Positions 1 to 64,000 of a stretch of 64,000 nt of DNA are shown piece after piece (positions within the stretch are counted from its first letter, which is position 1; each line of letters opens with the position of its first letter). The notes under the pieces were generated by a model. It saw only the letters and a list, made by a program, of their open reading frames with translations. It had not been told where the DNA came from and searched no databases. The DNA is taken from contig NC_057719.1 of the NCBI RefSeq assembly GCF_004010195.1, positions 25,320,809-25,384,808 of the forward strand, given 5' to 3'. Position numbers and translations under genes: made by a program. This DNA is from Chiloscyllium plagiosum. Its lineage: Eukaryota.

Positions 1-479
1 GAATAAGTTTTTAATTAATTTGTTTGAAGATGCTAAAAGGTAAAGTGAACACGGTTTATTTGGTCAGGAACTTGGATCTCCAACCCACTTGATTCCCAAT
101 GTGTTAGCAAATTAGCTTCCTGCCTCTGGGCCTTTTTCACTAGTGAATGTTTTGTGGGGAGAAGTTTGCAGTGGTGGATACTCACTCAAGCAGCAGATAG
201 ACTTAAGTCAATTAAACAGCCAATTGAAACCACTCTTTTGGTTCTGATAGCTTTATGGGATGCCTGCAGAGTTTGAAGCCTGGCTGATCAATGGATGCCA
301 TATCCTGGCAGCAAACCAAAGATCAGTGCTTTATTACTAATGTTAAATCTTCTCCCCCCCCCCCACTGAAATAACTCTACAGAGGTCAGTATCTCATCAC
401 CAAGTCACCCTTTCGTTACACAGAGTCCTTGACACTGATTCAAGCTCTGAGTGAACAGAATCTCTGACACTTCTGTTTT

Positions 480-1700
480 ATTATATATATTTTATTAAAA
501 CACTACAAAATACAGTTAATAAACAAAGCAGTTCACAAAAAAAATATACAGGGGAAAAGGCAACAAAGCCAAATGTCACTCTTCAACCAGTTTTCAGGGA
601 GAGGAGGACACACCTCAAATCTCACTTGTAAATCATTACAAAGATAACAACAATAACAGTCACAGACAAGACAGACAGTGCATAGAACACAGACCCAATA
701 TAGCTATAGAAAAGAAGACATTTGTCATCTGTCCACACCACACACAGATCAGATGCCTTGGCCCCAACCACCCTGCATACTAACCCAGACCATCCCCCCA
801 GGCCAACCATCAACCCTCCGGCTCCTGACTGCTCAATGTACTAACTAGCCCACTCTGACCTGCACTCAATTACAAAACCCACATACATTAATACAATTCT
901 TAAAATCCTCACAACAGTTTCCAGTACCAAGGCAGAGACCACACCTGAAGACAGAGTCTATTCCAACTAGCAGCAAATGGATACCCTGCAGTGCGCACCC
1001 AGGTGTTCAGTCTCGATGGAGGCCTGATCCATCCATAGAGAACCAAGCCCACTCACAGGAACACAGTACATTGTGAAGCTGCAGTTAACTCACAGGAGTT
1101 TGGTCCACTCCTGAAGGCAGAGTCCACACCACACACACTCAGGTGTTCAGTCTCCACAGAGGCCAGGTCCATTCACAGGAACATGGTACATTGTAAACGC
1201 ACAGTTAATTCACTTGGGGGATAGTCCACTCCTGGATGCAAAGTCCACTTCAGTATGCAGCAATTGCTCACCTCCCAGCACGCACACAGGTGTTCAGTCT
1301 TTACAGAGGCCTAACCATACAGGAACAGCACATCTGGAAAGATGTATTTTCTCACGAGGGCTCAATCCAAACACAAATGAGAAAACATTAAAAAAAAAAC
1401 CTGAGTGCAAGAGCTAAGCCCTGCCACAAAATCAACATACTCTTGAGAAAGGACCAACACACAGCCAGTGAAACAGCAGTTCCCCAATAAGAAATGAGTT
1501 ACGCCAGTAACACATTGACTGACTGACTTTTTTAAACTGGCTGATTTAAACAAAGAGGAATGCCAGTTAACAAACTGGTGATATGATTCAGCCAGTTCAG
1601 AAATCATGTTTTCCCCAAAACAAACAGAAACCAACAGTAGCAGTATGCATTTGATGTGGGCAGCCAGCTCAGAGTCAGTTCCCTCACTGAGGCAAATGGA
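480..1700 (-). mobile_element. Non-coding poly(A)-tailed retroposon 'X', copy 1, inserted in the Gypsy LTR
   Basis: AATAAA plus A-rich tail at the low-coordinate end; internal subrepeats (CAGGTGTTCAGTCT at about 1000, 1140, 1288); homologous to 1867-3036. Confidence 0.6.
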
Positions 1701-1866
1701 GTGTCATTGACACTGATCCAGCTCTGAGAACAGAACCTCTGACACTCCTATTTATTGTTTTTCCCCTGTCACCAAATCACCCTTTATTTACATGTGCACA
1801 TAGACTATCTCTGACCAGCCCAGCTCCAAGCCAATCCCTAGAATGATGAGACTGAATCCCCTGTGT

Positions 1867-3036
1867 ATTTTATTAAACATTACAGTTTATAAACAATTAA
1901 CATTAACAGCTGTATAGAGCAATCAAGGACAAGGAGGCTCAAATCCCACTTTCAGTTTCACAAACGTAACAGTAACAAATACATACAAGACATTCCAATT
2001 AGATAAGAAACAGTGCATAGAATACAGACATCCCCCCTCCCCATCCCCCACCTGAGCAACTCAGCAAGCCACCTGTCCCTCTCACCTTCCAGCCACTCTA
2101 AGGCAGCCTGCCCCATGCCCCATCTGGCTCTCTCCCACCCTAACAACTTGCAGCCACCTCAAGGACAGCCCACCCCGGTATCTGCCAGGGGGTGACAGCA
2201 GTGAGGATGGTCTACCTACCTTTCAGCGCTCTGTCTGTCCCTACATACCATCTGGCTCTCGCCCACCCTGACCTGCCATCCAGCCTGTGAACTGCTTTGA
2301 CACACCTGGCCACCTTGAAGATAGCCCATTCCCTTCCCTGAGATGACGGCGTGCAGAGCCCATTACCATAAACAGTTCTCTTCAAAATGCAGAGTCCATT
2401 CCAGTGTGCAGAATGCATTGTCAGAGATAGAGTGCATTGATGAAGGCTGCAAATACAGACACACAGGTGTTCCTTCTCCATAGAGGCCTGGTTTGTCCAC
2501 AGAAAACCAGGCCTACTCACAAGAACACAGTACATTGGGAGTGAACCACACCTTTACAAATTCCAAGACACAGCAATTGGTCAGCTCCCATCACACACAG
2601 GTGTTCAGTCTTTACAGAGGCCTACCCACAGGAACAGCTCATCTGGAAAGAGGTATTTTCTAACAAGGGCACAGTCCAAACACCAAAAAAGTGAAAACAC
2701 ATTCAAAAAACAAAGTAAACCAAAATGCAAGGGCTAAACCCGCCAGAAAATTAGCATAGTCCTCTTCTCAAAATAAAAAACAAAAGACTAACACACAGGC
2801 TGTAACAACAGTTCCCTAATGAGGGCTGAATTATACCTGAAACACATTGACTGTGTAAATCAGGCAGTTTAGAAATCAGTCCTCAATAAAGAAGGAATAC
2901 CAGTTAACAACCCTGGCTTTGTAAACCAGCCAGTTTAGAAATCCGGTTCTCCCAAAAAAGCAGAAACCAACAGCAGCAGTAACACACTGACTGTGACCCA
3001 GCCAGCGTAGAGTCAGTCCCCTCCCTGACACAAAAT
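1867..3036 (-). mobile_element. Non-coding poly(A)-tailed retroposon 'X', copy 2
   Basis: Same 5' junction and 3' end as copy 1; 2593-3036 aligns clearly with 1283-1700; middle region differs. Confidence 0.6.
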
Positions 3037-3111
3037 AGAGAGTCCTGGACACTGATTCAACTCCCTTAGAGCCAGCTCTCAGATTGAACAGAACCTCTGA
3101 CACTCCTGTTT

Positions 3112-3583
3112 ATTTTAGATTTTTGTTTCTATTTCCCACATGCTACTGCCTAACAGTATTTATTTTACCCCACCACCCATGTTGTGTGTGTGCAGATGTA
3201 GGGCACTGTGAAGACCAACAAATGCATACATCCTTACTTGTATTCCACCACCAGGAAGAAAGGAAATGCCCAAGTGGCCAGTGACTAGTAGTGCCCTTCT
3301 CAACAAATGGCAATGCTGCGTGATCAAAAAGTGAAGGGGGGGGCGGGGTGGATTAAATCAAAATAGAGTTGGACGGGGAAATAAGACACTCCACTCCCTA
3401 CGGTGCCCACCTCTCCCTGAACAGCTCAAGGGTGTTGGTAGATACTGCATGCTCCTTCTCCAGAGACACCCAGGCTCTGATATAACCGCGGAAGAGGGGT
3501 AGGCAGTCAGCCCTAACGACCCCCTCCATGGCCCGCTGCCTGGTCCTGTTTATGGCCAGTTTGGCCAGGCCCAGGAGCAGACA
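3112..3583 (-). mobile_element. Tx1-clade (L1 group) LINE, 3' fragment: ORF2 C-terminus plus 3' UTR and tail
   Basis: LLLGLAKLAINRTRQRAMEG...LFRGYIRAWVSLEKEHAVSTNTLELFRERWAP is typical of Tx1 ORF2 ends; AATAAA and A-rich tail follow. Confidence 0.8.
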
Positions 3584-3826
3584 CACACTTGTTTTTTTTT
3601 AATCAACTCACCCTTGAGTTACATGTGTAGAATCCTTAGCACTGATCCAGTTCCCTCAGAGCCAGCTCTCAGAGTGAAAAGGATGTCTGTCACCCCTGTT
3701 TATCATTTTTTTTCTCTTTCTGTCTTCACACTGATCCAACTCCCTCAGAGCCAGCTCTCAGGGTGAACAGGATGTCTGACTTTTTTTTCTCTTTTTCTCA
3801 GAGTGACAGGATTCTGACACTCCTGT

Positions 3827-4050
3827 TTTTTTTTTGTTTTTCTTCTTTTCCCCTCACACCACCAGCTAACTGCGGTAGCACTTATATTTTCCCCAGCATC
3901 CATGTTGTGTGTGTGCAAGTGTGGGGCACAGTGAAAGACTCAAGGTGTACAAATATTTATTCAATTTCCATTACCGGGAAGAACTAAAACACCCGAGTGA
4001 CCAGTGACAAGCAGTGCCCTTCACAAAGGGCAATGCTGCGTGATCAGACC
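3827..4050 (-). mobile_element. Second Tx1 3' UTR fragment
   Basis: Diverged homolog of 3125-3330; A-rich tail joins the same LTR site. Confidence 0.75.
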
Positions 4051-4084
4051 ATTGGATGAGAGATGATATGGAGCTGTCCTTATA

Positions 4085-4340
4085 TGATGAATACCTCTCA
4101 ACTTTCCCATCTATCCGCTCCACCACACTCTCCGACCTATCACCTTCTCCCCCATCTTCATCTATAATTGCATTCTCAGCTACCATCCCACCCCCCAGGC
4201 CGAACACCTTCCCATTTATCTCTCAGCCCCTCGGCCCACAAGCATCATTCCTAATGAAGGGCTTATGCCTGAAACATCGATTCTCCTGTTCCTCAGATGC
4301 TGCCTGGTCTGCTGTGCTTTTCCAGCACCGCACTGTCAAC
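4085..4340 (+). mobile_element. Penelope-like element 3' tail with degenerate hammerhead (CTAATGA..GAAAC)
   Basis: CCTAATGAAGGGCTTATGCCTGAAACATCGATTCTCCTG...GATGCTGCCTG tail shared with 16250, 40740 and 55600. Confidence 0.8.
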
Positions 4341-7300
4341 TTTAGGAAATACTCAGATTCTCCATTAGTAAATGATAACCCATTATCTGTGACCAATGCT
4401 TTCAAGAGTCCATGTATTGCAAAAGCTGAACGCAGTTTTTCTATCATGGCTCCCGTGTTTGAGGAATGAATGCGATACATGTCTACCCACTTTGAGGGGC
4501 ATCCACAATGAGCCCATGAAACGATTTGCAAAGTTGTCGTGTAATCCGGCTGTTCTCAAGATTAGGGGGAGCTGCTGGTGATAGTTTTGCCCTTGTTGGC
4601 ACTCTGGACACTACCCGCCAATGTGGCTATGTCTGCATCTAATCCTGACCAGACATGAAGTCTCCCCAACTCTTCATTTTGAAAACGCTTGGATGACCCT
4701 GGTGGAGTTCACACAGTATCTGGTGGTGACCTTTGCTTGGGACAATCACTCTTGCTCCCCCATAATAATGGTTGTGATGGCTCTTTTGGTTTCCCCCATC
4801 ACCACTGCCAGCTGTTTCGTCAGGATGAGATCTTTCTGCATCCAAAGTCTGAAATTGTCAGCAGCGATTGGAAGTGTGTCCAGGAAATTTAAAACTATTA
4901 CGGACTCTTCCAGTGGTGGTACCACTGGTGGTGTATCGGCCAGTGGGAGGCAGCTCAATGCACCCTCGTTCACTACTTGCCATCCTGGACTGTGTTCCAA
5001 CTTGCAATTATACCCAGTTAGTATTAGAGCCCACTGCTGAATTCAAATTAAAGCAATTGCTGGCACTGCTTTGTTGTCTTTAAGGAGCCCTACCAGGGGT
5101 TATTACAAATTTACATCAGTAAAGGTATTGGTGGAACTTTCTGACTTCAAATATTACAGCCAAACCTTCCATCTCTAACTGGGCGTATTTACACTCTGCA
5201 TGAGCCAAAGTCCTGGATGCATATGCTATTTGGCATTCCTCCCTACTAGGCCAGCTATGAGCTAATACTATCCTGATGCCATATGGGGACATAGTGCATG
5301 TCAATACTAGATCTCACTTGGGATCTTAGTGTGTCAGCGCATTTAAAGGATGATAGTCATTTTTTCACTTCCCTGAAAGCTATGGCTTGGCTACGCAACC
5401 ATTTCCAAGGCTGACCCTTGTTTAGGAGTTGATGGAAAGGAGCCAGGATGGAACCAGGTTATGTATGACCTTACTGTAATAATCCACCAGCTCAAGGAAA
5501 GTCCTGAGCTCCGGTACAGACTTGGGAGCTGGGGCACCTTTGATCATCATCACTTTATCTTCCAATGGGTGTAACCCTGTTGACTCTGCAGCCCAAGTAG
5601 GTCTCTGGGGTACCTTGAACACATACCTTTTCCTTTCTAAGGCATACACCTGCCTGGGAGAAACATCTCAGCATAAAGTCCAAATTCTCTAAGTGCTCAT
5701 CATTGGCCTTCCCTGCTATTAGCACATCATCTATATAAATAGCGGCCTGGGGTAGACATTGTAAAATATTCTCCATCGTCCATTGAAAACTTGCACAAGC
5801 TGATGATACCCAATTGGCAATCTTGTATATTGGTACAAACCCTTATCGGTATTTAATTGTAGCGTAATTCTGGAAATTCTCATCTAACTGTAATTGCAGG
5901 TACATGTGACTCATGTCCAGTTTCATGAATGACATCCCTCCCTAAAAAAAAAGCTGATTTTGTGTATAGGTCCTCTCTGTGAGGGATTGGGTCTTTATCC
6001 AGTTGTACAAAACTGTTTACCATTTGCTTAAAATCCCCACAAAGCCAAATAGGCCCCTCACGCTTCACCATCGGTACCATTGGTGCTGCCCATTCTGCAA
6101 ACTGGATTGGTTTGATGATTTCTTCACTCTCCAGCCTTCTGATTTCTGCCTCTACTTAAGCAAATGGCCCTGGGCGGGCTTTGCAGAATCATGGAATTAC
6201 TTCCTGGTCAACAGGTAAGGTTACCTTGGCTCCTTTGATAGTCCCTAGACTTTCCTGAAAAGCTGCCTGATATTTAATTAGGACTTCACTCAGGCAGCCA
6301 TTTTCTGAACGAGAAATGTTGAGCTAATCAAGGTGAATCTTTCTCAACTAACTTCGCTCCATCAGGCTTGGGTCTGAACCTTTTAGTACAATCAACGGTT
6401 ACTGAACCAGCTGCTGTTCATAAGAGATGGGAACCAAAGTTGTACCCTTAATCTGTAAAGGTACCCCAGTATAGGTTCTCAGTCTAGCAAAGTCTTGCAC
6501 AAACTTAAGGGTTGGAGTCCAGAATGAATTTTGTTTAAGAACAGAATTGCAATCAATGAAACAGTTGCAATGGTATTGACCTTCAATAGAACTGGGTGAC
6601 CATTTAACCAGACGTTTATTTCGATTGGTTCTGATTTGGATGTTGCTCAGTAATTTAACTGATCCAAACCAGATGTAGGTGGGTGTGCCCTCTCCTAGAT
6701 ACTGGCCTCTGCATTGTCTTAGTCAATTTAGGTCGAGTGAAACTCAGTCGGACTGGCAAGGGTATTCACTTCCATCAGAATACCCTGCAACTCATATGCT
6801 ACATTTGCCGGATTTTCCAATAACAAAGCTAATTCTTGTTTGAACTTCAGTTGGACTTCACCTAGTGGGTGCTTTTGAATGGTTACATTATTAATCCCAC
6901 ATACAAATGGTCTCTCAGCATTTCATTTAGGGTTAAACTAAAGTCACATGCCTCTGCCAGTCATCTTAACAAAATCAAAAAATCAAAATTCCTGTACGAT
7001 TCCATGGTTCTCGAATTGCCAAGTAATCTGATAGCCTCTCAGAATTTGAGGAGGCTTGGGGTCGTAATATTCCTGAACAAAATCTGTCAACTCTTGAAAG
7101 GTTTTTGTATCTTGTGCCTTCGGGAAAGATAGACTCTGGAAAAGTTGTGGGATTATCATTAGCTGTCAGGAGAATTACTCGTTGCTTTTCATCTGCCCCA
7201 CTCATTAAAAATAACACACTCTTTCCACATACTGGGCCCAGTCTTTGATGACAGGGTCGAAAAAGGCAAACTTTCAAAATACTGGCATGATGTCAGAAAT

Positions 7301-9039
7301 GGTTACTCCAACTCAAAGACGACCATTATGAGCAAATTTCTTCAGGAGGGTGCTTTTCTCTCATCACCACTGAAGTAACTCCAGAGAGGCCAGTATCCTG
7401 TCACCAAGTCACCCTTCATTTAGATAGAGAGAGTCCTTGAGACTGATCCAGCTTTCTCAGAGCTGCCTCTCAGAATGAACAGCATATCTGACACTCCAGC
7501 CTTTTTTTCTTTTTTTTCCCCCTTGATTTACGTGTCCCAAGTAGGTAGGCTCTGACCAGGCAACTCAAAGCCAGTGACAGTCCTGCTCTTATCAGTCAGC
7601 TAGGGCTCCTTGATTGGGGCTGTTAATCAGTTCCAGTCAGGGAACTCATTCTGAGGTCCACCTGGCTGATCTCATCACAATCCATACATCCACAAACCAC
7701 TGGCCACAGGTAGCCCCGCATAAGGGCGGTCTGTATCGGTGGCTACTTTTTTATTTTGAATGCATTTCTGAAGGAGCCTTCATCTTGAGATGCCCTCACT
7801 TTCTCTTCCCTTCATCAACAATTCCTTACTGACAATTTTGGGTGGGAATCTTTCCTTGATGGAAGTTTCCTTTTGGCCCTCAGAAGCCCACTGCAGTTCT
7901 AATTTGGAGAGTAACCTCCCCTTTTTTATCTACTATTTAGTACAAAATCTGGACATGGAAGTGCTCCTGATGTCAGAGTCTGAACCCAAAGACAAAAATT
8001 CAGCCAACTGTCTTTGAATTGCTGCAATGCTTAATTGGTTCAACCAATCAATAATCTTTATCAATCATACTCTCCAGACCTCAATTCCAGAAATTACCTT
8101 AATTTCAGCAGTAAAGCTCCTGAATTAAAACTGGCTGCAAATTAAAACATTCATTGTACAGGGCCTTTCACAAGCTCAAAGTATGTCAAAGAATTTTACA
8201 GCTATTTTAGCACTTTTGAAATATATTTACTGTTGTAGGAATAAATTGTTTTATCCTAAAATTTGTACCTGGTTCTCTTGCTTGTGCAGGCAAGATTGGA
8301 ATCAGATATGCTTGACTAATCCAGTAATTACTACATGGGTAATTCTGCAAACCACACACCAGGCTCCTGAGAAGACAAAATTTCACATTTATTGTTAGTA
8401 TTTAATATCTTTATTAAGAGGCACAAGTGAATAATCTTGCAAGTCACATAACTTGAAGAATCAGCAAAATGAGCTGAGCAATGGCCAAAGTCCCGGAGCA
8501 AGAATATACTGTGTGGTGTATCTTTGAACCACTATTCAATGTGTGATTGCAGGAGGATACAGAATATATGAAAGCAGAGGGTTGAAAATGAGGGGTAAAA
8601 CTATAAGAATACCTCCTCCACAATGGTCCATTCCTCAAATTGATGGCATTATCAAATCAAGAAAAAGAAGTTACAGGCTGTTCCAATCCCTGGCTTTAAA
8701 TATAATGCCGATAAATAGAAAGGATAAGTATATCAAAAAAGCTGAAGATAAAACCAAAATTATTTAACTTCAATATTTTATTTCAAACTTTGGATTCATT
8801 TGGGTCCCATTCATTTATAAATTGCATTGACGTATTATTCCAATTTTAATTGTAACATGGTCGTATAGCATGTATTTCAGTTGCCCTAAGGATCATTCTT
8901 TGCAATGTAAAGGACCTTTTTATATCTCTTTTGTATTCATCCGTGTAAACTAATCTTGAGTGTCAGTCACTGGGCATGACTGGACGACAACCAGTTTGGG
9001 GTGATGGGATGCTTTGTTTGCCAACTTACTCTTCAAAGA

Positions 9040-9370
9040 GATAATGGCAAAGTGGTGATGTCACTATATTAGTAAACTAAAAGCCTAGGCTAATGCCCTG
9101 GGGCCATAGGTTCAAATCTCACCATGGTAGATAAATAAATCTGCAATTATAATGCCTCATCAGTGAGGTGCCCATGGGACTATACATTTATGTCATAATT
9201 TTAAAAGATCTAATGCACGAATGTCCTTCAGGGAAGGAAATCTGCCATCCTTACCTGGTCTGACCTACACGTGATGCAAGAGCAATGTATTTTGACTCTT
9301 AACTGCTGTGGCAAATGACAGTTCAGTTCAGGGGAATTGGAGATGGGCAGCAAATGCTAGTTATACCCAG
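9040..9370 (+). mobile_element. tRNA-derived SINE (family also at 46480-46855 and 55320-55880, both minus)
   Basis: A/B-box-like head (GGTTCAAATC); body TGTCCTTCAGGGAAGGAAATCTGCCATCCTTACCTGGTCTG; LINE-like tail GATGGGCAGCAAATGC. Confidence 0.75.
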
Positions 9371-10309
9371 TCCATTATAGAATAAATAAAATAAAACAAA
9401 AAAACAGGATAAGGAACATAATGGGTTGGTATGTAGGAAAACACTGACTGGCATTCCCACCAATTTGACTGACCTACCAGATAGTCTCCTACAACTGTCC
9501 AACACATGAAGAACTAAATACCAAGTTGGTAGATGGCAAAGCAAAGAACTTGACTCTGTTCTGTCCCCTGTCATTCTGCAGGCTCACGAGCCCTGGCACT
9601 GCTGTCTCCATACCCGTTGCAGTTTGCACGTGAAGCAATCACTTAATTGTCTGTCATTACCTATAGGACACTGCAATGTCTTCTGACAAATGCAGGAACT
9701 TAGCAAAGCAACTCCAACAACATACCTGTGTCTTCCAGTCACTTTGCAGAATAAACCATTGCAAAAAAGGTAACTGGGCTGCATTCCATGTGCCTGGCTA
9801 TTTAATTATGGCCCATTTTGCTACTTTGCATTTCTGTAGTAGAAACGTAGGCATGCCAGGATGTGTATTTTCCAAATTTGGGTTCCTGGTGTTAAATCGG
9901 TCTGGTGGTCTGTTTGAGGCCAAGATTGCACCCATCGGCTTGTTTGGGCACATGCAGCACAGGCAGATAACCTTGTAGACAGCCAGGCCCACAAAACTAC
10001 ATGCTGCTGAGCATATGTACTTTGCGTTCTGTTTCTCTATACAAGAGTTCTTCAGTCTGAATGGCTGAAGGGTCATACAGTTGCTTGCCCTATTTAACAG
10101 GACCCCATACCCTTGTAGAAATCCATTCTTTTACAGATTCCTAATTATTGTAAGTTGCAGCAAACAAGCCCTATGAAGGCCTGTGTGTATATGAAGTGTA
10201 ATGAGCTGGTAATTCATCACTGGCTGTAAAATCCTGGCCAATAGGCATGAGATGGTAAATAAACAGGGAAAAGGGCAAACACCTTGATCAAGAGGTAGCT
10301 GAAGATATC

Positions 10310-10720
10310 GTGTGACTTAGAATACTGTGAGCAGGTCTGGCTGCCATACCTTAGGAAGGATATGTTAGCCTTGGAGGGAATACAACTTAGGTTTACTAAA
10401 ATGATACTTGGAGTTCAGATATTAAGTTATGAGGATAAAGTGTTGACCTGGTTGAAGTCCTCATGATAGTTGTGGGGATAGACCAGGTAGATAAGCAATT
10501 TGCACTGATTGGGGATTCTAGGACCAAGTCTAAAAATTAGAGCCAGACAGTTCAGGAGAGATGTTAGGAAGCGCTTCTACACTCAAAAAGTGGTAAAACG
10601 TTAGAACATTTTTTCCACAAATGGCAGTTGACACTACATTAGTTATTAGTTTTAAATCTGAGTGTGTTTTTTTTTGTTAAGCAATGGCATTGAGGGAAAT
10701 GGGTCAAAGGCAGGTAGAAT
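10310..10720 (+). mobile_element. CR1 LINE 3' fragment
   Basis: LEYCEQVWLPYLRKDMLALEG-like RT C-terminus, degenerate. Confidence 0.75.
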
Positions 10721-10749
10721 TGTAGAAATGATACAACACAAAAGACACC

Positions 10750-11600
10750 TAGGTGTCCTTTCTAATCCCATCTTTCCACTTACGGCCCACAGCCCTGCAG
10801 TTTACAGTACCCAAGGTGCAAATCCAGTTATTTTTTTAAAAACTGTTTAGGGTCTCTACCTCCACCACCAACTCGGGCAGTTTATTCCAGACACCCACCA
10901 TCCTCTGCACAAAAAAGTTTTTCCTTATGACCCCTCTAATCTTTATGCCACTTAGCTTGAATCTATGAACCCTGTTTTTGTTTTGGCATCTCTGCCAAGG
11001 GAAACAGTTTCCTCCAGTCTACTCTATTTCTACCCCTCACAATGTTGTACTTGTTGGTCTTTAGCCTTCCCTGTTCCAAGGAAAACACACCATCCTCTGC
11101 ACAAAAAAGTTTTTCCTTATGACCCCTCTAATCTTTATGCCACTTAGCTTGAATCTATGAACCCTGTTTTTGTTTTGGCACTCTCTGCCAAGGGAAACAG
11201 TTTCCTCCAGTCTACTCTATTTCTACCCCTCACAATGTTGTATTTGTTGGTCTTTAGCCTTCCCTGTTCCAAGGAAAACAACATTAACCTCTCTAATTTC
11301 TCCTCATAGCTACAATTAGCTGGGCCTGGCAAAAATCTAGTAAATCTCTGCACTCTCCCAAGTCCTCACTGTAATATAGTTACCAGAACTGTACACAATA
11401 CTTCAGTTGTAGACTCACCGGTACCTTATACAGTTTCATCATTATAACCCTGCTTTTGTATTCTAATACTCTGCCAATGAAGGAGAATATTCCATATGCT
11501 TTGCAACCTGATCTAACTGTTCTGTTACATTTAAGAAACAGTGTAGCTTGCATGCCAAGGTCTCTCACTTCATCTACTTCTATCACTTTATCCCATTTAT
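10750..11600 (-). mobile_element. CR1 LINE 3' fragment with an internal tandem duplication
   Basis: ORF remnants KAYGIFSFIGRVLEYKSR..LKYCVQFW and QRFTRFLPG..YEEKLERL.LFSLEQGRL. Confidence 0.85.
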
Positions 11601-13649
11601 TATATACAGGTAGTTCCTCTATAATGCAATGGTTGTGTTCCAGGGTCACTAAATATATTCATGGCTAAGTTAAACATTTTGAGTGGCAGGAGAGTACAGA
11701 GTTATTGTGTTGGTATGGAGGGGTCAAAGCCACAATCAGAACAGCTAGGGTCTGATTGAATGGCACAGTAGTGGGCCAAATACAAGACTCCTGCTCCTAA
11801 CCTTTATCCTCTTCAATAAATATCCACTGAAAGGAATGGAAGAGTAAAGAGATTTTGGACACAGCTTAATAATTTTCAAAGAAGCGCTGGAGGTGGCAGA
11901 CCCCAGTTGAAAATACAAATAAAGCAGATTTTATTCAATGCAATTGAAGTCAAAATCATGATAAAATTGTACAAAATGAGGACACACGTGGTTATTTGCT
12001 TCTGTCTCCTTTTTATAGTACAGTAGTCAGAATTGTGCATTGCAGAAGGTGCAAAAAAGACTTGCCAAGATACCACCAAAACTGAGAAATTGGAGCTATC
12101 AAGAAATATTGGGCAAGGTGTGCACAATGATGTACTGATGCACAACAACATTGTATAGAATGGTTTAGAGATTGTGGGCATAGCCCACACTCCTATGATA
12201 CAACATCCCCATTGAACAGAATTAGGGGATGCAGGATGCCTGGGTCCCAAACTTGTGGGTGGGTGAGGAGAATGTTACTACCATCCCCTTGTCCCTTTCG
12301 CCTGCAGCAGCTGATTATGACTCCAATTTAATCAACCAAGGCTCACTACCATGAAAGGAGTAGTCAAAAATGGACCCCTCAATCTTATCAGCGCTCATCC
12401 ACTTAAAATATTTGCACATTTTTCTCTTTTGACAGATACTGCCTAAACTGCTGAATGACTTCTCGTGTTTTGCATTTCCATTTCAGATTTCCAGAACTGC
12501 TGTGCTTTGCTTTCAGTACAGTTTGTACATGATTTACCATTATACAGATGCCTGCATTTTCATAGCTTCTGGAGCAGTGTGTAAATTTGTAGCACTCAGC
12601 ATTAGATTATGCCGTGTCAGATATTTTGTTGCAAGATGGTTATGTTACACCACATCACCTACCCTATTTATAGCTCCTCACGGCAAAGATCCAGAACATC
12701 AGCGATTATCTGCAGTTCCTGATGTAAAGGCAGGATTGTTGTCTCGTGGGGATAATTGGCTAGGATTGAATAACTGTGACTCTTGAATATTTTGTGGATG
12801 AGGAAACACTTATGCAGAAATGTCATTTGAGAGATTAAATACTTGAGTAGACCAAATAGGTCATATATCTTGCATGATCTTTGGAATTTAACTTTTCCCA
12901 TTCAATGTACTGTATTCTTAAAATACCTTCTTGTCTTAGTAGCAATGAAAACCTTTCACATTGAATCAATTCCAAAAACAGATGTGAAGCTGAATTTATC
13001 CATGTATTTTCTTAGTCACCAGTGTTGACCTTCAACATATCCAGTTATTCAACAGAATTTCTATTTCTCCCCCCAAAACATTGGCTCTGTCTTTTTATCT
13101 GGTTACCTGGAGCTTGAAGAACAATATTCGGCCATTCAGTGAGATCTTGGCTAATCTGTGTTCCCAATTTCACATTCCCATCTACTCTCAATAACCTTTG
13201 AAGCATTACTTGTAAGCAGGTGTTTCTCTGCACTAGTACAGAATTGACAGTGACAAATAAACTGCTAGTAAAGGTACATGTCTGACAAACATAATGGGGG
13301 TAACATTCCAAGTCACCTGGAAGCAGGTTTCACATGAACATGGGATGTTACATTTTCTAATTTGATATTGAGTCAGGATCCCAGTGTCTTCCTGCCCTCT
13401 TTCAGATGCCTATCAGATGGGTAATTAATATAGTTAAGAAGTCAATTGGGTATTGTTTTTACTGTGAATTCTGGGGTTTTCAGCCTGGGGCCCTACTTCT
13501 TTACTTATCAGCAGCTGTCCAGGAAACAGGATGGTTTCTTTGGTGAAACTGCTGTGTTAGGACAGCTTTGGTGAATTGCAGTGAAGAGCTGCAGCCAGAC
13601 TGGAGGCAGCTATTTAAAGAATACCTTCTCCGAGACAATAGCTCTCACT

Positions 13650-14400
13650 GTTCATTTCCCAGGGTGTGGGCTGGGCCAGCATTTATGGTCCATCACTAAT
13701 TGTCTTACAGAAGGTGGTGGGAAGCTGTCTCCATGCTGCAGTCCTTGGGGTAGAAGGCCAACCGCACTGCTGCTAGGAAGAGAGTTCCAGGGTTATCACC
13801 TTCACCAGTGCAGGAATAATGATATAGTTCCAAGTCAGATGGTGTCTGAATTGGAGGGGTGTTTGCAAGTGGTGAAATTCCCAGGTGTCTGCTGCTCTTG
13901 CTATTTTAGATGGAAAAAGCTTCCGTTTTTGGAAAGTATTGTTGAAGGAACCTGGTCGAATTGCTGCAATGCATCTTGTGGATGAGACAATCTGTTGCCA
14001 CTGTACATTGATGGTGCATGGGCTGCCAGTCAAACAGACTGCTTTGGTCTGGATGGGCATCAGGTTCCTTGAGTTGTTGGAACTATACTAATTCCAAGCA
14101 AGTGGAGTGTATTCCATCGCACTCCAAACTTGTGCTTGTGGACAGGCTTTGAGGATTTGAGTGATGATTTACTCCCCACAGAATCCCTAATCTTTGACCA
14201 TCTCTTGCAGCCACAGTATTTAAGTGGTTAGTTCAGTTCAGTTTCTAGTTAATGATAACTCTTAGGATATTGATAACAAGTAAGACAGTGGTGGTAATGC
14301 CATTGAATGTAAACAGGAAATGGTTGGATTCTCTCTTGTTAGCGATGGCAATTGCGTAGCAGGAATGTTACATCCCAAGCCTGAATGTGGTCTTGGTCTT
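13650..14400 (-). mobile_element. CR1/L2-group LINE 3' fragment (family also at 30745-31430 minus, 38690-38780, and 40450-41520 plus)
   Basis: KAQV.S.MEY.PLAW-type RT C-terminus and shared 3' tail. Confidence 0.7.
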
Positions 14401-14979
14401 CTTCAGGTCTGCTTGATAGGGAGTCCCAACTTCTTATATGAGTGTCAATGTGGCAAGCACTTCATTTGCCTTTAGTTGAATTTCCCTCCTGTCAGCCTTC
14501 ACTAGGATGACTGAGCAGCCAATGCAGATCCTCTTTATAACCCTCTTGAGGGACAAGAGGAGGGGCCACACCACCAACAAGTATTTTAGCAGCAAGAGCA
14601 GCAGCAGCCACCTTCTCTGTATCCACATTCACCTCCACAGGACAGAGAGAATGGACACTGAGATCTAGCGATAAGGAAGCAAGACCACTAAGGCATAGGT
14701 TAGAGAGAGAGGATCAACTCTCTCAACATGCCTGAACACCAGTGTCCTAGCTAGCTCAGGGTATTGTAGCTGCTCACCTGCCACTGTTCCAGGTTACCTT
14801 TCCAGGCGGGAATGTGATTTTAATGCCCATCAAAAGCCTTCTTTTTCCAAATTCATAACTGAAGTCTCTCATATCAGGTAACATCTTGCAAACCTCATCT
14901 GTACACTTTATATACATTTACATTTACAACTTGTGTGGTGTCCAAAACTACCCACAGTACCCTAGTTGAGGCTTATAAG

Positions 14980-15240
14980 AGTGGTTCAGTGGCTCAGTGG
15001 TTAACTCTGCTGTGTCACAGCATCAGGGACCCAGGTTCTATTCCAGCCTCGGGTGACTGTGTGGAGCTTGCACATTCTCCCTGTGTCTGCATGGGTTTCC
15101 TCTGGGTGCTCCAGTTTCCTCCCACAATCCAACGATGTACAGGTTAATGGAATTGGCCATGCTAAATTGCCCATACTCTTCAGAGGGTCGGTGTGGACTT
15201 GTTGGGCCAAATGGCCTGTTTCAACACTGTAGAGATTTGA
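14980..15240 (+). mobile_element. HE1/V-SINE-like SINE
   Basis: tRNA-like head GTGGCTCAGTGGTTA, core GCACATTCTCCC.GTGTCTGC, CR1-like tail GGCCTGTTTC.ACACTGTA. Confidence 0.88.
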
Positions 15241-15388
15241 TGATATTAATTTATAACATTCTGGTTTTCTATAGTCTATGCCTCTTTTTTAAAACCTTCA
15301 ATGCCTCTACTCTTTTTAAGCCACATTATCACATTGTCCTGTTACTTTAAAGGTTGGATACCAAAGCCTCATCTACACTTTCAAAAGC

Positions 15389-15469
15389 TTTATTTTAATT
15401 TTTTTTTGTCCAAAAGAGTATGAGAGGAATAAAGCAAAAACCATTGAGTAAAAGTTGTTTTCTTTTAAT
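15389..15469 (-). terminator. Candidate CHGA polyadenylation signals (ATTAAA about 15469-15464; AATAAA 15394-15389)
   Basis: Hexamers 400-480 nt after the stop codon in an AT-rich 3' UTR; which one is used is unknown. Confidence 0.4.
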
Positions 15470-15865
15470 TACATAAATTGTATATAGAATGTACAATATA
15501 ATTAGTCTGACTTGGTACAAACTTCTACCAAGTCCAATAAGATTTTAACTCGAGTTTCATTTCTTCTCTACAGTATTCTAAATGCTGTAGAATTTTAAAT
15601 GTAAAGGAAAACATTGAAAACTGATTCAATTATTTTCGAAAAAAAAATGTGAGCAATGGAACTTCATACATTTCATTAAATTAAATGGTGTAAATTAATA
15701 AGTAAGCAAGTAATTAGCAGCACCTCAGAAAGAAAAGCTAGTGTGTAGACCACTAGAACACACGAGTAATTATAGTAAACTAGTTAAAATGTTACAATTC
15801 AAACAAAATGTATGTTGAAGGTGCTGATAGTTGCTTCATTATTACTGAGCTTTGAAGCACTGGGT

Positions 15866-15949
15866 TTAATTTCTCCGCATTTGGTGTAATCTCTGTGCCA
15901 TTGCTTCCAGTTCACTTTCAATTGCTTCAAGATTCTCCATTTCTTGTTC
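15866..15949 (-). CDS. CHGA: Chromogranin A last coding exon (EQEMENLEAIESELEAMAQRLHQMRRN*), serpinin region
   Basis: 84 nt; TTTTCCCAG acceptor; TAA at 15868-15866; aligns to the human C-terminus DQELESLSAIEAELEKVAHQLQALRRG. Confidence 0.95.
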   Translation of the reverse strand, partial: EQEMENLEAIESELEAMAQRLHQMRRN

Positions 15950-16143
15950 CTGGGAAAATATTACACATTTTAAAATGTTGGTTATTGCTGCAAGGACAAT
16001 TTCTAGATAATTAAGGGAAAAATATTTTCACAGGTGGAAAAGGATACCTTGCATTGATCTTTTTCCTTATGTGACCCATCTTTCTCAACACCTAAGCAGG
16101 TTTACTGCAGACTGAGCAATGAATAGTGGCAGGGGCTACTTAA

Positions 16144-16327
16144 CGAGGAGAAAGTGAGGACTGCAGATGCTGCAGATCAGAGTCAAGAGTGTGGTGCTGA
16201 AAAAGCACAGCGGTTCAGACAGCATCTGAGGAGCATAAGCCCTACATTATGCCTGAAACGTCGATTCTCCTGCTCCTCGGATGCTGCCTGACCTGTGATG
16301 CTTTTCCAGCATCACACTCCTGACAGT
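16144..16327. mobile_element. Penelope-like fold-back insertion in the last CHGA intron
   Basis: Inverted arms; TSD GGCTACTTAA (16134-16143) / GGCTGCTTAA (16328-16337). Confidence 0.8.
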
Positions 16328-19047
16328 GGCTGCTTAAGGATGTTAATTGGGAAAAGGGCAGGCGAACCACTTAAGGCTCACTCGCCATTTGTTAAATAAT
16401 AGCCAAATGAAGGGTGACCAGGTAAACAGTGGGATGGGTATTCACTTGGCTTTACAGGCCACCCCTACCTGCAAATCCCTTGCACAGAGGACTGTAAAAT
16501 TCTGCCCAAAGCAACAGAAAGGCAAACCTTTTGAAACTGGTTCCATAAAGGCCGTTTGTCACCAGATTTTGTGTCGAAATAATAGTATTTGAAATTGCAA
16601 CATTGAATGGGAAATTACAACTGAGCAATTTACAATGGTAACAGATGGTGGAAAAATGTGATTACAAATTGTGACAATCAGGTTTATAAAGAGAAACTGC
16701 ACACCAATGCAAAACTTTTAATGATTATACATGTATCCACAGATTTTCTTAGAAGTTGTAATAGAGTTTTCAAGATTGAAACTATTCAGATGGAGTGTTT
16801 ATACATTATGATCTAATTTGCGGCTTTAACTATTTCAGGTAGTCTTTGAAAGGAAATCCCTCCCTCCTTTCATCAGGTAAAATCCTGCAGGCCAGTTAGC
16901 AGCTGTAATTTGCTGTTAACACAGAAAACCCTAATGGATCGAGGGTGTGCTTGGAAACCTTTACATATCAAATCTGCTTTTTTTAAAAAAAATAGTAATT
17001 TGGAGTTACTCTGTTAGGAAGAGTGATTTGCCAAATTTATTCTATTCAAACCCAAAGTATACTGCTATTATCTTACTTCATTTAAGCTTACAGAAACCAA
17101 CAGTACTTCTATTAGATGTACCATTATTTTTGAAATACGTAAAACTTGAAATAAGTAAAATAAGTAAAAATATGAAGATGGTGAAATTAAGCCAATACAG
17201 TACAACAACAGCTAAGTGAAAAAACAGTGGGAGTCAAAATCTTATTTCAACTGCTCTCTAAGACCCACATTTACGGACTTTTACAGATTTTATAAAATTG
17301 CTTAATAGAAGTGTATTTCCTTGAGTTATTGGTAGGATATGCAATGATCAGTAGTTCACTCAACAAATCTGTTCATCCATTAGGCTGACCTTGGCTCCCA
17401 TAATTTTCTTTACTTCATGAATGCAGTTGATGCTGGCTGTTCAATTATTCTGTCTTACTTAAGCTCAATCAAACAAATTACATTCACCGCTATTGAGACT
17501 GATAACAAATAAAGAGTTGACATTTCATTATGTTGAAAGCAACTGCCCGTTTTGTACATGTTCTTCTGCAAACAATAGTAAAATATGTATAGTGGTACAG
17601 CTATTGAAAATGACTTATTACAGACTTGATTCACGTAATTGTACCCATCACCTTCAAGTGTTTTTGAAATGAATTGCTAGGAGCTAGTCTTGGATGGTCA
17701 AAGGAAAAGAATTTTACAATTTTAATCCAGGCCAGGAGGTGAAATTTGAAATGAGATTCCTGGGGGACTTAAAACAATCAAATTACGCACTGGTCTATCA
17801 GCTAGGAGAAATTTTACATTCATTTTATTATAAATAGATTTAAGGCTACCTTATAATAAATTACTTTTTAACCTCTTAATCTCTCTCCAAGATAGTCCTT
17901 CTTCTGCCTTTCCTTGCAACTGCTGGAGTTAAGTCTACAACAATGTTTAATTGAACTTTCCTTGCAATATTCCTTTAACTATATCGTTCGAGAATCAAAA
18001 TGGCCAAAAATCTTCAATGCGTGAGCTTCAGTGTTTTAAAATGAAAAATTTCTCCATCTCTCTCATCCCTTAACTTCAATTGTCATTCACTTCCCAGTCC
18101 TCTGTGTAACTCTTCCCTCAGTTTCCAGTAGGATTGCATGAAACAACACAAATATGCTCAGTGCTCAGAGTATCCAAAAGCAATGCCACCGAGCATTAGC
18201 AATAACTGTAAAATATCTTCATTATTTATCAAGAAATTTTTAAAAAGTAAGGGTTGGTTACTGAAGCACTGGTAAATTATGCAACACAGAAAAAGTGTGC
18301 TGCAGGAGTTAAGTTCAAATGTTTCCAAGCTGCTATTCATACAGTGAATTCAGACACTCAGATGGACCATCGGATAAGGGAATGAGCAATGACATGGGTG
18401 TGAAATACATGTTAACTGTCAGTACTCTCTAAATGGAGGAAATTGACAAATTACATCAAATACAAGTCCTGCTGGTCTATTTGAATAAAAATGTAACTGA
18501 GAGGTGAATTAAACATACAATTGCTGCATCCCCAAATTAAGACCATAAAACCTAGGGACAGGAGTGGGCTTCTTAAGCCTGCTCTATCATTTGATAGAAT
18601 CATGGCTGATCCAACATTTCTCGCATCAACTTTCCTGCTCTTTCACACTTTCCTTCAAATGCATTAGAATTGATGTTGGGTGCAAATTATTTAGAAATTT
18701 ACAAATAATTTACATTTAACTGTAGTATTGATATATTTTGTTTTGCAGCAATGTTATAGTTACAGTTTTATTCGAGACAGCACCCTGGCATATGGGCTCA
18801 ACCCGCAAGCATTCCATTTTGCTTCAGACACATTTTAAGCTGCGATGCTTGGTTTATAATTTACAAGTTTTGGATTAGTGCAAAGATGAAGGTGTTTTGC
18901 ATCAACACAAACTTGCTGTGTTAATTGGACTGTATCCATCATCACATGGTTCAAGTCAGGTTCTGCAAACGCACATTCTGTTTCCTGAAATTAAATGCCG
19001 TTTGCTCTTGAACTCGCCCTAACGTATCCCACACTGTCTGCAGCTTT

Positions 19048-20010
19048 GAACATAGAACATAGAACATTACAGCGCAGTACAGGCCCTTCAGCCCTCGATG
19101 TTGCGCTGACCTGTGAAATTAATCTGATGCCCATCAAACTTACACCATTCCATTAATATCCATATGTCTGTCCAATGCCCATATAAATGCCTTTAATGTC
19201 GGCGAGTCTACTACTGTTGCAGGCAGGCTGTTCTACGCCCTGACTACTCTGAGTAAAGAAATTACTCCTGATATCTGTCCTAAATCTATCACCCTTCAAT
19301 TTAAAGCTATGTCCCCTTATGTTAGCCTTCACCTTCTGAGGAAATGGCTCTTACTGTCTACCCTATCTAACCTTCTGATTATCTTATATGTCTTGATTAA
19401 GTCACCTCTCAACCTTCTTCTCTCCAATGAAAACAGCCTCAGTTCCCTTAGCCTTTCCTCGTAAGACCTTCCTTCCATAGCAGGCACAACCTAGTAAATT
19501 TCCTCTGACCCCTTTCCAAAGCTTCCACATCCTTCCTATAATGAGATGATTAGCAATGCTCTAAGTGCAGCCTTACCAGTGTCTTGCACAGCTGAAACAT
19601 GACCTTGTGGCTCTGAAACCCAGTCCCCCCAACAATAAACACCAACACACCATATGCCTTCTTAATAACCCTATCAACCTGGGTGGCAACTTTCAGGGAA
19701 TTATGCACCTGGACACCGAGATCTCTCTGTTCATCTACACTGCCAAGAATTTTACCATTAGCCCAGTGCTCTCTATTCCTGTTACTTCTTCTGAAGTGAA
19801 CTACCTCAAACTTTTCCGCATTAAACTCCATTTGCCACTTCTCAGCCTAGCTCTGCATCTTACTTATGTCCCTCTATAACCCACAACATCCTTCGGCACT
19901 ATCAACTTTGCCTACCTGAGTGTCATCCATAAATTTACTAACCCATCCTTCTACGCCTACATCCAGATCATTTATAAAAATGACAAACAGCAGTTGCCCC
20001 AAAACAGATC
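19048..20010 (-). mobile_element. CR1 (HER1-like) LINE 3' portion in the last CHGA intron
   Basis: ORF 19550..19831 MEFNAEKFEVVHF..RDLGVQVHNSLK..KKAYGVL; tandem GAACATA tail at 19049-19066. Confidence 0.92.
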
Positions 20011-20473
20011 CTGTGCTTCAGAAGCAAGTGTGCCTGAAAATTGTGAAATTACAATCTTTGAATATACCCATGAATGAATCACATGCATGTATACCTATTT
20101 GATGAATAAAATTCCCATTATTGTTCAGTGCCTTATGAAAAACATAATTGATATGAACTCATTACCATTTACAAAGCTGGAATTGTATCAAGCCATGGTT
20201 TATGAAAATCTCAATTATCAATGTGTAAGCTCTATTTCAGGCCTATGTGCTTTCTGGAAACTATGGGGGTACTTAGATTTTCAATACTTATCCCATGTCA
20301 TCACACTATTACTCAAAAATGCATACAAGAAAAATACCTCTGTTGAATTAACCTTGAATGGTATTCAGTTCTGTGGTTTGTGCTGATTTCAGTCAGGTTA
20401 GTGACATTAGGTAATACAGTTGGCCTTGATGATAATGGTTGCTGTTTGGATCACTGTCCTGTTCAGTTGGCTA

Positions 20474-20704
20474 CAAAGATAGAGATTGCTGGAAAAGCTT
20501 CAGCAGCTCGGGTAGCATCTGTGGAGAGAAATCAGAGCTAACGTTTCAGGTCTAGTGACCCTTCCTCAGAACTCTACATTCAGAGTTGGACCTGAAATAT
20601 TACATCTGATTTCTCTCCACAGATGTTGCCAGATCTGCTGAGCTTTTCCATCAATCTCTATTTTTGTTCCTCATTTACAGCATCTTCAGTTCTTTCAGTT
20701 TTTA
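20474..20704. mobile_element. Penelope-like fold-back insertion inside a SINE head
   Basis: Inverted arms; perfect 13-bp TSD GTTCAGTTGGCTA (20461-20473 / 20705-20717). Confidence 0.85.
20533..20575 (-). ncRNA. Minimal type I hammerhead ribozyme motif, sense to the CHGA pre-mRNA
   Basis: AGAGTT-CTGAGGA-A-GGGTC-ACTA-GACCT-GAAAC-GTT-AGCTCT: stem I, core, stem II and palindromic minimal stem III. Confidence 0.65.
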
Positions 20705-22118
20705 GTTCAGTTGGCTAGATGGCTGAGTAAGATGCAGATTTATACTAACAGCCCTGTTAAAATCATCATAATGCCTGTGGTAGTTTATGCACACCGGCCT
20801 CCTTATCCTACATCACCCTTGCAGTATAGTACAATCTGTACATAACTAATTATATCTCTCTAATGAAGATAGTTGGATTATGGCTATTTAACTTTCCTTA
20901 TGTTAAAGACAATGTACAAATGTAAGTTGTTATTGATAAATATTACAGCTTAGGAGGCCACCAACAAGTGACCTCCATTATCAGTTTCATCTGAGAACTA
21001 ACGAAAATCTTTGGTGCCTCCATATAGTATTCATCCCATGATTCCATTTGTCTTTATCAGGTCTTTATTAGTCTTCCATAACTTATGACTCGTTTCGCTT
21101 GAACAAAATTTACTAATCTCAGTAATAATTTATCTTCTAGTCCACTGGTAATGTTGTGATCTTTGGTGAAAGATAAGAATTTCACATTGTTTCAACTTAA
21201 CATGGAGGGTCTTGGATATTAAGAATCAGTGACAAGAGGAAGGGTTCAGTAAGCCTCCACAGGTAAACTCAAATAAATTGAGAAGATTAACACTAACGCA
21301 TTGGTTGTGTTTATGCTCTACTTCCTCCTCTAAACTACAACACTGTTCTAACTCTCTGATCACCCATACCTTCACTCTTTGGTATTCAATACTGTAACTT
21401 TTGACTTCTTACACTTATCACTGGCTGCTTAACCCTGCTGCACTAAAAAGCTGAATAAATCTTGACAGTGTCATGTCAACCCCATGCAATACTCTGGATT
21501 ATCTACTGGTCATAGTAAAATATCTGAGGACACTTATTTCTTGTAATACCTTTCCCTAACACACTTTGACAGTCCCACTCTTTTTATGAAACACCAGTCC
21601 CCATTTTGGGAATGAATTATAGAGATCACATCTGCAATCCATTATAGACTCATGATTTTCATTAATCAGAGATTACTAAATTCACAACCAGGAACAATGT
21701 CAAATGAGCCCTGCTAATAAAGATCTGGACAGATGGAAAGGTTTTGCATTGGATCAGAATGTAGGCGGAAGTGGGTACTGTAGCTGCTGGAGATTAGAGT
21801 CAAGATTAGAGTGGTGCTGGAAAAGCACAGCAAGTCAGGCAGCTACTAGATCACAATATGTCATGCTCCAAAGCTTCAAAGATAGGCCTTGCCTCATTTT
21901 TCTGACCTTGATGACCTGACTGCTCCCAAGTACAGGTGCTCGTCATTTACAATGTGTTGAAAAATCTACAGAAGTGCATCCCTCCCATTCCCAAAGGAAG
22001 TCTTTGGACTCTGGCTTACAAAGCAAACCTTGCCAGAGATAACAGCACCTTAGCAGTTCGCCAGCATTCAGAAGTACCACAGTAGATCAATTTAAAGGAA
22101 ACATAAAATGAAACAAAC

Positions 22119-23053
22119 CTCATTTTTCCTATTGGCACTCCCTTCTTCTTCTTTCTCCTTCTTATTTTCATCTTCAATTCTTTTTCGCACTGGGTATGAT
22201 GAAATGGTTTCCTTCCCTTTTTGTCTGATATCTTCCCCAGAGTGAGATCTTCTGTTGCCCCATGAGTGTTGGAAATGACTCGGTTCATTGTGTGCTTTGG
22301 CACTTCCAGATCCTGCAAGTTTACCGTTTCCCTCGAAGAGATCTTGTTTTTCATCACTTGTTTCTCCATGGTTTTGTTCTGGGCTCAGTTCCCCTGTCAT
22401 CTTCCACTTTTTTCTCTCCTGCAGCTCTTCTTTCGATGATCCATAATTTTCATCACTGATGTTTGAGTCTTCATCCTCTTCTCTACCTTCATCCTCTGAA
22501 TTCTGGTGGATCATGGTATTGTCATTGGACCTTATTTCTTCCTCAGAGGATGTCCCATCCATCTTCATGTCCGAAGGCTCACTGTTTTCAGGTTGGTTTC
22601 TGCTTTCTTCCATGTTTCTTCCATCCCCTCCATCATCTTCTGAAGGCTCTTCATCCTTACTGTCACTGTAATCACTGTGGTTTTCCACCTCATCCTCTTC
22701 ATTGCTCTCTTTGGTTTGGTCTTCATCCATTTCCTCTTCCTGGGTATCCCCATCTTCATTTGGCTCACTTTCCTCTGGACTATGCTCCTCACTTTGGCTC
22801 TGATCCTGGGACTGTTCTACAGTAGACTCAATTTCAGAGTTGCCATGCTTCCTTGGCTCCTGTCTTTTTATGTCTTCCTTTTCTGGGGCCATATTGCTGC
22901 TAAATGGAGTTGTATCCTTCATGTTCAGAAAGCTGTGCCTGCTTACATTTGGTGGTGTCTCCTCTTTGCTGTCCTGAAACTCTTTGTCCTTCATTCTGAA
23001 TATCTCACCAGATGATCCTTGCTGTTTCTCTGTAGGGATCTCATGTAATTTAC
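22119..23053 (-). CDS. CHGA: Chromogranin A coding exon 6 (large acidic exon, ends EEEGSANRKNE)
   Basis: 935 nt open frame containing most of ORF 22092..22994; CTGCAG acceptor and GAG|GTTTGT donor; Glu/Ser/Asp-rich; EEEGSANR is a CgA hallmark. Confidence 0.93.
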
Positions 23054-23556
23054 CTGCAGAACAATCAATATGATAGATGAACTTTCACGAAGTCAATTGG
23101 ACTAATTGCTTTTGCTCAGTTGCTATGATAACACTCAAGGACAAACATATCTTGTCCAAAAACAAAAATTCCGACGGGGATCAAAAACAGACAGAAGCTG
23201 CTGGTATGTCATTTCATGAGTAATGTTCAATTAACACTACTTAAACTATATTTAAATGATGACAGAAAGCAATTTATGTAAAATATCTGTAAATAGATAG
23301 ATCTGACTAATCAATATCAACACTCCTTCTATGCAATGTATTCTATTTTAAACAGTCTCTGTTATACTCAGTAGTCTGATATGGTAAATTAGAAATGCTG
23401 TAACATGCAATTAGATTCTGGCAATGCATCACAAATATAATTTAGCCAATTAAAGTACTTTAAGCAAAACGATGCTCTGCAACTGAATAATTATCTGGAT
23501 TACATTGACAGTCTGCAATGTACACCAGGGATTTGGTGGTTTACCTCAACACTAAC

Positions 23557-23658
23557 CTGCTGATGATATCTTTTTGTCAATGTGACTCTCGAGGGCAACA
23601 GAAAGGATGTCTTTGTAATCACTGCTCTGTTTTTTTTGCAGAGCTTTCTCATTGGTTC
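23557..23658 (-). CDS. CHGA: Chromogranin A coding exon 5 (GTNEKALQKKQSSDYKDILSVALESHIDKKISSA)
   Basis: 102 nt, phase 1-1; TGCAG acceptor and G|GTTAGT donor; contains the KK site that ends vasostatin-I. Confidence 0.88.
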
Positions 23659-24778
23659 CTGCACCAAAATTTCAAAAGAAAATTTATCATTGGAATTATT
23701 GAACATTATGATTTTATCCAAAGCCTGGCTCTAAATTTTGCAGAATGGGGTTGAAAGATTCATTCTGTTTCTCAAATGTTCCCATTTAGTGTGCCCTTGA
23801 CATATCAGATTCTAATATTTTGCTTTCACCTTGAAACTGGAGTTACCTGTACCTGGTTATGTTCTCAGTGCATAGAATGTCACAGGAACAAAATGAGGTC
23901 CTATATTACAAACTATCAGGTTTCAATAATGTTAATGAAGTTGTCTTTATAATTGCCTAAGTACAATCTTCTTTATATCATTGCAATTAAACAAACGGTT
24001 ATGAATGTATTAATTATACAGGAAAATATGGAGTACTGAATTAATGTACATGGAAAAAGATAGATGCATGGCTTATCTTCTCAAACATTGATAGTTATTT
24101 TGCTAATAAAAGCTGATGCACTTTATTTAGTGTAACTCTCCATCTCACCAGGTGGAATGGTCCTTGCTAGAAAGGCTGCATAGCCATAGTTGATAAGATC
24201 AGGCAAACTGTATTTAAGCCTTGTATGTTTGGACCTATGTTGCCCCTAAGGAGAGAGTGCAAACTCAATGTTGGGCAAACAGAATTCCTACAGACATTTG
24301 TAGATACCTCTGGGGTTAGATTTAGGGATTCTAATATACTGATGGGTTTTCTGCTGTGTTAGACATCTAGCAGGCAACAAAACATTCAAAGTTAACTTCA
24401 AACACATTGTTGCAGTTTATTGAAACCTAATTTAATTAGAGATATTCAAAGCTGGTACTTTGTTTGCTATGAAGTGTGTAATATTCCAACAATATATGTC
24501 TAAAGAAACATTAGCCCTCAGTCAAGCAAGAGGTGACAACCTTTAATTAAAACCTCTCTGGGAGTGTTATTATAACGTCAATATCTATATGGGAACACTG
24601 CAGCTTTGATTTTTTTTCCTGCAATTAAGTTGATGCAGAAAATTGGCAGAGGTCAGGGAGAAAGTGGGAAATGTGCAGGGAAGATGTTAGACTGGCATTC
24701 AGTGCAGTACAGCCTGCAAATCTGGCATGATTTCAGACCATCTTAGAGACTGCAGTTACAAAACCACAGCTACAGTAC

Positions 24779-24847
24779 CTTTAGCAGCAAGTTCTTGTAA
24801 TTCCCGCAGCAGGTTTTGGTGTCGAAGCACTGAGATTATTCTCTCAT
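24779..24847 (-). CDS. CHGA: Chromogranin A coding exon 4 (DERIISVLRHQNLLRELQELAAK)
   Basis: 69 nt; CAG acceptor and GT donor; matches the vasostatin segment DERILSILRHQNLLKELQDLA. Confidence 0.96.
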
Positions 24848-25100
24848 CTGCAAAGAGCACAGAACAGGAAAGTTAATGAGTAATTTAAAATAAATAAAAA
24901 CCTGTGATGTAGTTTGCAATCAGTTAAATTATAGATGGCTGCAAAAATAATTAGAGCAACAAAAATACTTGGTAACAAATAGTTAATAGACAATGGAAAA
25001 AAGTAATTTAAAAAAACATTTTGGGAAAAGACATAAAATGAGACCAAATGATTATCGTGAGATGGTGATAGACAATTGGAATGCGATGAAATTATCTTAC

Positions 25101-25194
25101 CTCCTCTCAGAATCTCCATACAGTGCTGGCTGACTGGTAAAGGACTGGGTTTGGAGAGAGTGTCGGAGATGACCTCCACAACACATTTCATCAC
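25101..25194 (-). CDS. CHGA: Chromogranin A coding exon 3 (VMKCVVEVISDTLSKPSPLPVSQHCMEILRG), disulfide loop
   Basis: 94 nt with AG/GT ends; closely matches the human CgA loop VMKCIVEVISDTLSKPSPMPVSQECFETLRG as I recall it. Confidence 0.97.
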
Positions 25195-25310
25195 CTAGAC
25201 AGCAAGATGGTTTCTGTTAGTGTTGTTTGGGGGAGGGCGAACGTTCCCCTGTGGAAAGACTTCCAAGGTCAAAAAGAGGTCAAACAACAACGGCACGCCG
25301 GCTGACTTAC

Positions 25311-25357
25311 CTTAGCGTCGGCTGGCGACTGCTCGATGGGCACAGGAGCGGAGAACC
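25311..25357 (-). CDS. CHGA: Chromogranin A coding exon 2 (GFSAPVPIEQSPADAK)
   Basis: 47 nt; pyrimidine tract plus TAG acceptor; AAG|GTAAGT donor; places the first Cys at mature position 17 as in mammalian CgA. Confidence 0.92.
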
Positions 25358-25590
25358 CTACAAAAGAGAAGCACACATCAGCACCAGAGGAGGAACAGCA
25401 GGTCCGGTCGGCAAAGGCGGGCTGATTGAAGTTGCGAAAGAGCGATATAAACAGTTAATTCCTCGTGTTGACGCACCATAGCATCATTTGGTTTCTACAA
25501 GGGCTAACGACCTGAAAAGTCATCGGATGAATTGGTCCGGGTTGGAGTGAACTGGAAAGGGCCGGTCGCTCCTCGCCTCTCTCCATCCCC

Positions 25591-25611
25591 TGCGCTGTCC
25601 TTGGTGCTGAA
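25591..25611 (-). promoter_or_regulatory. RE1/NRSE (REST binding site) in CHGA intron 1
   Basis: Minus strand reads TTCAGCACCAAGGACAGCGCA, 19/21 match to consensus TTCAGCACCACGGACAGCGCC. Confidence 0.9.
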
Positions 25612-25742
25612 AGGGTCATTCCCTTCTCTGTTCCAAACCACCGCATTTTTTTCTCTCTCTCGTTTTAAATTAAATCACAGCCTATCTACGAGTCTAAAGC
25701 GACACATTTACACAGAAAACAGAAGCCACTGATCGTCCTTAC

Positions 25743-25788
25743 CTCGGGTGGCAAGTAAAACGAGAGTGAAAAATCCCAAAGGAATCAT
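25743..25788 (-). CDS. CHGA: Chromogranin A coding exon 1 (signal peptide MIPLGFFTLVLLATR-G)
   Basis: ATG at 25788-25786; 46 nt of hydrophobic leader; donor GAG|GTAAG; phase 1 joins exon 2. Confidence 0.9.
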
Positions 25789-26489
25789 TTTGTTTTCCTG
25801 CAGGACGCGTAGATGCGCTCAACTAATGCAAAAAAAAAAGCTCCCCCCTCCCCAAACCCTCTACCTCTGGCGAAACACTCCCCTTTGGGGACCGAGAGGA
25901 CAAGATACACGATTAAGAGGCGCTGACTCGGGGTCTGGAGACTGAGGCACTGTGCTGAGCTGAGCTCCTACACTATCTGCCGGACTCTGCGAGCAGTGGG
26001 CACTTGCAGCACCAACTCCCGCTTTAAATCCCAGCAGCCGGATGTGACATCGAGCAGAATCCACTGAAATCCCAGCAGCGTCGAAGGCGAGAGCCAATCC
26101 AGGTAAGTGGCACTGTTGTTCCTGCAGTCACAGACAAAAAAAAACCCTCCAGAAAATCAACTGCTTTAATCTAAAACTAATCTTGGAATCAAACATGATC
26201 CAAGCACTCGCTTAATAGTTAAAACAGTCAGCAGTTGTTCTGAATACACATAACAATCCAACAACATGCCAATTGTATCTGGAAAATGTAGAGATCACAA
26301 CCTATAAGTGTAAATTATGAACTTTCAACTGAGTTTTGTATTTCTATAGCATCATTAAAAAAGTAATATCGCATGGTGTATTTAATAAGGCATTCTTATA
26401 TATGTTGTTGCCCTGTCATTCAAGTATTAAAAAATTACAGTCTCCCAGCCCATTGTTACCAAAAGTGTTTAAATGATTAAAGGAGAAAC

Positions 26490-27170
26490 ATGTAAATTGA
26501 TATCCGTGCCTAAGTAACCACCTCATATCTCAAAGTCTTCAAGGCACTGACAGACTTTTGAAGAGCGATCACCGTTGTAATGTAGGAAATGTGACAGTAA
26601 CAGCAAGCTCCCACTTGCAACACTGTGTTGATGATCAGATAGTCTGATTTTCGAAATGTTGGCTGAAGATTAAATATTGGCCAAATCACCAGGATAATAC
26701 CCCTGCTCTTTTTTTGAAATTGTCACATGCAGACTTTTACAAGAGCCATGGCCTCAATTAACAGGCGGCACAGTAGTTAGCACTGCTGCCTCACAGCGCC
26801 AGAGACCTGGGTTCAATTCCCGCCTCTGGCAACTGTCTGTGTGGAGTTTGCACCTTCTCCCCGTATCTGCGTGGATTTCCTCCAGGCTCTCCGGTTTCCT
26901 CCCACAATCCAAAAATGTGCAGGATAGGTGAATTGGCCATGCTAAATTGCCCGTAGTGTTAGGTGAAGGGGTAAATGTAGGGGAGTGGGTTGCTCTTTGG
27001 AGGGTCGGTGTAGACTTGTTGGGCTGAAGGGCCTGTTTCCACACTGTAAGTAATCTAATCTAAACATCTCATCTAAGGGACTGCACTTCTCACAGTGCAA
27101 CAGTGCTGCAATGGATTGGCAACTCAGAATTTCATGCTCAAATCCTGGAATAGGATCAGATCCTGGAATT
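26490..27170 (-). mobile_element. Deu-domain SINE (AmnSINE1/SacSINE1-like), interrupted by an HE1-like SINE
   Basis: Minus strand GATGAGATGT|TTAATTGAGGCC...GTAAAAG...GAGCAGGGGTATTATCCTGGTGATTTGGCCAATATTTA resembles the Deu domain. Confidence 0.7.
26764..27062 (+). mobile_element. HE1/V-SINE-like SINE, relatively young
   Basis: Retains CpGs; ends ACACTGTAAGTAATCTAATCTA. Confidence 0.92.
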
Positions 27171-27379
27171 CACAATTGTTAAAAACAGTCCCCCTGAATA
27201 AAATACATATGTTTCTGGCACCACTACAAATAGACTTTTCCTAACAGCATCAGTCACAAATGTTCAATGATTTTCACAATAATTTATTTACTTTGTAATT
27301 CAGAATGCAAATAATAAATAATCAGTTACTATCTGGAGGCCTCAATGTGAATATTGGCTACTTAGAAGCGTTACCAGAA

Positions 27380-27620
27380 AACTGAAAAAACTGTGGATGC
27401 TGTAAATCAGAAATGACAATAGAAATTGCTGGGAAAGCTCAGGCAGTCTGGTAGCATCTGTGAAGAGAAATCAGAGTTAATATTTTAGGTCCAGTGACCT
27501 TTTCTAGGAACTCAGAATTCTGAGGAAGGATCGCTGGACTTGAAATATTAGCTCTGATTTCTGTCCACAGATGCTGCCAGACCTGCTGAGCTTTTCCAGC
27601 AATTTCTGTTGTTGTTTCTG
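27380..27620. mobile_element. Penelope-like fold-back insertion (same family as 20474)
   Basis: Inverted arms around a degenerate CTGAGGAAGG..GAAAT core. Confidence 0.8.
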
Positions 27621-28959
27621 AGTTACTAGAGATCCTGTCAATAGTAGAATCTTACCCCAGGAAGGAAGGAAAAAGGAAGAAGCCAGAGAGAATTTTAAAA
27701 TAAGTTTCTGGATAAAACATTCATTCTGTTTTAAAACAATCTTTTATTTTATCTGTTGCTTATACTAATGCAGTATTTATAACTGCTGATTAAGCAGCAA
27801 AGTAGTCAAATGTCAGCAGTTTTTACAAAGTTGGGGCAGTAGCAGAAACTGGTTCCAATGGACATACTTATTCAGTTGGAACCTTGAATATTGTGCAAAA
27901 TGCAAAATACAGCAGCTGCCTGAAACCTGAACCATAACATGCTGGAAATTTTCAACAGTTTAAGCACTGGTCAGAGTCAAGGACCATATCTAGAACAGTT
28001 TCTCCATTCTCCCCAATCTGACAATTCACTAATAGAGTTTGACCTAGTCATGGAAAAGTAGAAACACAATTGAGTTTATGTTTGATTATCAGGGTGCCAT
28101 TTCTAATTTTGCAAAGGATTAGGAATTGGATCCATGGTGAAATAAGTATTAGCTAATGATATTAACAGTTTTTTCAAAAGTTGAGACCTCTGCAGTAAGA
28201 CATGAATTCAGCAGATAGGATGTCAGGAATGTGAACTGTGTATGTCATCACTCAAACACAACTATACTTGGCCTGCAGAGACCAGATATGTGCCTTTCGT
28301 TGGCTACTCAAAATCTTAGTAACTAACCTTGTAGTTAAAATGTATTAATACTCATTCTCGATATTACCGAAGTGGGTGACACTGAAGTTCGTTGCAAGCA
28401 GCAGGTCAACTGACATCCAAGCAGGCACACTGATAACTACTGAACATGTGAGATATGGACAATGAGTTGCAATAGAATTAAAAACAATAGAAACCAGATG
28501 CCAGAATAAATAAAATAAGAAAGGATTAATTTGTAACCATTAGTAAAATTGACGTCAGTTCAAATGGGTTGGAATTTTCCACATGCATTAAGAATGAGGG
28601 AACAATTTTGGAAACAATAACGAATGGAAGCAAAAATATAAACTGGAACAACTACAGTTGAAAACCAATATCATATAGAAAAAAAAATACAGATCATGTT
28701 TGAAAATATATCTCATAATCCAGAGACTACGGTATCATTGATTATTTTTCAGGCTAATTGCTTGCTTTTCTGCAAAATTGCAGGATAAACTTGTGAAATG
28801 TCTGCACTTCCAGATGGTTATGTGATATCACTGCCTCAATATAGTAATCTTGCATAAAAAACACATGGAGGCAGTCAAAATGCCTGGTTCTTTCAAGAGC
28901 TGAACAATAACAAAGACTTGCTACAAAAGGAACACTTGCTTCAAAATGGTTGGTGAGAA

Positions 28960-29130
28960 TCTCTGGACTCAGTTTGCTAAATTGGCTAGACAAGTGTTTG
29001 TACTGTAGAGTGATACTAAAAGCATGGGTTCAATTCCCACAAAAGCTGAGGTTACCATGAAAATCTGTCTCTTTGCCTGAGGTATAGTGACCCTCAGGTT
29101 AAACCACCAACAGTTATCTTCTCCTGTTAT
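28960..29130 (+). mobile_element. tRNA-derived SINE remnant
   Basis: GGGTTCAATTCC B-box-like motif; resembles the host sequence around 20450-20880. Confidence 0.5.
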
Positions 29131-29744
29131 GAGATTGTTACATTTTCTGATCTTACCATATGTTCAATGGGTCTTCCACACATGTTAAAGAAGCAGTCTC
29201 ACAATGTGCACACTGGTTTATGATTCAATCTATGGGGAAGATACTTGGGAACTTGTTCTTAGTGAGACTGAAATTATTCAGCAGGCTGAGGAGTGCATAG
29301 AGCCAAACAAAAATAAATATTGAGTGAGAGTAAGTAATTTACAAATCAAAATAACCTTGAGAAATTAGCAATATTTTGTGTAATAAATGATATTAAATAA
29401 TCTAGAGATCATTGCAACCAAAATTTAGTTTGGCTAAATGTATTCCTCACTATATCTGCTGGACCGAAAATATGCAATAAAGCCAGGTTCAGCCTGGATT
29501 TCACTTAGTAGTGCAATGGTTGGGTAATTACAGGGCAAATCTCCCAAAGGGAATTATGGTTGGGTGTACATTAAAAATAAAGTAACTGAATAAGGGGATC
29601 ATTTAAATGATATATCAGGTGTTAATTGTGTGCTGTGTAAATAAGGCACCCTGTTTGAAACTCTGTATTTTGCATGTGCTTTTGAATCTTACTACTGACA
29701 TTCTAATTTGAATTTACTCTGGAGATATAAAAACACTCAAGTGA

Positions 29745-30470
29745 TGATTAGACCACAAGATAAAATATACAATCAGAACTGGCCATTTGGCAGATTGTGT
29801 TACCTCTGCCATTCAGACATGGCTGATATGTTTCACAACTGCATTCTCCTGCCTTCTCCCCGTAACCCTTGATCCCCTTAGCAATAAAGAACCTATCTAT
29901 CTGTGTCTTAAATACACTTAATAACTGAGTTCCACAGATTAACTATCCTCTGGCTGAAGCAATTCCTCCACATCTCATTTCTAAAGGATTGTCCCTTCAC
30001 TCTGAGCCTATGCCCTCAGATCCTAGTCTCCCTGACTAGTGAAAGCATCTTATCCATTGCCATTCTTTCTAGGCCTCTCAGTATTCTGTAAATTTCAATC
30101 CGATCTCCTCTCATCTTTCTAAACTCCATTGAGTACAGATGCACAGTCCCCGACCTCATATGACTAGCCTTCGTCCCCAGGATCATTCTTGTAACCTCTT
30201 CTGGATCCCCTCCAATACCAGCACATCCTTCCCTAGATAGGGGGTCAAAACTGCTCACAATATTCCAAATATAGTCTGATCAGAACCTTATACACCCTCA
30301 GCAGTACATCTCTGCTCTTGTGTTCTGGCCTTCTCAAAATGAATACTAACACTGCATTTGCCTTCTTAGTTGCTAATTGAATCCATATGTTAACTTTAAA
30401 AGAATCTTGAACTGGGACTCCCAAATCCCTTTGTGCTTCAGGTTTCTACAGCTTTTCCCCATTTAGAAAA
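29745..30470 (-). mobile_element. CR1 LINE 3' fragment
   Basis: ORF 30016..30258 LYSMEFRKMRGDRIEIYRILRGLER; homologous to 58210-59640. Confidence 0.88.
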
Positions 30471-32799
30471 TATGTGTTTCTTAGGTATTATTAAATCTTT
30501 GCCATGTGCAATTAGCTCCTGAATTGGATGGTATAAACCTTCATCTCAGTTATAGGTTTCCTAATAATCATGCCATAGAGTTATAGAGTTGTTGAAATAA
30601 CCTAATGAGAATTGAGCAAAAGATTGCTTAAAACTGTATTAATGTTACTACATGAGCAAAGCAAAAAACATCTTTGCAATGATGATAAAGTTATTGCTTA
30701 ATATGGGCTTCAAACTCAATCTGGAGTGAATAGCTTTATTTAATATTATTTGCTCCTGGGATGTGGGTGACACTGGCTGGGTCAACAATCATTGCCTTTT
30801 GTTAATTGCCCTTGAGAAAATGGTGGTGAGCTGCCTTCTTGAACCTCTATAGTCCATGTGTTGTAGGTAGACCCACATGTTGTTAGGGAGGTATTTTGAC
30901 CCAGTATATTTTGGTGTGTGGCTTGGAGGAGAACGTGCAGATGGTGGTATACTTCTAAATGGAAGTCGTCATTGATTTGGAAGGCAATGTCTCAGGTACT
31001 TCGGCAAATTTCTGCAATACGTGTTGTAGCTACACACGCAGCTGATTCTGAGCATTGGTATTGGAGTGACAGTGGTGCCAGTCAAGGAGACAGCTTCTTG
31101 AATGCTGTTGGAGCTGCATTCATCCAGACAAGTAGAAGCATTCCAGCATACTCCTGACTTGTATCTTGCAGATGGATGATGGGTTTTTGGGGGTCAGGAG
31201 GTGAGTTACTCACTACAGTATTCCTCGTCTCTGACCCAATTGTGTAGCCAGTGGATTTATATAGTGAGTCCAGATGAGTCTCTGGTCAGTGGTAAACCTC
31301 CACCCCCCCGCAGGATGTTGATATTAAGGAATTCAGTGATGGTAACTCATTGAATGTCGAGAGGTAGTGGTTAGATTGTCACATATTGGCAGTGGTCATT
31401 GACTGGTACTTGAGTGGCACAAATGTTGCATGTTATGACAAATAATTAATAATATTCTGTTTAGGCCCCAATTCTGTTCCAGTTAAAATTTCCTGCTCTA
31501 GTTGGACATATTCCTGGAGATTTTGTCACATTTTTGCAACCACTATTGCCTATCAAAAGGTGTTTAGCATTCCTCCTTCTTCAGTAATATCAATGAACTG
31601 GTAAATAAAAGTTTTAAAAAAGAGTGAGGAAAGTCTTTTAATGTCTCTATGATTTTTCTTCTGAAGGTCTTACGACATATCCTGGAGATTGATCTTTAAG
31701 GTTGAAGTGTGAGTGTTGATGTGTCAGGAGAGGATCAACCTTAGCGCAAGCTTTTCCTTTGAAGCTTTTTGGGGCTCCTGAACACTTTGAACTGTAATTG
31801 GTCTAAATGCTTAGATTCCAATATTGCTTCTACACTGAGAGTGGAGCTGTGCATATACAGGTAAGGGCACAGAAATGTTATTTTCCCTCCCATGGGTAAC
31901 AGATTGTATAAATGTCTGACTTATAAACATGGAAAAACGTCACAATAAAGAAATCTGATAAAAGGAGCAGACTGTATTCTTTTATTGACTTTTTTGTATT
32001 TCCAGATATTCCTATTTTTATTTCAGACTTACAGCAGTTATAGTTTTCTTTCCTGTTATTTTACTGTGTAATCTGGTGGCTGCCTTATAGCAGTCCCGAC
32101 CTGCAGTTGCATGTCTCAGATTTACTAAGTCTCCATCATTGTAAATAATTTATGTACTCAATGATAACCAAGGCCATGAGATGTCTAGTGCTAATTCAGA
32201 ATCTTAATTTAGTTTGGGAAGACCATCATTGACTACATTTCCCTTTTTTTTATTGCATGGTTCTCATTTCTCTGATTGAAGCAGTACAGCTTGGATCCAA
32301 CAGGTGGCATGCTCCCAGGCATCCACTCTACGGTGTTCATGTTTCAGCTGCCTTGAAGCTCATAGGACAGCAGTGAGTTCCTAGAATTTAACGTCCCTGA
32401 GAAAAGTACCTGGCTGTACTCAGCACCTTCTCATATTGGTCTGGCTGAGGTAGGGAATCTAGCCAAGCCTCAAGAATTTATTATTCCTCATACCTGTGAA
32501 ATAGTTGTTCTAAATTGCATATACATTGGTGACATTACTTTACCATGGTGCACTTCATTGGCAGTGTTCAGAGCCAAGATGCAGGTGTCCATTTGAAAAT
32601 TACAATACACTGGATAGAAACATGTTAGACCATGGTCAGGAGATCACCAAAGATGATTAATGAAATAGTTTTGCTCGTGGAGGGAGAAAATATTAGAGTA
32701 ATGATTGAAATAGCACCTGAGCAAACATGAGCAATAAACAGTACTATCAAATACTATTTGGTATGTTGATAATTAAGTATCACAATTTCAAGACTGTCA

Positions 32800-33050
32800 G
32801 CAGGAGAGTGAGATGAAGAGAAACCTCTTTACTCAGAGTTATTAGAATTTGGAATGTGCTGTCTGGGAAAGTGGTGGAAGTGGATTTGATAGGAGGTTTC
32901 AAAAAAGATCCGGATATAAATTTGAAAAATGATTAATTTAGAGGGCTACAGAGTGAGGGGTGGAAATGGGATGAACTGGGAAGCTCTTTCCGGAGCCAGT
33001 AAGACACAATAGGTCAAATGGCCTCCTTCTGCACTATAAAATTCCATGTT
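32800..33050 (+). mobile_element. CR1 LINE 3' end, old
   Basis: Degenerate FTQRV..IWN.L motif and GGTCAAATGGCCTCCTTCTG tail. Confidence 0.7.
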
Positions 33051-34234
33051 TCTGGTATTCATTAGAATTAACTGAACATACTCCTATGTATTCCTAATGT
33101 ATTAATCTCATATAAAAAGTGATCTTCACTATTAAACCCTCATAAAATATTTCTACCCTCTTTAAAAGATCTGGTTTGCATTTTAAAAAATAACTTATTT
33201 TTGAGGATTCCCAACAGTGGTAAGTGAACACAATACAATGTACATATGCAGTTATTTCAGAATCCTATGGTGAACACCTTTGCAATGCAAAATGTAACGA
33301 GGCGTCCTAACTTTATTAAAGTCAGATTAGCTCAAGAAAAATCACCTAGTGCTACCAACATGTGATATCTAAACCGTGTTAATATTTTCAAATTGTGATC
33401 TATTAACAATGCATTTTTTCTTCCGCAATACCTATGAAATATTTATTCTATTTAACACAAAGACTTAATTATTCACAGATATGTAGACAGCTAGATGTTT
33501 GCTGCATAGATTAATTCTTGAAGATGTCCAATGAACAAATATGATTTATTTAATATGGCACAAAGCCTAGATAGAGTGAAATGAATCCTTAGAATAATTA
33601 ACTGTCCATTCATAGTGACCATTTTTAGTTTGAGAATGAACTCATCTGTAGCTTTCTTCCACAAAAAAATGTGGAGGACAAACTCATCATGGCCTGGTTT
33701 ATGATTACTGTTATTCACACTCAGTGAATAGAAAGTAACATCTTACAGCTTTTGAATTAATGCATGCAAGATAGAAGTTTTAAACCAGGATCTCATCCAA
33801 ACTGCGTCCTCTTATGACATGATTATACCTTCAAGGGGCAAAAGAATAGAAAACTGGGCAATTCTAAACCTATTCAAACAGACTTTTGCACAAACTTAAT
33901 ATATGACTATTTTGCACAGGCTGTTACTTCAATGAGACAAGTATTCTATACTCATGATGAATAAAAGGTAGTCAGTGATGTGATGGGAATATTTTTTCTA
34001 TGGGGAAGCCTTTCACTGTTAACACCAGTTCTCTAAATGCCTTATCTTTCTGTGACCCAATGGCTTTTAAGGCACTCAGGCATACCAGAAGCACCAATTA
34101 TTCATATCTGTTTGGACAATGGAATCAAACTTTCTTTTAAAATGGATCAAATAAACGAACCTTCCTTGTAGAATTTGTACTTCTGAGCCAGAAACTAATG
34201 GATATAAGCTCAGTACTTGAAGAGTTAAACACAG

Positions 34235-35075
34235 CTGATTCCCCAGGAAGAGAATCAGAAGCAATAGTTTCTCTTCCTGCTGCTGCACCATTACCATTGA
34301 TGTCCCCCAAAGGACATATCGTAAAACTCCGTTTTTGCTAATCTATATGCTGTCTCTTGGTGACATCACTCAAAAGTATAGCCTTGGGTTTCACATGATG
34401 ACAGCCAGCTCTATCTTGCCACTGTTTCTCACAACTCCTCCATTTTTGCTAAATTTAAAGACACCTGTGAGGCATCCAATTCTGGATGACAATAAATTGT
34501 TTTGAATTAAATACATGAATAATGAATGGATATTTTTGATCCTGTTCAGAATTATGATCTTTAGCAATTGACTCTATCTCTCTTCCTGGCAACAGTCTGA
34601 AACTAAGTCAGTCTTAGATAGAACATAGAACAGTACAGCACCGTACAGGCCCTTAGGCTCTCGATGTTGTGCTGGCCTTTTATGCAAACTTGGTGTCATG
34701 TTTGATCTCAAGATGAGCTTCTGATCTTATATTCATCCCATCAATCCAATTACCTATTTCTACCTCCATAATATCACCCATCTCAGCATATCTTCTGCTG
34801 AAAGTTTTATTCATGTCTTTATTAATTCTAGACTTGACTATTCTGATGTACTGTCGGCTGATGTCCCACATTCTATAGTCTGTAAAGGGAAGGTTATCCA
34901 AAACTCTGTGTCTTAACTTAAACCTTACACCATATCACATATCTCTATCAATCACTGACCTATACTGGCCCCTGGTTAAATAATGCCTTTATTTTAAAAC
35001 TCTCATCGTGTTTTCACAACCCTATTTCTGTAATCCTTCCAGCCCCACATCTCTTTGAGGTAATTCACTCCTGGA
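34235..35075 (+). mobile_element. L2-clade LINE RT fragment with a 60-bp CR1 3' end inserted at about 34618-34680
   Basis: IYMLSLGDI..GFHM..DDSQLYL and IHVFINSRLDYS remnants. Confidence 0.7.
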
Positions 35076-35254
35076 ATTGTTGATATATAGATAGCATAAG
35101 CAAAGCCCATATTCATTGCCAGTTCCTAGCTGTCTTGAGAAGATGTGGTGAACCATGTCAGTGAATTGTTATCCAAGTGGCGAACATACATCTATGCTTT
35201 CTTGCATTGCAACAGCAGCTATACTTCAAAAGTACTGTATTTTGTGCAATACAC

Positions 35255-35695
35255 TTAGGGATTGCTATAGGGAGAGGCTGAATAGGCTGGGGCTGTTTTC
35301 CTCGGTGCATCAGAGGCTGAGGGTGACATTAGAGAAGTTTATAATATCCTGAGGGGCATGGATAGGATAAATAGTCAAGATCCTTTCCCTGGGGTGGAGG
35401 AGTCCAGAACTAGAAGGCATAGGTTTAAGGTGAGAGGGGACAGATTTAAAAGGGATTTAAGGGGCAATGTTTTCATGCAGAAGGTGGTGCATGTATGGAA
35501 TGAGCTGTCAGGAGAAGTGGTGGAGGCTGGTACAATTACACCGTTTAAAAGGCATCTGGATGGATATATGAATAGGCAGGGTTTAGAGGGATAGGAGCCA
35601 AGTGCCGGCAAATAGGACTGGATTAATTTAGGATAACTCATCATCATGGTTGAGTTGGACCAAAGGGTCTGTTTCCATGCTGTACATTTCTATGA
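35255..35695 (+). mobile_element. CR1 LINE 3' end
   Basis: YRERLNRLGLFS..; RFKVRGDRFKRDLRGNVF.QKVVHVWNEL; CR1 tail. Confidence 0.92.
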
Positions 35696-35797
35696 CAATA
35701 CGTAAATTAATTCAAAAGCTGAAAGACATTACTTTCTATACACTGATTGTGAAATATGCAATATAAATATAAGACTTTTTAAAATGCTGCCAGCCAA

Positions 35798-36631
35798 GGA
35801 GATCCAGGTTTTGAAGATAGCAAGAGATGGCATTTTATACAGACAAGCAGGAGGCTGGAAGAAAGCAGCGAGCTAGGCAGCATCAGGAGGTGAGAAGTCA
35901 ACATTTTAGATGTAATCCTTCTTCAGGACTAGGGATGGGTGTTGGGGGAGCTGCAGATAAAGTGGGGGAGAGCAGGGTGGTGAGGTGGAGATAGGTGAAC
36001 ACAGGTAGAGGGTATGACTTGGTTGGTCGATGGGAGGAACAAATCCGATTGGTAGCTGGAAGGAAGGGTCAGTGAGAGGAATAGAAGGGAGGGGGAGGAG
36101 CTAGGAAGGAAGTCGGGGGATGGGAATGGATATTATTGGAAATTGGAGAACTCAATGTTGAGTCCTCCAGGCTGTAGGTTGCCCAGGCATAACTAGAAGG
36201 CATAGGTTTGAGGTGAGAGGGGAAAGATTTAAAAGGGATTTAAGGGACAACTTTTTCATGCAGGGGTGGTGTGTATATGGCATGAGGTGTTGTTCCTCCA
36301 ACTTGTGGTCTGATTCATTGTGACAATGGAGGAGGCCAAGGATAGTCATGTCGGAAAGGGAGTGGGAAGGGGAATTAAAATGGGCGGTGACAGGGAGGTC
36401 TGTCCAGCCACTACAGGCCTAACTGAGATACCTGGTTGAGTTACTGCCCACTGCTGGTTACTACTCTATTCTCCCCACCCCCTTTATCTGCAGCTCCCCT
36501 TACACTCACCCCCAGTCCTGGAGAAGGGTTACACCTTCTCCACCTCCTGATGCTGCCTGGCTTGCTGTGTTCTTCCAGCCTCCTGCCTGTCTACCTTGGA
36601 TTCCAACATCTGCAGTTTTTTTTTAGTTTCT
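35798..36631 (-). mobile_element. Penelope-like element 3' part with inverted terminal arm
   Basis: GIY-YIG-end remnant ILGLLHCHNE..KLEEQHL...LQPGGLNIEF; 35840-35970 is inverted at 36470-36595; TSD AGCCAAG. Confidence 0.85.
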
Positions 36632-37321
36632 AGCCAAGTTTATCTGGATAAGCTGACATGACTGAAGTAAGAGTTGAAGCAATCTAAACTAATACAAGAG
36701 GTGGACAGAAATCATGGACCAAAGAGGGAGAGTAGGATTAATAAAGCTGGTGGAATAGAAGAGTTGTTTTTAAATGAGTAGGGAAAATATTATCTGGGAA
36801 TTGATGGAAAGTGATCGATGAGATAATGAGAGATAAAAAAAAAGGGATGTCAAAAAGTATATGAAAAGTCTAGGAAAAAGAGCAAGACTCGGGTTCCAAA
36901 GCTCGGATGACAAATGCACAAAGCATTCAAATTAAAATTGGAGAGTTAGGAGCTTTAACATTTATGCACTAATATGATACTGTACGGTTATTACTATAGC
37001 AATTAACTTATATTTTGACAATGTTCTAATCCCAGGGCTTTGCGTCCATTGATAACTAGCTTCCCATTGTTCCAGTGTGCATCAGCAATCTTAACGTAAG
37101 GGATTAATGGTGTATATAGCTCAACTCTTCATTGGCTGCAGAGACACATAGGAGACTTGAGTTCCTCGTTTTATTAAAATTTCAGACTTGCAACTTCAAT
37201 ATATTTTATTGATGCCCCAAGCTCTCTTCAGCATTATGCTAATGATTTATTCAAAAGGTAACCAGCAAAAGTTACTAATATTCACCACTGTATCACAAAA
37301 ATATACATTATAGCCATCCAA

Positions 37322-37635
37322 CGGCATGATGGCTCAGTGGTTAGCACTGTTGCCTCACAGCACCAGGGTCCCAGGTTTGATTCCAGCCTCGGGCAACTGT
37401 CTGCGTGGAGTTTGCACATTCTCCCTGTGTCTGTGTGGGTTTGCTCTGGTTTCCTCCCACAGTCCAAAGATGTGCAGGTTAGGTTAATTGGCCGTGAGAA
37501 ATTGCCCATAGTGTTCAGGATGTGTAGGTTAGGTGCATTAAGGATAAATGTAGAGTGATTGGGTGGGTTACTCTTTGGAGAGTCAGTGTGGATCTTTTGG
37601 GCTGAATGGCCTGTTTCCACACAGTAGGGATTCTA
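37322..37635 (+). mobile_element. HE1/V-SINE-like SINE
   Basis: Full head, core and tail as in 26764. Confidence 0.9.
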
Positions 37636-37689
37636 TAAAAAATCCAAACAATAATTTAACTTAACACTTTAGTCATCAGTGCATTCTGT

Positions 37690-38290
37690 ATAGGAGCTGG
37701 GAGGTCATGTTGTGGCTGTACAGGGCATTGGTTAGGCCGCTTTTTGAATACTGCATTTAGTTCTGGGTCCCTGCTATAAGAAGGATGCTGTGAAACTTGA
37801 AAGGGTTCAGAAAGGATTTACAAGGATGTTGCCAAGGTTGTAGAGTTTGAGCTACAGGGAGAGGCTGAATTGGCTGGACTATTTTCCCTGGAGCATCAGA
37901 GGCTGAGGGGTATTATAAACTTATTGAAGTATATAAAATCATGAGGGGCATAGATAGGGTAAATAGCCAAGGCCTTTTCCCTGGGGTAGCAGAGTCCAAA
38001 ATTGGAGGGCAAATTTTTAAGGTGAGAGGGGAAAGATTTAAAAGGGACCTAAGGGGCAACCTTTTCACACAGAGTGGTGTGTATGGAATGAGCTGCCAGA
38101 GGAAGTGGTTGAAGCTGATACAATTACAACATTTAAAAGCCTTCCAGGTGGCTATATGAATAGGAGAGGTTTAGAGGGCTATGGGCCAAATGCTGGCAAA
38201 TGGGACTAGATTAATTTAGGAAATCTGGTCGGCATGGACGAGTTGGACCATAGGGCCTGTTTCCTTGCTGTATAGTTCTATGACTATGAC
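37690..38290 (+). mobile_element. CR1 LINE 3' fragment
   Basis: LYRALVRP..EYC..; LERVQKGFTRMLP; 3' tail ending CTATGACTATGAC. Confidence 0.92.
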
Positions 38291-39519
38291 AAACAGGACA
38301 CGTAATTTTATTGAATCTTATTGTTTCATGAATTTAACATATGTCTTTTGTGCAATGCTCATGGCTGGTGATCTAATGTAGCATCATGGAATATATTCAA
38401 ATGTTGAAAAAGGTTTTCTCCCAGTGGGTTTGATGATAAATTATTCTCTTTGACATCTTCCATGGAGAGCACTGCAGCTGCAGTTCGCTTTTATTGTGCA
38501 GCAGAGAGTGCTGAAGTGCAGTGCTGTATAAGGCTGCTAATGGCTGCTGGAAATGAATCATTGTAATTCTTGATTTATTAATTGAAATTGAAATTTTACA
38601 AGTTGCTGCAATGCAACTTGAACTCATGTCACCAGTGCACTAAATTACTACTCCAGTTATATTACCACTTTACCAAGCTGCCACAGTTCCAAGTTAGGAT
38701 GCTGAGTGGCTTGGAGGCGAACTTGTAAGTGTTCCCATGCAGCCCCAGTCCTTCTAGATGGTAGTGGTCATGGTTTTGACTAGGTTTCTATCCTACTCCA
38801 AATAACTGGAAGGAAGGAGTCAAAACATCTCACCTTGCACCATGTCCCCTTTCCCTCTTCAGGCTAATGATAAATGAGTGAATGCGGACTTGAATATAGA
38901 TTTCCCAGTCAGGAAACCAATTCACCAAACAGAGCTATTTTAATTTACTAAGCTGTCAGTACACACAAAGTTAATTTGCTTTAATGATCTGTGTAAACAG
39001 AAGGGCCACCTTTCAGTTTAAAAAAGAAACATGCACGTCATGTAGACACTGCACATCACACAAGAGCAGCTGTAGGAAAAATCTGGTATTTTTTAAAACA
39101 CAGGAGCAGACTGAAGCTTGATAACTCTGAAAGCATATTAATCACAACTTAATCAGGTTGAGTAACATGCCCAGCAAAGAACAGTTCATGGGGAAGTATA
39201 ATGAGAAATGAGCCTTGATTGTAACTACAGGCATATATTTGAGTAGTGGGTCCTTGCGGTTGAAAGCACAACAAAGGTTTTCAATAGGATGGGAGAAACA
39301 GACACACATTGTATCCTCCGTTAATCTGAATAGATTGGAAATCTGAGCCACATGAGATGGAGCCTAATTAATGGAGATGCAATGCAAAAGTACCGGACAG
39401 TGGCCAAGAACAAGCCACCAGAATAAATTTGCGCAGTGAATAAATTTGATTCTACTATAAATATTTGGAATGAAATGCAATTTTTTTCACAAAGGTCTCT
39501 CCTGGTCTACCATAGTAAT

Positions 39520-40420
39520 GTGACACCTTGACTACAAGGCACACACGCTGCAGACGGACATCTTACATTTCATGACAAGAAAGTCCTCATGTTGGACGTA
39601 TTGATGTATTGTATGCTCAAAATGTGATTGCAGAAGAGGCACTGAGGTAAGTATCCAGAGGAGAAATTTAAAGAAAGCACAGCTGCAGAACTCTGAATTG
39701 CCACTGATAAAGAAAATAATGAAGATCACTTTTAAAATGCTGCTTAAGAGAAAAACTCCTGTTAAATGAATGGGAATATAAGGCAGACCTGGAAGTTCTT
39801 CCACGAATGGTGGTACAATTATGCAATCTCTGCAGATTTATTGAGCAAACCAAAACAAGTACAAGTCACCTTACTGTTCTCACCACTGGGAAAGGACTAT
39901 GTCAAAATATATCGCATCCTAACTCACTCCAAAGAGCAGAAAAAGCAAATGGAAGAAATTTTAAAAGGTATGAAGGTATACTTTCTGCCCTAAGTGAGCC
40001 TTACATATTGATGATACATAGTCAGTAATAGGAAACAAAGTGAAAATGTTGATCAACACATAACATTATTAGATCAGCTCGCAGAAACCACAATTAAAAT
40101 ATGAGCTATTTAGAGGCACAATTATATGGGGGATAAGAGATCTAAAAGTGAAAGTATGTGTACTATGGGAAAATAAAATTGTGTTCAGGTAGAAAAATTG
40201 ACCTATACACAACTACCAAGGTTATAAATCAACTGACAGAGCAGAGACATTGCAGAACAGACCAGGTTTTGCATTCTGCTGACAGACACTCTGCCCATAT
40301 AGGGCAGAATAATCACAGAAAGAAGGGCAGAATGAAAATGAAGAAGAGAAATCATGCCAAGTGTGGGGAGTCCAGTGTTCTCACAGTAAAGGTCTGAATC
40401 ATTTTCACACCAGTGTATGA
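39520..40420 (+). mobile_element. Decayed Gypsy gag fragment (second family)
   Basis: ORF 39766..39993 GNIRQTWKFF..WYNYAISA..KPKQVQVTLL..LG..IY..YFLP; later IIWGIRD and an NHF..C zinc-knuckle remnant. Confidence 0.65.
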
Positions 40421-40732
40421 TAAAGAAAAACAGTACAGCAAGTAAGTAGAATTGGTGACTGGAAAGATAGCAGGTATAGATTTTGCCAAATCAATCTACA
40501 CCATACAACAGATTGGTTCAGTCAGGTCAATAAGTGTAACATGGTTTCTGAGTACTGGAATGAGAACTGCAGAAGGACAACATCAGATCAACATAAAAAA
40601 GCAACATCATGACTTGAACAAACCTGTGCAAGGTGACTCAACATGGCGATACGAAAATGAAGCCCTCAAATGTAAGGTCATGACTATATGATGGCACCAT
40701 ACTCATAAGGAGAGGACAGATGACTCTGCCAG

Positions 40733-40834
40733 ATTCTGGATTAGTGGTGCTGGAAGAGCACAGCAGTTCAGGCAGCATCCAAGGAGCTTCGAAATTGACG
40801 TTTCAGGCAAAAGCCCTTCATCAGGTTTTTACCT
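40733..40834 (-). mobile_element. 102-bp Penelope tail insertion with intact hammerhead core (40797-40824)
   Basis: Perfect 15-bp TSD AGATGACTCTGCCAG (40718-40732 / 40835-40849); CTGATGA-A-GGGC-TTTT-GCCT-GAAAC-GTC. Confidence 0.88.
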
Positions 40835-43199
40835 AGATGACTCTGCCAGCCCATTACAATTGCAGAGTGAGGATCTGCACTCCCAAATTATAGACAGCCA
40901 ACAAATGCCACTTACCATTGCCAGAGCAAGACTAAAGCTTGGATCAATAACCCTCAACATGCTAAAGGATATTTACTAAGTTTTTTTGTATATCAATTCA
41001 CTGAAGCTGGATCACGTCTTAGATAAATACAAGGATGTGATGGAACATTTGTCTGGATGAATGCAGCATCCAAAACACACAAATGTTCACTATAAGCCAA
41101 GATAAAGTAGCTCGCTTGATAATAACACATCCATAACATTATGCATTCATTTGTTCCTCCACTGGCACACAGTGTTTCAGTATTCACTAGCTACAGGCTG
41201 TGATGCAGTAGTTGTAATGCTCCTTCAACACCAAAATCCCATTCCCCACTAAGAGAAGGGCTAGAGTTGCACAGATACAGGGAAGCAACACCAGCTTCTG
41301 CTTCAAGTCACATACAACCTAATTTAAGAGTAAACCACAGCCTATTTGTCAGCTCTGGATCAAAATCTTGGGACTTCCTCCAAGCCAGTACTTTAGGTGT
41401 GTCACCAACACAGACTGTATCAGTTCAAGATGGTTTGCCATCATCGTCCCAAGAGCAATTTGGTGTTGGCAATAAATACTGGCCTTGGCAGCGATGCCCA
41501 TGTCACACAGATGAAGAAAAGATGTGTGTAGATCAATGGCTGCGGATGCTCCACAATTACTAAGTATCCCATGAGAGACTCCAGTAAAAGATCATATTAC
41601 TTCTCCATGTTAATCATCAAATATGTCTGGATAGTTTCAATCGACCGAAGTGAGTCCCGCGTTCTTTCTCGTTTGTGATTCTTCTTGAGTTAGCCTCAGA
41701 TTTTTGAATTTTTTTAAGTTTCATTGCTTTCAAAAACTGCAAACTGACCAGTGAGACCTATGAGCAAGCATTCTTTTTTGAACAAAATTCAGCCATTGAG
41801 TATTACAGTCCCTCAATGGAAAACAGCACAATATTGTCAATGGGAAACTGAGCATACAGTTTTACTTGAAGCCATTCAAAGGGAAACAGTCCAAACAGGG
41901 GCTGGATGGGTACTGGGGTCTCATTCATCAACTTGAGATCTGGGGCGGTGCCTCGTTATTGCTTTCGTGGTGAGCCCAATAAATCAATTGCTGTACAGAC
42001 ATTTAACTGGCCAGTGACCAATCTTGACTTTGGGGCAAATGTCCCACCTGCTGAGAGCTGCTGGTTAGTTAGAGGCTGGCAGCTGTACTGTAGGCTGTAC
42101 GATGCCCACATGTGGCTTGGGGTCAACAGTGGTGCACAGGCCACTGATGGACAGAGAGGGTGTGTGGATTGAGGCTCAGACAGGAAAAGAAGGGAGAGAT
42201 TAGGAGGGACAAAAGCCAGGACAGGGGTTTGACTCTCAGCGGCCCCATATGCTTCTTGCTGTTGCACCTCTCAATCGTGCACTGAAAAACCTTAGACGAG
42301 GGAATACCTCCCAGCAGGAAACCAAAAGCAACCCCGCACAGGTTTTCTTATTGTATTTCACATGGTGAGATGCCCACTCACCACTGGGTTAAGAAATGGG
42401 GCTCGGAAGTGGGCATTAGTGAAAGACCTGCATTGTTGGACCCAATGAAAAATAGTATGGTTTCAATTATGTGTTCTGATATATCCCTAGGGTCAGTTTT
42501 GTAGACAACATCAGCTGGTGGATGAAATATACCAACACCTATTCCTCTCACATTGTTGATAAATGTAAGATTTGCAATGAGAATCTAAAATTTTTGATGC
42601 AATAATTTCAAACTCATGGAAAATAAATTTGGCACTAATGGTTGCAATTGAAATGCCAGTGCATTATGAAAGAGGGGAACAGAGATAGAAAAGAGGAACA
42701 GATGGAGGGACACAATAGATCAGTTTAGCCTTGCTCCCCTCGTTACCAAAGTTACCATTTTGAAGAATGTTCCCTCATTCCTTCCTCCAGTTCCAGGGTT
42801 AGGAGTTTTATTGAATGCAGAAAAGCAGATAGCAGATTGAAATTAACCGACAGAGGACTAGAAACAGTGGGATCAGACAGGACTACATCTGCGAGACCTG
42901 AGATATACTTAGGCCAATTGGATGCTCCTGTTTAACATGCTGAGCTGCACAAATGGCCAGCGATTATTCCCTTAAATGAAAATCCTGAAAGCAATCACCG
43001 AATAACAATGAGCAGTTTCTGTTCCATTTAATTCAGAATGAGCCAAACAACTCCTACAAATATCATAAACCATCTTTCCATGAGAAGGAACTAACATTTA
43101 CCAGGTTGAAATAAGTGCTGTTTTTTCCTTTAAAATCCTCATTCTTTAAAGCAAATTGAAAATCTAGGCAGGATTAATTATATTCCAATCCCTTCCTCA

Positions 43200-44760
43200 C
43201 AGCACTGTGTATTGTTAGACTTGAGTCTTATATCTGAGAGTTTGTTTCTGGGAGAGTAATATGGTGCATTTTGAGCAGCAGGAATGATTGATGGTGCAGG
43301 GCAAGATTGCTGAGCATTCCCTGGTTTGGATTTGTTATTCCCTGGCACTGACATGGCATAGATTAAAGCTGCCATCTGCCAGCCAAGCTGTGGGTATGGT
43401 CAGAATGTTTCAGCACCCAGTAGGGATGAAGAGGAGCAATGGGAGGAGTCTGGTGAAACCCCTCCTATTCTATGCACCATTTGCTGCACCATCTCATGCC
43501 AGCTGGTCCAGTAATGACTGGCAAGCAAGTGACTGACTATTAGGTTTATGAAGGTGCACCCTGAGATGGCAGACAGACTTTGGCCCAGTGGGGAAGACAA
43601 CAGAGCAGTTTCACAGCTTGGAGTGACCTTGGAGGTTGTTCTCTCACTGCCTGAGGCCTGCTGGGCCTTTGTATGGTGAGGGGTAATTGCATATGCAGCA
43701 GCCCCTCTCACATGTAGCAAATTGTGGGGGGATGGGGAGAGGTGAGGTGGGGAGCTGCAGCCTACACTCTTGCTATGAATTCAACCCAAGCTATGAAAAT
43801 GTAAGATCAACAAGACTATTTCCAGTATAGTTGGTAGTGAAGGAGGAATACTATGTAGCAGGACACATATCAAATGAAGACAACACAAGTTGTACTTGGG
43901 CCTCATGAGTGCATAGAAAGTTAATGATTCTCTGCTTCTCTCTGTTTCAACTGATGTAGTAAACATCTGATTTGGTTTGTGAAAGTTTGGATCCAGTGTT
44001 GGTGCCCCAGGTACTGCCAGGCAGGGATCACGGTGTGTACACTCATCATCTGTACACTGCAGATGCAACAGGAGTTGGTGGACATAGAGGTCTGGACTTC
44101 CAGCAGAGATGAATGGCTGCAGTGCACTTGGAGTGTGGATCTTAATTTGCCTGGACAAATTTGTAAGTATAATTGTGTCCTGAGCTTTACTTGTTCCTAT
44201 AGCAGACCAAGCAGTGCCTCATGTTTGTCAATATGATGTGGCTCCTCCTTGATATCCTCACCTCCCTCCTCATCTGAGCATACCTTGTGCTCCGCTGTAT
44301 CTTCAACAGCCAAAACCTACCTACCTACCTTCTACAGCACCAAATTATGGAGAGCGCAGTAACAATCATAATCTGGGAGATTATACCCGTTCAGGGACAT
44401 TGATTTAGAGACATAAAATTCATTTTGAGGTGATTGACATTCTGCTGATGGTTGCACTGATGGAATTAAATTCATTTTGATTAATGGAGACCATTGGTCC
44501 TTTGAAGTATTGATGGCCACATATACAGTAAATGGGACTGTGCACCTAGGGTCAATCCAGCTATGGCATCAAATCCTTTGGCTCTTTCAGCCTGACTGTC
44601 CACTTTGGTACAGATATTCATGCACAAGTTAGCTCTCCTGAAACATTGGGTTGTTATTACATTGATACAGTGATGTGTGACTGATTGGGACTGATTGAGG
44701 CATACCACATGCCTCTGGTGTTTTTGATACCAGGTCTGCTGGCATGGCATTTGTTGTCAG
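43200..44760 (-). mobile_element. Heavily decayed PIF/Harbinger transposase remnants, probably more than one copy
   Basis: SQSVTHHCINVIT..FRRA..SQAERAKGFDAIAG (44481..44750), FYAL..VQLV (about 43900), NRRGF (about 43465), YYSP (about 43255). Confidence 0.6.
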
Positions 44761-47700
44761 GTAAGATGCTTTGGTCATATTCACTGCAACCAATCATTCT
44801 TAGTGGTATTACTCATAACAACGAGTAAGTTAACTCATACCAAGTGGGAAGGATGCCCTCAAAAAGTCTTCAGCAGAAGGAAAACTCAGACTTGAGAAAC
44901 AAAATAGGTTTGTTATGTAGTGGTTAAGAGGTAATCGCCTTACATCTGAATGAGGTGAAATCCTTTGTAAGACCTCAGGCTGAACTTAAGAGAAAATATA
45001 CAATAGTATTAGCTACATAAAGCTTGGAAACAAACTGATACACTGAAACTGATACAACTTGTAATATAGAACACACTCCTCCCAGGAAAAGTCCTTCTTC
45101 ATGGGTGATCCTCATGGGTGAAGATTATCTCAAAATATCAGTCAATTCTTTCAAGCACTAACTACCTCATGCAATGCAATGGAATCCCAAATTCAGGGCC
45201 AGACTCTTTGCCAAGGTCAATGGCTTCACAATTGAGGATAAAGAACTTTCTCACTTGGGTTCTACCATCTTTTCAAGCTTTGCTTTTTTGAATCACTGCT
45301 GCTGTCCAACTATGATTGTAAACTACAAGGGTACAACAGCATAAACTCTGAGCTGTGAAGTAGATCAGCACTGGGGAAGAGACTTATGCTAGTTGTATTG
45401 ATCTGTTATATCCAATTGAAGTTTGACAGGATTGATTGAGGAATTCTTATTTCTTCACTTGTGACAGCAGAGATTGTGCAACAAAAGCAAAGGATAAAGA
45501 AAAGTTGTTGATTACAAAATATTCTGAGGCACCAAAGCCAGAGATCACCATGGACATGATCAACAAGAACAACTGGAATCAGATGTCCAACAATTGGATG
45601 TCATCTTCTCTTTGATCATGGCACACAGATTGGGATGGAAGGAACCAACAGCGACATTGCCACTCTGATACCAGCAGAGAGCTTATCCTTCACCTGTACA
45701 GCTGACCACTAGATACCTTCATCTTTGGAAAGGAGACAGCTGCTGTCCTGGTCTGTGTAGCCACTGAATCCTTCCACGCAGGCTCTTCTTGCTAGATGAA
45801 GCTCCTGCAGAATTAACAATGTCCTTGCCTCTAACTGAACTGGGATACTATTTGCAATAAATGCTGCCCTGCCTTTACCTCTTCCCAGATTCATCTTCAG
45901 TAAACCCTCTGCATGGAGTTTAATCTCCTCAAGAGGGGCTCTATTGTAATATATGCATGCACTTCTGGGGGTGACTGGGGCATAATCTGCATTGATACTG
46001 TGCAATACTTTGTTCTCATGCTTTGTTAGGGAGTCAGTGGTCGAAATCAGATGTGCTATGTTTAGCTGTGGAGAAGTCAGATGTACTGTACTTAGGACAT
46101 TCACTGTACATAGTCTTGATTACAAATAAAAGAAATCTTCACCTTGATTTGCTGATCCTTGTGTGTGATTTATAAGTTTACACCAAAGTATGATAACGGC
46201 CTTGACCCCATAATCAACTGCTGCCCTCCTTTCTGAGAATGAAATAAAACACTTCACCGCAGAGCTGCAGAACACAACAACAGTAGCTGCCTCCCCATTG
46301 CTGGGGGTCCACTTTGAATCATTGGACCCTCTTTCATGCGGTAAGTTTAATGGCTGCTGAAACTGAAAGCAACTACATCAGGTGATCATGTAATGATGGT
46401 AAGTAAGCATATGCAATGCTCATAATGTTGAAATAAAAATCGTGATTAAAGAATCACTCCAAAATCACCTTTACTTTTTTTTATTCATTCAGGGAATGTG
46501 AGCATCACTGGCAGAGCCAGAATTTGCTGCCCATTCCCAGCTGCTTTTACACGGGGAGCAGTTAAAAATCAACTACATGGCTGCGGGCCTGGAGTCACAC
46601 TGTATAGGCCAGACCAGGTAACGATAGCAGATTTCCTTCTCTAAAGGACATTAGTGAACAAAATAGGTGTTTGTGACAATTAGTGATAATTGCATGATCA
46701 TCATTACTGAGGCTGGCTTTATGTTTCAGATTTATTAACAGGATTCATATTTCACTGGCTGGGTTGAGATTGGTGGGATTTTAAATCATCTCCCCAGAGT
46801 AATAGCCTGAGTGTCTAGATTACTAATCCTGTTACCAATACATCACCACTGTTTCCCCTCACATATTACCATTCCAAAACTCAGCTAATCACCCTGATGT
46901 ATTCCCTGAGTACCTACCTTGTGAGTGCCTTTCTCTGTTCTCGTGGTCCTACACAGTGCTACACTAGTGGGTGCAGCATGGTGTATGGAAAGTTATTGAT
47001 TTTCCCTGGCAGTTAATCCAAATGGTTTTGTAGCATCATCTTTAGCAGCTTGAAAGCCTGACTTTGGATTGAGCTTGCCTCAGTATGTGCAGCAATAATC
47101 TGGCTGACAGCCAACAGCAATGTGAGTGGTTGGAAGGTAACTGGTATCTTCCTGATACAGTAGAGCAAGATTATCCTCCATGGTGCCATTTCCTACATTG
47201 GGCAACACCTCTGCAATTCTACCAATGTGCCGGCGAGCAGATTTTTCGATTATTGAGAGTCACTCTGAACATTGGTATTTGTGGTTACAATTGCAGCAGT
47301 TAGTGCTTGCACAGCAATGACCTGGACTTTATGTGACTAAGGCTTTGGGACCAGGTGGGGATCATGAGCCTGCGATTGCTGGTGGAAAGGTTTGGGGATG
47401 CAATTTGCTGGGAGGAAGCTTCCTCAAAAGCCATTTCCACATTCACCATCATGTTAAAGTAGCCTCATTGGACATCCCACTGCTGAGGTAGATATCAACC
47501 TCTCGACACAACCCCTTTCTGGCTGACACAGAAGGTCTATACCTGATGCAAACAATAACATGGAGCTTGAGGGGGTCTACATCTGTGTTAGGGGCAATTA
47601 CTTTTCATCCCTGTAACCATATCGTCGGGCATCAAATCTTCGGCTTTGATTGACCTGGTGCACTCAGGGCCTGAGAGAGGGACTGTTCTGATGTTGATAA

Positions 47701-48709
47701 ATACCAGTGCCACCTCTAAAAGAGCCCTAAATGTGGCCTAAGTTGGACTAATTTGTTGCTCTCCTCCAACCTGGTTCCCAGTGTGGCTGTGGAAATCTGA
47801 GGGACCCATTCCAAGGCAGCCATTTGCTATTTTGCTGGCCCTGCAGCCTTCACCCTATCTCCTTGAGCTAAGAAAATGCAAGCCGTCATAATCATCTTTT
47901 CTTTATGTTTTATTGCCAGGTAGACTAAACACCTGGCTGCACTGATGCCGGAGGCATGTGTCTGTCCTTCTCCACTTCTCTTTCAGGCTTCATTTTAAAG
48001 CCTGAAGTCAGACAGCAGACAAACAAGATTATTGCAGCTCAGCCATCGTAAATTTAATTTGGATACATGGTGATCAAATAAGGAAGAACTCAAAAGCTTC
48101 TTTTATCACAAACAGCTCATTAGTGAGAGCAATATTTCTAAATCAACACAGATATTGACTAATTCATTTTGATTGTGTGAAATTAACAAGCGACCAGGAA
48201 GTAAGTATTCTGCTATTAAATCACTCAAAAGAGCACACACATACACAATAGTCATGTCTCCAATCAACTGATACGGCATAAGACTACAGTTGTAATGAAG
48301 CAATAAATGAAGTATGACTTTTTAAAATCTAATTACTGAATTACTAATTAATAAAGCATCACAATAATATTTACTCTTAAATTGAATCAAAATAAGTGAC
48401 ATTCTACATTCAGGAAAACACCAAGGTCTGCTGGGCTGTTACAAGCCGATCTGCTTTAGAGTTCTGGTTGGTTGGTTGGATGAGGATAGATTCCTAATAG
48501 ACTGACTGGCAATAACAGGTCTTGAACAACTTTAGACAGTTAGTTGGATCTAAGGGTAAACTGCTATGTATAGCTTCCATTAAGCAAAGAGTACTTTGCA
48601 GAACAGGTACACAGGTATTTTACATTTATCAAATACTTCTTTCAGCAGTACATTACATACTATGTAAAACAAATGGATCAAAAGAACAGAGTCTTTCAGA
48701 AAAATACAC

Positions 48710-49025
48710 TGATTAGAATTGCAGAATTGTTTCATTCAGGAGATGATTTACCCCATCATGCCTGTGCCCCTCCTCTTTCGCAAAACCTAGAGTTTTCCCT
48801 TTAAAATATATATTGCATTTTGTTTTAAAATTTGCTGTTGAAAGTATTTATTACATCCTTTGGGCATTGCATTCCAGATCACAATAACATGCTGTGTAAA
48901 AACACCTTCCTTAATTTCCCCACTAGTATTTTTACTAGGTTCTTTAAACCAGTGTCCTTCTCTGGATCTCCTGCCGATGGAAACAGATTCTATTATTTGC
49001 TCATTCAAAACTATTCACAATTTTG
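48710..49025 (-). mobile_element. CR1 LINE 3' end, old
   Basis: ORF 48787..49008 SREGHWFK..FTQHVIVIWNAMP. Confidence 0.7.
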
Positions 49026-49796
49026 AACACACTCATGAGGCAGAATGTAATGCACACTTAGGGATGTGTTCGGAGGCCCAGTGGAATGATGGAGTGTCTG
49101 CTCTGATGGGAAGGTGGTGTTCCTGTCAATTTCCAAACTCCATGTAATTAAGTACAAGGAAAAAAGACTCAAAGATGGCCTTCTTACCAATAGGCTCTTA
49201 ATACTTAAGGACCACATGAAGGTCATGTTCTACTTCTGCTGGTATTCAATCAGCAGCAGCTTGAGACCAATCCACTTGAGTCTACTATGAAGAATTCCCT
49301 GGCAGTAAGGCCTAGTTCTGACTAGTGGGGATGTTCCTAGCACTGCAGCACCAGCAGGGACCAGCGCCCATGGTGGTGCTGCTGTCCCTGGAGAGTTGCC
49401 GACTTCTGATTGGCTGGCTGTGCTCAGAAGGGACAGGATTTTGGAGGTAGGGGAATTCCCCTCAAGGGAGCTGGAAAGTCTGGCTCTGGGCAGGTAAATG
49501 CCTGATTGGTTCGTAATTCCATTAGACATCCTAAGAATGGCTGCAGTGTATGCCACTGGTCTTTCAGGTGATGGATACTTCCCCTGCCATGACCATTAGA
49601 TTGCGTTCATTGTATGGTCTTAGTCTGGACCCTAATATCATGTTATAAGATCTCCCTAATTGTTGCTCTTATCGAAATCCTTAGAGTTGTGCAACGGTGG
49701 TCTGTTAATAATTCTCTACATTTCCTTTGCTTAAAAATTAGCTGCTGCAAGACCCTGATAAAATACTTCTATTTAAAAAAAAATGCTTATTATAGT

Positions 49797-50027
49797 TGAA
49801 ATAACTGCACATGGGCTAGAATGCTGTCACTCAGTCACCATTTATTTACATGTGCACAGTACATGGGCTCTGACCAGCTAACTTAGAACCACTCCCTAGA
49901 CTGTGTAGACCTTCTGAAGCCTGTTTATATCTGTCAGCCAAGGCTCTCTAATTAGCCCAGGTTAACAACCCCAATCCAGGATCTTATAGTCAATGTGATC
50001 CACCTGGCAATGATTCCAATCACTACA
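49797..50027 (-). mobile_element. Uninterrupted solo LTR related to the Gypsy at 367-7688
   Basis: TGAAATAACT...CAATCACTACA; minus-strand ATATAAA and AATAAA; aligns with 7371-7688 and 1765-1866. No clear TSD. Confidence 0.8.
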
Positions 50028-50241
50028 TCAACAATTTTGAGAAATCTAGACAATTTACATGCACTCTCTTATTTATTTACTAGCAAAAGCAGATGCTTAA
50101 AAACATTCTTTCTTTTGCAATATAACTCTGACCTCCTGACCTAAAGTCAATCTTTAGGACTGTCAGCCAGTCTTTCAGTGCGGTGCACCTGTGTGGTCTG
50201 GAACCTACATATCCTAAAACACAGAGCCCTGCTGTTCGTAG

Positions 50242-50890
50242 TGTTATGGACCAGACCAAATCCCCTCAAAAATATTAAAAAGTTAGTCTTAACCCTAAAT
50301 TTTTCTTATTTTATAAGTAAGTGTAAGGTATTATGTTCTGGATGCAATTTGATTTGTCAAACTGCCAGGCTTAAAATGAAACATACTTTATTCATACACT
50401 ATAATTAAAATACAGCCAAATAAAAATAAAAGGAAAGAATTAACTTAACAAAGCTCTACCAGAATGCTTAATAAAATAATATACATTAGCCACTACTAAT
50501 TAACTGTACCAATATAGTAACATCTCATGAACACACCCGTGGCAAATGCAAGGTCAGTAAAATAGATTGTTTCACATGTAATTCTAGCAGCAGGAAGATA
50601 ACCCCAGCTTTTAACTGTAAAAGAGAGAGGAATAAAAGCTTTCATATTCAGCTTCAAGACCCCATTAACTGCTACTGTAAGCTAAAACTAAAAAAAAGCC
50701 TGGTTCTGTGGGAGCTTGAGCCCACCCATTCAGACTACCTTTATTGTACCAACATTTTTTTAAAAACCCAACACCTCACAAACTACATACTTCTTCATTT
50801 TAGAGCAGATGGCTTGTTACCTCTGCTTCAACATTTCTTCATTAAAAAAAAACACAAGAAAATACTTCTCTTAAAATACATCTCATCACA
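50242..50890. mobile_element. Solo LTR (649 bp)
   Basis: TGTTAT...ATCACA termini with a perfect 4-bp TSD GTAG on both sides. Confidence 0.85.
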
Positions 50891-51249
50891 GTAGACAGAA
50901 AGAACAAGTGCACACACTAACTCTGTTGACCTCAACAAAACTGGTGACAGCTATTTGTTGGTTCATTTCACAGGCTTACTCCTTATCAACCAGAGTCAAA
51001 CCATCTAGTTGAAATTATTAAAGAGTCTGGAAATTAGCTGACAATTATCACTAACTGGTGCATTATCCATGGCAATACCTTTACCTGTCAGAGTCCACTT
51101 GCCATTCAATTGCACTTTCCTCTCATACTGTATACATTTACAGTATGGTTTTCTCTTTAATTGGTATTCTTGTGAATTGACTGAAGAGTGCAAGCTGAAA
51201 AAACTTCAACAAAACATGTTTTATTTCAGCAATACTGAGTTCTGTACCT

Positions 51250-51905
51250 CCAGATTTCTACGAATAGATTAAGTAAATGGGAAAATTGTGGCAAATAGTT
51301 TTCAACGTAGGCAAACATATTTTGGATCTAACAAAAATAGAACAGTAGAAAAACAATAGAAATCAGAGAGAGATTCTGGATCCAGGTAAATAGATTAATA
51401 AAATGTCATTAACAACCACAGAAAATAGTTGAAAGGATATGGATAATGAGTGGGCAAAGACCTGGCAAATGAAGCTTACTTAGAGAAATTATGTAATTGT
51501 TCATTTAAGCCAGAAAAATGAAAAATTAAAATATCATTGAAACAGTTAGAAATTTCAGAGCAAAGGGGGTCAGGATGTCCTGCTGTGTGAATTACAAAAG
51601 GTTAGTATGCAAATCATTAAGAAAGCTGTTACAAGAGCAATTGAATACAAAGTTAGGGAGATAATGCTGTAGTTACACGTGGAATCTGGAATGCTTCAGA
51701 ACAGTTTATCTCTTTATTTAAGGTTGCATGTAACTGCATTGGAATCAATTTGGAGAATGTTTACTAATTCCTGGAATGGACAGGTTTTCTTAGGAAGAAA
51801 GGTTGGATAGGCTAGGCTTCTATCCAGTGGAGTTTAGATAATTGAAAGGTGACTTGATTAAAACATGAGATTCTGAAGGGATTTGACAGGGTGATTGTGG
51901 CAAGA
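51250..51905 (+). mobile_element. Old CR1 LINE fragments
   Basis: EWAKTWQMK and EERLDRLGFYPVEFR-like remnants. Confidence 0.7.
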
Positions 51906-51909
51906 ATGA

Positions 51910-52660
51910 CAAAGATTTGTCCAACTGGACTCCAAGGCTAATTCTTTTCCATGCATTCAGGATTCAACTTGCAAGTTCTGAGGTTGGCTTTCAGGTTATC
52001 TTTATATCTAAGTTTTGAATACCTTGTGGTGTGGATTCAACTGTTCTGACAATTTTGGAGTATATAGCCTAAGGTAACTTGATAGAGATCTCTGTCATCT
52101 TCCCAATTATTGGCAGGTCAAAGTATCCTGAGGTCAGGGAAAATCGATCAAAAGGCAACTGAATGAGTTGCAGAATATGTGGCATAAGAGCATAAACATC
52201 TCTAAAAAAGAAAGTTCACTCAGTGGCTTTTCAGTAAACTTGATACAAACCTTGAGCTTATACAAATTGAAGAGGTTACCATCGGTCCTGAATTGAATGA
52301 GTCAAAATCTCTGGGTGTGTGCAAGGTTGAAAAGTGCATAGCAAACAATGGAGCTAATGCACACAGCCTTGCTTGGTGTCATTGGTCACTGCAATGGCAC
52401 CCACTGGTATACCATTTTGCAATAAACTGGCCATCATACCTTTGAGAAGCAAGTGAATGAAACTGATCATCTTTTCATTGGAACTTTCACAGACCTTCCT
52501 GGTTCATGGTGTCATACATCTTGGTCAGTTCAGTGAACACTTAACACCATATAGAAGTCCTTATTCTGTTTGTGAGACTTTTTCTGAATTTGACACACAA
52601 CGTAGATGATGACCACTGTTCTCCAGTCTGCCCAAAGATACACTCTGATGCTCGGGATGC
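51910..52660 (-). mobile_element. RTE LINE fragment
   Basis: KLRYKDNLKANLRTC C-terminal motif. Confidence 0.55.
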
Positions 52661-54299
52661 AGAGTAATAATCAACATTATATAGCAATGTTTAACACCTT
52701 TGCAGTTTAGTGCCAAGTAGATAGGGTTTAAAAAGATCAGGATTATGCCCAGTTAGATAGCTCCTTTAGGGCCTATTATTAGATCACCTGATCTGTACCT
52801 CAACGTCGGAGGTAGCATGAAAACTCTATTCAGTTAAGATTACTGTTGCATAGCAATATTGACCCATCACTCCGCATTTTAAAGCTAATGCAATTGATTC
52901 AAAGAGCCAAGTTTTGTTTTGTCAAATGGCTTAGCAATGATGAAGTGAGAGCTTTTGAGCAATGAAAACTCAAAACCTGTTAGGGCTTGAATTTTCTTTA
53001 ACAAATTCAGTTGTATTTTAGTTCAATAGATCTGCTTTCAGATCCTTCTCTTTGATGACACTGCATTCATAATCAGTTATATTGTGTCACTAATGGAGCT
53101 GGAACAAACTTCAATTATATATGAAAGGGTGGCTCAGTTAGAAATGGTTTGCCACTTAAATAACAATTTTATTTGTGAAGTTTTTATGCAGGTTGTTTTT
53201 GTATTGTTGTGCATAGCTTTTATTTTTAATTCTGAGCCAGGTTTCAGCATCAAACATCTCTGTGCTAATACATTGTTATGATGTGAATAGTTGTTTATGC
53301 TGTGTGACTTCAGAACAGGATTGCAATATCTTCAGCTGATGGGAGAAAAGCTGTTCCCTAAATGTATAATATATCAGATCAAGTATCTACTAATTACTGT
53401 CCTGAGATGTCAAAAGAAGTAAGTAATTGGTCTCAGTGAATATCAGTTACTTTGATGAAAATGCTCATGTGCTCCCTGCATGGAGATGAAACCCTTAAAA
53501 CTTTGGTGCCTCAAGGGCTCCCGACTTTGCTCTGAATGGCATGGAGCCAGTTTAATCTTCAGGAGTACCTTTGCAATGCAAGTTTCTGATTTGCTTGTAT
53601 TCATGTACAGATTGGCTCATTTTCTTTTTCTGTACTTTTGATTGTGGATTAAAATGGGAAGAGGGCAGTTTTAGAACCAATGAATATAGAAGAGATTGCT
53701 GCACTTATTAAAAAAGCAAGTTGCTGAAAATCATTGTAAGTGGTGTTTACACTGTTGTCTGTTCAGCCATAACGGGGAAGTTACTGCAAACACACTGACA
53801 TCAAGAGGGGGTGTACAAAGTAAGATTCAGCCAGCAACAAATAGCTGATTGGTCTGCAGAGTGATGACCAGTTATCAATGACAAAGGCTTTCTGTCTGCC
53901 AAACACAATGTGATTGGCTCCCAACTACAATAAACTTTGTTTCATTGGGAGCTTATGAACTAGCACTCTTGAAAGCTGGTAAAAATTATATACCTCAAAT
54001 GCTGGAAGTTTATCATTTTATTGCAATTTCTGCGATGTCTGAGTAGTTGGTTGAGACTCCAAGTGAGAAGGCTCTCTGTTGCTAAGTTTTATTGAAGGCA
54101 TAGTTGCATAATTAATGAAGCAAATAATGCTGTAAATAAAATATAACAGTGATCCATGTATCCCTGCATTATGTTTCCGTTACTTAGTGTGTGTTTTTAC
54201 ATTGATTATGTGGACTTCTTGATTAACCAGAATATTTGATCGACTGATACGCTCCTTGTCTTGTAGGTGCCAGTTAGATAAAAGTTTGCTATAATTGAA

Positions 54300-54921
54300 C
54301 AGCTTGTGGATGTGACCAATATGGTAGGAAACCTTCAGACCTCCCAAACAATTAATGTCTTTTCTTTGCTGTAAATAATGCCGAAGGTCTGAAGAAAGCC
54401 TATATATTTTCCTTCACCTGTTGCTGCAAACTGTGGCTTTTAACCAATAAATCAGAGAGTTTATAATTTGTAGACCAGTCAATCTGTGCCTATGGCAAGG
54501 AAGAGAAAAATACCTGGAGAAAAGAAGAATCAATGGACAGAAATTCCTGACAAGCAAAATGATCATTTCAGTGAACTCTTTACATAATGATCCTTTCCAC
54601 TTTCTTCTCCACCCATGACACCAATTTGTTTTGTCTATATGTGCGTATAGAGAGAGGTTATAAAGAGATTAAAGTTTTAACTAGTAGAGTTATACGTAAA
54701 CAGTTCACAGTTGCCCACCTGTAGCTAGAACCTATTGATTTTTAATAAATACTAATTCTTGTTAAGTGTAGAAACCTAGTCTGTGCTTTCTGACAACCTG
54801 GGTCTTAAGAGACGAGTAAATTGGGAAATTTTGCATACTTTAATAAAATCTTTAGCTTCTGTAATCACTCTGGGAATAGCGGGGCTTGATTTCCAATACA
54901 CTACCCCAGTGAGGCGTGACA
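54300..54921 (+). mobile_element. Probable LTR remnant; 5' boundary uncertain
   Basis: AATAAA near 54745 and an LTR-like end GAGGCGTGACA; no TSD found. Confidence 0.35.
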
Positions 54922-55540
54922 GCAATAATTCCCTTTTCTGTGAGTCTGTTGCTTTTCACACTTTACTAAGATACGTACTTAGTTTTTTTACACATTTCAG
55001 TTCTTAAAGAATGACCTTATCAACTTGATTTTTCCTTTTACAGATGATCCAATTTGCTGAGTATTTCCAACATTTCATTTTTATCATTCTTGCCAGATTT
55101 GCTGTCACCAGGTAAATATTTTGCTAAGTCTTACTTCCCTCAATCAAATTCTCCTCCTTCTCCAGAGTTGAGATCAAAGAGAAGGACATTCTCAAACTCT
55201 TTCTTTCCATCACAAACTTTCACTACAACCTTCTTTTCTCCATTCTTTTACACTCATCTCTATTATCAATTGTGAAAAGCTTCTGGAATCAATCAATGCT
55301 AAGACTACCAAAACTTTTTTTAATACATTCATGAGGTGAGGGCATCACAGACTAGGCCAACATTTGTTGCCTATTCCTTATGGCCCAGAGGGCGGTTAAG
55401 AGTCAAACTCAGGGCTTTGAATCACATATAGGTCAGACAAGGTAAGGATGGCAATTTCCTTGCCTGAAGGACATTAGTGAAGTGGATGGTTTTTCCAACA
55501 ATCGACAATGGATTTGTGGTCATCATGAGACTCTTAATTC

Positions 55541-55759
55541 GAAATCAAGATTAGAATGGTGCTGGAAATGCACAGCAGGTCAGACAGCATTCGAGGAGCA
55601 GGAAATTCAACGTTTTGGGCAGCAGCCCTTCATCAGGAATGGCTCCTGTCCGAAACGTCGATTTTCCTGCTCCTCGGATGCTGCCTGACCTGCTGTGCGT
55701 TTCCAGCACCATTCTAATCTTGACTGTAATCTCCAGCATCTGCAGTCCTCACTTTCGCC
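55541..55759. mobile_element. Penelope-like fold-back insertion inside a SINE
   Basis: Inverted arms; TSD CTCTTAATTC (55531-55540 / 55760-55769); minus-strand hammerhead with GAAA mutated to AAAA. Confidence 0.88.
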
Positions 55760-56909
55760 CTCTTAATTCAAGATGTTTATTTATTTGCCATGACAGAATT
55801 TGAACCCAGTCTCCAGAACATTACCTGAATCTCTGGATTAACAGTCCACTGATAACATCACCAGACTATTGCCTCCCTTAAGACAATCAAGACTCTCGTG
55901 AAGATGTACCCTTTATTTCCACCTTTGCTGCAAATGATCTCTTTAATCTTCAATCTTTTGATCCTCTGCACTTTCACTCATGGGATATCTCTTGAAGTTG
56001 TCAGTCAATCATCTTGCTATTCAACTCTTGACCACTCAATTACCTACTCCATTGACTCCAATCTCAGAAATATTGTCGGAGGTTCCATTGGACCAAGCCT
56101 TGTCCATCTACTTTTCCAAATTGTCACTGTGAGCACCCCACCCACCCCCGCCTTAGTGCCCACTGTAATAGATGGAAGACCATAATGAACACATAGTCCT
56201 GCTAGTGGGTTAAAACTCTGCTGAGAACTTTAGAAAGTTTAAACATGTAGGGAGATAAAGTAAGGCATTTTATGAAAAACCCTTAAAGGAACAATACAGT
56301 TTAATGATGTGGTGCTGGCAACAGAATCATTCCCATTGTATGTCTTAATTTCTGTCAAAAAATTATAAAAACATGATTTTTTAGAATGAATCTGTCTCCT
56401 CTGAAATCTTTTGTCATTTCACCTCCCATTTTTTGTCATGATTTTACTCCTCCACCTTTAAGTTAGAGATACTTCAAGCTGAGTTTATAAAGTTAATCAA
56501 GTTTGCGTGAAGATTTCGGAAAACAGCAGTATAGGCTGATGATGTATCATTTGGTATGGAAAAATAAAAATCAAATAAGACCGGCCAACAAGAATTATTG
56601 CCAGTCACTTTTTACTGAACATATGAGAGAGTCACGACCAGCTCAATTAGGCCTGTGATAATGGATCAAGGGTAATATACCTACTCCTATTTGTTAAATC
56701 AATGAATGACGCATTTATTTAAACACTGCAAAGAGCTTCATATATTAGTCCTTTCCTGACAAACCAAAAAAAACTGGAACTCATAAATCATCTTGATTTG
56801 CAATATCCTCACCACATTGCTCCAGTCAAAGGACCTGTTCTTGTTTATAATTTAGTTGCATTTTGTTAGAAAGTATAAGTTAGTTGTCATATTGTTCCTT
56901 TTTTGATAC

Positions 56910-57475
56910 CATCAAAGCTTCGGAGAAGTACCACCTCCAGGGCTTTTACAAGATTCCCCAAGACTTGGTGGCAAGAAAAGCCATCCAGCACTAAGCTGTG
57001 ACCTCTCTCAAGCCAGCTTACTCAGCAGCGAGGTGCTCATCACTCAAAACCAGCTCTGCTGGGCAGCACATGTTGTTCGTATGCTGACACCAGTCTCGCA
57101 AAGTTCTATTTCGAATTCGACTGTGGGCGGAGACATCCAGATGGACAGCAGAAACGCTTCAGGGATGACATCTAAATATCCTGAACTAATTCAACATCTT
57201 CCCTTGTCTCATAGGAGCCTCTGATTTATGGTTGAGCAAAATAGAGAAGGTTCAGCTGGGCAGGCACTGGGCACATCGAAGGACTTCAATGGGAATGCAC
57301 AGAGGTGAAGTCAAGGTGTTAGAAAAAGAGGGACAGAGCACAAGCTTTCAAACAAGTTAATTCATTCCTTCAAGCGCTACCTGCCCTGCACTAAACATAT
57401 CAGCTACTTCAGAACCCATCAACTGGAATGGAAGCAAGTCCAACTTAATCTTGCAGGGATTCCTAAGAAGAAGAT
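56910..57475 (+). mobile_element. RTE LINE 3' fragment
   Basis: EVLITQNQLCWAAHVVRM..; GQQKRFRD; AAG-repeat tail. Confidence 0.8.
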
Positions 57476-58680
57476 GGCTTCATTGGTGTCACAGATCGAA
57501 GCTTACAAATGTTCCCTAATCTGGGAAGCAATGCTGGTATGAAAACCATACGAAAACTCTGTCAATTGTGTTAATATTGGGACATTAGGGCCCTAGATAA
57601 TTGGAAATGTCAGGGCCAAGTGGGAGGTTCCTAGTTCTGTCAGATGAATATTACAATAAATCAGAAAACATGCAGAGAAGAGACTGAGCAGGTCAGTGAC
57701 AGTAGGAGCATTCCCAGGGTCTAGTGCCAGAGAAAGCTAATGATCTTACCAAGACTGCCAAAATAGGACTCCCTTGCCCACCTGTGAATGCCAGCCTACA
57801 ATACCCCACTTATCCCCACAAACTATAAGTCCTTCTCCTTCCGACTGCACAAGCGTCTCCTTTAATCATAAGAGAACACTTTGCTGTACCTGCTTCTACT
57901 CTCACTTCCATTCATTGATTTACAACAACAACATTTCAGGATGGCAGTCAGTAACTAGCAGAGGTCTGTAGTGGTCAATGTTGGAATCATAACTATTCAT
58001 GTTACACACTTTAACAATCTGAACAACGGGACTGATGGCATCATTGCTAAATTTGGAGATGTTACAATGACTAGGAACAAGCACCATTTTGTTTGAACTT
58101 TAATCAATTCTTGTTTTAAACTCTTTCATACTTCACATTCTTTAATAACTTGCTTAACCAAATGGCTTCCCTTCCCTTTTGTAGACACTTGCTCCTTTTT
58201 CCGTCTTAGCATAGGACCATAAGATATTGTAGCAGAATAAGGCCATTTGGCTCATTGACTCTGCTCCACCACTCAATCATGGCTGATATGTGTCTCAGCC
58301 CATTCTCTTGGCCTTCTCCCTGTGACCTTCATCCCCTTACTAATCGGAAAACGATCTATCTCTTTCTTAAACTCAATGATTTGGCCTCCACAGCCTTCTG
58401 CAGCAATAAGTTTCACAGATTCACCAACCTTTAGCTCAAAACAATTCTCCCTCATCTCTGTTCCAAAGGGTTGTTCCTCTACCCTAAGCCTATGCCCTCA
58501 GGTCCTAATCTTTGTCACTCCCAGAAACATCTTTTCCACATCCACTCTATCTAGGTCTCTAAGTATTCTGTAAGTTTAAATGTGATCCTCCCTCATCCTT
58601 CTCAGCTCCTGACTACAGACATAGAGTCCTCAATCACTCGTTATATGACAAGCCCTTCATATCTGAGATCATTTTTGCAA

Positions 58681-58998
58681 GGTTTGTGAAGGTTTGTAGC
58701 TCAGGTTGAGGTTTAGGGTGTAGATTTGCTCGTTGAGCTGCAGGTTTGATATCCAGACGTTTCATTACCTGGCTAGGTAACATCATCAGTGGCGACCTCC
58801 AAGTGAAGCGAAGCTGTTGTCTCCTGCTTTCTATTTATATCTTTCTCCTGGATGGGATTCCTGGGGTTTGTGGTGATGTCATTTCCTGGAACAACAGCTT
58901 CGCTTCACTTGGAGGTCGCCACTGATGATGTTACCTAGCCAGGTAATGAAACGTCTGGATATCAAACCTACAGCTCAGCGAGCAAACCTACACCCTAA
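58681..58998. mobile_element. Young Penelope-like fold-back with two intact hammerhead motifs
   Basis: Arms of about 110 bp (58712-58820 / 58890-58999), nearly identical; 20-bp TSD (18/20) at 58661-58680 / 58999-59018. Confidence 0.9.
58919..58958 (+). ncRNA. Minimal hammerhead ribozyme motif (identical inverted copy at 58753-58792)
   Basis: CCA-CTGATGA-T-GTTACCT-AGCC-AGGTAAT-GAAAC-GTC-TGG. Confidence 0.75.
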
Positions 58999-59744
58999 AT
59001 CTGAGATCATTCTTGTAAACATCCTCTGGACCCCCTCCAAGGCCAACTCATCCTTCCTTACAAAAGGAGTCCAAAACTGCTCACAAATTCCAAATATGGT
59101 CAGACCAAAGCCTTATACAGCCTCAGCAGTACATTACTACTCTTGTATTCCAACTCTCTTAAAATGAATGCTAACATTTCATTTGCCTTCCTGACTGCCA
59201 ACTGAACCTGCATGTTAACCTTAACAGAATCGTGAACTGTGGACTCCTAAGTCCCTCTGTGCTTCAGATTTCCAGAGTCTTACCTGATTTAGAAAATAGC
59301 CTAAGCCTCTGTCTTCCTACCAAAGTGGATAACCTCACACTTCCACACATTGTATTCCATCTGCACTTCTTTGCCCACTCACCTAGCCTGTCCAAGTCTT
59401 TCTGCAGCCTTCCTGGTTTCTCAACACTACCTGTCCCGCCACCTATTTTATGTCATCTGCAAACTTAGCAACAATGCCCTCAGTTCCTTTGTTCAGATCA
59501 TTAATGTATACCATTAATAATTGTGGTCCCATCACTGACCCCTGTGAAACTCCGCTACTCACTGGCTACCATTCTGAAAAATACCCCTTTGTCCCTACTC
59601 TCTGCCAGTCAGCCAATCCTCTATCCAGCGCCATGGACTCTTACCTTATTTAGCATCTTACTTGTTTGATGGTTCTTCTCAACAGTGTACCTTGTGTTGT
59701 CCCAGTTGTTGAAGTAGAACTTTACAATATGCGGCAAACCATGC

Positions 59745-61210
59745 GCTGGATTTTTGTTTTGGGATTAAAACCCCTAGTATTGGGTGAATCCTGGATTATG
59801 ACCTTGTAGTGATGGCCAATAAGATGCCGGGGAGCATTTCCCATTAAGGTCACCCGAAGGCACCTCAGCAGACCCACTAAGAGATGAACCCATTGTCTGA
59901 AGGTAAAAGAAAAAAAATCTTCCTTTAAAAAGACAACTTTGCCTTGAAGTCATTGTAGAGGGGTAACCCCCAGTGATCCCTGCAGCTTTGCCATGTCCCC
60001 AACTCATTGCTGTCAGATCGCTACTTTCCTCTCGTCATATCTTAGCCTCACAAGCCGACTGGAAAGAAATCCAGCTGGTCTCACTGACATCTGACATTGG
60101 CCATTTGATGTATCAATAGACATCTAAGTGACTGGAAGTCATGAACTCTCTGCTCCCACTCGGATGAAAATGACCTGGGGGTGGAATTGGCATGTCCTGG
60201 CACCCCAGTGTGATTTCCAAGCCTTTCTTTCTCCTGTCCCACGTTATTGGAAGTTAAAATTTTGCCTTGTTGTCAGAACTGTGTGGGAGGGAGCTGCCAG
60301 GCCTGTTGAGATAGAGGTTTCATTACTTGATTACACCAAAATCCTGTTTGATGAAGTCTTTAAGTGGCTCACATCACTGGTTGCAACAGGACTTATCTAT
60401 TGAGTATGGGTTTCAGAGGAAAGCCATGAGCCAAATAGTTTGCAATAACTCTTGTCAAACAAGCATCCAGCATCTCAATTGCTGCACAGAACTGGCACAT
60501 GATAAAGGCATTGTGATAGCTGCCAGGAAGATGCTGACCTCCATGATGTATCATACTAGGTGGACATAAACACTCTGAATACCCTTACAGTTCATGGGGC
60601 AACTGCTTCATTGACAGAAGGCTCTGTGTCAATGTGTCTGCAGTGATACAGTAGACCATGTTTAAACTGACAATCTCCTCAAACCCATCTGTTTCTGGTT
60701 GTCCATGAGAAAGTGATGAAATCATAAGCAAATGTGTCATCAGTGACCAAGTTAATGCAGGCATGAACTGAAGACTGACTGGGAATGCTGGTATCTTCTA
60801 CTGCTTGCTGCAAAGAATTGGTGGAAAAGAATTTGAGGCCTTTGAAAACAGCAGTGAAGTGCCACTATGGCAATGGTGTAGAGATCACATTGCAGGAGAT
60901 AATCCAAGCCTATGATAGCCTCAGCACTGGAACACAGCCACCTTGTACACAACTCATCTGAACAGTGCATTAACCCTGGAACTTAATAACTGGGAGTGGA
61001 AGGCTGTCTTGAGTTCTGCTCCTGTTCCCTGCCTTGTAGCACCAAGTGGCCCACCTGTTATTACTCCTTCTCTTTCTCTAGTTTGAATAGAGTGGCTGAG
61101 AGTATAGAGCTTGTCAGGTACCCTCCCCGCTGAATGTTGTTAAGACACTACACGAAAATGAACTGTGATTCTGAGGACCATTTTTCACCCAGGAGTCCAT
61201 TTCACCCATT
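59745..61210 (-). mobile_element. Decayed PIF/Harbinger DNA transposon (DDE transposase about 60230-60960)
   Basis: NCKGIQSVYVHLV..FPGSYHNAFIM..DKSY..WLMA..LNRPGSSL follows the Harbinger motif order NRKGFHS.NVQ / PGS.HD / GD.GY..WL.TP / LDRSGG.L. Confidence 0.75.
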
Positions 61211-61214
61211 AAGG

Positions 61215-61535
61215 GGTGGCACAGTGGCTCAGTGGTTAGCATTGCTGCCTCACAGCACCAGGGACCCGAGTTTGATTCCAGCCTCGGGTGACTATGTGGT
61301 GTTTGCACATTCTCCCCGTGTCTGCGTGGGTTTCCTTTGGGTACTCCAGTTTCCTCCCATATTCCAAAAGATGTGCAGGTTGGGTGAATTGGTCATGTTA
61401 AATTGTCCCGAGTGCTAGGTGCATCAGTGAGGGGTAAATGTAAGGAAATGAGTCTGGGTGAATTACTCTTTGGAGGGTTGATGTGGACTTGTTGGGCCTA
61501 ATGGCCTGTTTCCACACTGTAGGGAATCTAATCTA
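61215..61535 (+). mobile_element. HE1/V-SINE-like SINE
   Basis: Full length; tail AATCTAATCTA. Confidence 0.9.
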
Positions 61536-61835
61536 AACATTTGAATCAGTGAGAAATGTGAACTAATTTCGGGCTAATTTTTTAATTGGAGTATATCAGA
61601 ACTCTTTTATGTGGAATTGTCTGTAGATGACCTCAAAGATGCCTATAATGGTTCACAATAGAAGGTCCAAATACATTAACCTGATATGAATACATTTTTT
61701 AAGCCATTAGTCTCATGCCAAAAATCAGAATAATCCAGCATAAAAAAAAGCCAGTTCATTTTCCCATAATTTTAGTTCTATTACAGCCACATTCCTGCCA
61801 ATATGTGGGAGATTGGTGGTTGTAGATTAGTCCCT

Positions 61836-62528
61836 AGCGTGTTTTGAGAAGATTTATAGCTCAAGTTGAGGTTCTGGATGTAGGTTTGCTCACTGAGCTG
61901 GAAGATTCATTTCCAGACGTTTTGTCACCCTACTAGGTAACATCTTCAGTGGGCCCCCAGGCGAAGTACTGTTGATAGTTCCATGTCATTTCATGTGGTG
62001 ACTTCATTTCCTTTTTCTCAGGGGGTGATAGATGTGGTCTAACTTGATGTGTATGTTGATGGAATTCCGATTGGAATGCCATTCCTCTAGAAGTTCTCAT
62101 GCATGTCTCTGTTTGGCTTGTCCTAGGATGGATGTTTTGTCCCATTTCAAGTGGTGTCCTTCCTTATCTGTATGTAAGGATACTAGTGAGACACCACTTT
62201 GACTAGGACAACACATCCATCCTAGGACAAGCCAGAGACACGTATGAGAATTCCTAGAAGCATGACATTCCAACCAGAACTCTATCAACAAACACATTGA
62301 GGTAGACCCCAACTACCACCCCTGAGAAAAAGAACAGGAAATGACATCACCATATGAAATGATGTCACACATGAAATGACATCACCAATCCAAAGAAAAC
62401 CAAATATATAAACAGAAAGCAGGAATTATTAACAGTGCTTCGCCCGGAGGCCCACTGAAGATGTCGCCTAGTAGGGTGACGAAATATCTGGAAATGAACC
62501 TTCCAGCTCAACAAGCAAACCTACATCC
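61836..62528. mobile_element. Penelope-like near-complete palindrome (693 bp) with endonuclease C-terminus and decayed hammerheads in both arms
   Basis: Perfect 12-bp TSD AGATTAGTCCCT (61824-61835 / 62529-62540); WDKTSILGQAKQRHA..EFLEA.HSNQNSINKHIE remnants. Confidence 0.9.
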
Positions 62529-64000
62529 AGATTAGTCCCTTTGAATTTCTTCAAGACTGTGTGGTATATTAAGCCCATTTCTTTCACTAACCATGTATAG
62601 TCCACAGTCCTGCATTCTCCAGAATGTTAATCTAACATTGTGACCCTACTAGGTTGATTTTCGCAGGTAATATTCTCACAGCCTCTGTTGGATGGGACCA
62701 TAGTCTTTCAAAGGATAACTCAGTGTCTGACTTAACCTTCTAGTCTTCAACTGTCTTCTGAATCAGTCATTTGGGCAACAAAGTAGCACTGTCAACTGTT
62801 ATAGAAGCTTAATTTGTTCATTATAATGATAAATGCTGAACATGTAATTATCTTGTGGTGCAGTGGTAGTGTCTGTCCCTTAAGGACAGAAGATCTGGGT
62901 TGCAGTCACATCTTTTCCAGAGGTGCCTGAACAGGTTATTTTGTTTTAATTATCGCCATTAGTTGGAGCTACAATGAAATAATTAGTAGTAATGTAATAA
63001 ATAAACAAATAGCTAAAATAAAAGATAATAATGCTTGATTCAGTGAAGGATAGTTGGAACTAGGCAGCTCTTACAAATAATTATTAATAATTTAATAGTA
63101 ATGGTATAGAAAGTATAACTGACCCATCAGTCTATTGGGGAGAATGGAAAAAAATAGCCAGTACTGCCCCTGATTAAACCATGCAAACAGCTAAAAATGG
63201 TGGCAGCATAACCCACAATTTTAATCTATTCTAGTGAAACCACTTTAAAAGATTACAGAGCCATTCTATTTGTGGTGTCAATCATGGATTAAGAAACACT
63301 ATCATTCATTTCTTTAATAATTCAAAACTAGGTTCAGATTAGAATTTACTGATGTGTAAACTCAAAGCCAAGTTTGATTCTAAAATCATGAAATCATGAA
63401 ATGGGGGAAAATCAACCGCTGTATAATTTACAAACCCCTTTACAGAACAGCGAATTTTCTTTGGGAGGGGAGTTCTTTTAAAACCAAATCAATTTAGCTC
63501 TACTTTTAGTGAGGGTTATGTACAATCTATTGCTATTTGAAAAGTATCTAACTCAACAGGGACATAATTAAGTTGATGGCTAGTTTTTGGAGTTATTTCA
63601 CATGTGGTACTTTTTGCACAGTACACACAATGGATATAATGTCAACACATTGTAACAGGGCACAGTGTTGCACCCATTTATGACAACACTTAGTATTGCT
63701 TGTTGCTGGCGAATACTCTTGAGATTAAGGATACAATTGAGGTACTCCCTTGTGAGAGCCCAGGGCATTGACTACCTGCATTAACTGACTACAGCTGTTC
63801 CCTTGTGAAACAAATAACTTTCTTGCATGGTCAGGTGATCCATCACACACAAAAAAATGGCTTCAATAATAAACAAAAGCCTATATTATGAAAAACTGCA
63901 CGCACATAGAAATAAGGAATGATTAATATCAACAGCAAACAGGAAATGAAGGCAGATCAGCAAAGAGTTGCTGTTCCTACAAATATTTTCTCCTCATTCT

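Follow-up and report, generated by a model that had tools for sequence, protein, structure and literature searches.

The window (the whole stretch of DNA analysed here, 64,000 nucleotides) holds at positions 7679-367, on the minus strand, a decayed LTR retrotransposon whose downstream LTR lacks U3 and is filled with A-tailed inserts. Two of these inserts are copies of the sequence referred to below as element X. The features of the locus, in the order in which the minus strand is read, are as follows.

7371..7679, minus strand: 5' LTR, carrying an insert at its own TATA site
4400..7330, minus strand: decayed gag-pol of the target LTR retrotransposon (Pfam RVT_1, RT_RNaseH_2, RT_RNaseH), with many stops and frameshifts
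3826..4046, minus strand: second copy of the LINE 3' UTR, with an A tail at the TATA site (3077-3326 vs 3796-4046, 73.6%)
3600..3825, minus strand: three short LTR pieces, each with an A tail, the middle one ending close to the X start point
3109..3590, minus strand: 5'-truncated LINE tail (the last ~62 codons, 3' UTR and an A tail at the same TATA site)
3038..3108, minus strand: LTR piece before X1 (71 nt), starting directly behind the TATA site, comprising U3 spacer and ~47 nt of R, and ending just upstream of the LTR poly(A) signal
1864..3037, minus strand: element X copy 1 (X1), with a conserved 5' part of ~480 nt, two subrepeat units, a G-rich middle and an AT-rich 3' end
2460..2636, minus strand: X1 subrepeats, two units (core motif at 2598, variant at 2464)
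1751..1863, minus strand: piece of a second LTR subfamily with its own A tail (a 99-nt piece running from TATA to poly(A) site, behind X1)
1699..1750, minus strand: LTR piece before X2 (52 nt), the same span as before X1 minus a 16-19-nt deletion
476..1698, minus strand: element X copy 2 (X2), with the conserved 5' part, three subrepeat units and a middle unlike that of X1
996..1325, minus strand: X2 subrepeats, three units (core motif at 1000, 1140 and 1287)
367..475, minus strand: 3' flank of X2, made up of TATA spacer, R and U5 of the targeted LTR (its downstream half)

The retrotransposon at 4400..7330 is one that we take to be Gypsy. The stack in its downstream LTR reads, on the minus strand, LINE 3' UTR, three LTR pieces, LINE tail, X1, a foreign LTR piece, X2 and the R-U5 half. 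Every tail in this stack ends at the TATA site, the X and LINE tails share one orientation, and insertion at the LINE's site holds for 2 of the 2 X copies in the window. The LINE whose tails are stacked there is presumably Tx1-like. Its 62 C-terminal codons have no Pfam or PDB match and no convincing match in the Atlas; the LINE fragment adjoining X matches shark gene predictions, one of them from Hemiscyllium ocellatum (5 of 20 candidates were scored). The insert in the 5' LTR (7503-7585), in which ~11-14 nt of target are followed by R-like sequence from a third LTR subfamily and then by an A tail, is probably the retrocopied end of an LTR transcript. At the missing integrase end and downstream U3 lies a short repeat (4246-4334), presumably a Penelope-like repeat unit, with relatives at 16.2, 21.8, 40.7 and 55.6 kb.

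X1 and X2 (1173 and 1219 nt) are homologous, as the original prediction had it in speaking of two diverged copies. Together with their LTR pieces they align at 71.9% over 555 columns (blastn, 1258-1756 vs 2571-3114, E 1.8e-75), and over the 5' part specific to X they are identical at 337 of 434 aligned positions (78% over the first ~480 nt). Beyond this conserved part identity drops to 69/117 and then to 156/349. The two copies begin at the same point, within 1-2 nt, and the motif TCAG(T/G)GAGGG..ACTGACTCT directly follows the LTR piece in both. CpG is depleted in both copies (0.15 and 0.12). No third copy is detected by blastn in the 64-kb window.

The middles of X1 and X2 cannot be aligned (score 30, against a shuffle maximum of 36.5), and the 3' ends are weakly similar over ~110 nt (score 56.5; 300 shuffles gave a mean of 30.8 and a maximum of 57.0). 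That the middles differ had been read as favoring independent insertions, and this reading is borne out: their alignment does not exceed that of shuffled sequence, and each middle is separately repeated in the genome. Each copy has a single AATAAA, at its 3' end (1874 in X1, 496 in X2). The proposal that both copies end in AATAAA and an A-rich tail at the LTR site is correct in full for the polyadenylation signal, and in part for the rest: X2 has an A-rich tail, but X1 has only a very short A tail, with another LTR subfamily behind it.

The subrepeat motif is exact at 1000, 1140, 1287 and 2598, with spacings of 140, 147 and (to the variant at 2464) 134. Motif and spacing thus agree with the ~140 bp first described, but the motif as first given is that of the antisense strand. 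The subrepeats give little sign of a conserved RNA structure: on the sense strand a z of -2 was reached by just 1 of the 5 units. An 11-bp hairpin is present in homologous subrepeat units on the minus strand (~2483-2513 in X1 and ~1019-1049 in X2). Five of its 11 pairs differ between X1 and X2; the sense strand keeps all of them paired (four through G-U, one by a compensatory change), and four of those pairs break on the antisense strand, in a comparison of two sequences only. The hairpin is missing or reduced in the remaining three subrepeat units. A stretch of ~26 nt is inverted between X1 (2856-2884) and X2 (~1520-1548) and creates a local inverted repeat in X2.

X gives no coding signal. 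The longest stop-free frames of the two copies (113 and 111 codons) are matched or exceeded by 38% and 34% of 300 shuffles, and 2 of 13 indels between the copies are multiples of three. No Pfam family is found in the six sense frames of the X copies (antisense frames were examined by length only); one sense frame of X2 has 0 matches among 1.84 billion proteins, and for one of X1 none of 75 candidates scored in a comparison with shorter proteins only. The statement that X has no credible ORF therefore holds for frame lengths, which are those of shuffled sequence, and for the sense frames searched. A protein-like frame in the subrepeat was considered as a sign of coding origin and rejected: the spacings of 140 and 134 break the frame, a stop recurs and none of the 11 candidates scored. 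Searches of metagenome, viral and prokaryote collections, in which shark DNA is not expected, gave 0 matches to subrepeat or LTR-site patterns.

The absence of a tRNA head is likewise upheld, by a tRNA search that finds no tRNA in X and by the lack of any Rfam match at E<=1 in window positions 1-8000, which also means no match to a U1 or U2 snRNA head. Stretches of at least four T number 12 in one copy and 11 in the other, and matches to the A and B boxes are scattered, have one mismatch and are not common to both copies. Pol III transcription of X is unlikely because of these T runs and the lack of a tRNA head. X is also not a classical SINE: it has no tRNA, 5S or 7SL head, carries internal T runs, and at 1173/1219 nt is well beyond the usual length of less than about 500 bp. 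With respect to a self-cleaving ribozyme, Rfam gives no match, and a simple descriptor scan yields no hammerhead core and a single loop-like 7-mer, which lacks a closing stem. X does have what is expected of a passenger, namely no coding capacity and a multicopy distribution with a poly(A)-type 3' end.

The abundance of X was gauged from reads of 4 of 24 runs mapped at 80% likeness (single-copy contigs have a depth of ~8 in the reference run). Summed depth is not copy number, and the single-copy equivalents that follow are to be taken as orders of magnitude only. They come to ~310-370 for the X 5' parts, ~300-440 for the 3' parts and ~650 for the X2 subrepeats, with ~79 for the middle of X1 and ~17 for that of X2; single-position depths peak at 13,659 and 18,190. 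Since both middles are repeated elsewhere, they point to separate subfamilies and independent insertions. The depth profile over X is similar in a second organism. X is thus a multicopy family in both organisms, its size being of the order of hundreds of single-copy equivalents, if not more. It is a real family that has probably gone undescribed so far; a literature search, with Repbase and Dfam outside its scope, returned no description of such a shark element.

For comparison, the LINE coding end amounts to ~33,000 equivalents and falls to ~6,300 over the LINE 3' UTR, and the LTR pieces amount to ~1,700. LINE ends are therefore ~20-fold more numerous than LTR pieces, so that the LINE may have targets other than this LTR.

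The best reading, by analogy with known systems, is that X is a passenger of the TATA-targeting LINE, working like the crocodilian SINEU elements or the R2 SIDEs. Stated in full, X would be a group of retroposons of ~1.2 kb that are non-autonomous and poly(A)-tailed, share a defined 5' end, fall into several subfamilies and are copied in trans by that LINE, an account to which we give somewhat better than even credence. The common start (within 1-2 nt) of copies that are 78% alike and have unalignable middles argues for it, as does the fact that all tails in the stack end at the TATA site. There is also precedent (Kojima 2015, PMC4494074) for passengers that share the target of a Tx1 element and for Tx1 families that prefer LTR retrotransposons. 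Against it, X and the two neighboring LINE tails have no 3' sequence in common, and the genomic context can be read for two copies only. This last point also bounds the original prediction of a non-autonomous partner family at the LTR site, of which the multicopy, non-coding and poly(A)-tailed character and the independent insertions at the TATA site are corroborated, the last of these from the two copies read in context.

X could instead be the long 3' UTR of another LINE subfamily, both copies being 5'-truncated at a hot spot. A G-rich tract, an AT-rich end, AATAAA and an A tail are features of vertebrate LINE 3' UTRs, and X resembles them in this. LINE 3' UTRs at this locus are moreover subfamily-specific, as the fall in depth from ~33,000 to 6,300 equivalents indicates. 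Truncation does not readily account, however, for a start that coincides within 1-2 nt in two distant copies. Furthermore, conservation peaks at the 5' end of X, the depth does not rise toward the 3' end in the manner of truncated LINEs, and no joint between an X start and a LINE coding end is present among the 15 joints and 12 joint inserts listed (1388 and 466 more exist). We regard this origin as improbable.

An origin of X as an internally deleted derivative of an autonomous LINE, in which a subrepeat-bearing 5' UTR has been fused to a 3' UTR from another subfamily (an element of SIDE type or a bipartite one), is a stronger contender, to which we give somewhat less than even credence. It concerns where X came from and is compatible with its being a LINE passenger. 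The distribution of conservation (strong in the 5' part, weak in the 3' part, variable in the middle) suits such a derivation, and L1-clade 5' UTRs typically contain tandem subrepeats. The ratio of ~300-400 X 5' parts to ~33,000 LINE coding ends is the one to be expected if about 1% of LINE copies were full length. On the other hand, the 5' and 3' depths of X are similar, which leaves room for most 5' parts to be those of X itself; the sense-frame Pfam search and the comparison of three frames or part-frames with protein collections reveal no remnant of an ORF; and X has no similarity to the two LINE 3' UTRs in the window (z -0.6 to 1.1).

Each X copy has LTR sequence on both sides, as would the interior of a non-autonomous LTR element. 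The upstream pieces lack U5 and a primer site, however, and the downstream pieces lack U3; A tails are found at the 3' junctions and there is no match to the Gypsy interior in the window (z 1.4 and 0.5). A TRIM- or LARD-type element was rejected on the same features (no upstream U5, no downstream U3, A tails present). If X1 and X2 instead represented one old tandem duplication, their middles would not be expected to be unalignable and separately repeated in the genome. We consider this pair of explanations very improbable. The comparisons on which the original prediction had staked itself, to a LINE 3' UTR and to the LTR element's internal region, thus leave it standing within the window.

The LTR piece in front of each X copy is called the "head" below. 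Both heads break off at the same point before X, within 1-2 nt. Reads with loose ends at 3110/3113 indicate that in empty LTRs the sequence immediately upstream of the site contains a CCAAT motif and a TATA-like box. The distance from TATA box to initiator in Pol II promoters places the predicted start site: an initiator-like motif has its predicted initiator A 29 nt below the first T of the TATA box. The heads start ~23 nt upstream of this predicted start site, and that part of them is U3 by position. What had been described as ~50-75 nt of LTR R sequence fused to X at one point accordingly needs amending: the lengths (71 and 52 nt), the shared junction and the motif behind it are as described, but ~23 nt are U3 rather than R.

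Two origins of the head can be envisaged. It may be target DNA duplicated on insertion, or it may be the inherited head of an X RNA initiated at an LTR promoter. In the latter case LTR and X would have been fused once, or splicing would join them through a weak donor that just precedes the LTR poly(A) signal; at each insertion the cDNA end would anneal to the R region of the target and so regenerate a seamless junction. Inheritance, which we hold to be rather unlikely, would explain why the junction is identical in two distant subfamilies and why it falls just short of the LTR AATAAA, as escape from early polyadenylation requires; R2 SIDEs depend on cotranscription with their target (Eickbush and Eickbush 2012, PMC3414825). 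A head that starts ~23 nt above the predicted initiator cannot all derive from LTR-initiated RNA, however, and the poly(A) single-cell RNA run lists no peak of RNA starts or ends.

Nor is the junction a blurred one. The possibility that the first 28 nt of X are a mutated LTR poly(A) region was rejected (10 of 10 comparisons not significant, p 0.08-0.81); these nucleotides are not LTR-like, which counts against an inherited head and means that the LTR/X junction is sharp.

The X2 head also carries the deletion of its local flank: the 16-19-nt deletion is common to the X2 head and X2's own 3' flank, and is absent from the X1 head and the 5' LTR. This argues against inheritance. The deleted LTR form occurs elsewhere, however (mapped reads give six contigs at 1727), and so the deletion may be a subfamily trait. 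Pairwise identity among the LTR pieces does not discriminate duplication from inheritance: the X2 head matches its own 3' flank at 39 of 48 positions and the X1 head at 42 of 51, so that head and flank of X2 are not paired by base identity, a point against a long duplication.

The length of the duplication would also be unusual for this LINE enzyme, because in the second organism one LINE joint has only ~15 nt of target before a truncated LINE. (A short duplication as the LINE's usual product is at the same time a point in favor of the inherited head.) This LTR type has two copies of the motif AGTGTCA: the first lies close to where the short duplication ends, the second immediately ahead of the X junction. 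In the stack, the LTR piece at 3782-3721 runs only a few nt beyond its second AGTGTCA-like motif before passing into an A tail, and the second organism has a similar LTR form that stops a few bases past the second motif (depth 51.5). With the U3 part of the head, the deletion that X2 shares with its flank, and these A-tailed pieces ending near the second motif, the mixed evidence leans slightly to the LTR piece being at least partly duplicated target DNA, a long target duplication fitting as well as an inherited head.

The piece behind X1 is of a different LTR type from that preceding X1. It is 76.5% identical to a solo LTR near 49.8 kb (1766-1845 vs 49824-49903) and is cut at 1765, 18 nt below the LTR AATAAA, where intact LTRs continue into U5; 37 RNA reads with poly(T) are found at 1751. 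X1 probably carries it as a 3' transduction, derived from a donor copy of X that occupied the TATA site in an LTR of the second subfamily. Such an event would imply a third X insertion at a TATA site and read-through to an LTR poly(A) signal. The TATA site of the solo LTR of the second subfamily itself (~49800-50030) is uninterrupted.

Transcription of X was also looked for in RNA reads (a raw poly(A) single-cell library; the strand call assumes that the first mate is antisense to the RNA). Reads at the X 3' ends are sense-biased (for X2, 6-11 vs 0.1-0.3). Expressed per 1000 DNA depth, RNA comes to 1.3-3.8 for the X 3' ends, 2.5 for the LINE tail and 1.9-6.5 for the antisense strand over the subrepeats. 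X RNA per DNA depth is thus no higher than that of the LINE tail or of the antisense strand, which fits priming on genomic A tracts. The reads neither show nor exclude LTR-driven transcription, real X transcripts and A-tract priming not being separable in them.

Transposition of X as a LINE passenger can be pictured as follows. The LINE endonuclease would nick the T-rich strand at the LTR TATA box, and the poly(A) tail of the X RNA would prime reverse transcription at the nick (target-primed mobilization in trans). The second junction would form ~50-70 nt downstream, just past the second AGTGTCA and just before the LTR poly(A) signal. The LTR piece before X would then be largely duplicated target, and LTR sequence in a read-through RNA may guide its formation. 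On first entering an intact LTR, X would come to lie between a complete CCAAT-TATA-initiator promoter and the LTR poly(A) signal. For copies that keep U3, Pol II transcription from the rebuilt LTR promoter would be the likeliest route, and read-through to the LTR poly(A) signal would generate an extra LTR piece such as that behind X1. X1 and X2, with no U3 upstream, are probably dead.

A more ambitious version of this scheme makes X a promoter-less, three-way parasite. The LINE enzyme would land X at the LTR TATA box, and the long, motif-defined duplication would rebuild TATA box and initiator before X and move the LTR poly(A) signal behind it, so that each first insertion into an intact LTR became its own Pol II unit. 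We regard this as unlikely, and advance it as a conjecture.

Several known systems are instructive here. The crocodilian elements SINEU-1/2/3 are non-autonomous, are often found in tandem, and sit with Tx1-Mar at a Tx1-preferred site inside another transposon; T runs exclude their transcription by Pol III, they have no 3' tail in common with their partner, and transcription from the flanking target has been proposed (Kojima 2015, PMC4494074). The same source names Tx1-8_Crp and Tx1-4_AMi as crocodilian Tx1 families that prefer LTR retrotransposons. X is like SINEU, as there portrayed, in being non-autonomous, in lying, for the two copies read in context, at a LINE-preferred site of another transposon, in its T runs and in lacking a 3' tail shared with the two neighboring LINE tails. 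It is unlike SINEU in its size (~1.2 kb vs less than 500 bp), in having internal subrepeats and no snRNA head match, and in its location, an LTR TATA box, where 50-70 nt of target precede it.

Drosophila R2 and the R2/R1 SIDEs provide a second comparison. The SIDEs are demonstrated deletion derivatives in 28S rDNA that are cotranscribed with their target, have a 5' ribozyme and use the LINE enzyme in trans (PMC3414825). X would likewise be a non-autonomous, target-specific element that depends on target transcription and on the LINE enzyme in trans, but no ribozyme is found in X, and its target is the Pol II promoter of another transposon. SVA and Sadhu are LINE-moved non-coding retroposons of ~1-2 kb that are neither SINEs nor plain LINE derivatives, and SVA, which contains internal repeats, is able to draw on upstream promoters (PMC4494074). 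X is like these two in size and in being non-coding; neither is described there as target-specific, and the likeness is one of description.

How passengers of target-specific LINEs come to be transcribed without Pol III is a question left open for SINEU (PMC4494074), and an abundant family such as X, with its fixed junction within a recognizable Pol II promoter, would make it testable. X could also show whether one endonuclease makes two classes of target duplication, of ~15 and ~70 nt. If X were an ordinary deleted or truncated LINE, it would merely be a missing entry in shark repeat libraries.

Elsewhere in the window, the minus strand has an open frame of 330 codons (22092-23084), acidic and of low complexity, that has no Pfam match and is probably a large host exon, one that we presume to be SPARCL1/SCPP-like. 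Inverted repeats of 87-112 nt, 81-96% complementary, are present at 58709-59002, 61873-62531, 27402-27626 and 55545-55723.

Follow-up and report, generated by a model that had tools for sequence, protein, structure and literature searches.

Known LINE systems with preferred targets

Two crocodilian Tx1 families, Tx1-8_Crp and Tx1-4_AMi, are described in the main text of Kojima 2015 (PMC4494074) as preferring LTR retrotransposons. These families, and the Tx1-Mar group with SINEU treated in the same text, are Tx1-clade LINEs that prefer another transposon, as the putative Tx1 LINE of the locus reported here would; the likeness extends to non-autonomous RNAs inserted at the same site in tandem, and to 5' additions that come from another subfamily than the unit behind them. 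Tx1-Mar and the crocodilian families differ from this locus in that excerpts of the text mention neither a TATA-box site nor poly(A)-tailed LTR pieces. Tandem arrays of R1 in Drosophila 28S genes grow by insertion into a 14-bp duplication, according to excerpts of Stage and Eickbush 2009 (PMC2718515). Growth at one site via a duplicated target, and target-derived RNA ends that pair with the target, are common to both cases, but the R1 spacer is fixed at 14 bp whereas the spacers here range from ~12 to 110 nt, some of them deriving from other LTR subtypes. 3' Transduction of downstream sequence has been reported for R7Ag and R1Bm, as stated in a section of PMC7265360. As in L1, R1Bm, and R7Ag transduction, read-through, a second poly(A), and a flank moved to a new site would be involved at our locus; unlike in those cases, the flank is the downstream half of the target with a poly(A) signal ~75-80 nt from the target start, and one or two units only point to such an event. 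HERV-W processed pseudogenes (Grandi 2016, PMC5016936, in part) are likewise LINE-made copies ending in R plus poly(A), with 5-15 bp duplications; they are long and dispersed at TT/AAAA sites, whereas the pieces here measure 55-105 nt and lie inside LTRs of their own family. Finally, truncated L1 insertions with very long duplications are reported from cultured cells in an excerpt of PMC2912911.

A literature search, which covered few subscription journals and left Repbase Reports outside its range, returned no account of LTR pieces with poly(A) tails stacked where the TATA box of an LTR is the target, of a Tx1 element targeting LTR TATA boxes, or of retroposed short LTR transcripts. The new detail is the presence of foreign LTR-end retrocopies among the stacked units; the targeting itself is already published for Tx1 relatives.

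Organization of the stack

The window is a stretch of 64,000 nucleotides from Chiloscyllium plagiosum (contig NC_057719.1). It contains a stack in which five tailed LTR pieces, all on the minus strand, start at or just after a single target site. This site lies in the TATA box of an LTR that is of Gypsy type and decayed. The stack also includes 3' ends of an L1/Tx1-group LINE and copies of a non-coding 1.2-kb element, here called X. At every unit boundary in the junction list, an A-rich run gives way to the motif found behind the TATA box of the intact LTR, and a target copy came after the A-rich run at 8/8 junctions examined. Read 5' to 3' on the minus strand, the locus comprises U3, a target copy, the 7574-7518 piece, the upstream R-U5, gag-pol as far as ~4340, an abundant unrelated repeat between the Gypsy internal part and 4046, a LINE 3' UTR, the LTR pieces r1, r2, and r3, the LINE at 3590-3113, head1, X1, the unit at 1763-1867, head2, X2, and the terminal R-U5. 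The features are as follows.

371..480, minus strand: terminal host LTR piece with target copy, R, and U5 as far as the LTR end; a contig bridges the junction
481..1696, minus strand: X2, an inserted non-coding element with its own AATAAA and a short A/T tail
1697..1754, minus strand: head2, the host-type LTR piece preceding X2; it has a ~16-nt deletion in common with the terminal LTR copy
1755..1762, minus strand: A-rich tail (7/8 A) of the 1763-1867 unit, after which comes the next target copy
1763..1867, minus strand: target copy, end of U3, and R, all from a foreign LTR of B type; the unit stops 20 nt past AATAAA
1868..3038, minus strand: X1, the second X copy, directly upstream of the 1763-1867 unit with almost no tail between
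3039..3112, minus strand: head1, the host-type LTR piece preceding X1; identity 50/55 to head2 and 53/58 to the terminal copy
3113..3590, minus strand: 5'-truncated L1/Tx1-group LINE with ORF2 C-terminus, 3' UTR, and A tail; a short target copy stands in front (~3596-3587)
3592..3702, minus strand: r3, target copy and R of an A-type LTR unlike the host heads, with a decayed hexamer and a 9-A tail from +13
3706..3781, minus strand: r2, a partial copy that stops short of the poly(A) signal, near the X-head ends, plus A tail
3782..3828, minus strand: r1, which repeats ~30 nt of the target and the beginning of R and carries an A tail
3829..4046, minus strand: another LINE 3' UTR piece, A-tailed, with 175/231 identity to the first LINE piece
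4340..7370, minus strand: internal region of the Gypsy-type element, decayed, with RT in one frame and RNase H in another, broken off in the integrase region
7371..7500, minus strand: upstream LTR with target copy, R, and U5; the LTR end is 7371, where contigs leave
7503..7574, minus strand: 5'-clipped B-type R piece with a 15-nt A tail within the upstream LTR and no LINE in front, a unit that the earlier note had missed
7575..7694, minus strand: U3, in which the TATA box has decayed, and a target copy of host type, ~15 nt long
49797..50030, minus strand: uninterrupted solo LTR of B type, the reference copy, 5' end approximate

An assembly artifact was rejected because the copies are diverged and contigs bridge two junction regions. 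The joints and loose ends considered are the best 15 of 3,454 and the best 18 of 6,653, respectively.

The unit at 1763-1867

The unit running from 1867 to 1763 begins at a post-TATA target copy on the minus strand, as the earlier note had proposed. It carries AATAAA at 1788-1783, and the A-rich tail that had been placed about 20 nt behind the hexamer starts exactly 20 nt on, at 1762-1755 (7/8 A), where intact LTRs go into U5. Of the 129 AATAAA sites in the window, 10 are followed by a run of 7 A in 8 that begins 10-30 nt downstream; this tail by itself is therefore modest evidence, and the weight lies in the repetition of the pattern across junctions.

The proposed kinship with the LTR subtype at 49797, rather than with the host LTR, was also borne out. 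Local alignment to the solo LTR gave z 20.4, compared with z ≤11.2 for eight other pieces, and the unit, the solo LTR, and the 7518-7574 piece formed a clade with 97% ultrafast bootstrap in a tree built from one locus, ten pieces of 32-132 nt with 10-28% within-type divergence, and a single B-type reference. When tested as a sister of the downstream host copy, neither the unit nor the 7518-7574 piece took that position in the tree. Long duplications of the host LTR are present in the stack, namely the X heads, but to regard the 1763-1867 unit as another such target-site duplication is scarcely credible given its grouping with the B-type LTR and its z of only 0.0 to head2 and 5.7 to the terminal copy. 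Since they group with the solo LTR, both B-type pieces (1763-1867 and 7518-7574) are, judged by sequence and with their type assigned by the tree, foreign retrocopies of RNAs that apparently ended at the LTR poly(A) site.

Other tailed LTR pieces

With tail borders chosen by eye, the A content of the remaining tails was 9/9 (3601-3702), 14/19 (3722-3781), 13/15 (3797-3828), and 14/15 (7518-7574). Three of the five tailed pieces end past the hexamer, at +20 (1763-1867), +13 (3601-3702), and +5 (7518-7574). The piece at 3601-3702, said to share the design of the 1763-1867 unit, is real and A-tailed, but its hexamer has decayed and its tail lies at +13 and not +20; it is probably a foreign retrocopy of an RNA that ended at the LTR poly(A) site. 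The shorter pieces reported at 3725-3780 and 3796-3826 likewise exist with A tails (3722-3781 and 3797-3828), but they end before the hexamer, r2 by 12-17 nt and r1 by ~48 nt, and the LTR poly(A) signal therefore cannot have made them.

The 7518-7574 piece is preceded by neither LINE nor X and stands alone behind U3 between two host-type target copies. It starts ~10 nt after the predicted transcription start, and its +5 tail possibly reflects slippage from one G run to another. In a DNA run, which may be the assembly's own sample, a contig of 272 nt spans the piece with 2 differences.

Pieces r1 and r2 look like long local target duplications in which the insert is reduced to its own A tail. 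This reading fits a three-site motif that r1-r3 have in common and that is absent from the heads, and it fits the end of r2, which falls within a few bases of the point where both X copies begin behind the heads; resting on three sites and on end positions, the sequence argues weakly for it. By identity, r2 is equally close to head1 and r3 (50/60 each), and r1 matches both at 29/32; tree support among the A-type pieces was 55% for r2 with r3 and 63% for head1 with the terminal copy. An r1-like duplication of ~33 nt appears in one row of contig joints from another run (joint 3697 to 3085). Alternatively, an A tail joined to the target spells AATAAA and could have ended an RNA ~30 nt later, which equals the length of r1. 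A new AATAAA made from an A tail and the kept half of the TATA box occurs at several junctions on the minus strand (1755, 3113, and 481).

The segment upstream of the predicted transcription start

At 23-27 nt from their beginning, the units contain an initiator-like motif, with its A at 1844 in the 1763-1867 unit, 3675 in r3, and 7476 in the upstream LTR. Counted from where the TATA box begins with its first T, the distance is ~29 nt, which is the textbook spacing from TATA box to start. By this spacing, each unit would begin within the last part of U3, ~25 nt before transcription is predicted to start. The units are consequently not copies of the R region as such, contrary to the earlier note, since their first ~25 nt precede that start; pure R units derived from the LTR promoter were rejected on the same ground. 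An RNA begun at the LTR promoter would lack these nucleotides, and the segment therefore tests origin, a host-type sequence being set against a foreign one brought by read-through.

Over the first 27 nt, the host copies head1, head2, and the terminal piece differ from one another at 1-4/27 positions, and r3 differs from them at 6-7/27. The 1763-1867 unit has 7/23 mismatches and a 4-nt gap to head2 over its first 23 nt, where the chance of at least 7 mismatches is 0.015-0.23 at a sister divergence of 12-22%. The same 23 nt fit neither type well, scoring 14 and 10 to the heads and 9 to the solo LTR. The mismatch leans toward an RNA initiated farther upstream than the LTR's own start, as in read-through.

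The LINE, element X, and the host LTR element

The LINE piece at 3113-3590 is identical at 43/62 positions to the C-terminus of a protein, P0066, that has RVT_1 and zf-RVT matches, both below the Pfam cut-off, and that lies among L1-type ORF2 clusters in the Atlas (score 0.96-0.97); a second relative, P0058, has zf-RVT at the cut-off. Judged through these two relatives, the LINE has an L1-type ORF2 with RT and a zinc-binding C-terminus. Only 66 ORF2 residues lie in the window, and the element is one that we take to be of the Tx1 clade. The best named match of its peptide is a Hemiscyllium ocellatum gene model; the peptide search gave 1 weak locus among 559 candidates, and 6,216 candidates yielded 1 protein and no full-length named LINE relative. 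Both LINE pieces in the stack (2/2) end at the target; the main text of PMC4494074 counts a LINE as target-specific when >20% of its copies are flanked by the target. Summed contig depth, which is not copy number, is ~14x higher over the LINE end than over the LTR, so many LINE copies may lie elsewhere.

Element X is present in two non-coding copies of ~1.2 kb (481-1754 and 1868-3112 with their heads, minus strand) that agree at 835/1068 aligned columns and have their own AATAAA at the 3' end. Both start at the same point behind their LTR-derived heads. Searched against Rfam, X gave no match at E 0.5, and a reading as a SINE sharing its tail with the LINE was dropped, the X 3' end scoring z 0.8 and -0.4 against the LINE 3' UTR. 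X is possibly a passenger transcribed from the LTR promoter. The heads are sister to the host LTR, with 83-91% identity over ungapped columns among head1, head2, and the terminal copy; the heads behave as long duplications in the duplication test, r1 and r2 doing so weakly. Because of the ~16-nt deletion in head2 and the terminal copy and the 53/58 identity of head1 to that copy, the heads are either long host duplications or homology-joined leaders, and for head2 either origin would serve.

The host element (7694-371, minus strand) is Gypsy-type, with RT followed by RNase H (RVT_1, E 9e-09; RT_RNaseH_2, E 6e-17) and an integrase recognized by eye only. Its LTR ends in CA at 7371, where 516 contigs depart into unrelated flanks, and intermediate LTR subtypes are present in the contigs. 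A gapped LTR motif scan of metagenome and viral contigs gave 0 matches. The downstream LTR has no U3, the element has no end of its integrase, and a large deletion precedes 4046; a remnant of U3 sought at 4047-4110 was not found (z 0.7 and -0.6). Alternatively, everything from 7590 to 480 could be one stack in a lone solo LTR, the Gypsy part, which itself begins at a target copy, being among the stacked units. The 4 bases that come next after the terminal LTR agree both with the beginning of the primer-binding region and with a motif just upstream of U3, and thus fit either layout.

RNA reads

RNA reads of 150 nt were aligned to 340-7780 at 80% likeness, which placed 4,230 of 12,955,460 reads from run X21 and 0 of 8,328,510 from run X22. 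No hot spot of read beginnings or ends was reported over 340-7780 in either run. In run X21, 304 reads that reached the LINE tail (3826) went on as a T run, their loose parts having a median length of 58, and the depth fell from 224.7 to 14.7 in the next bin beyond the tail and was low over R. The drop fits an RNA that ends at the LINE's own tail; it would look identical if oligo-dT had primed on the A run that the DNA encodes. Two joints, 3849-7502 (149 reads) and 1399-3849 (146 reads), were disregarded because they reflect matches of poly(A) or poly(T) runs, which raise the depth in bins containing such runs.

Origin of the LTR pieces

The reading that we favor, with a probability of about 0.65, is a LINE-targeted stack whose LTR pieces are a mixture of foreign retrocopies and local duplications. 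A target-preferring LINE of the L1/Tx1 group would nick the LTR family in the TATA box and copy polyadenylated RNAs into the nick. Each event would leave the downstream half of the LTR behind the new poly(A) and duplicate 12-70 nt of that half in front, and with a usable site remaining after each event the units could stack. The stacking is visible as structure, from which we infer the enzyme step. Some LTR pieces would be foreign retrocopies of RNAs ended at the LTR poly(A) site, and others, together with the host-type heads before X, would be local duplications in which the insert of 3797-3828 and of 3722-3781 is an A tail only. Features of LINE-made retrocopies are present, namely poly(A) tails, a target copy behind every tail, and a host-type copy before the 7518-7574 piece; the target copies at the junctions are decayed. 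The foreign LTR-end retrocopies at the LINE target are real, and known LINE behavior explains most of what is seen.

By a narrow margin, the likeliest source of the 1763-1867 unit is 3' transduction, with transcription of X continuing through the target, R, and poly(A) signal of a donor LTR. A foreign flank directly behind an element's 3' end, followed by a second poly(A), is seen in X1 with the unit and its tail, and does not occur at 7518-7574. The sister heads head1 and head2 (50/55) bracket X1 and the unit, the first 15-23 nt of which could equally be a decayed host duplication. We place transduction by X1 through a B-type donor LTR somewhat short of an even chance. A separately inserted RNA that ended at a B-type LTR and was clipped by pairing with the duplicated target is only slightly less likely; the element's genomic RNA, any read-through, or a short LTR transcript could have supplied it. 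Creation of this unit by DNA-level events or duplication is quite unlikely. The 7518-7574 piece shows LTR-ended RNAs landing with no carrier, although a heavily truncated transduction would look the same. Transduction as the sole route is not supported, because that piece stands alone and because an LTR-ended RNA inserted alone and clipped gives the same structure. For one or two units transduction is plausible, and it would add target copies and mix LTR subtypes as a by-product, not as the engine of array growth.

Taken to its full extent, the model of the earlier note would have LINE and X transcripts routinely read through and become polyadenylated in the LTR, with r1-r3 as successive transduced generations and with this process driving array growth. 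The placement of the 1763-1867 unit right behind X1, with almost no tail between and with sister heads (50/55) around the pair, agrees with such a process, as does the position of r3, which follows the LINE tail if r1 and r2 are set aside and whose pre-start segment differs from the host (6-7/27); the AATAAA spelled by A tail and target at some junctions could moreover cut an RNA ~30 nt on, at the length of r1. However, r2 fits neither signal, a carrier is absent at 7518-7574, units without R are also flanked by target copies, and the 304 reads of run X21 that leave on a T run at the LINE's own tail, with the fall in depth from 224.7 to 14.7, argue weakly for termination there. We therefore regard routine read-through as unlikely. 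What survives of the idea that the pieces are R plus poly(A) carried by read-through is the foreign character of the 1763-1867 unit and the tail at the expected site; r1, r2, the X heads, and the carrier-less 7518-7574 piece do not follow it. At the opposite extreme, all tailed pieces might be independent retrocopies of LTR-element RNAs, either genomic-RNA 3' ends or short transcripts of solo LTRs, mobilized in trans as in HERV-W processed pseudogenes and trimmed by homology at the target, with no read-through from LINE or X. The 7518-7574 piece, alone between host-type target copies and starting ~10 nt after the predicted start, is what this predicts, and both steps have precedents, since L1-made U3-R-poly(A) ends (part of PMC5016936) and target-derived RNA ends that pair with the target in R1 (part of PMC2718515) are documented. 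Transcripts running from start to poly(A) would nevertheless leave a host-type pre-start segment, which looks foreign in the 1763-1867 unit and r3, and r1 and r2 stop before the signal; we find this explanation possible but doubtful. Unequal recombination, gene conversion between LTR subtypes, and slippage in A runs, with the tails as expanded remnants, might be invoked for a locus that is old, repeat-rich, and marked by a large deletion, and for which contigs show intermediate LTR subtypes. Yet where poly(A) addition is expected, tails stand in place of U5, and a target copy comes next at 8/8 junctions, whereas recombination between LTRs predicts tail-less U3-R-U5 units, and DNA-level events as the general cause are very unlikely.

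Renewal of the target

Transduction had also been credited with rebuilding the downstream half of the target. This finds no support, in that no insertion removes the host half and that units lacking R also have target copies beside them, as at 3596-3587 before the LINE piece and on both sides of the 7574-7518 piece. The site can be renewed without transduction, since its downstream half stays in place throughout and is restored by ordinary duplications, as in R1 arrays; transduction of a unit would supply an extra site, but nothing in the locus indicates a need for it. It is conceivable, but rather unlikely, that a LINE aimed at the LTR TATA box routinely carries the target's downstream half to the next LTR, which would give self-similar arrays, swaps of R between LTR subfamilies genome-wide, and X-like passengers on the LTR promoter. 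If transduction were common, the system would be a natural case of a site-specific LINE that spreads its own target and makes chimeric LTRs, LTR dating and subfamily trees in sharks would be confounded, and hundreds of natural junctions would be at hand for the study of homology-based second-strand joining.

Other features of the window

An open frame of 330 codons at 22092-23084 on the minus strand is very acidic and serine-rich. It matched no Pfam family and had no usable Atlas match; its composition is reminiscent of a large acidic exon from a secreted protein of the mineralization type. A tandem duplication at 10896-11280 comprises two copies of 193 bp that are 98% identical. Long imperfect palindromes, formed by head-to-head repeat pieces, are found at 20473-20702, 27402-27626, 55545-55723, 58709-59002, and 61873-62531, and the repeat at 4246-4334 is related to that at 55545-55723.
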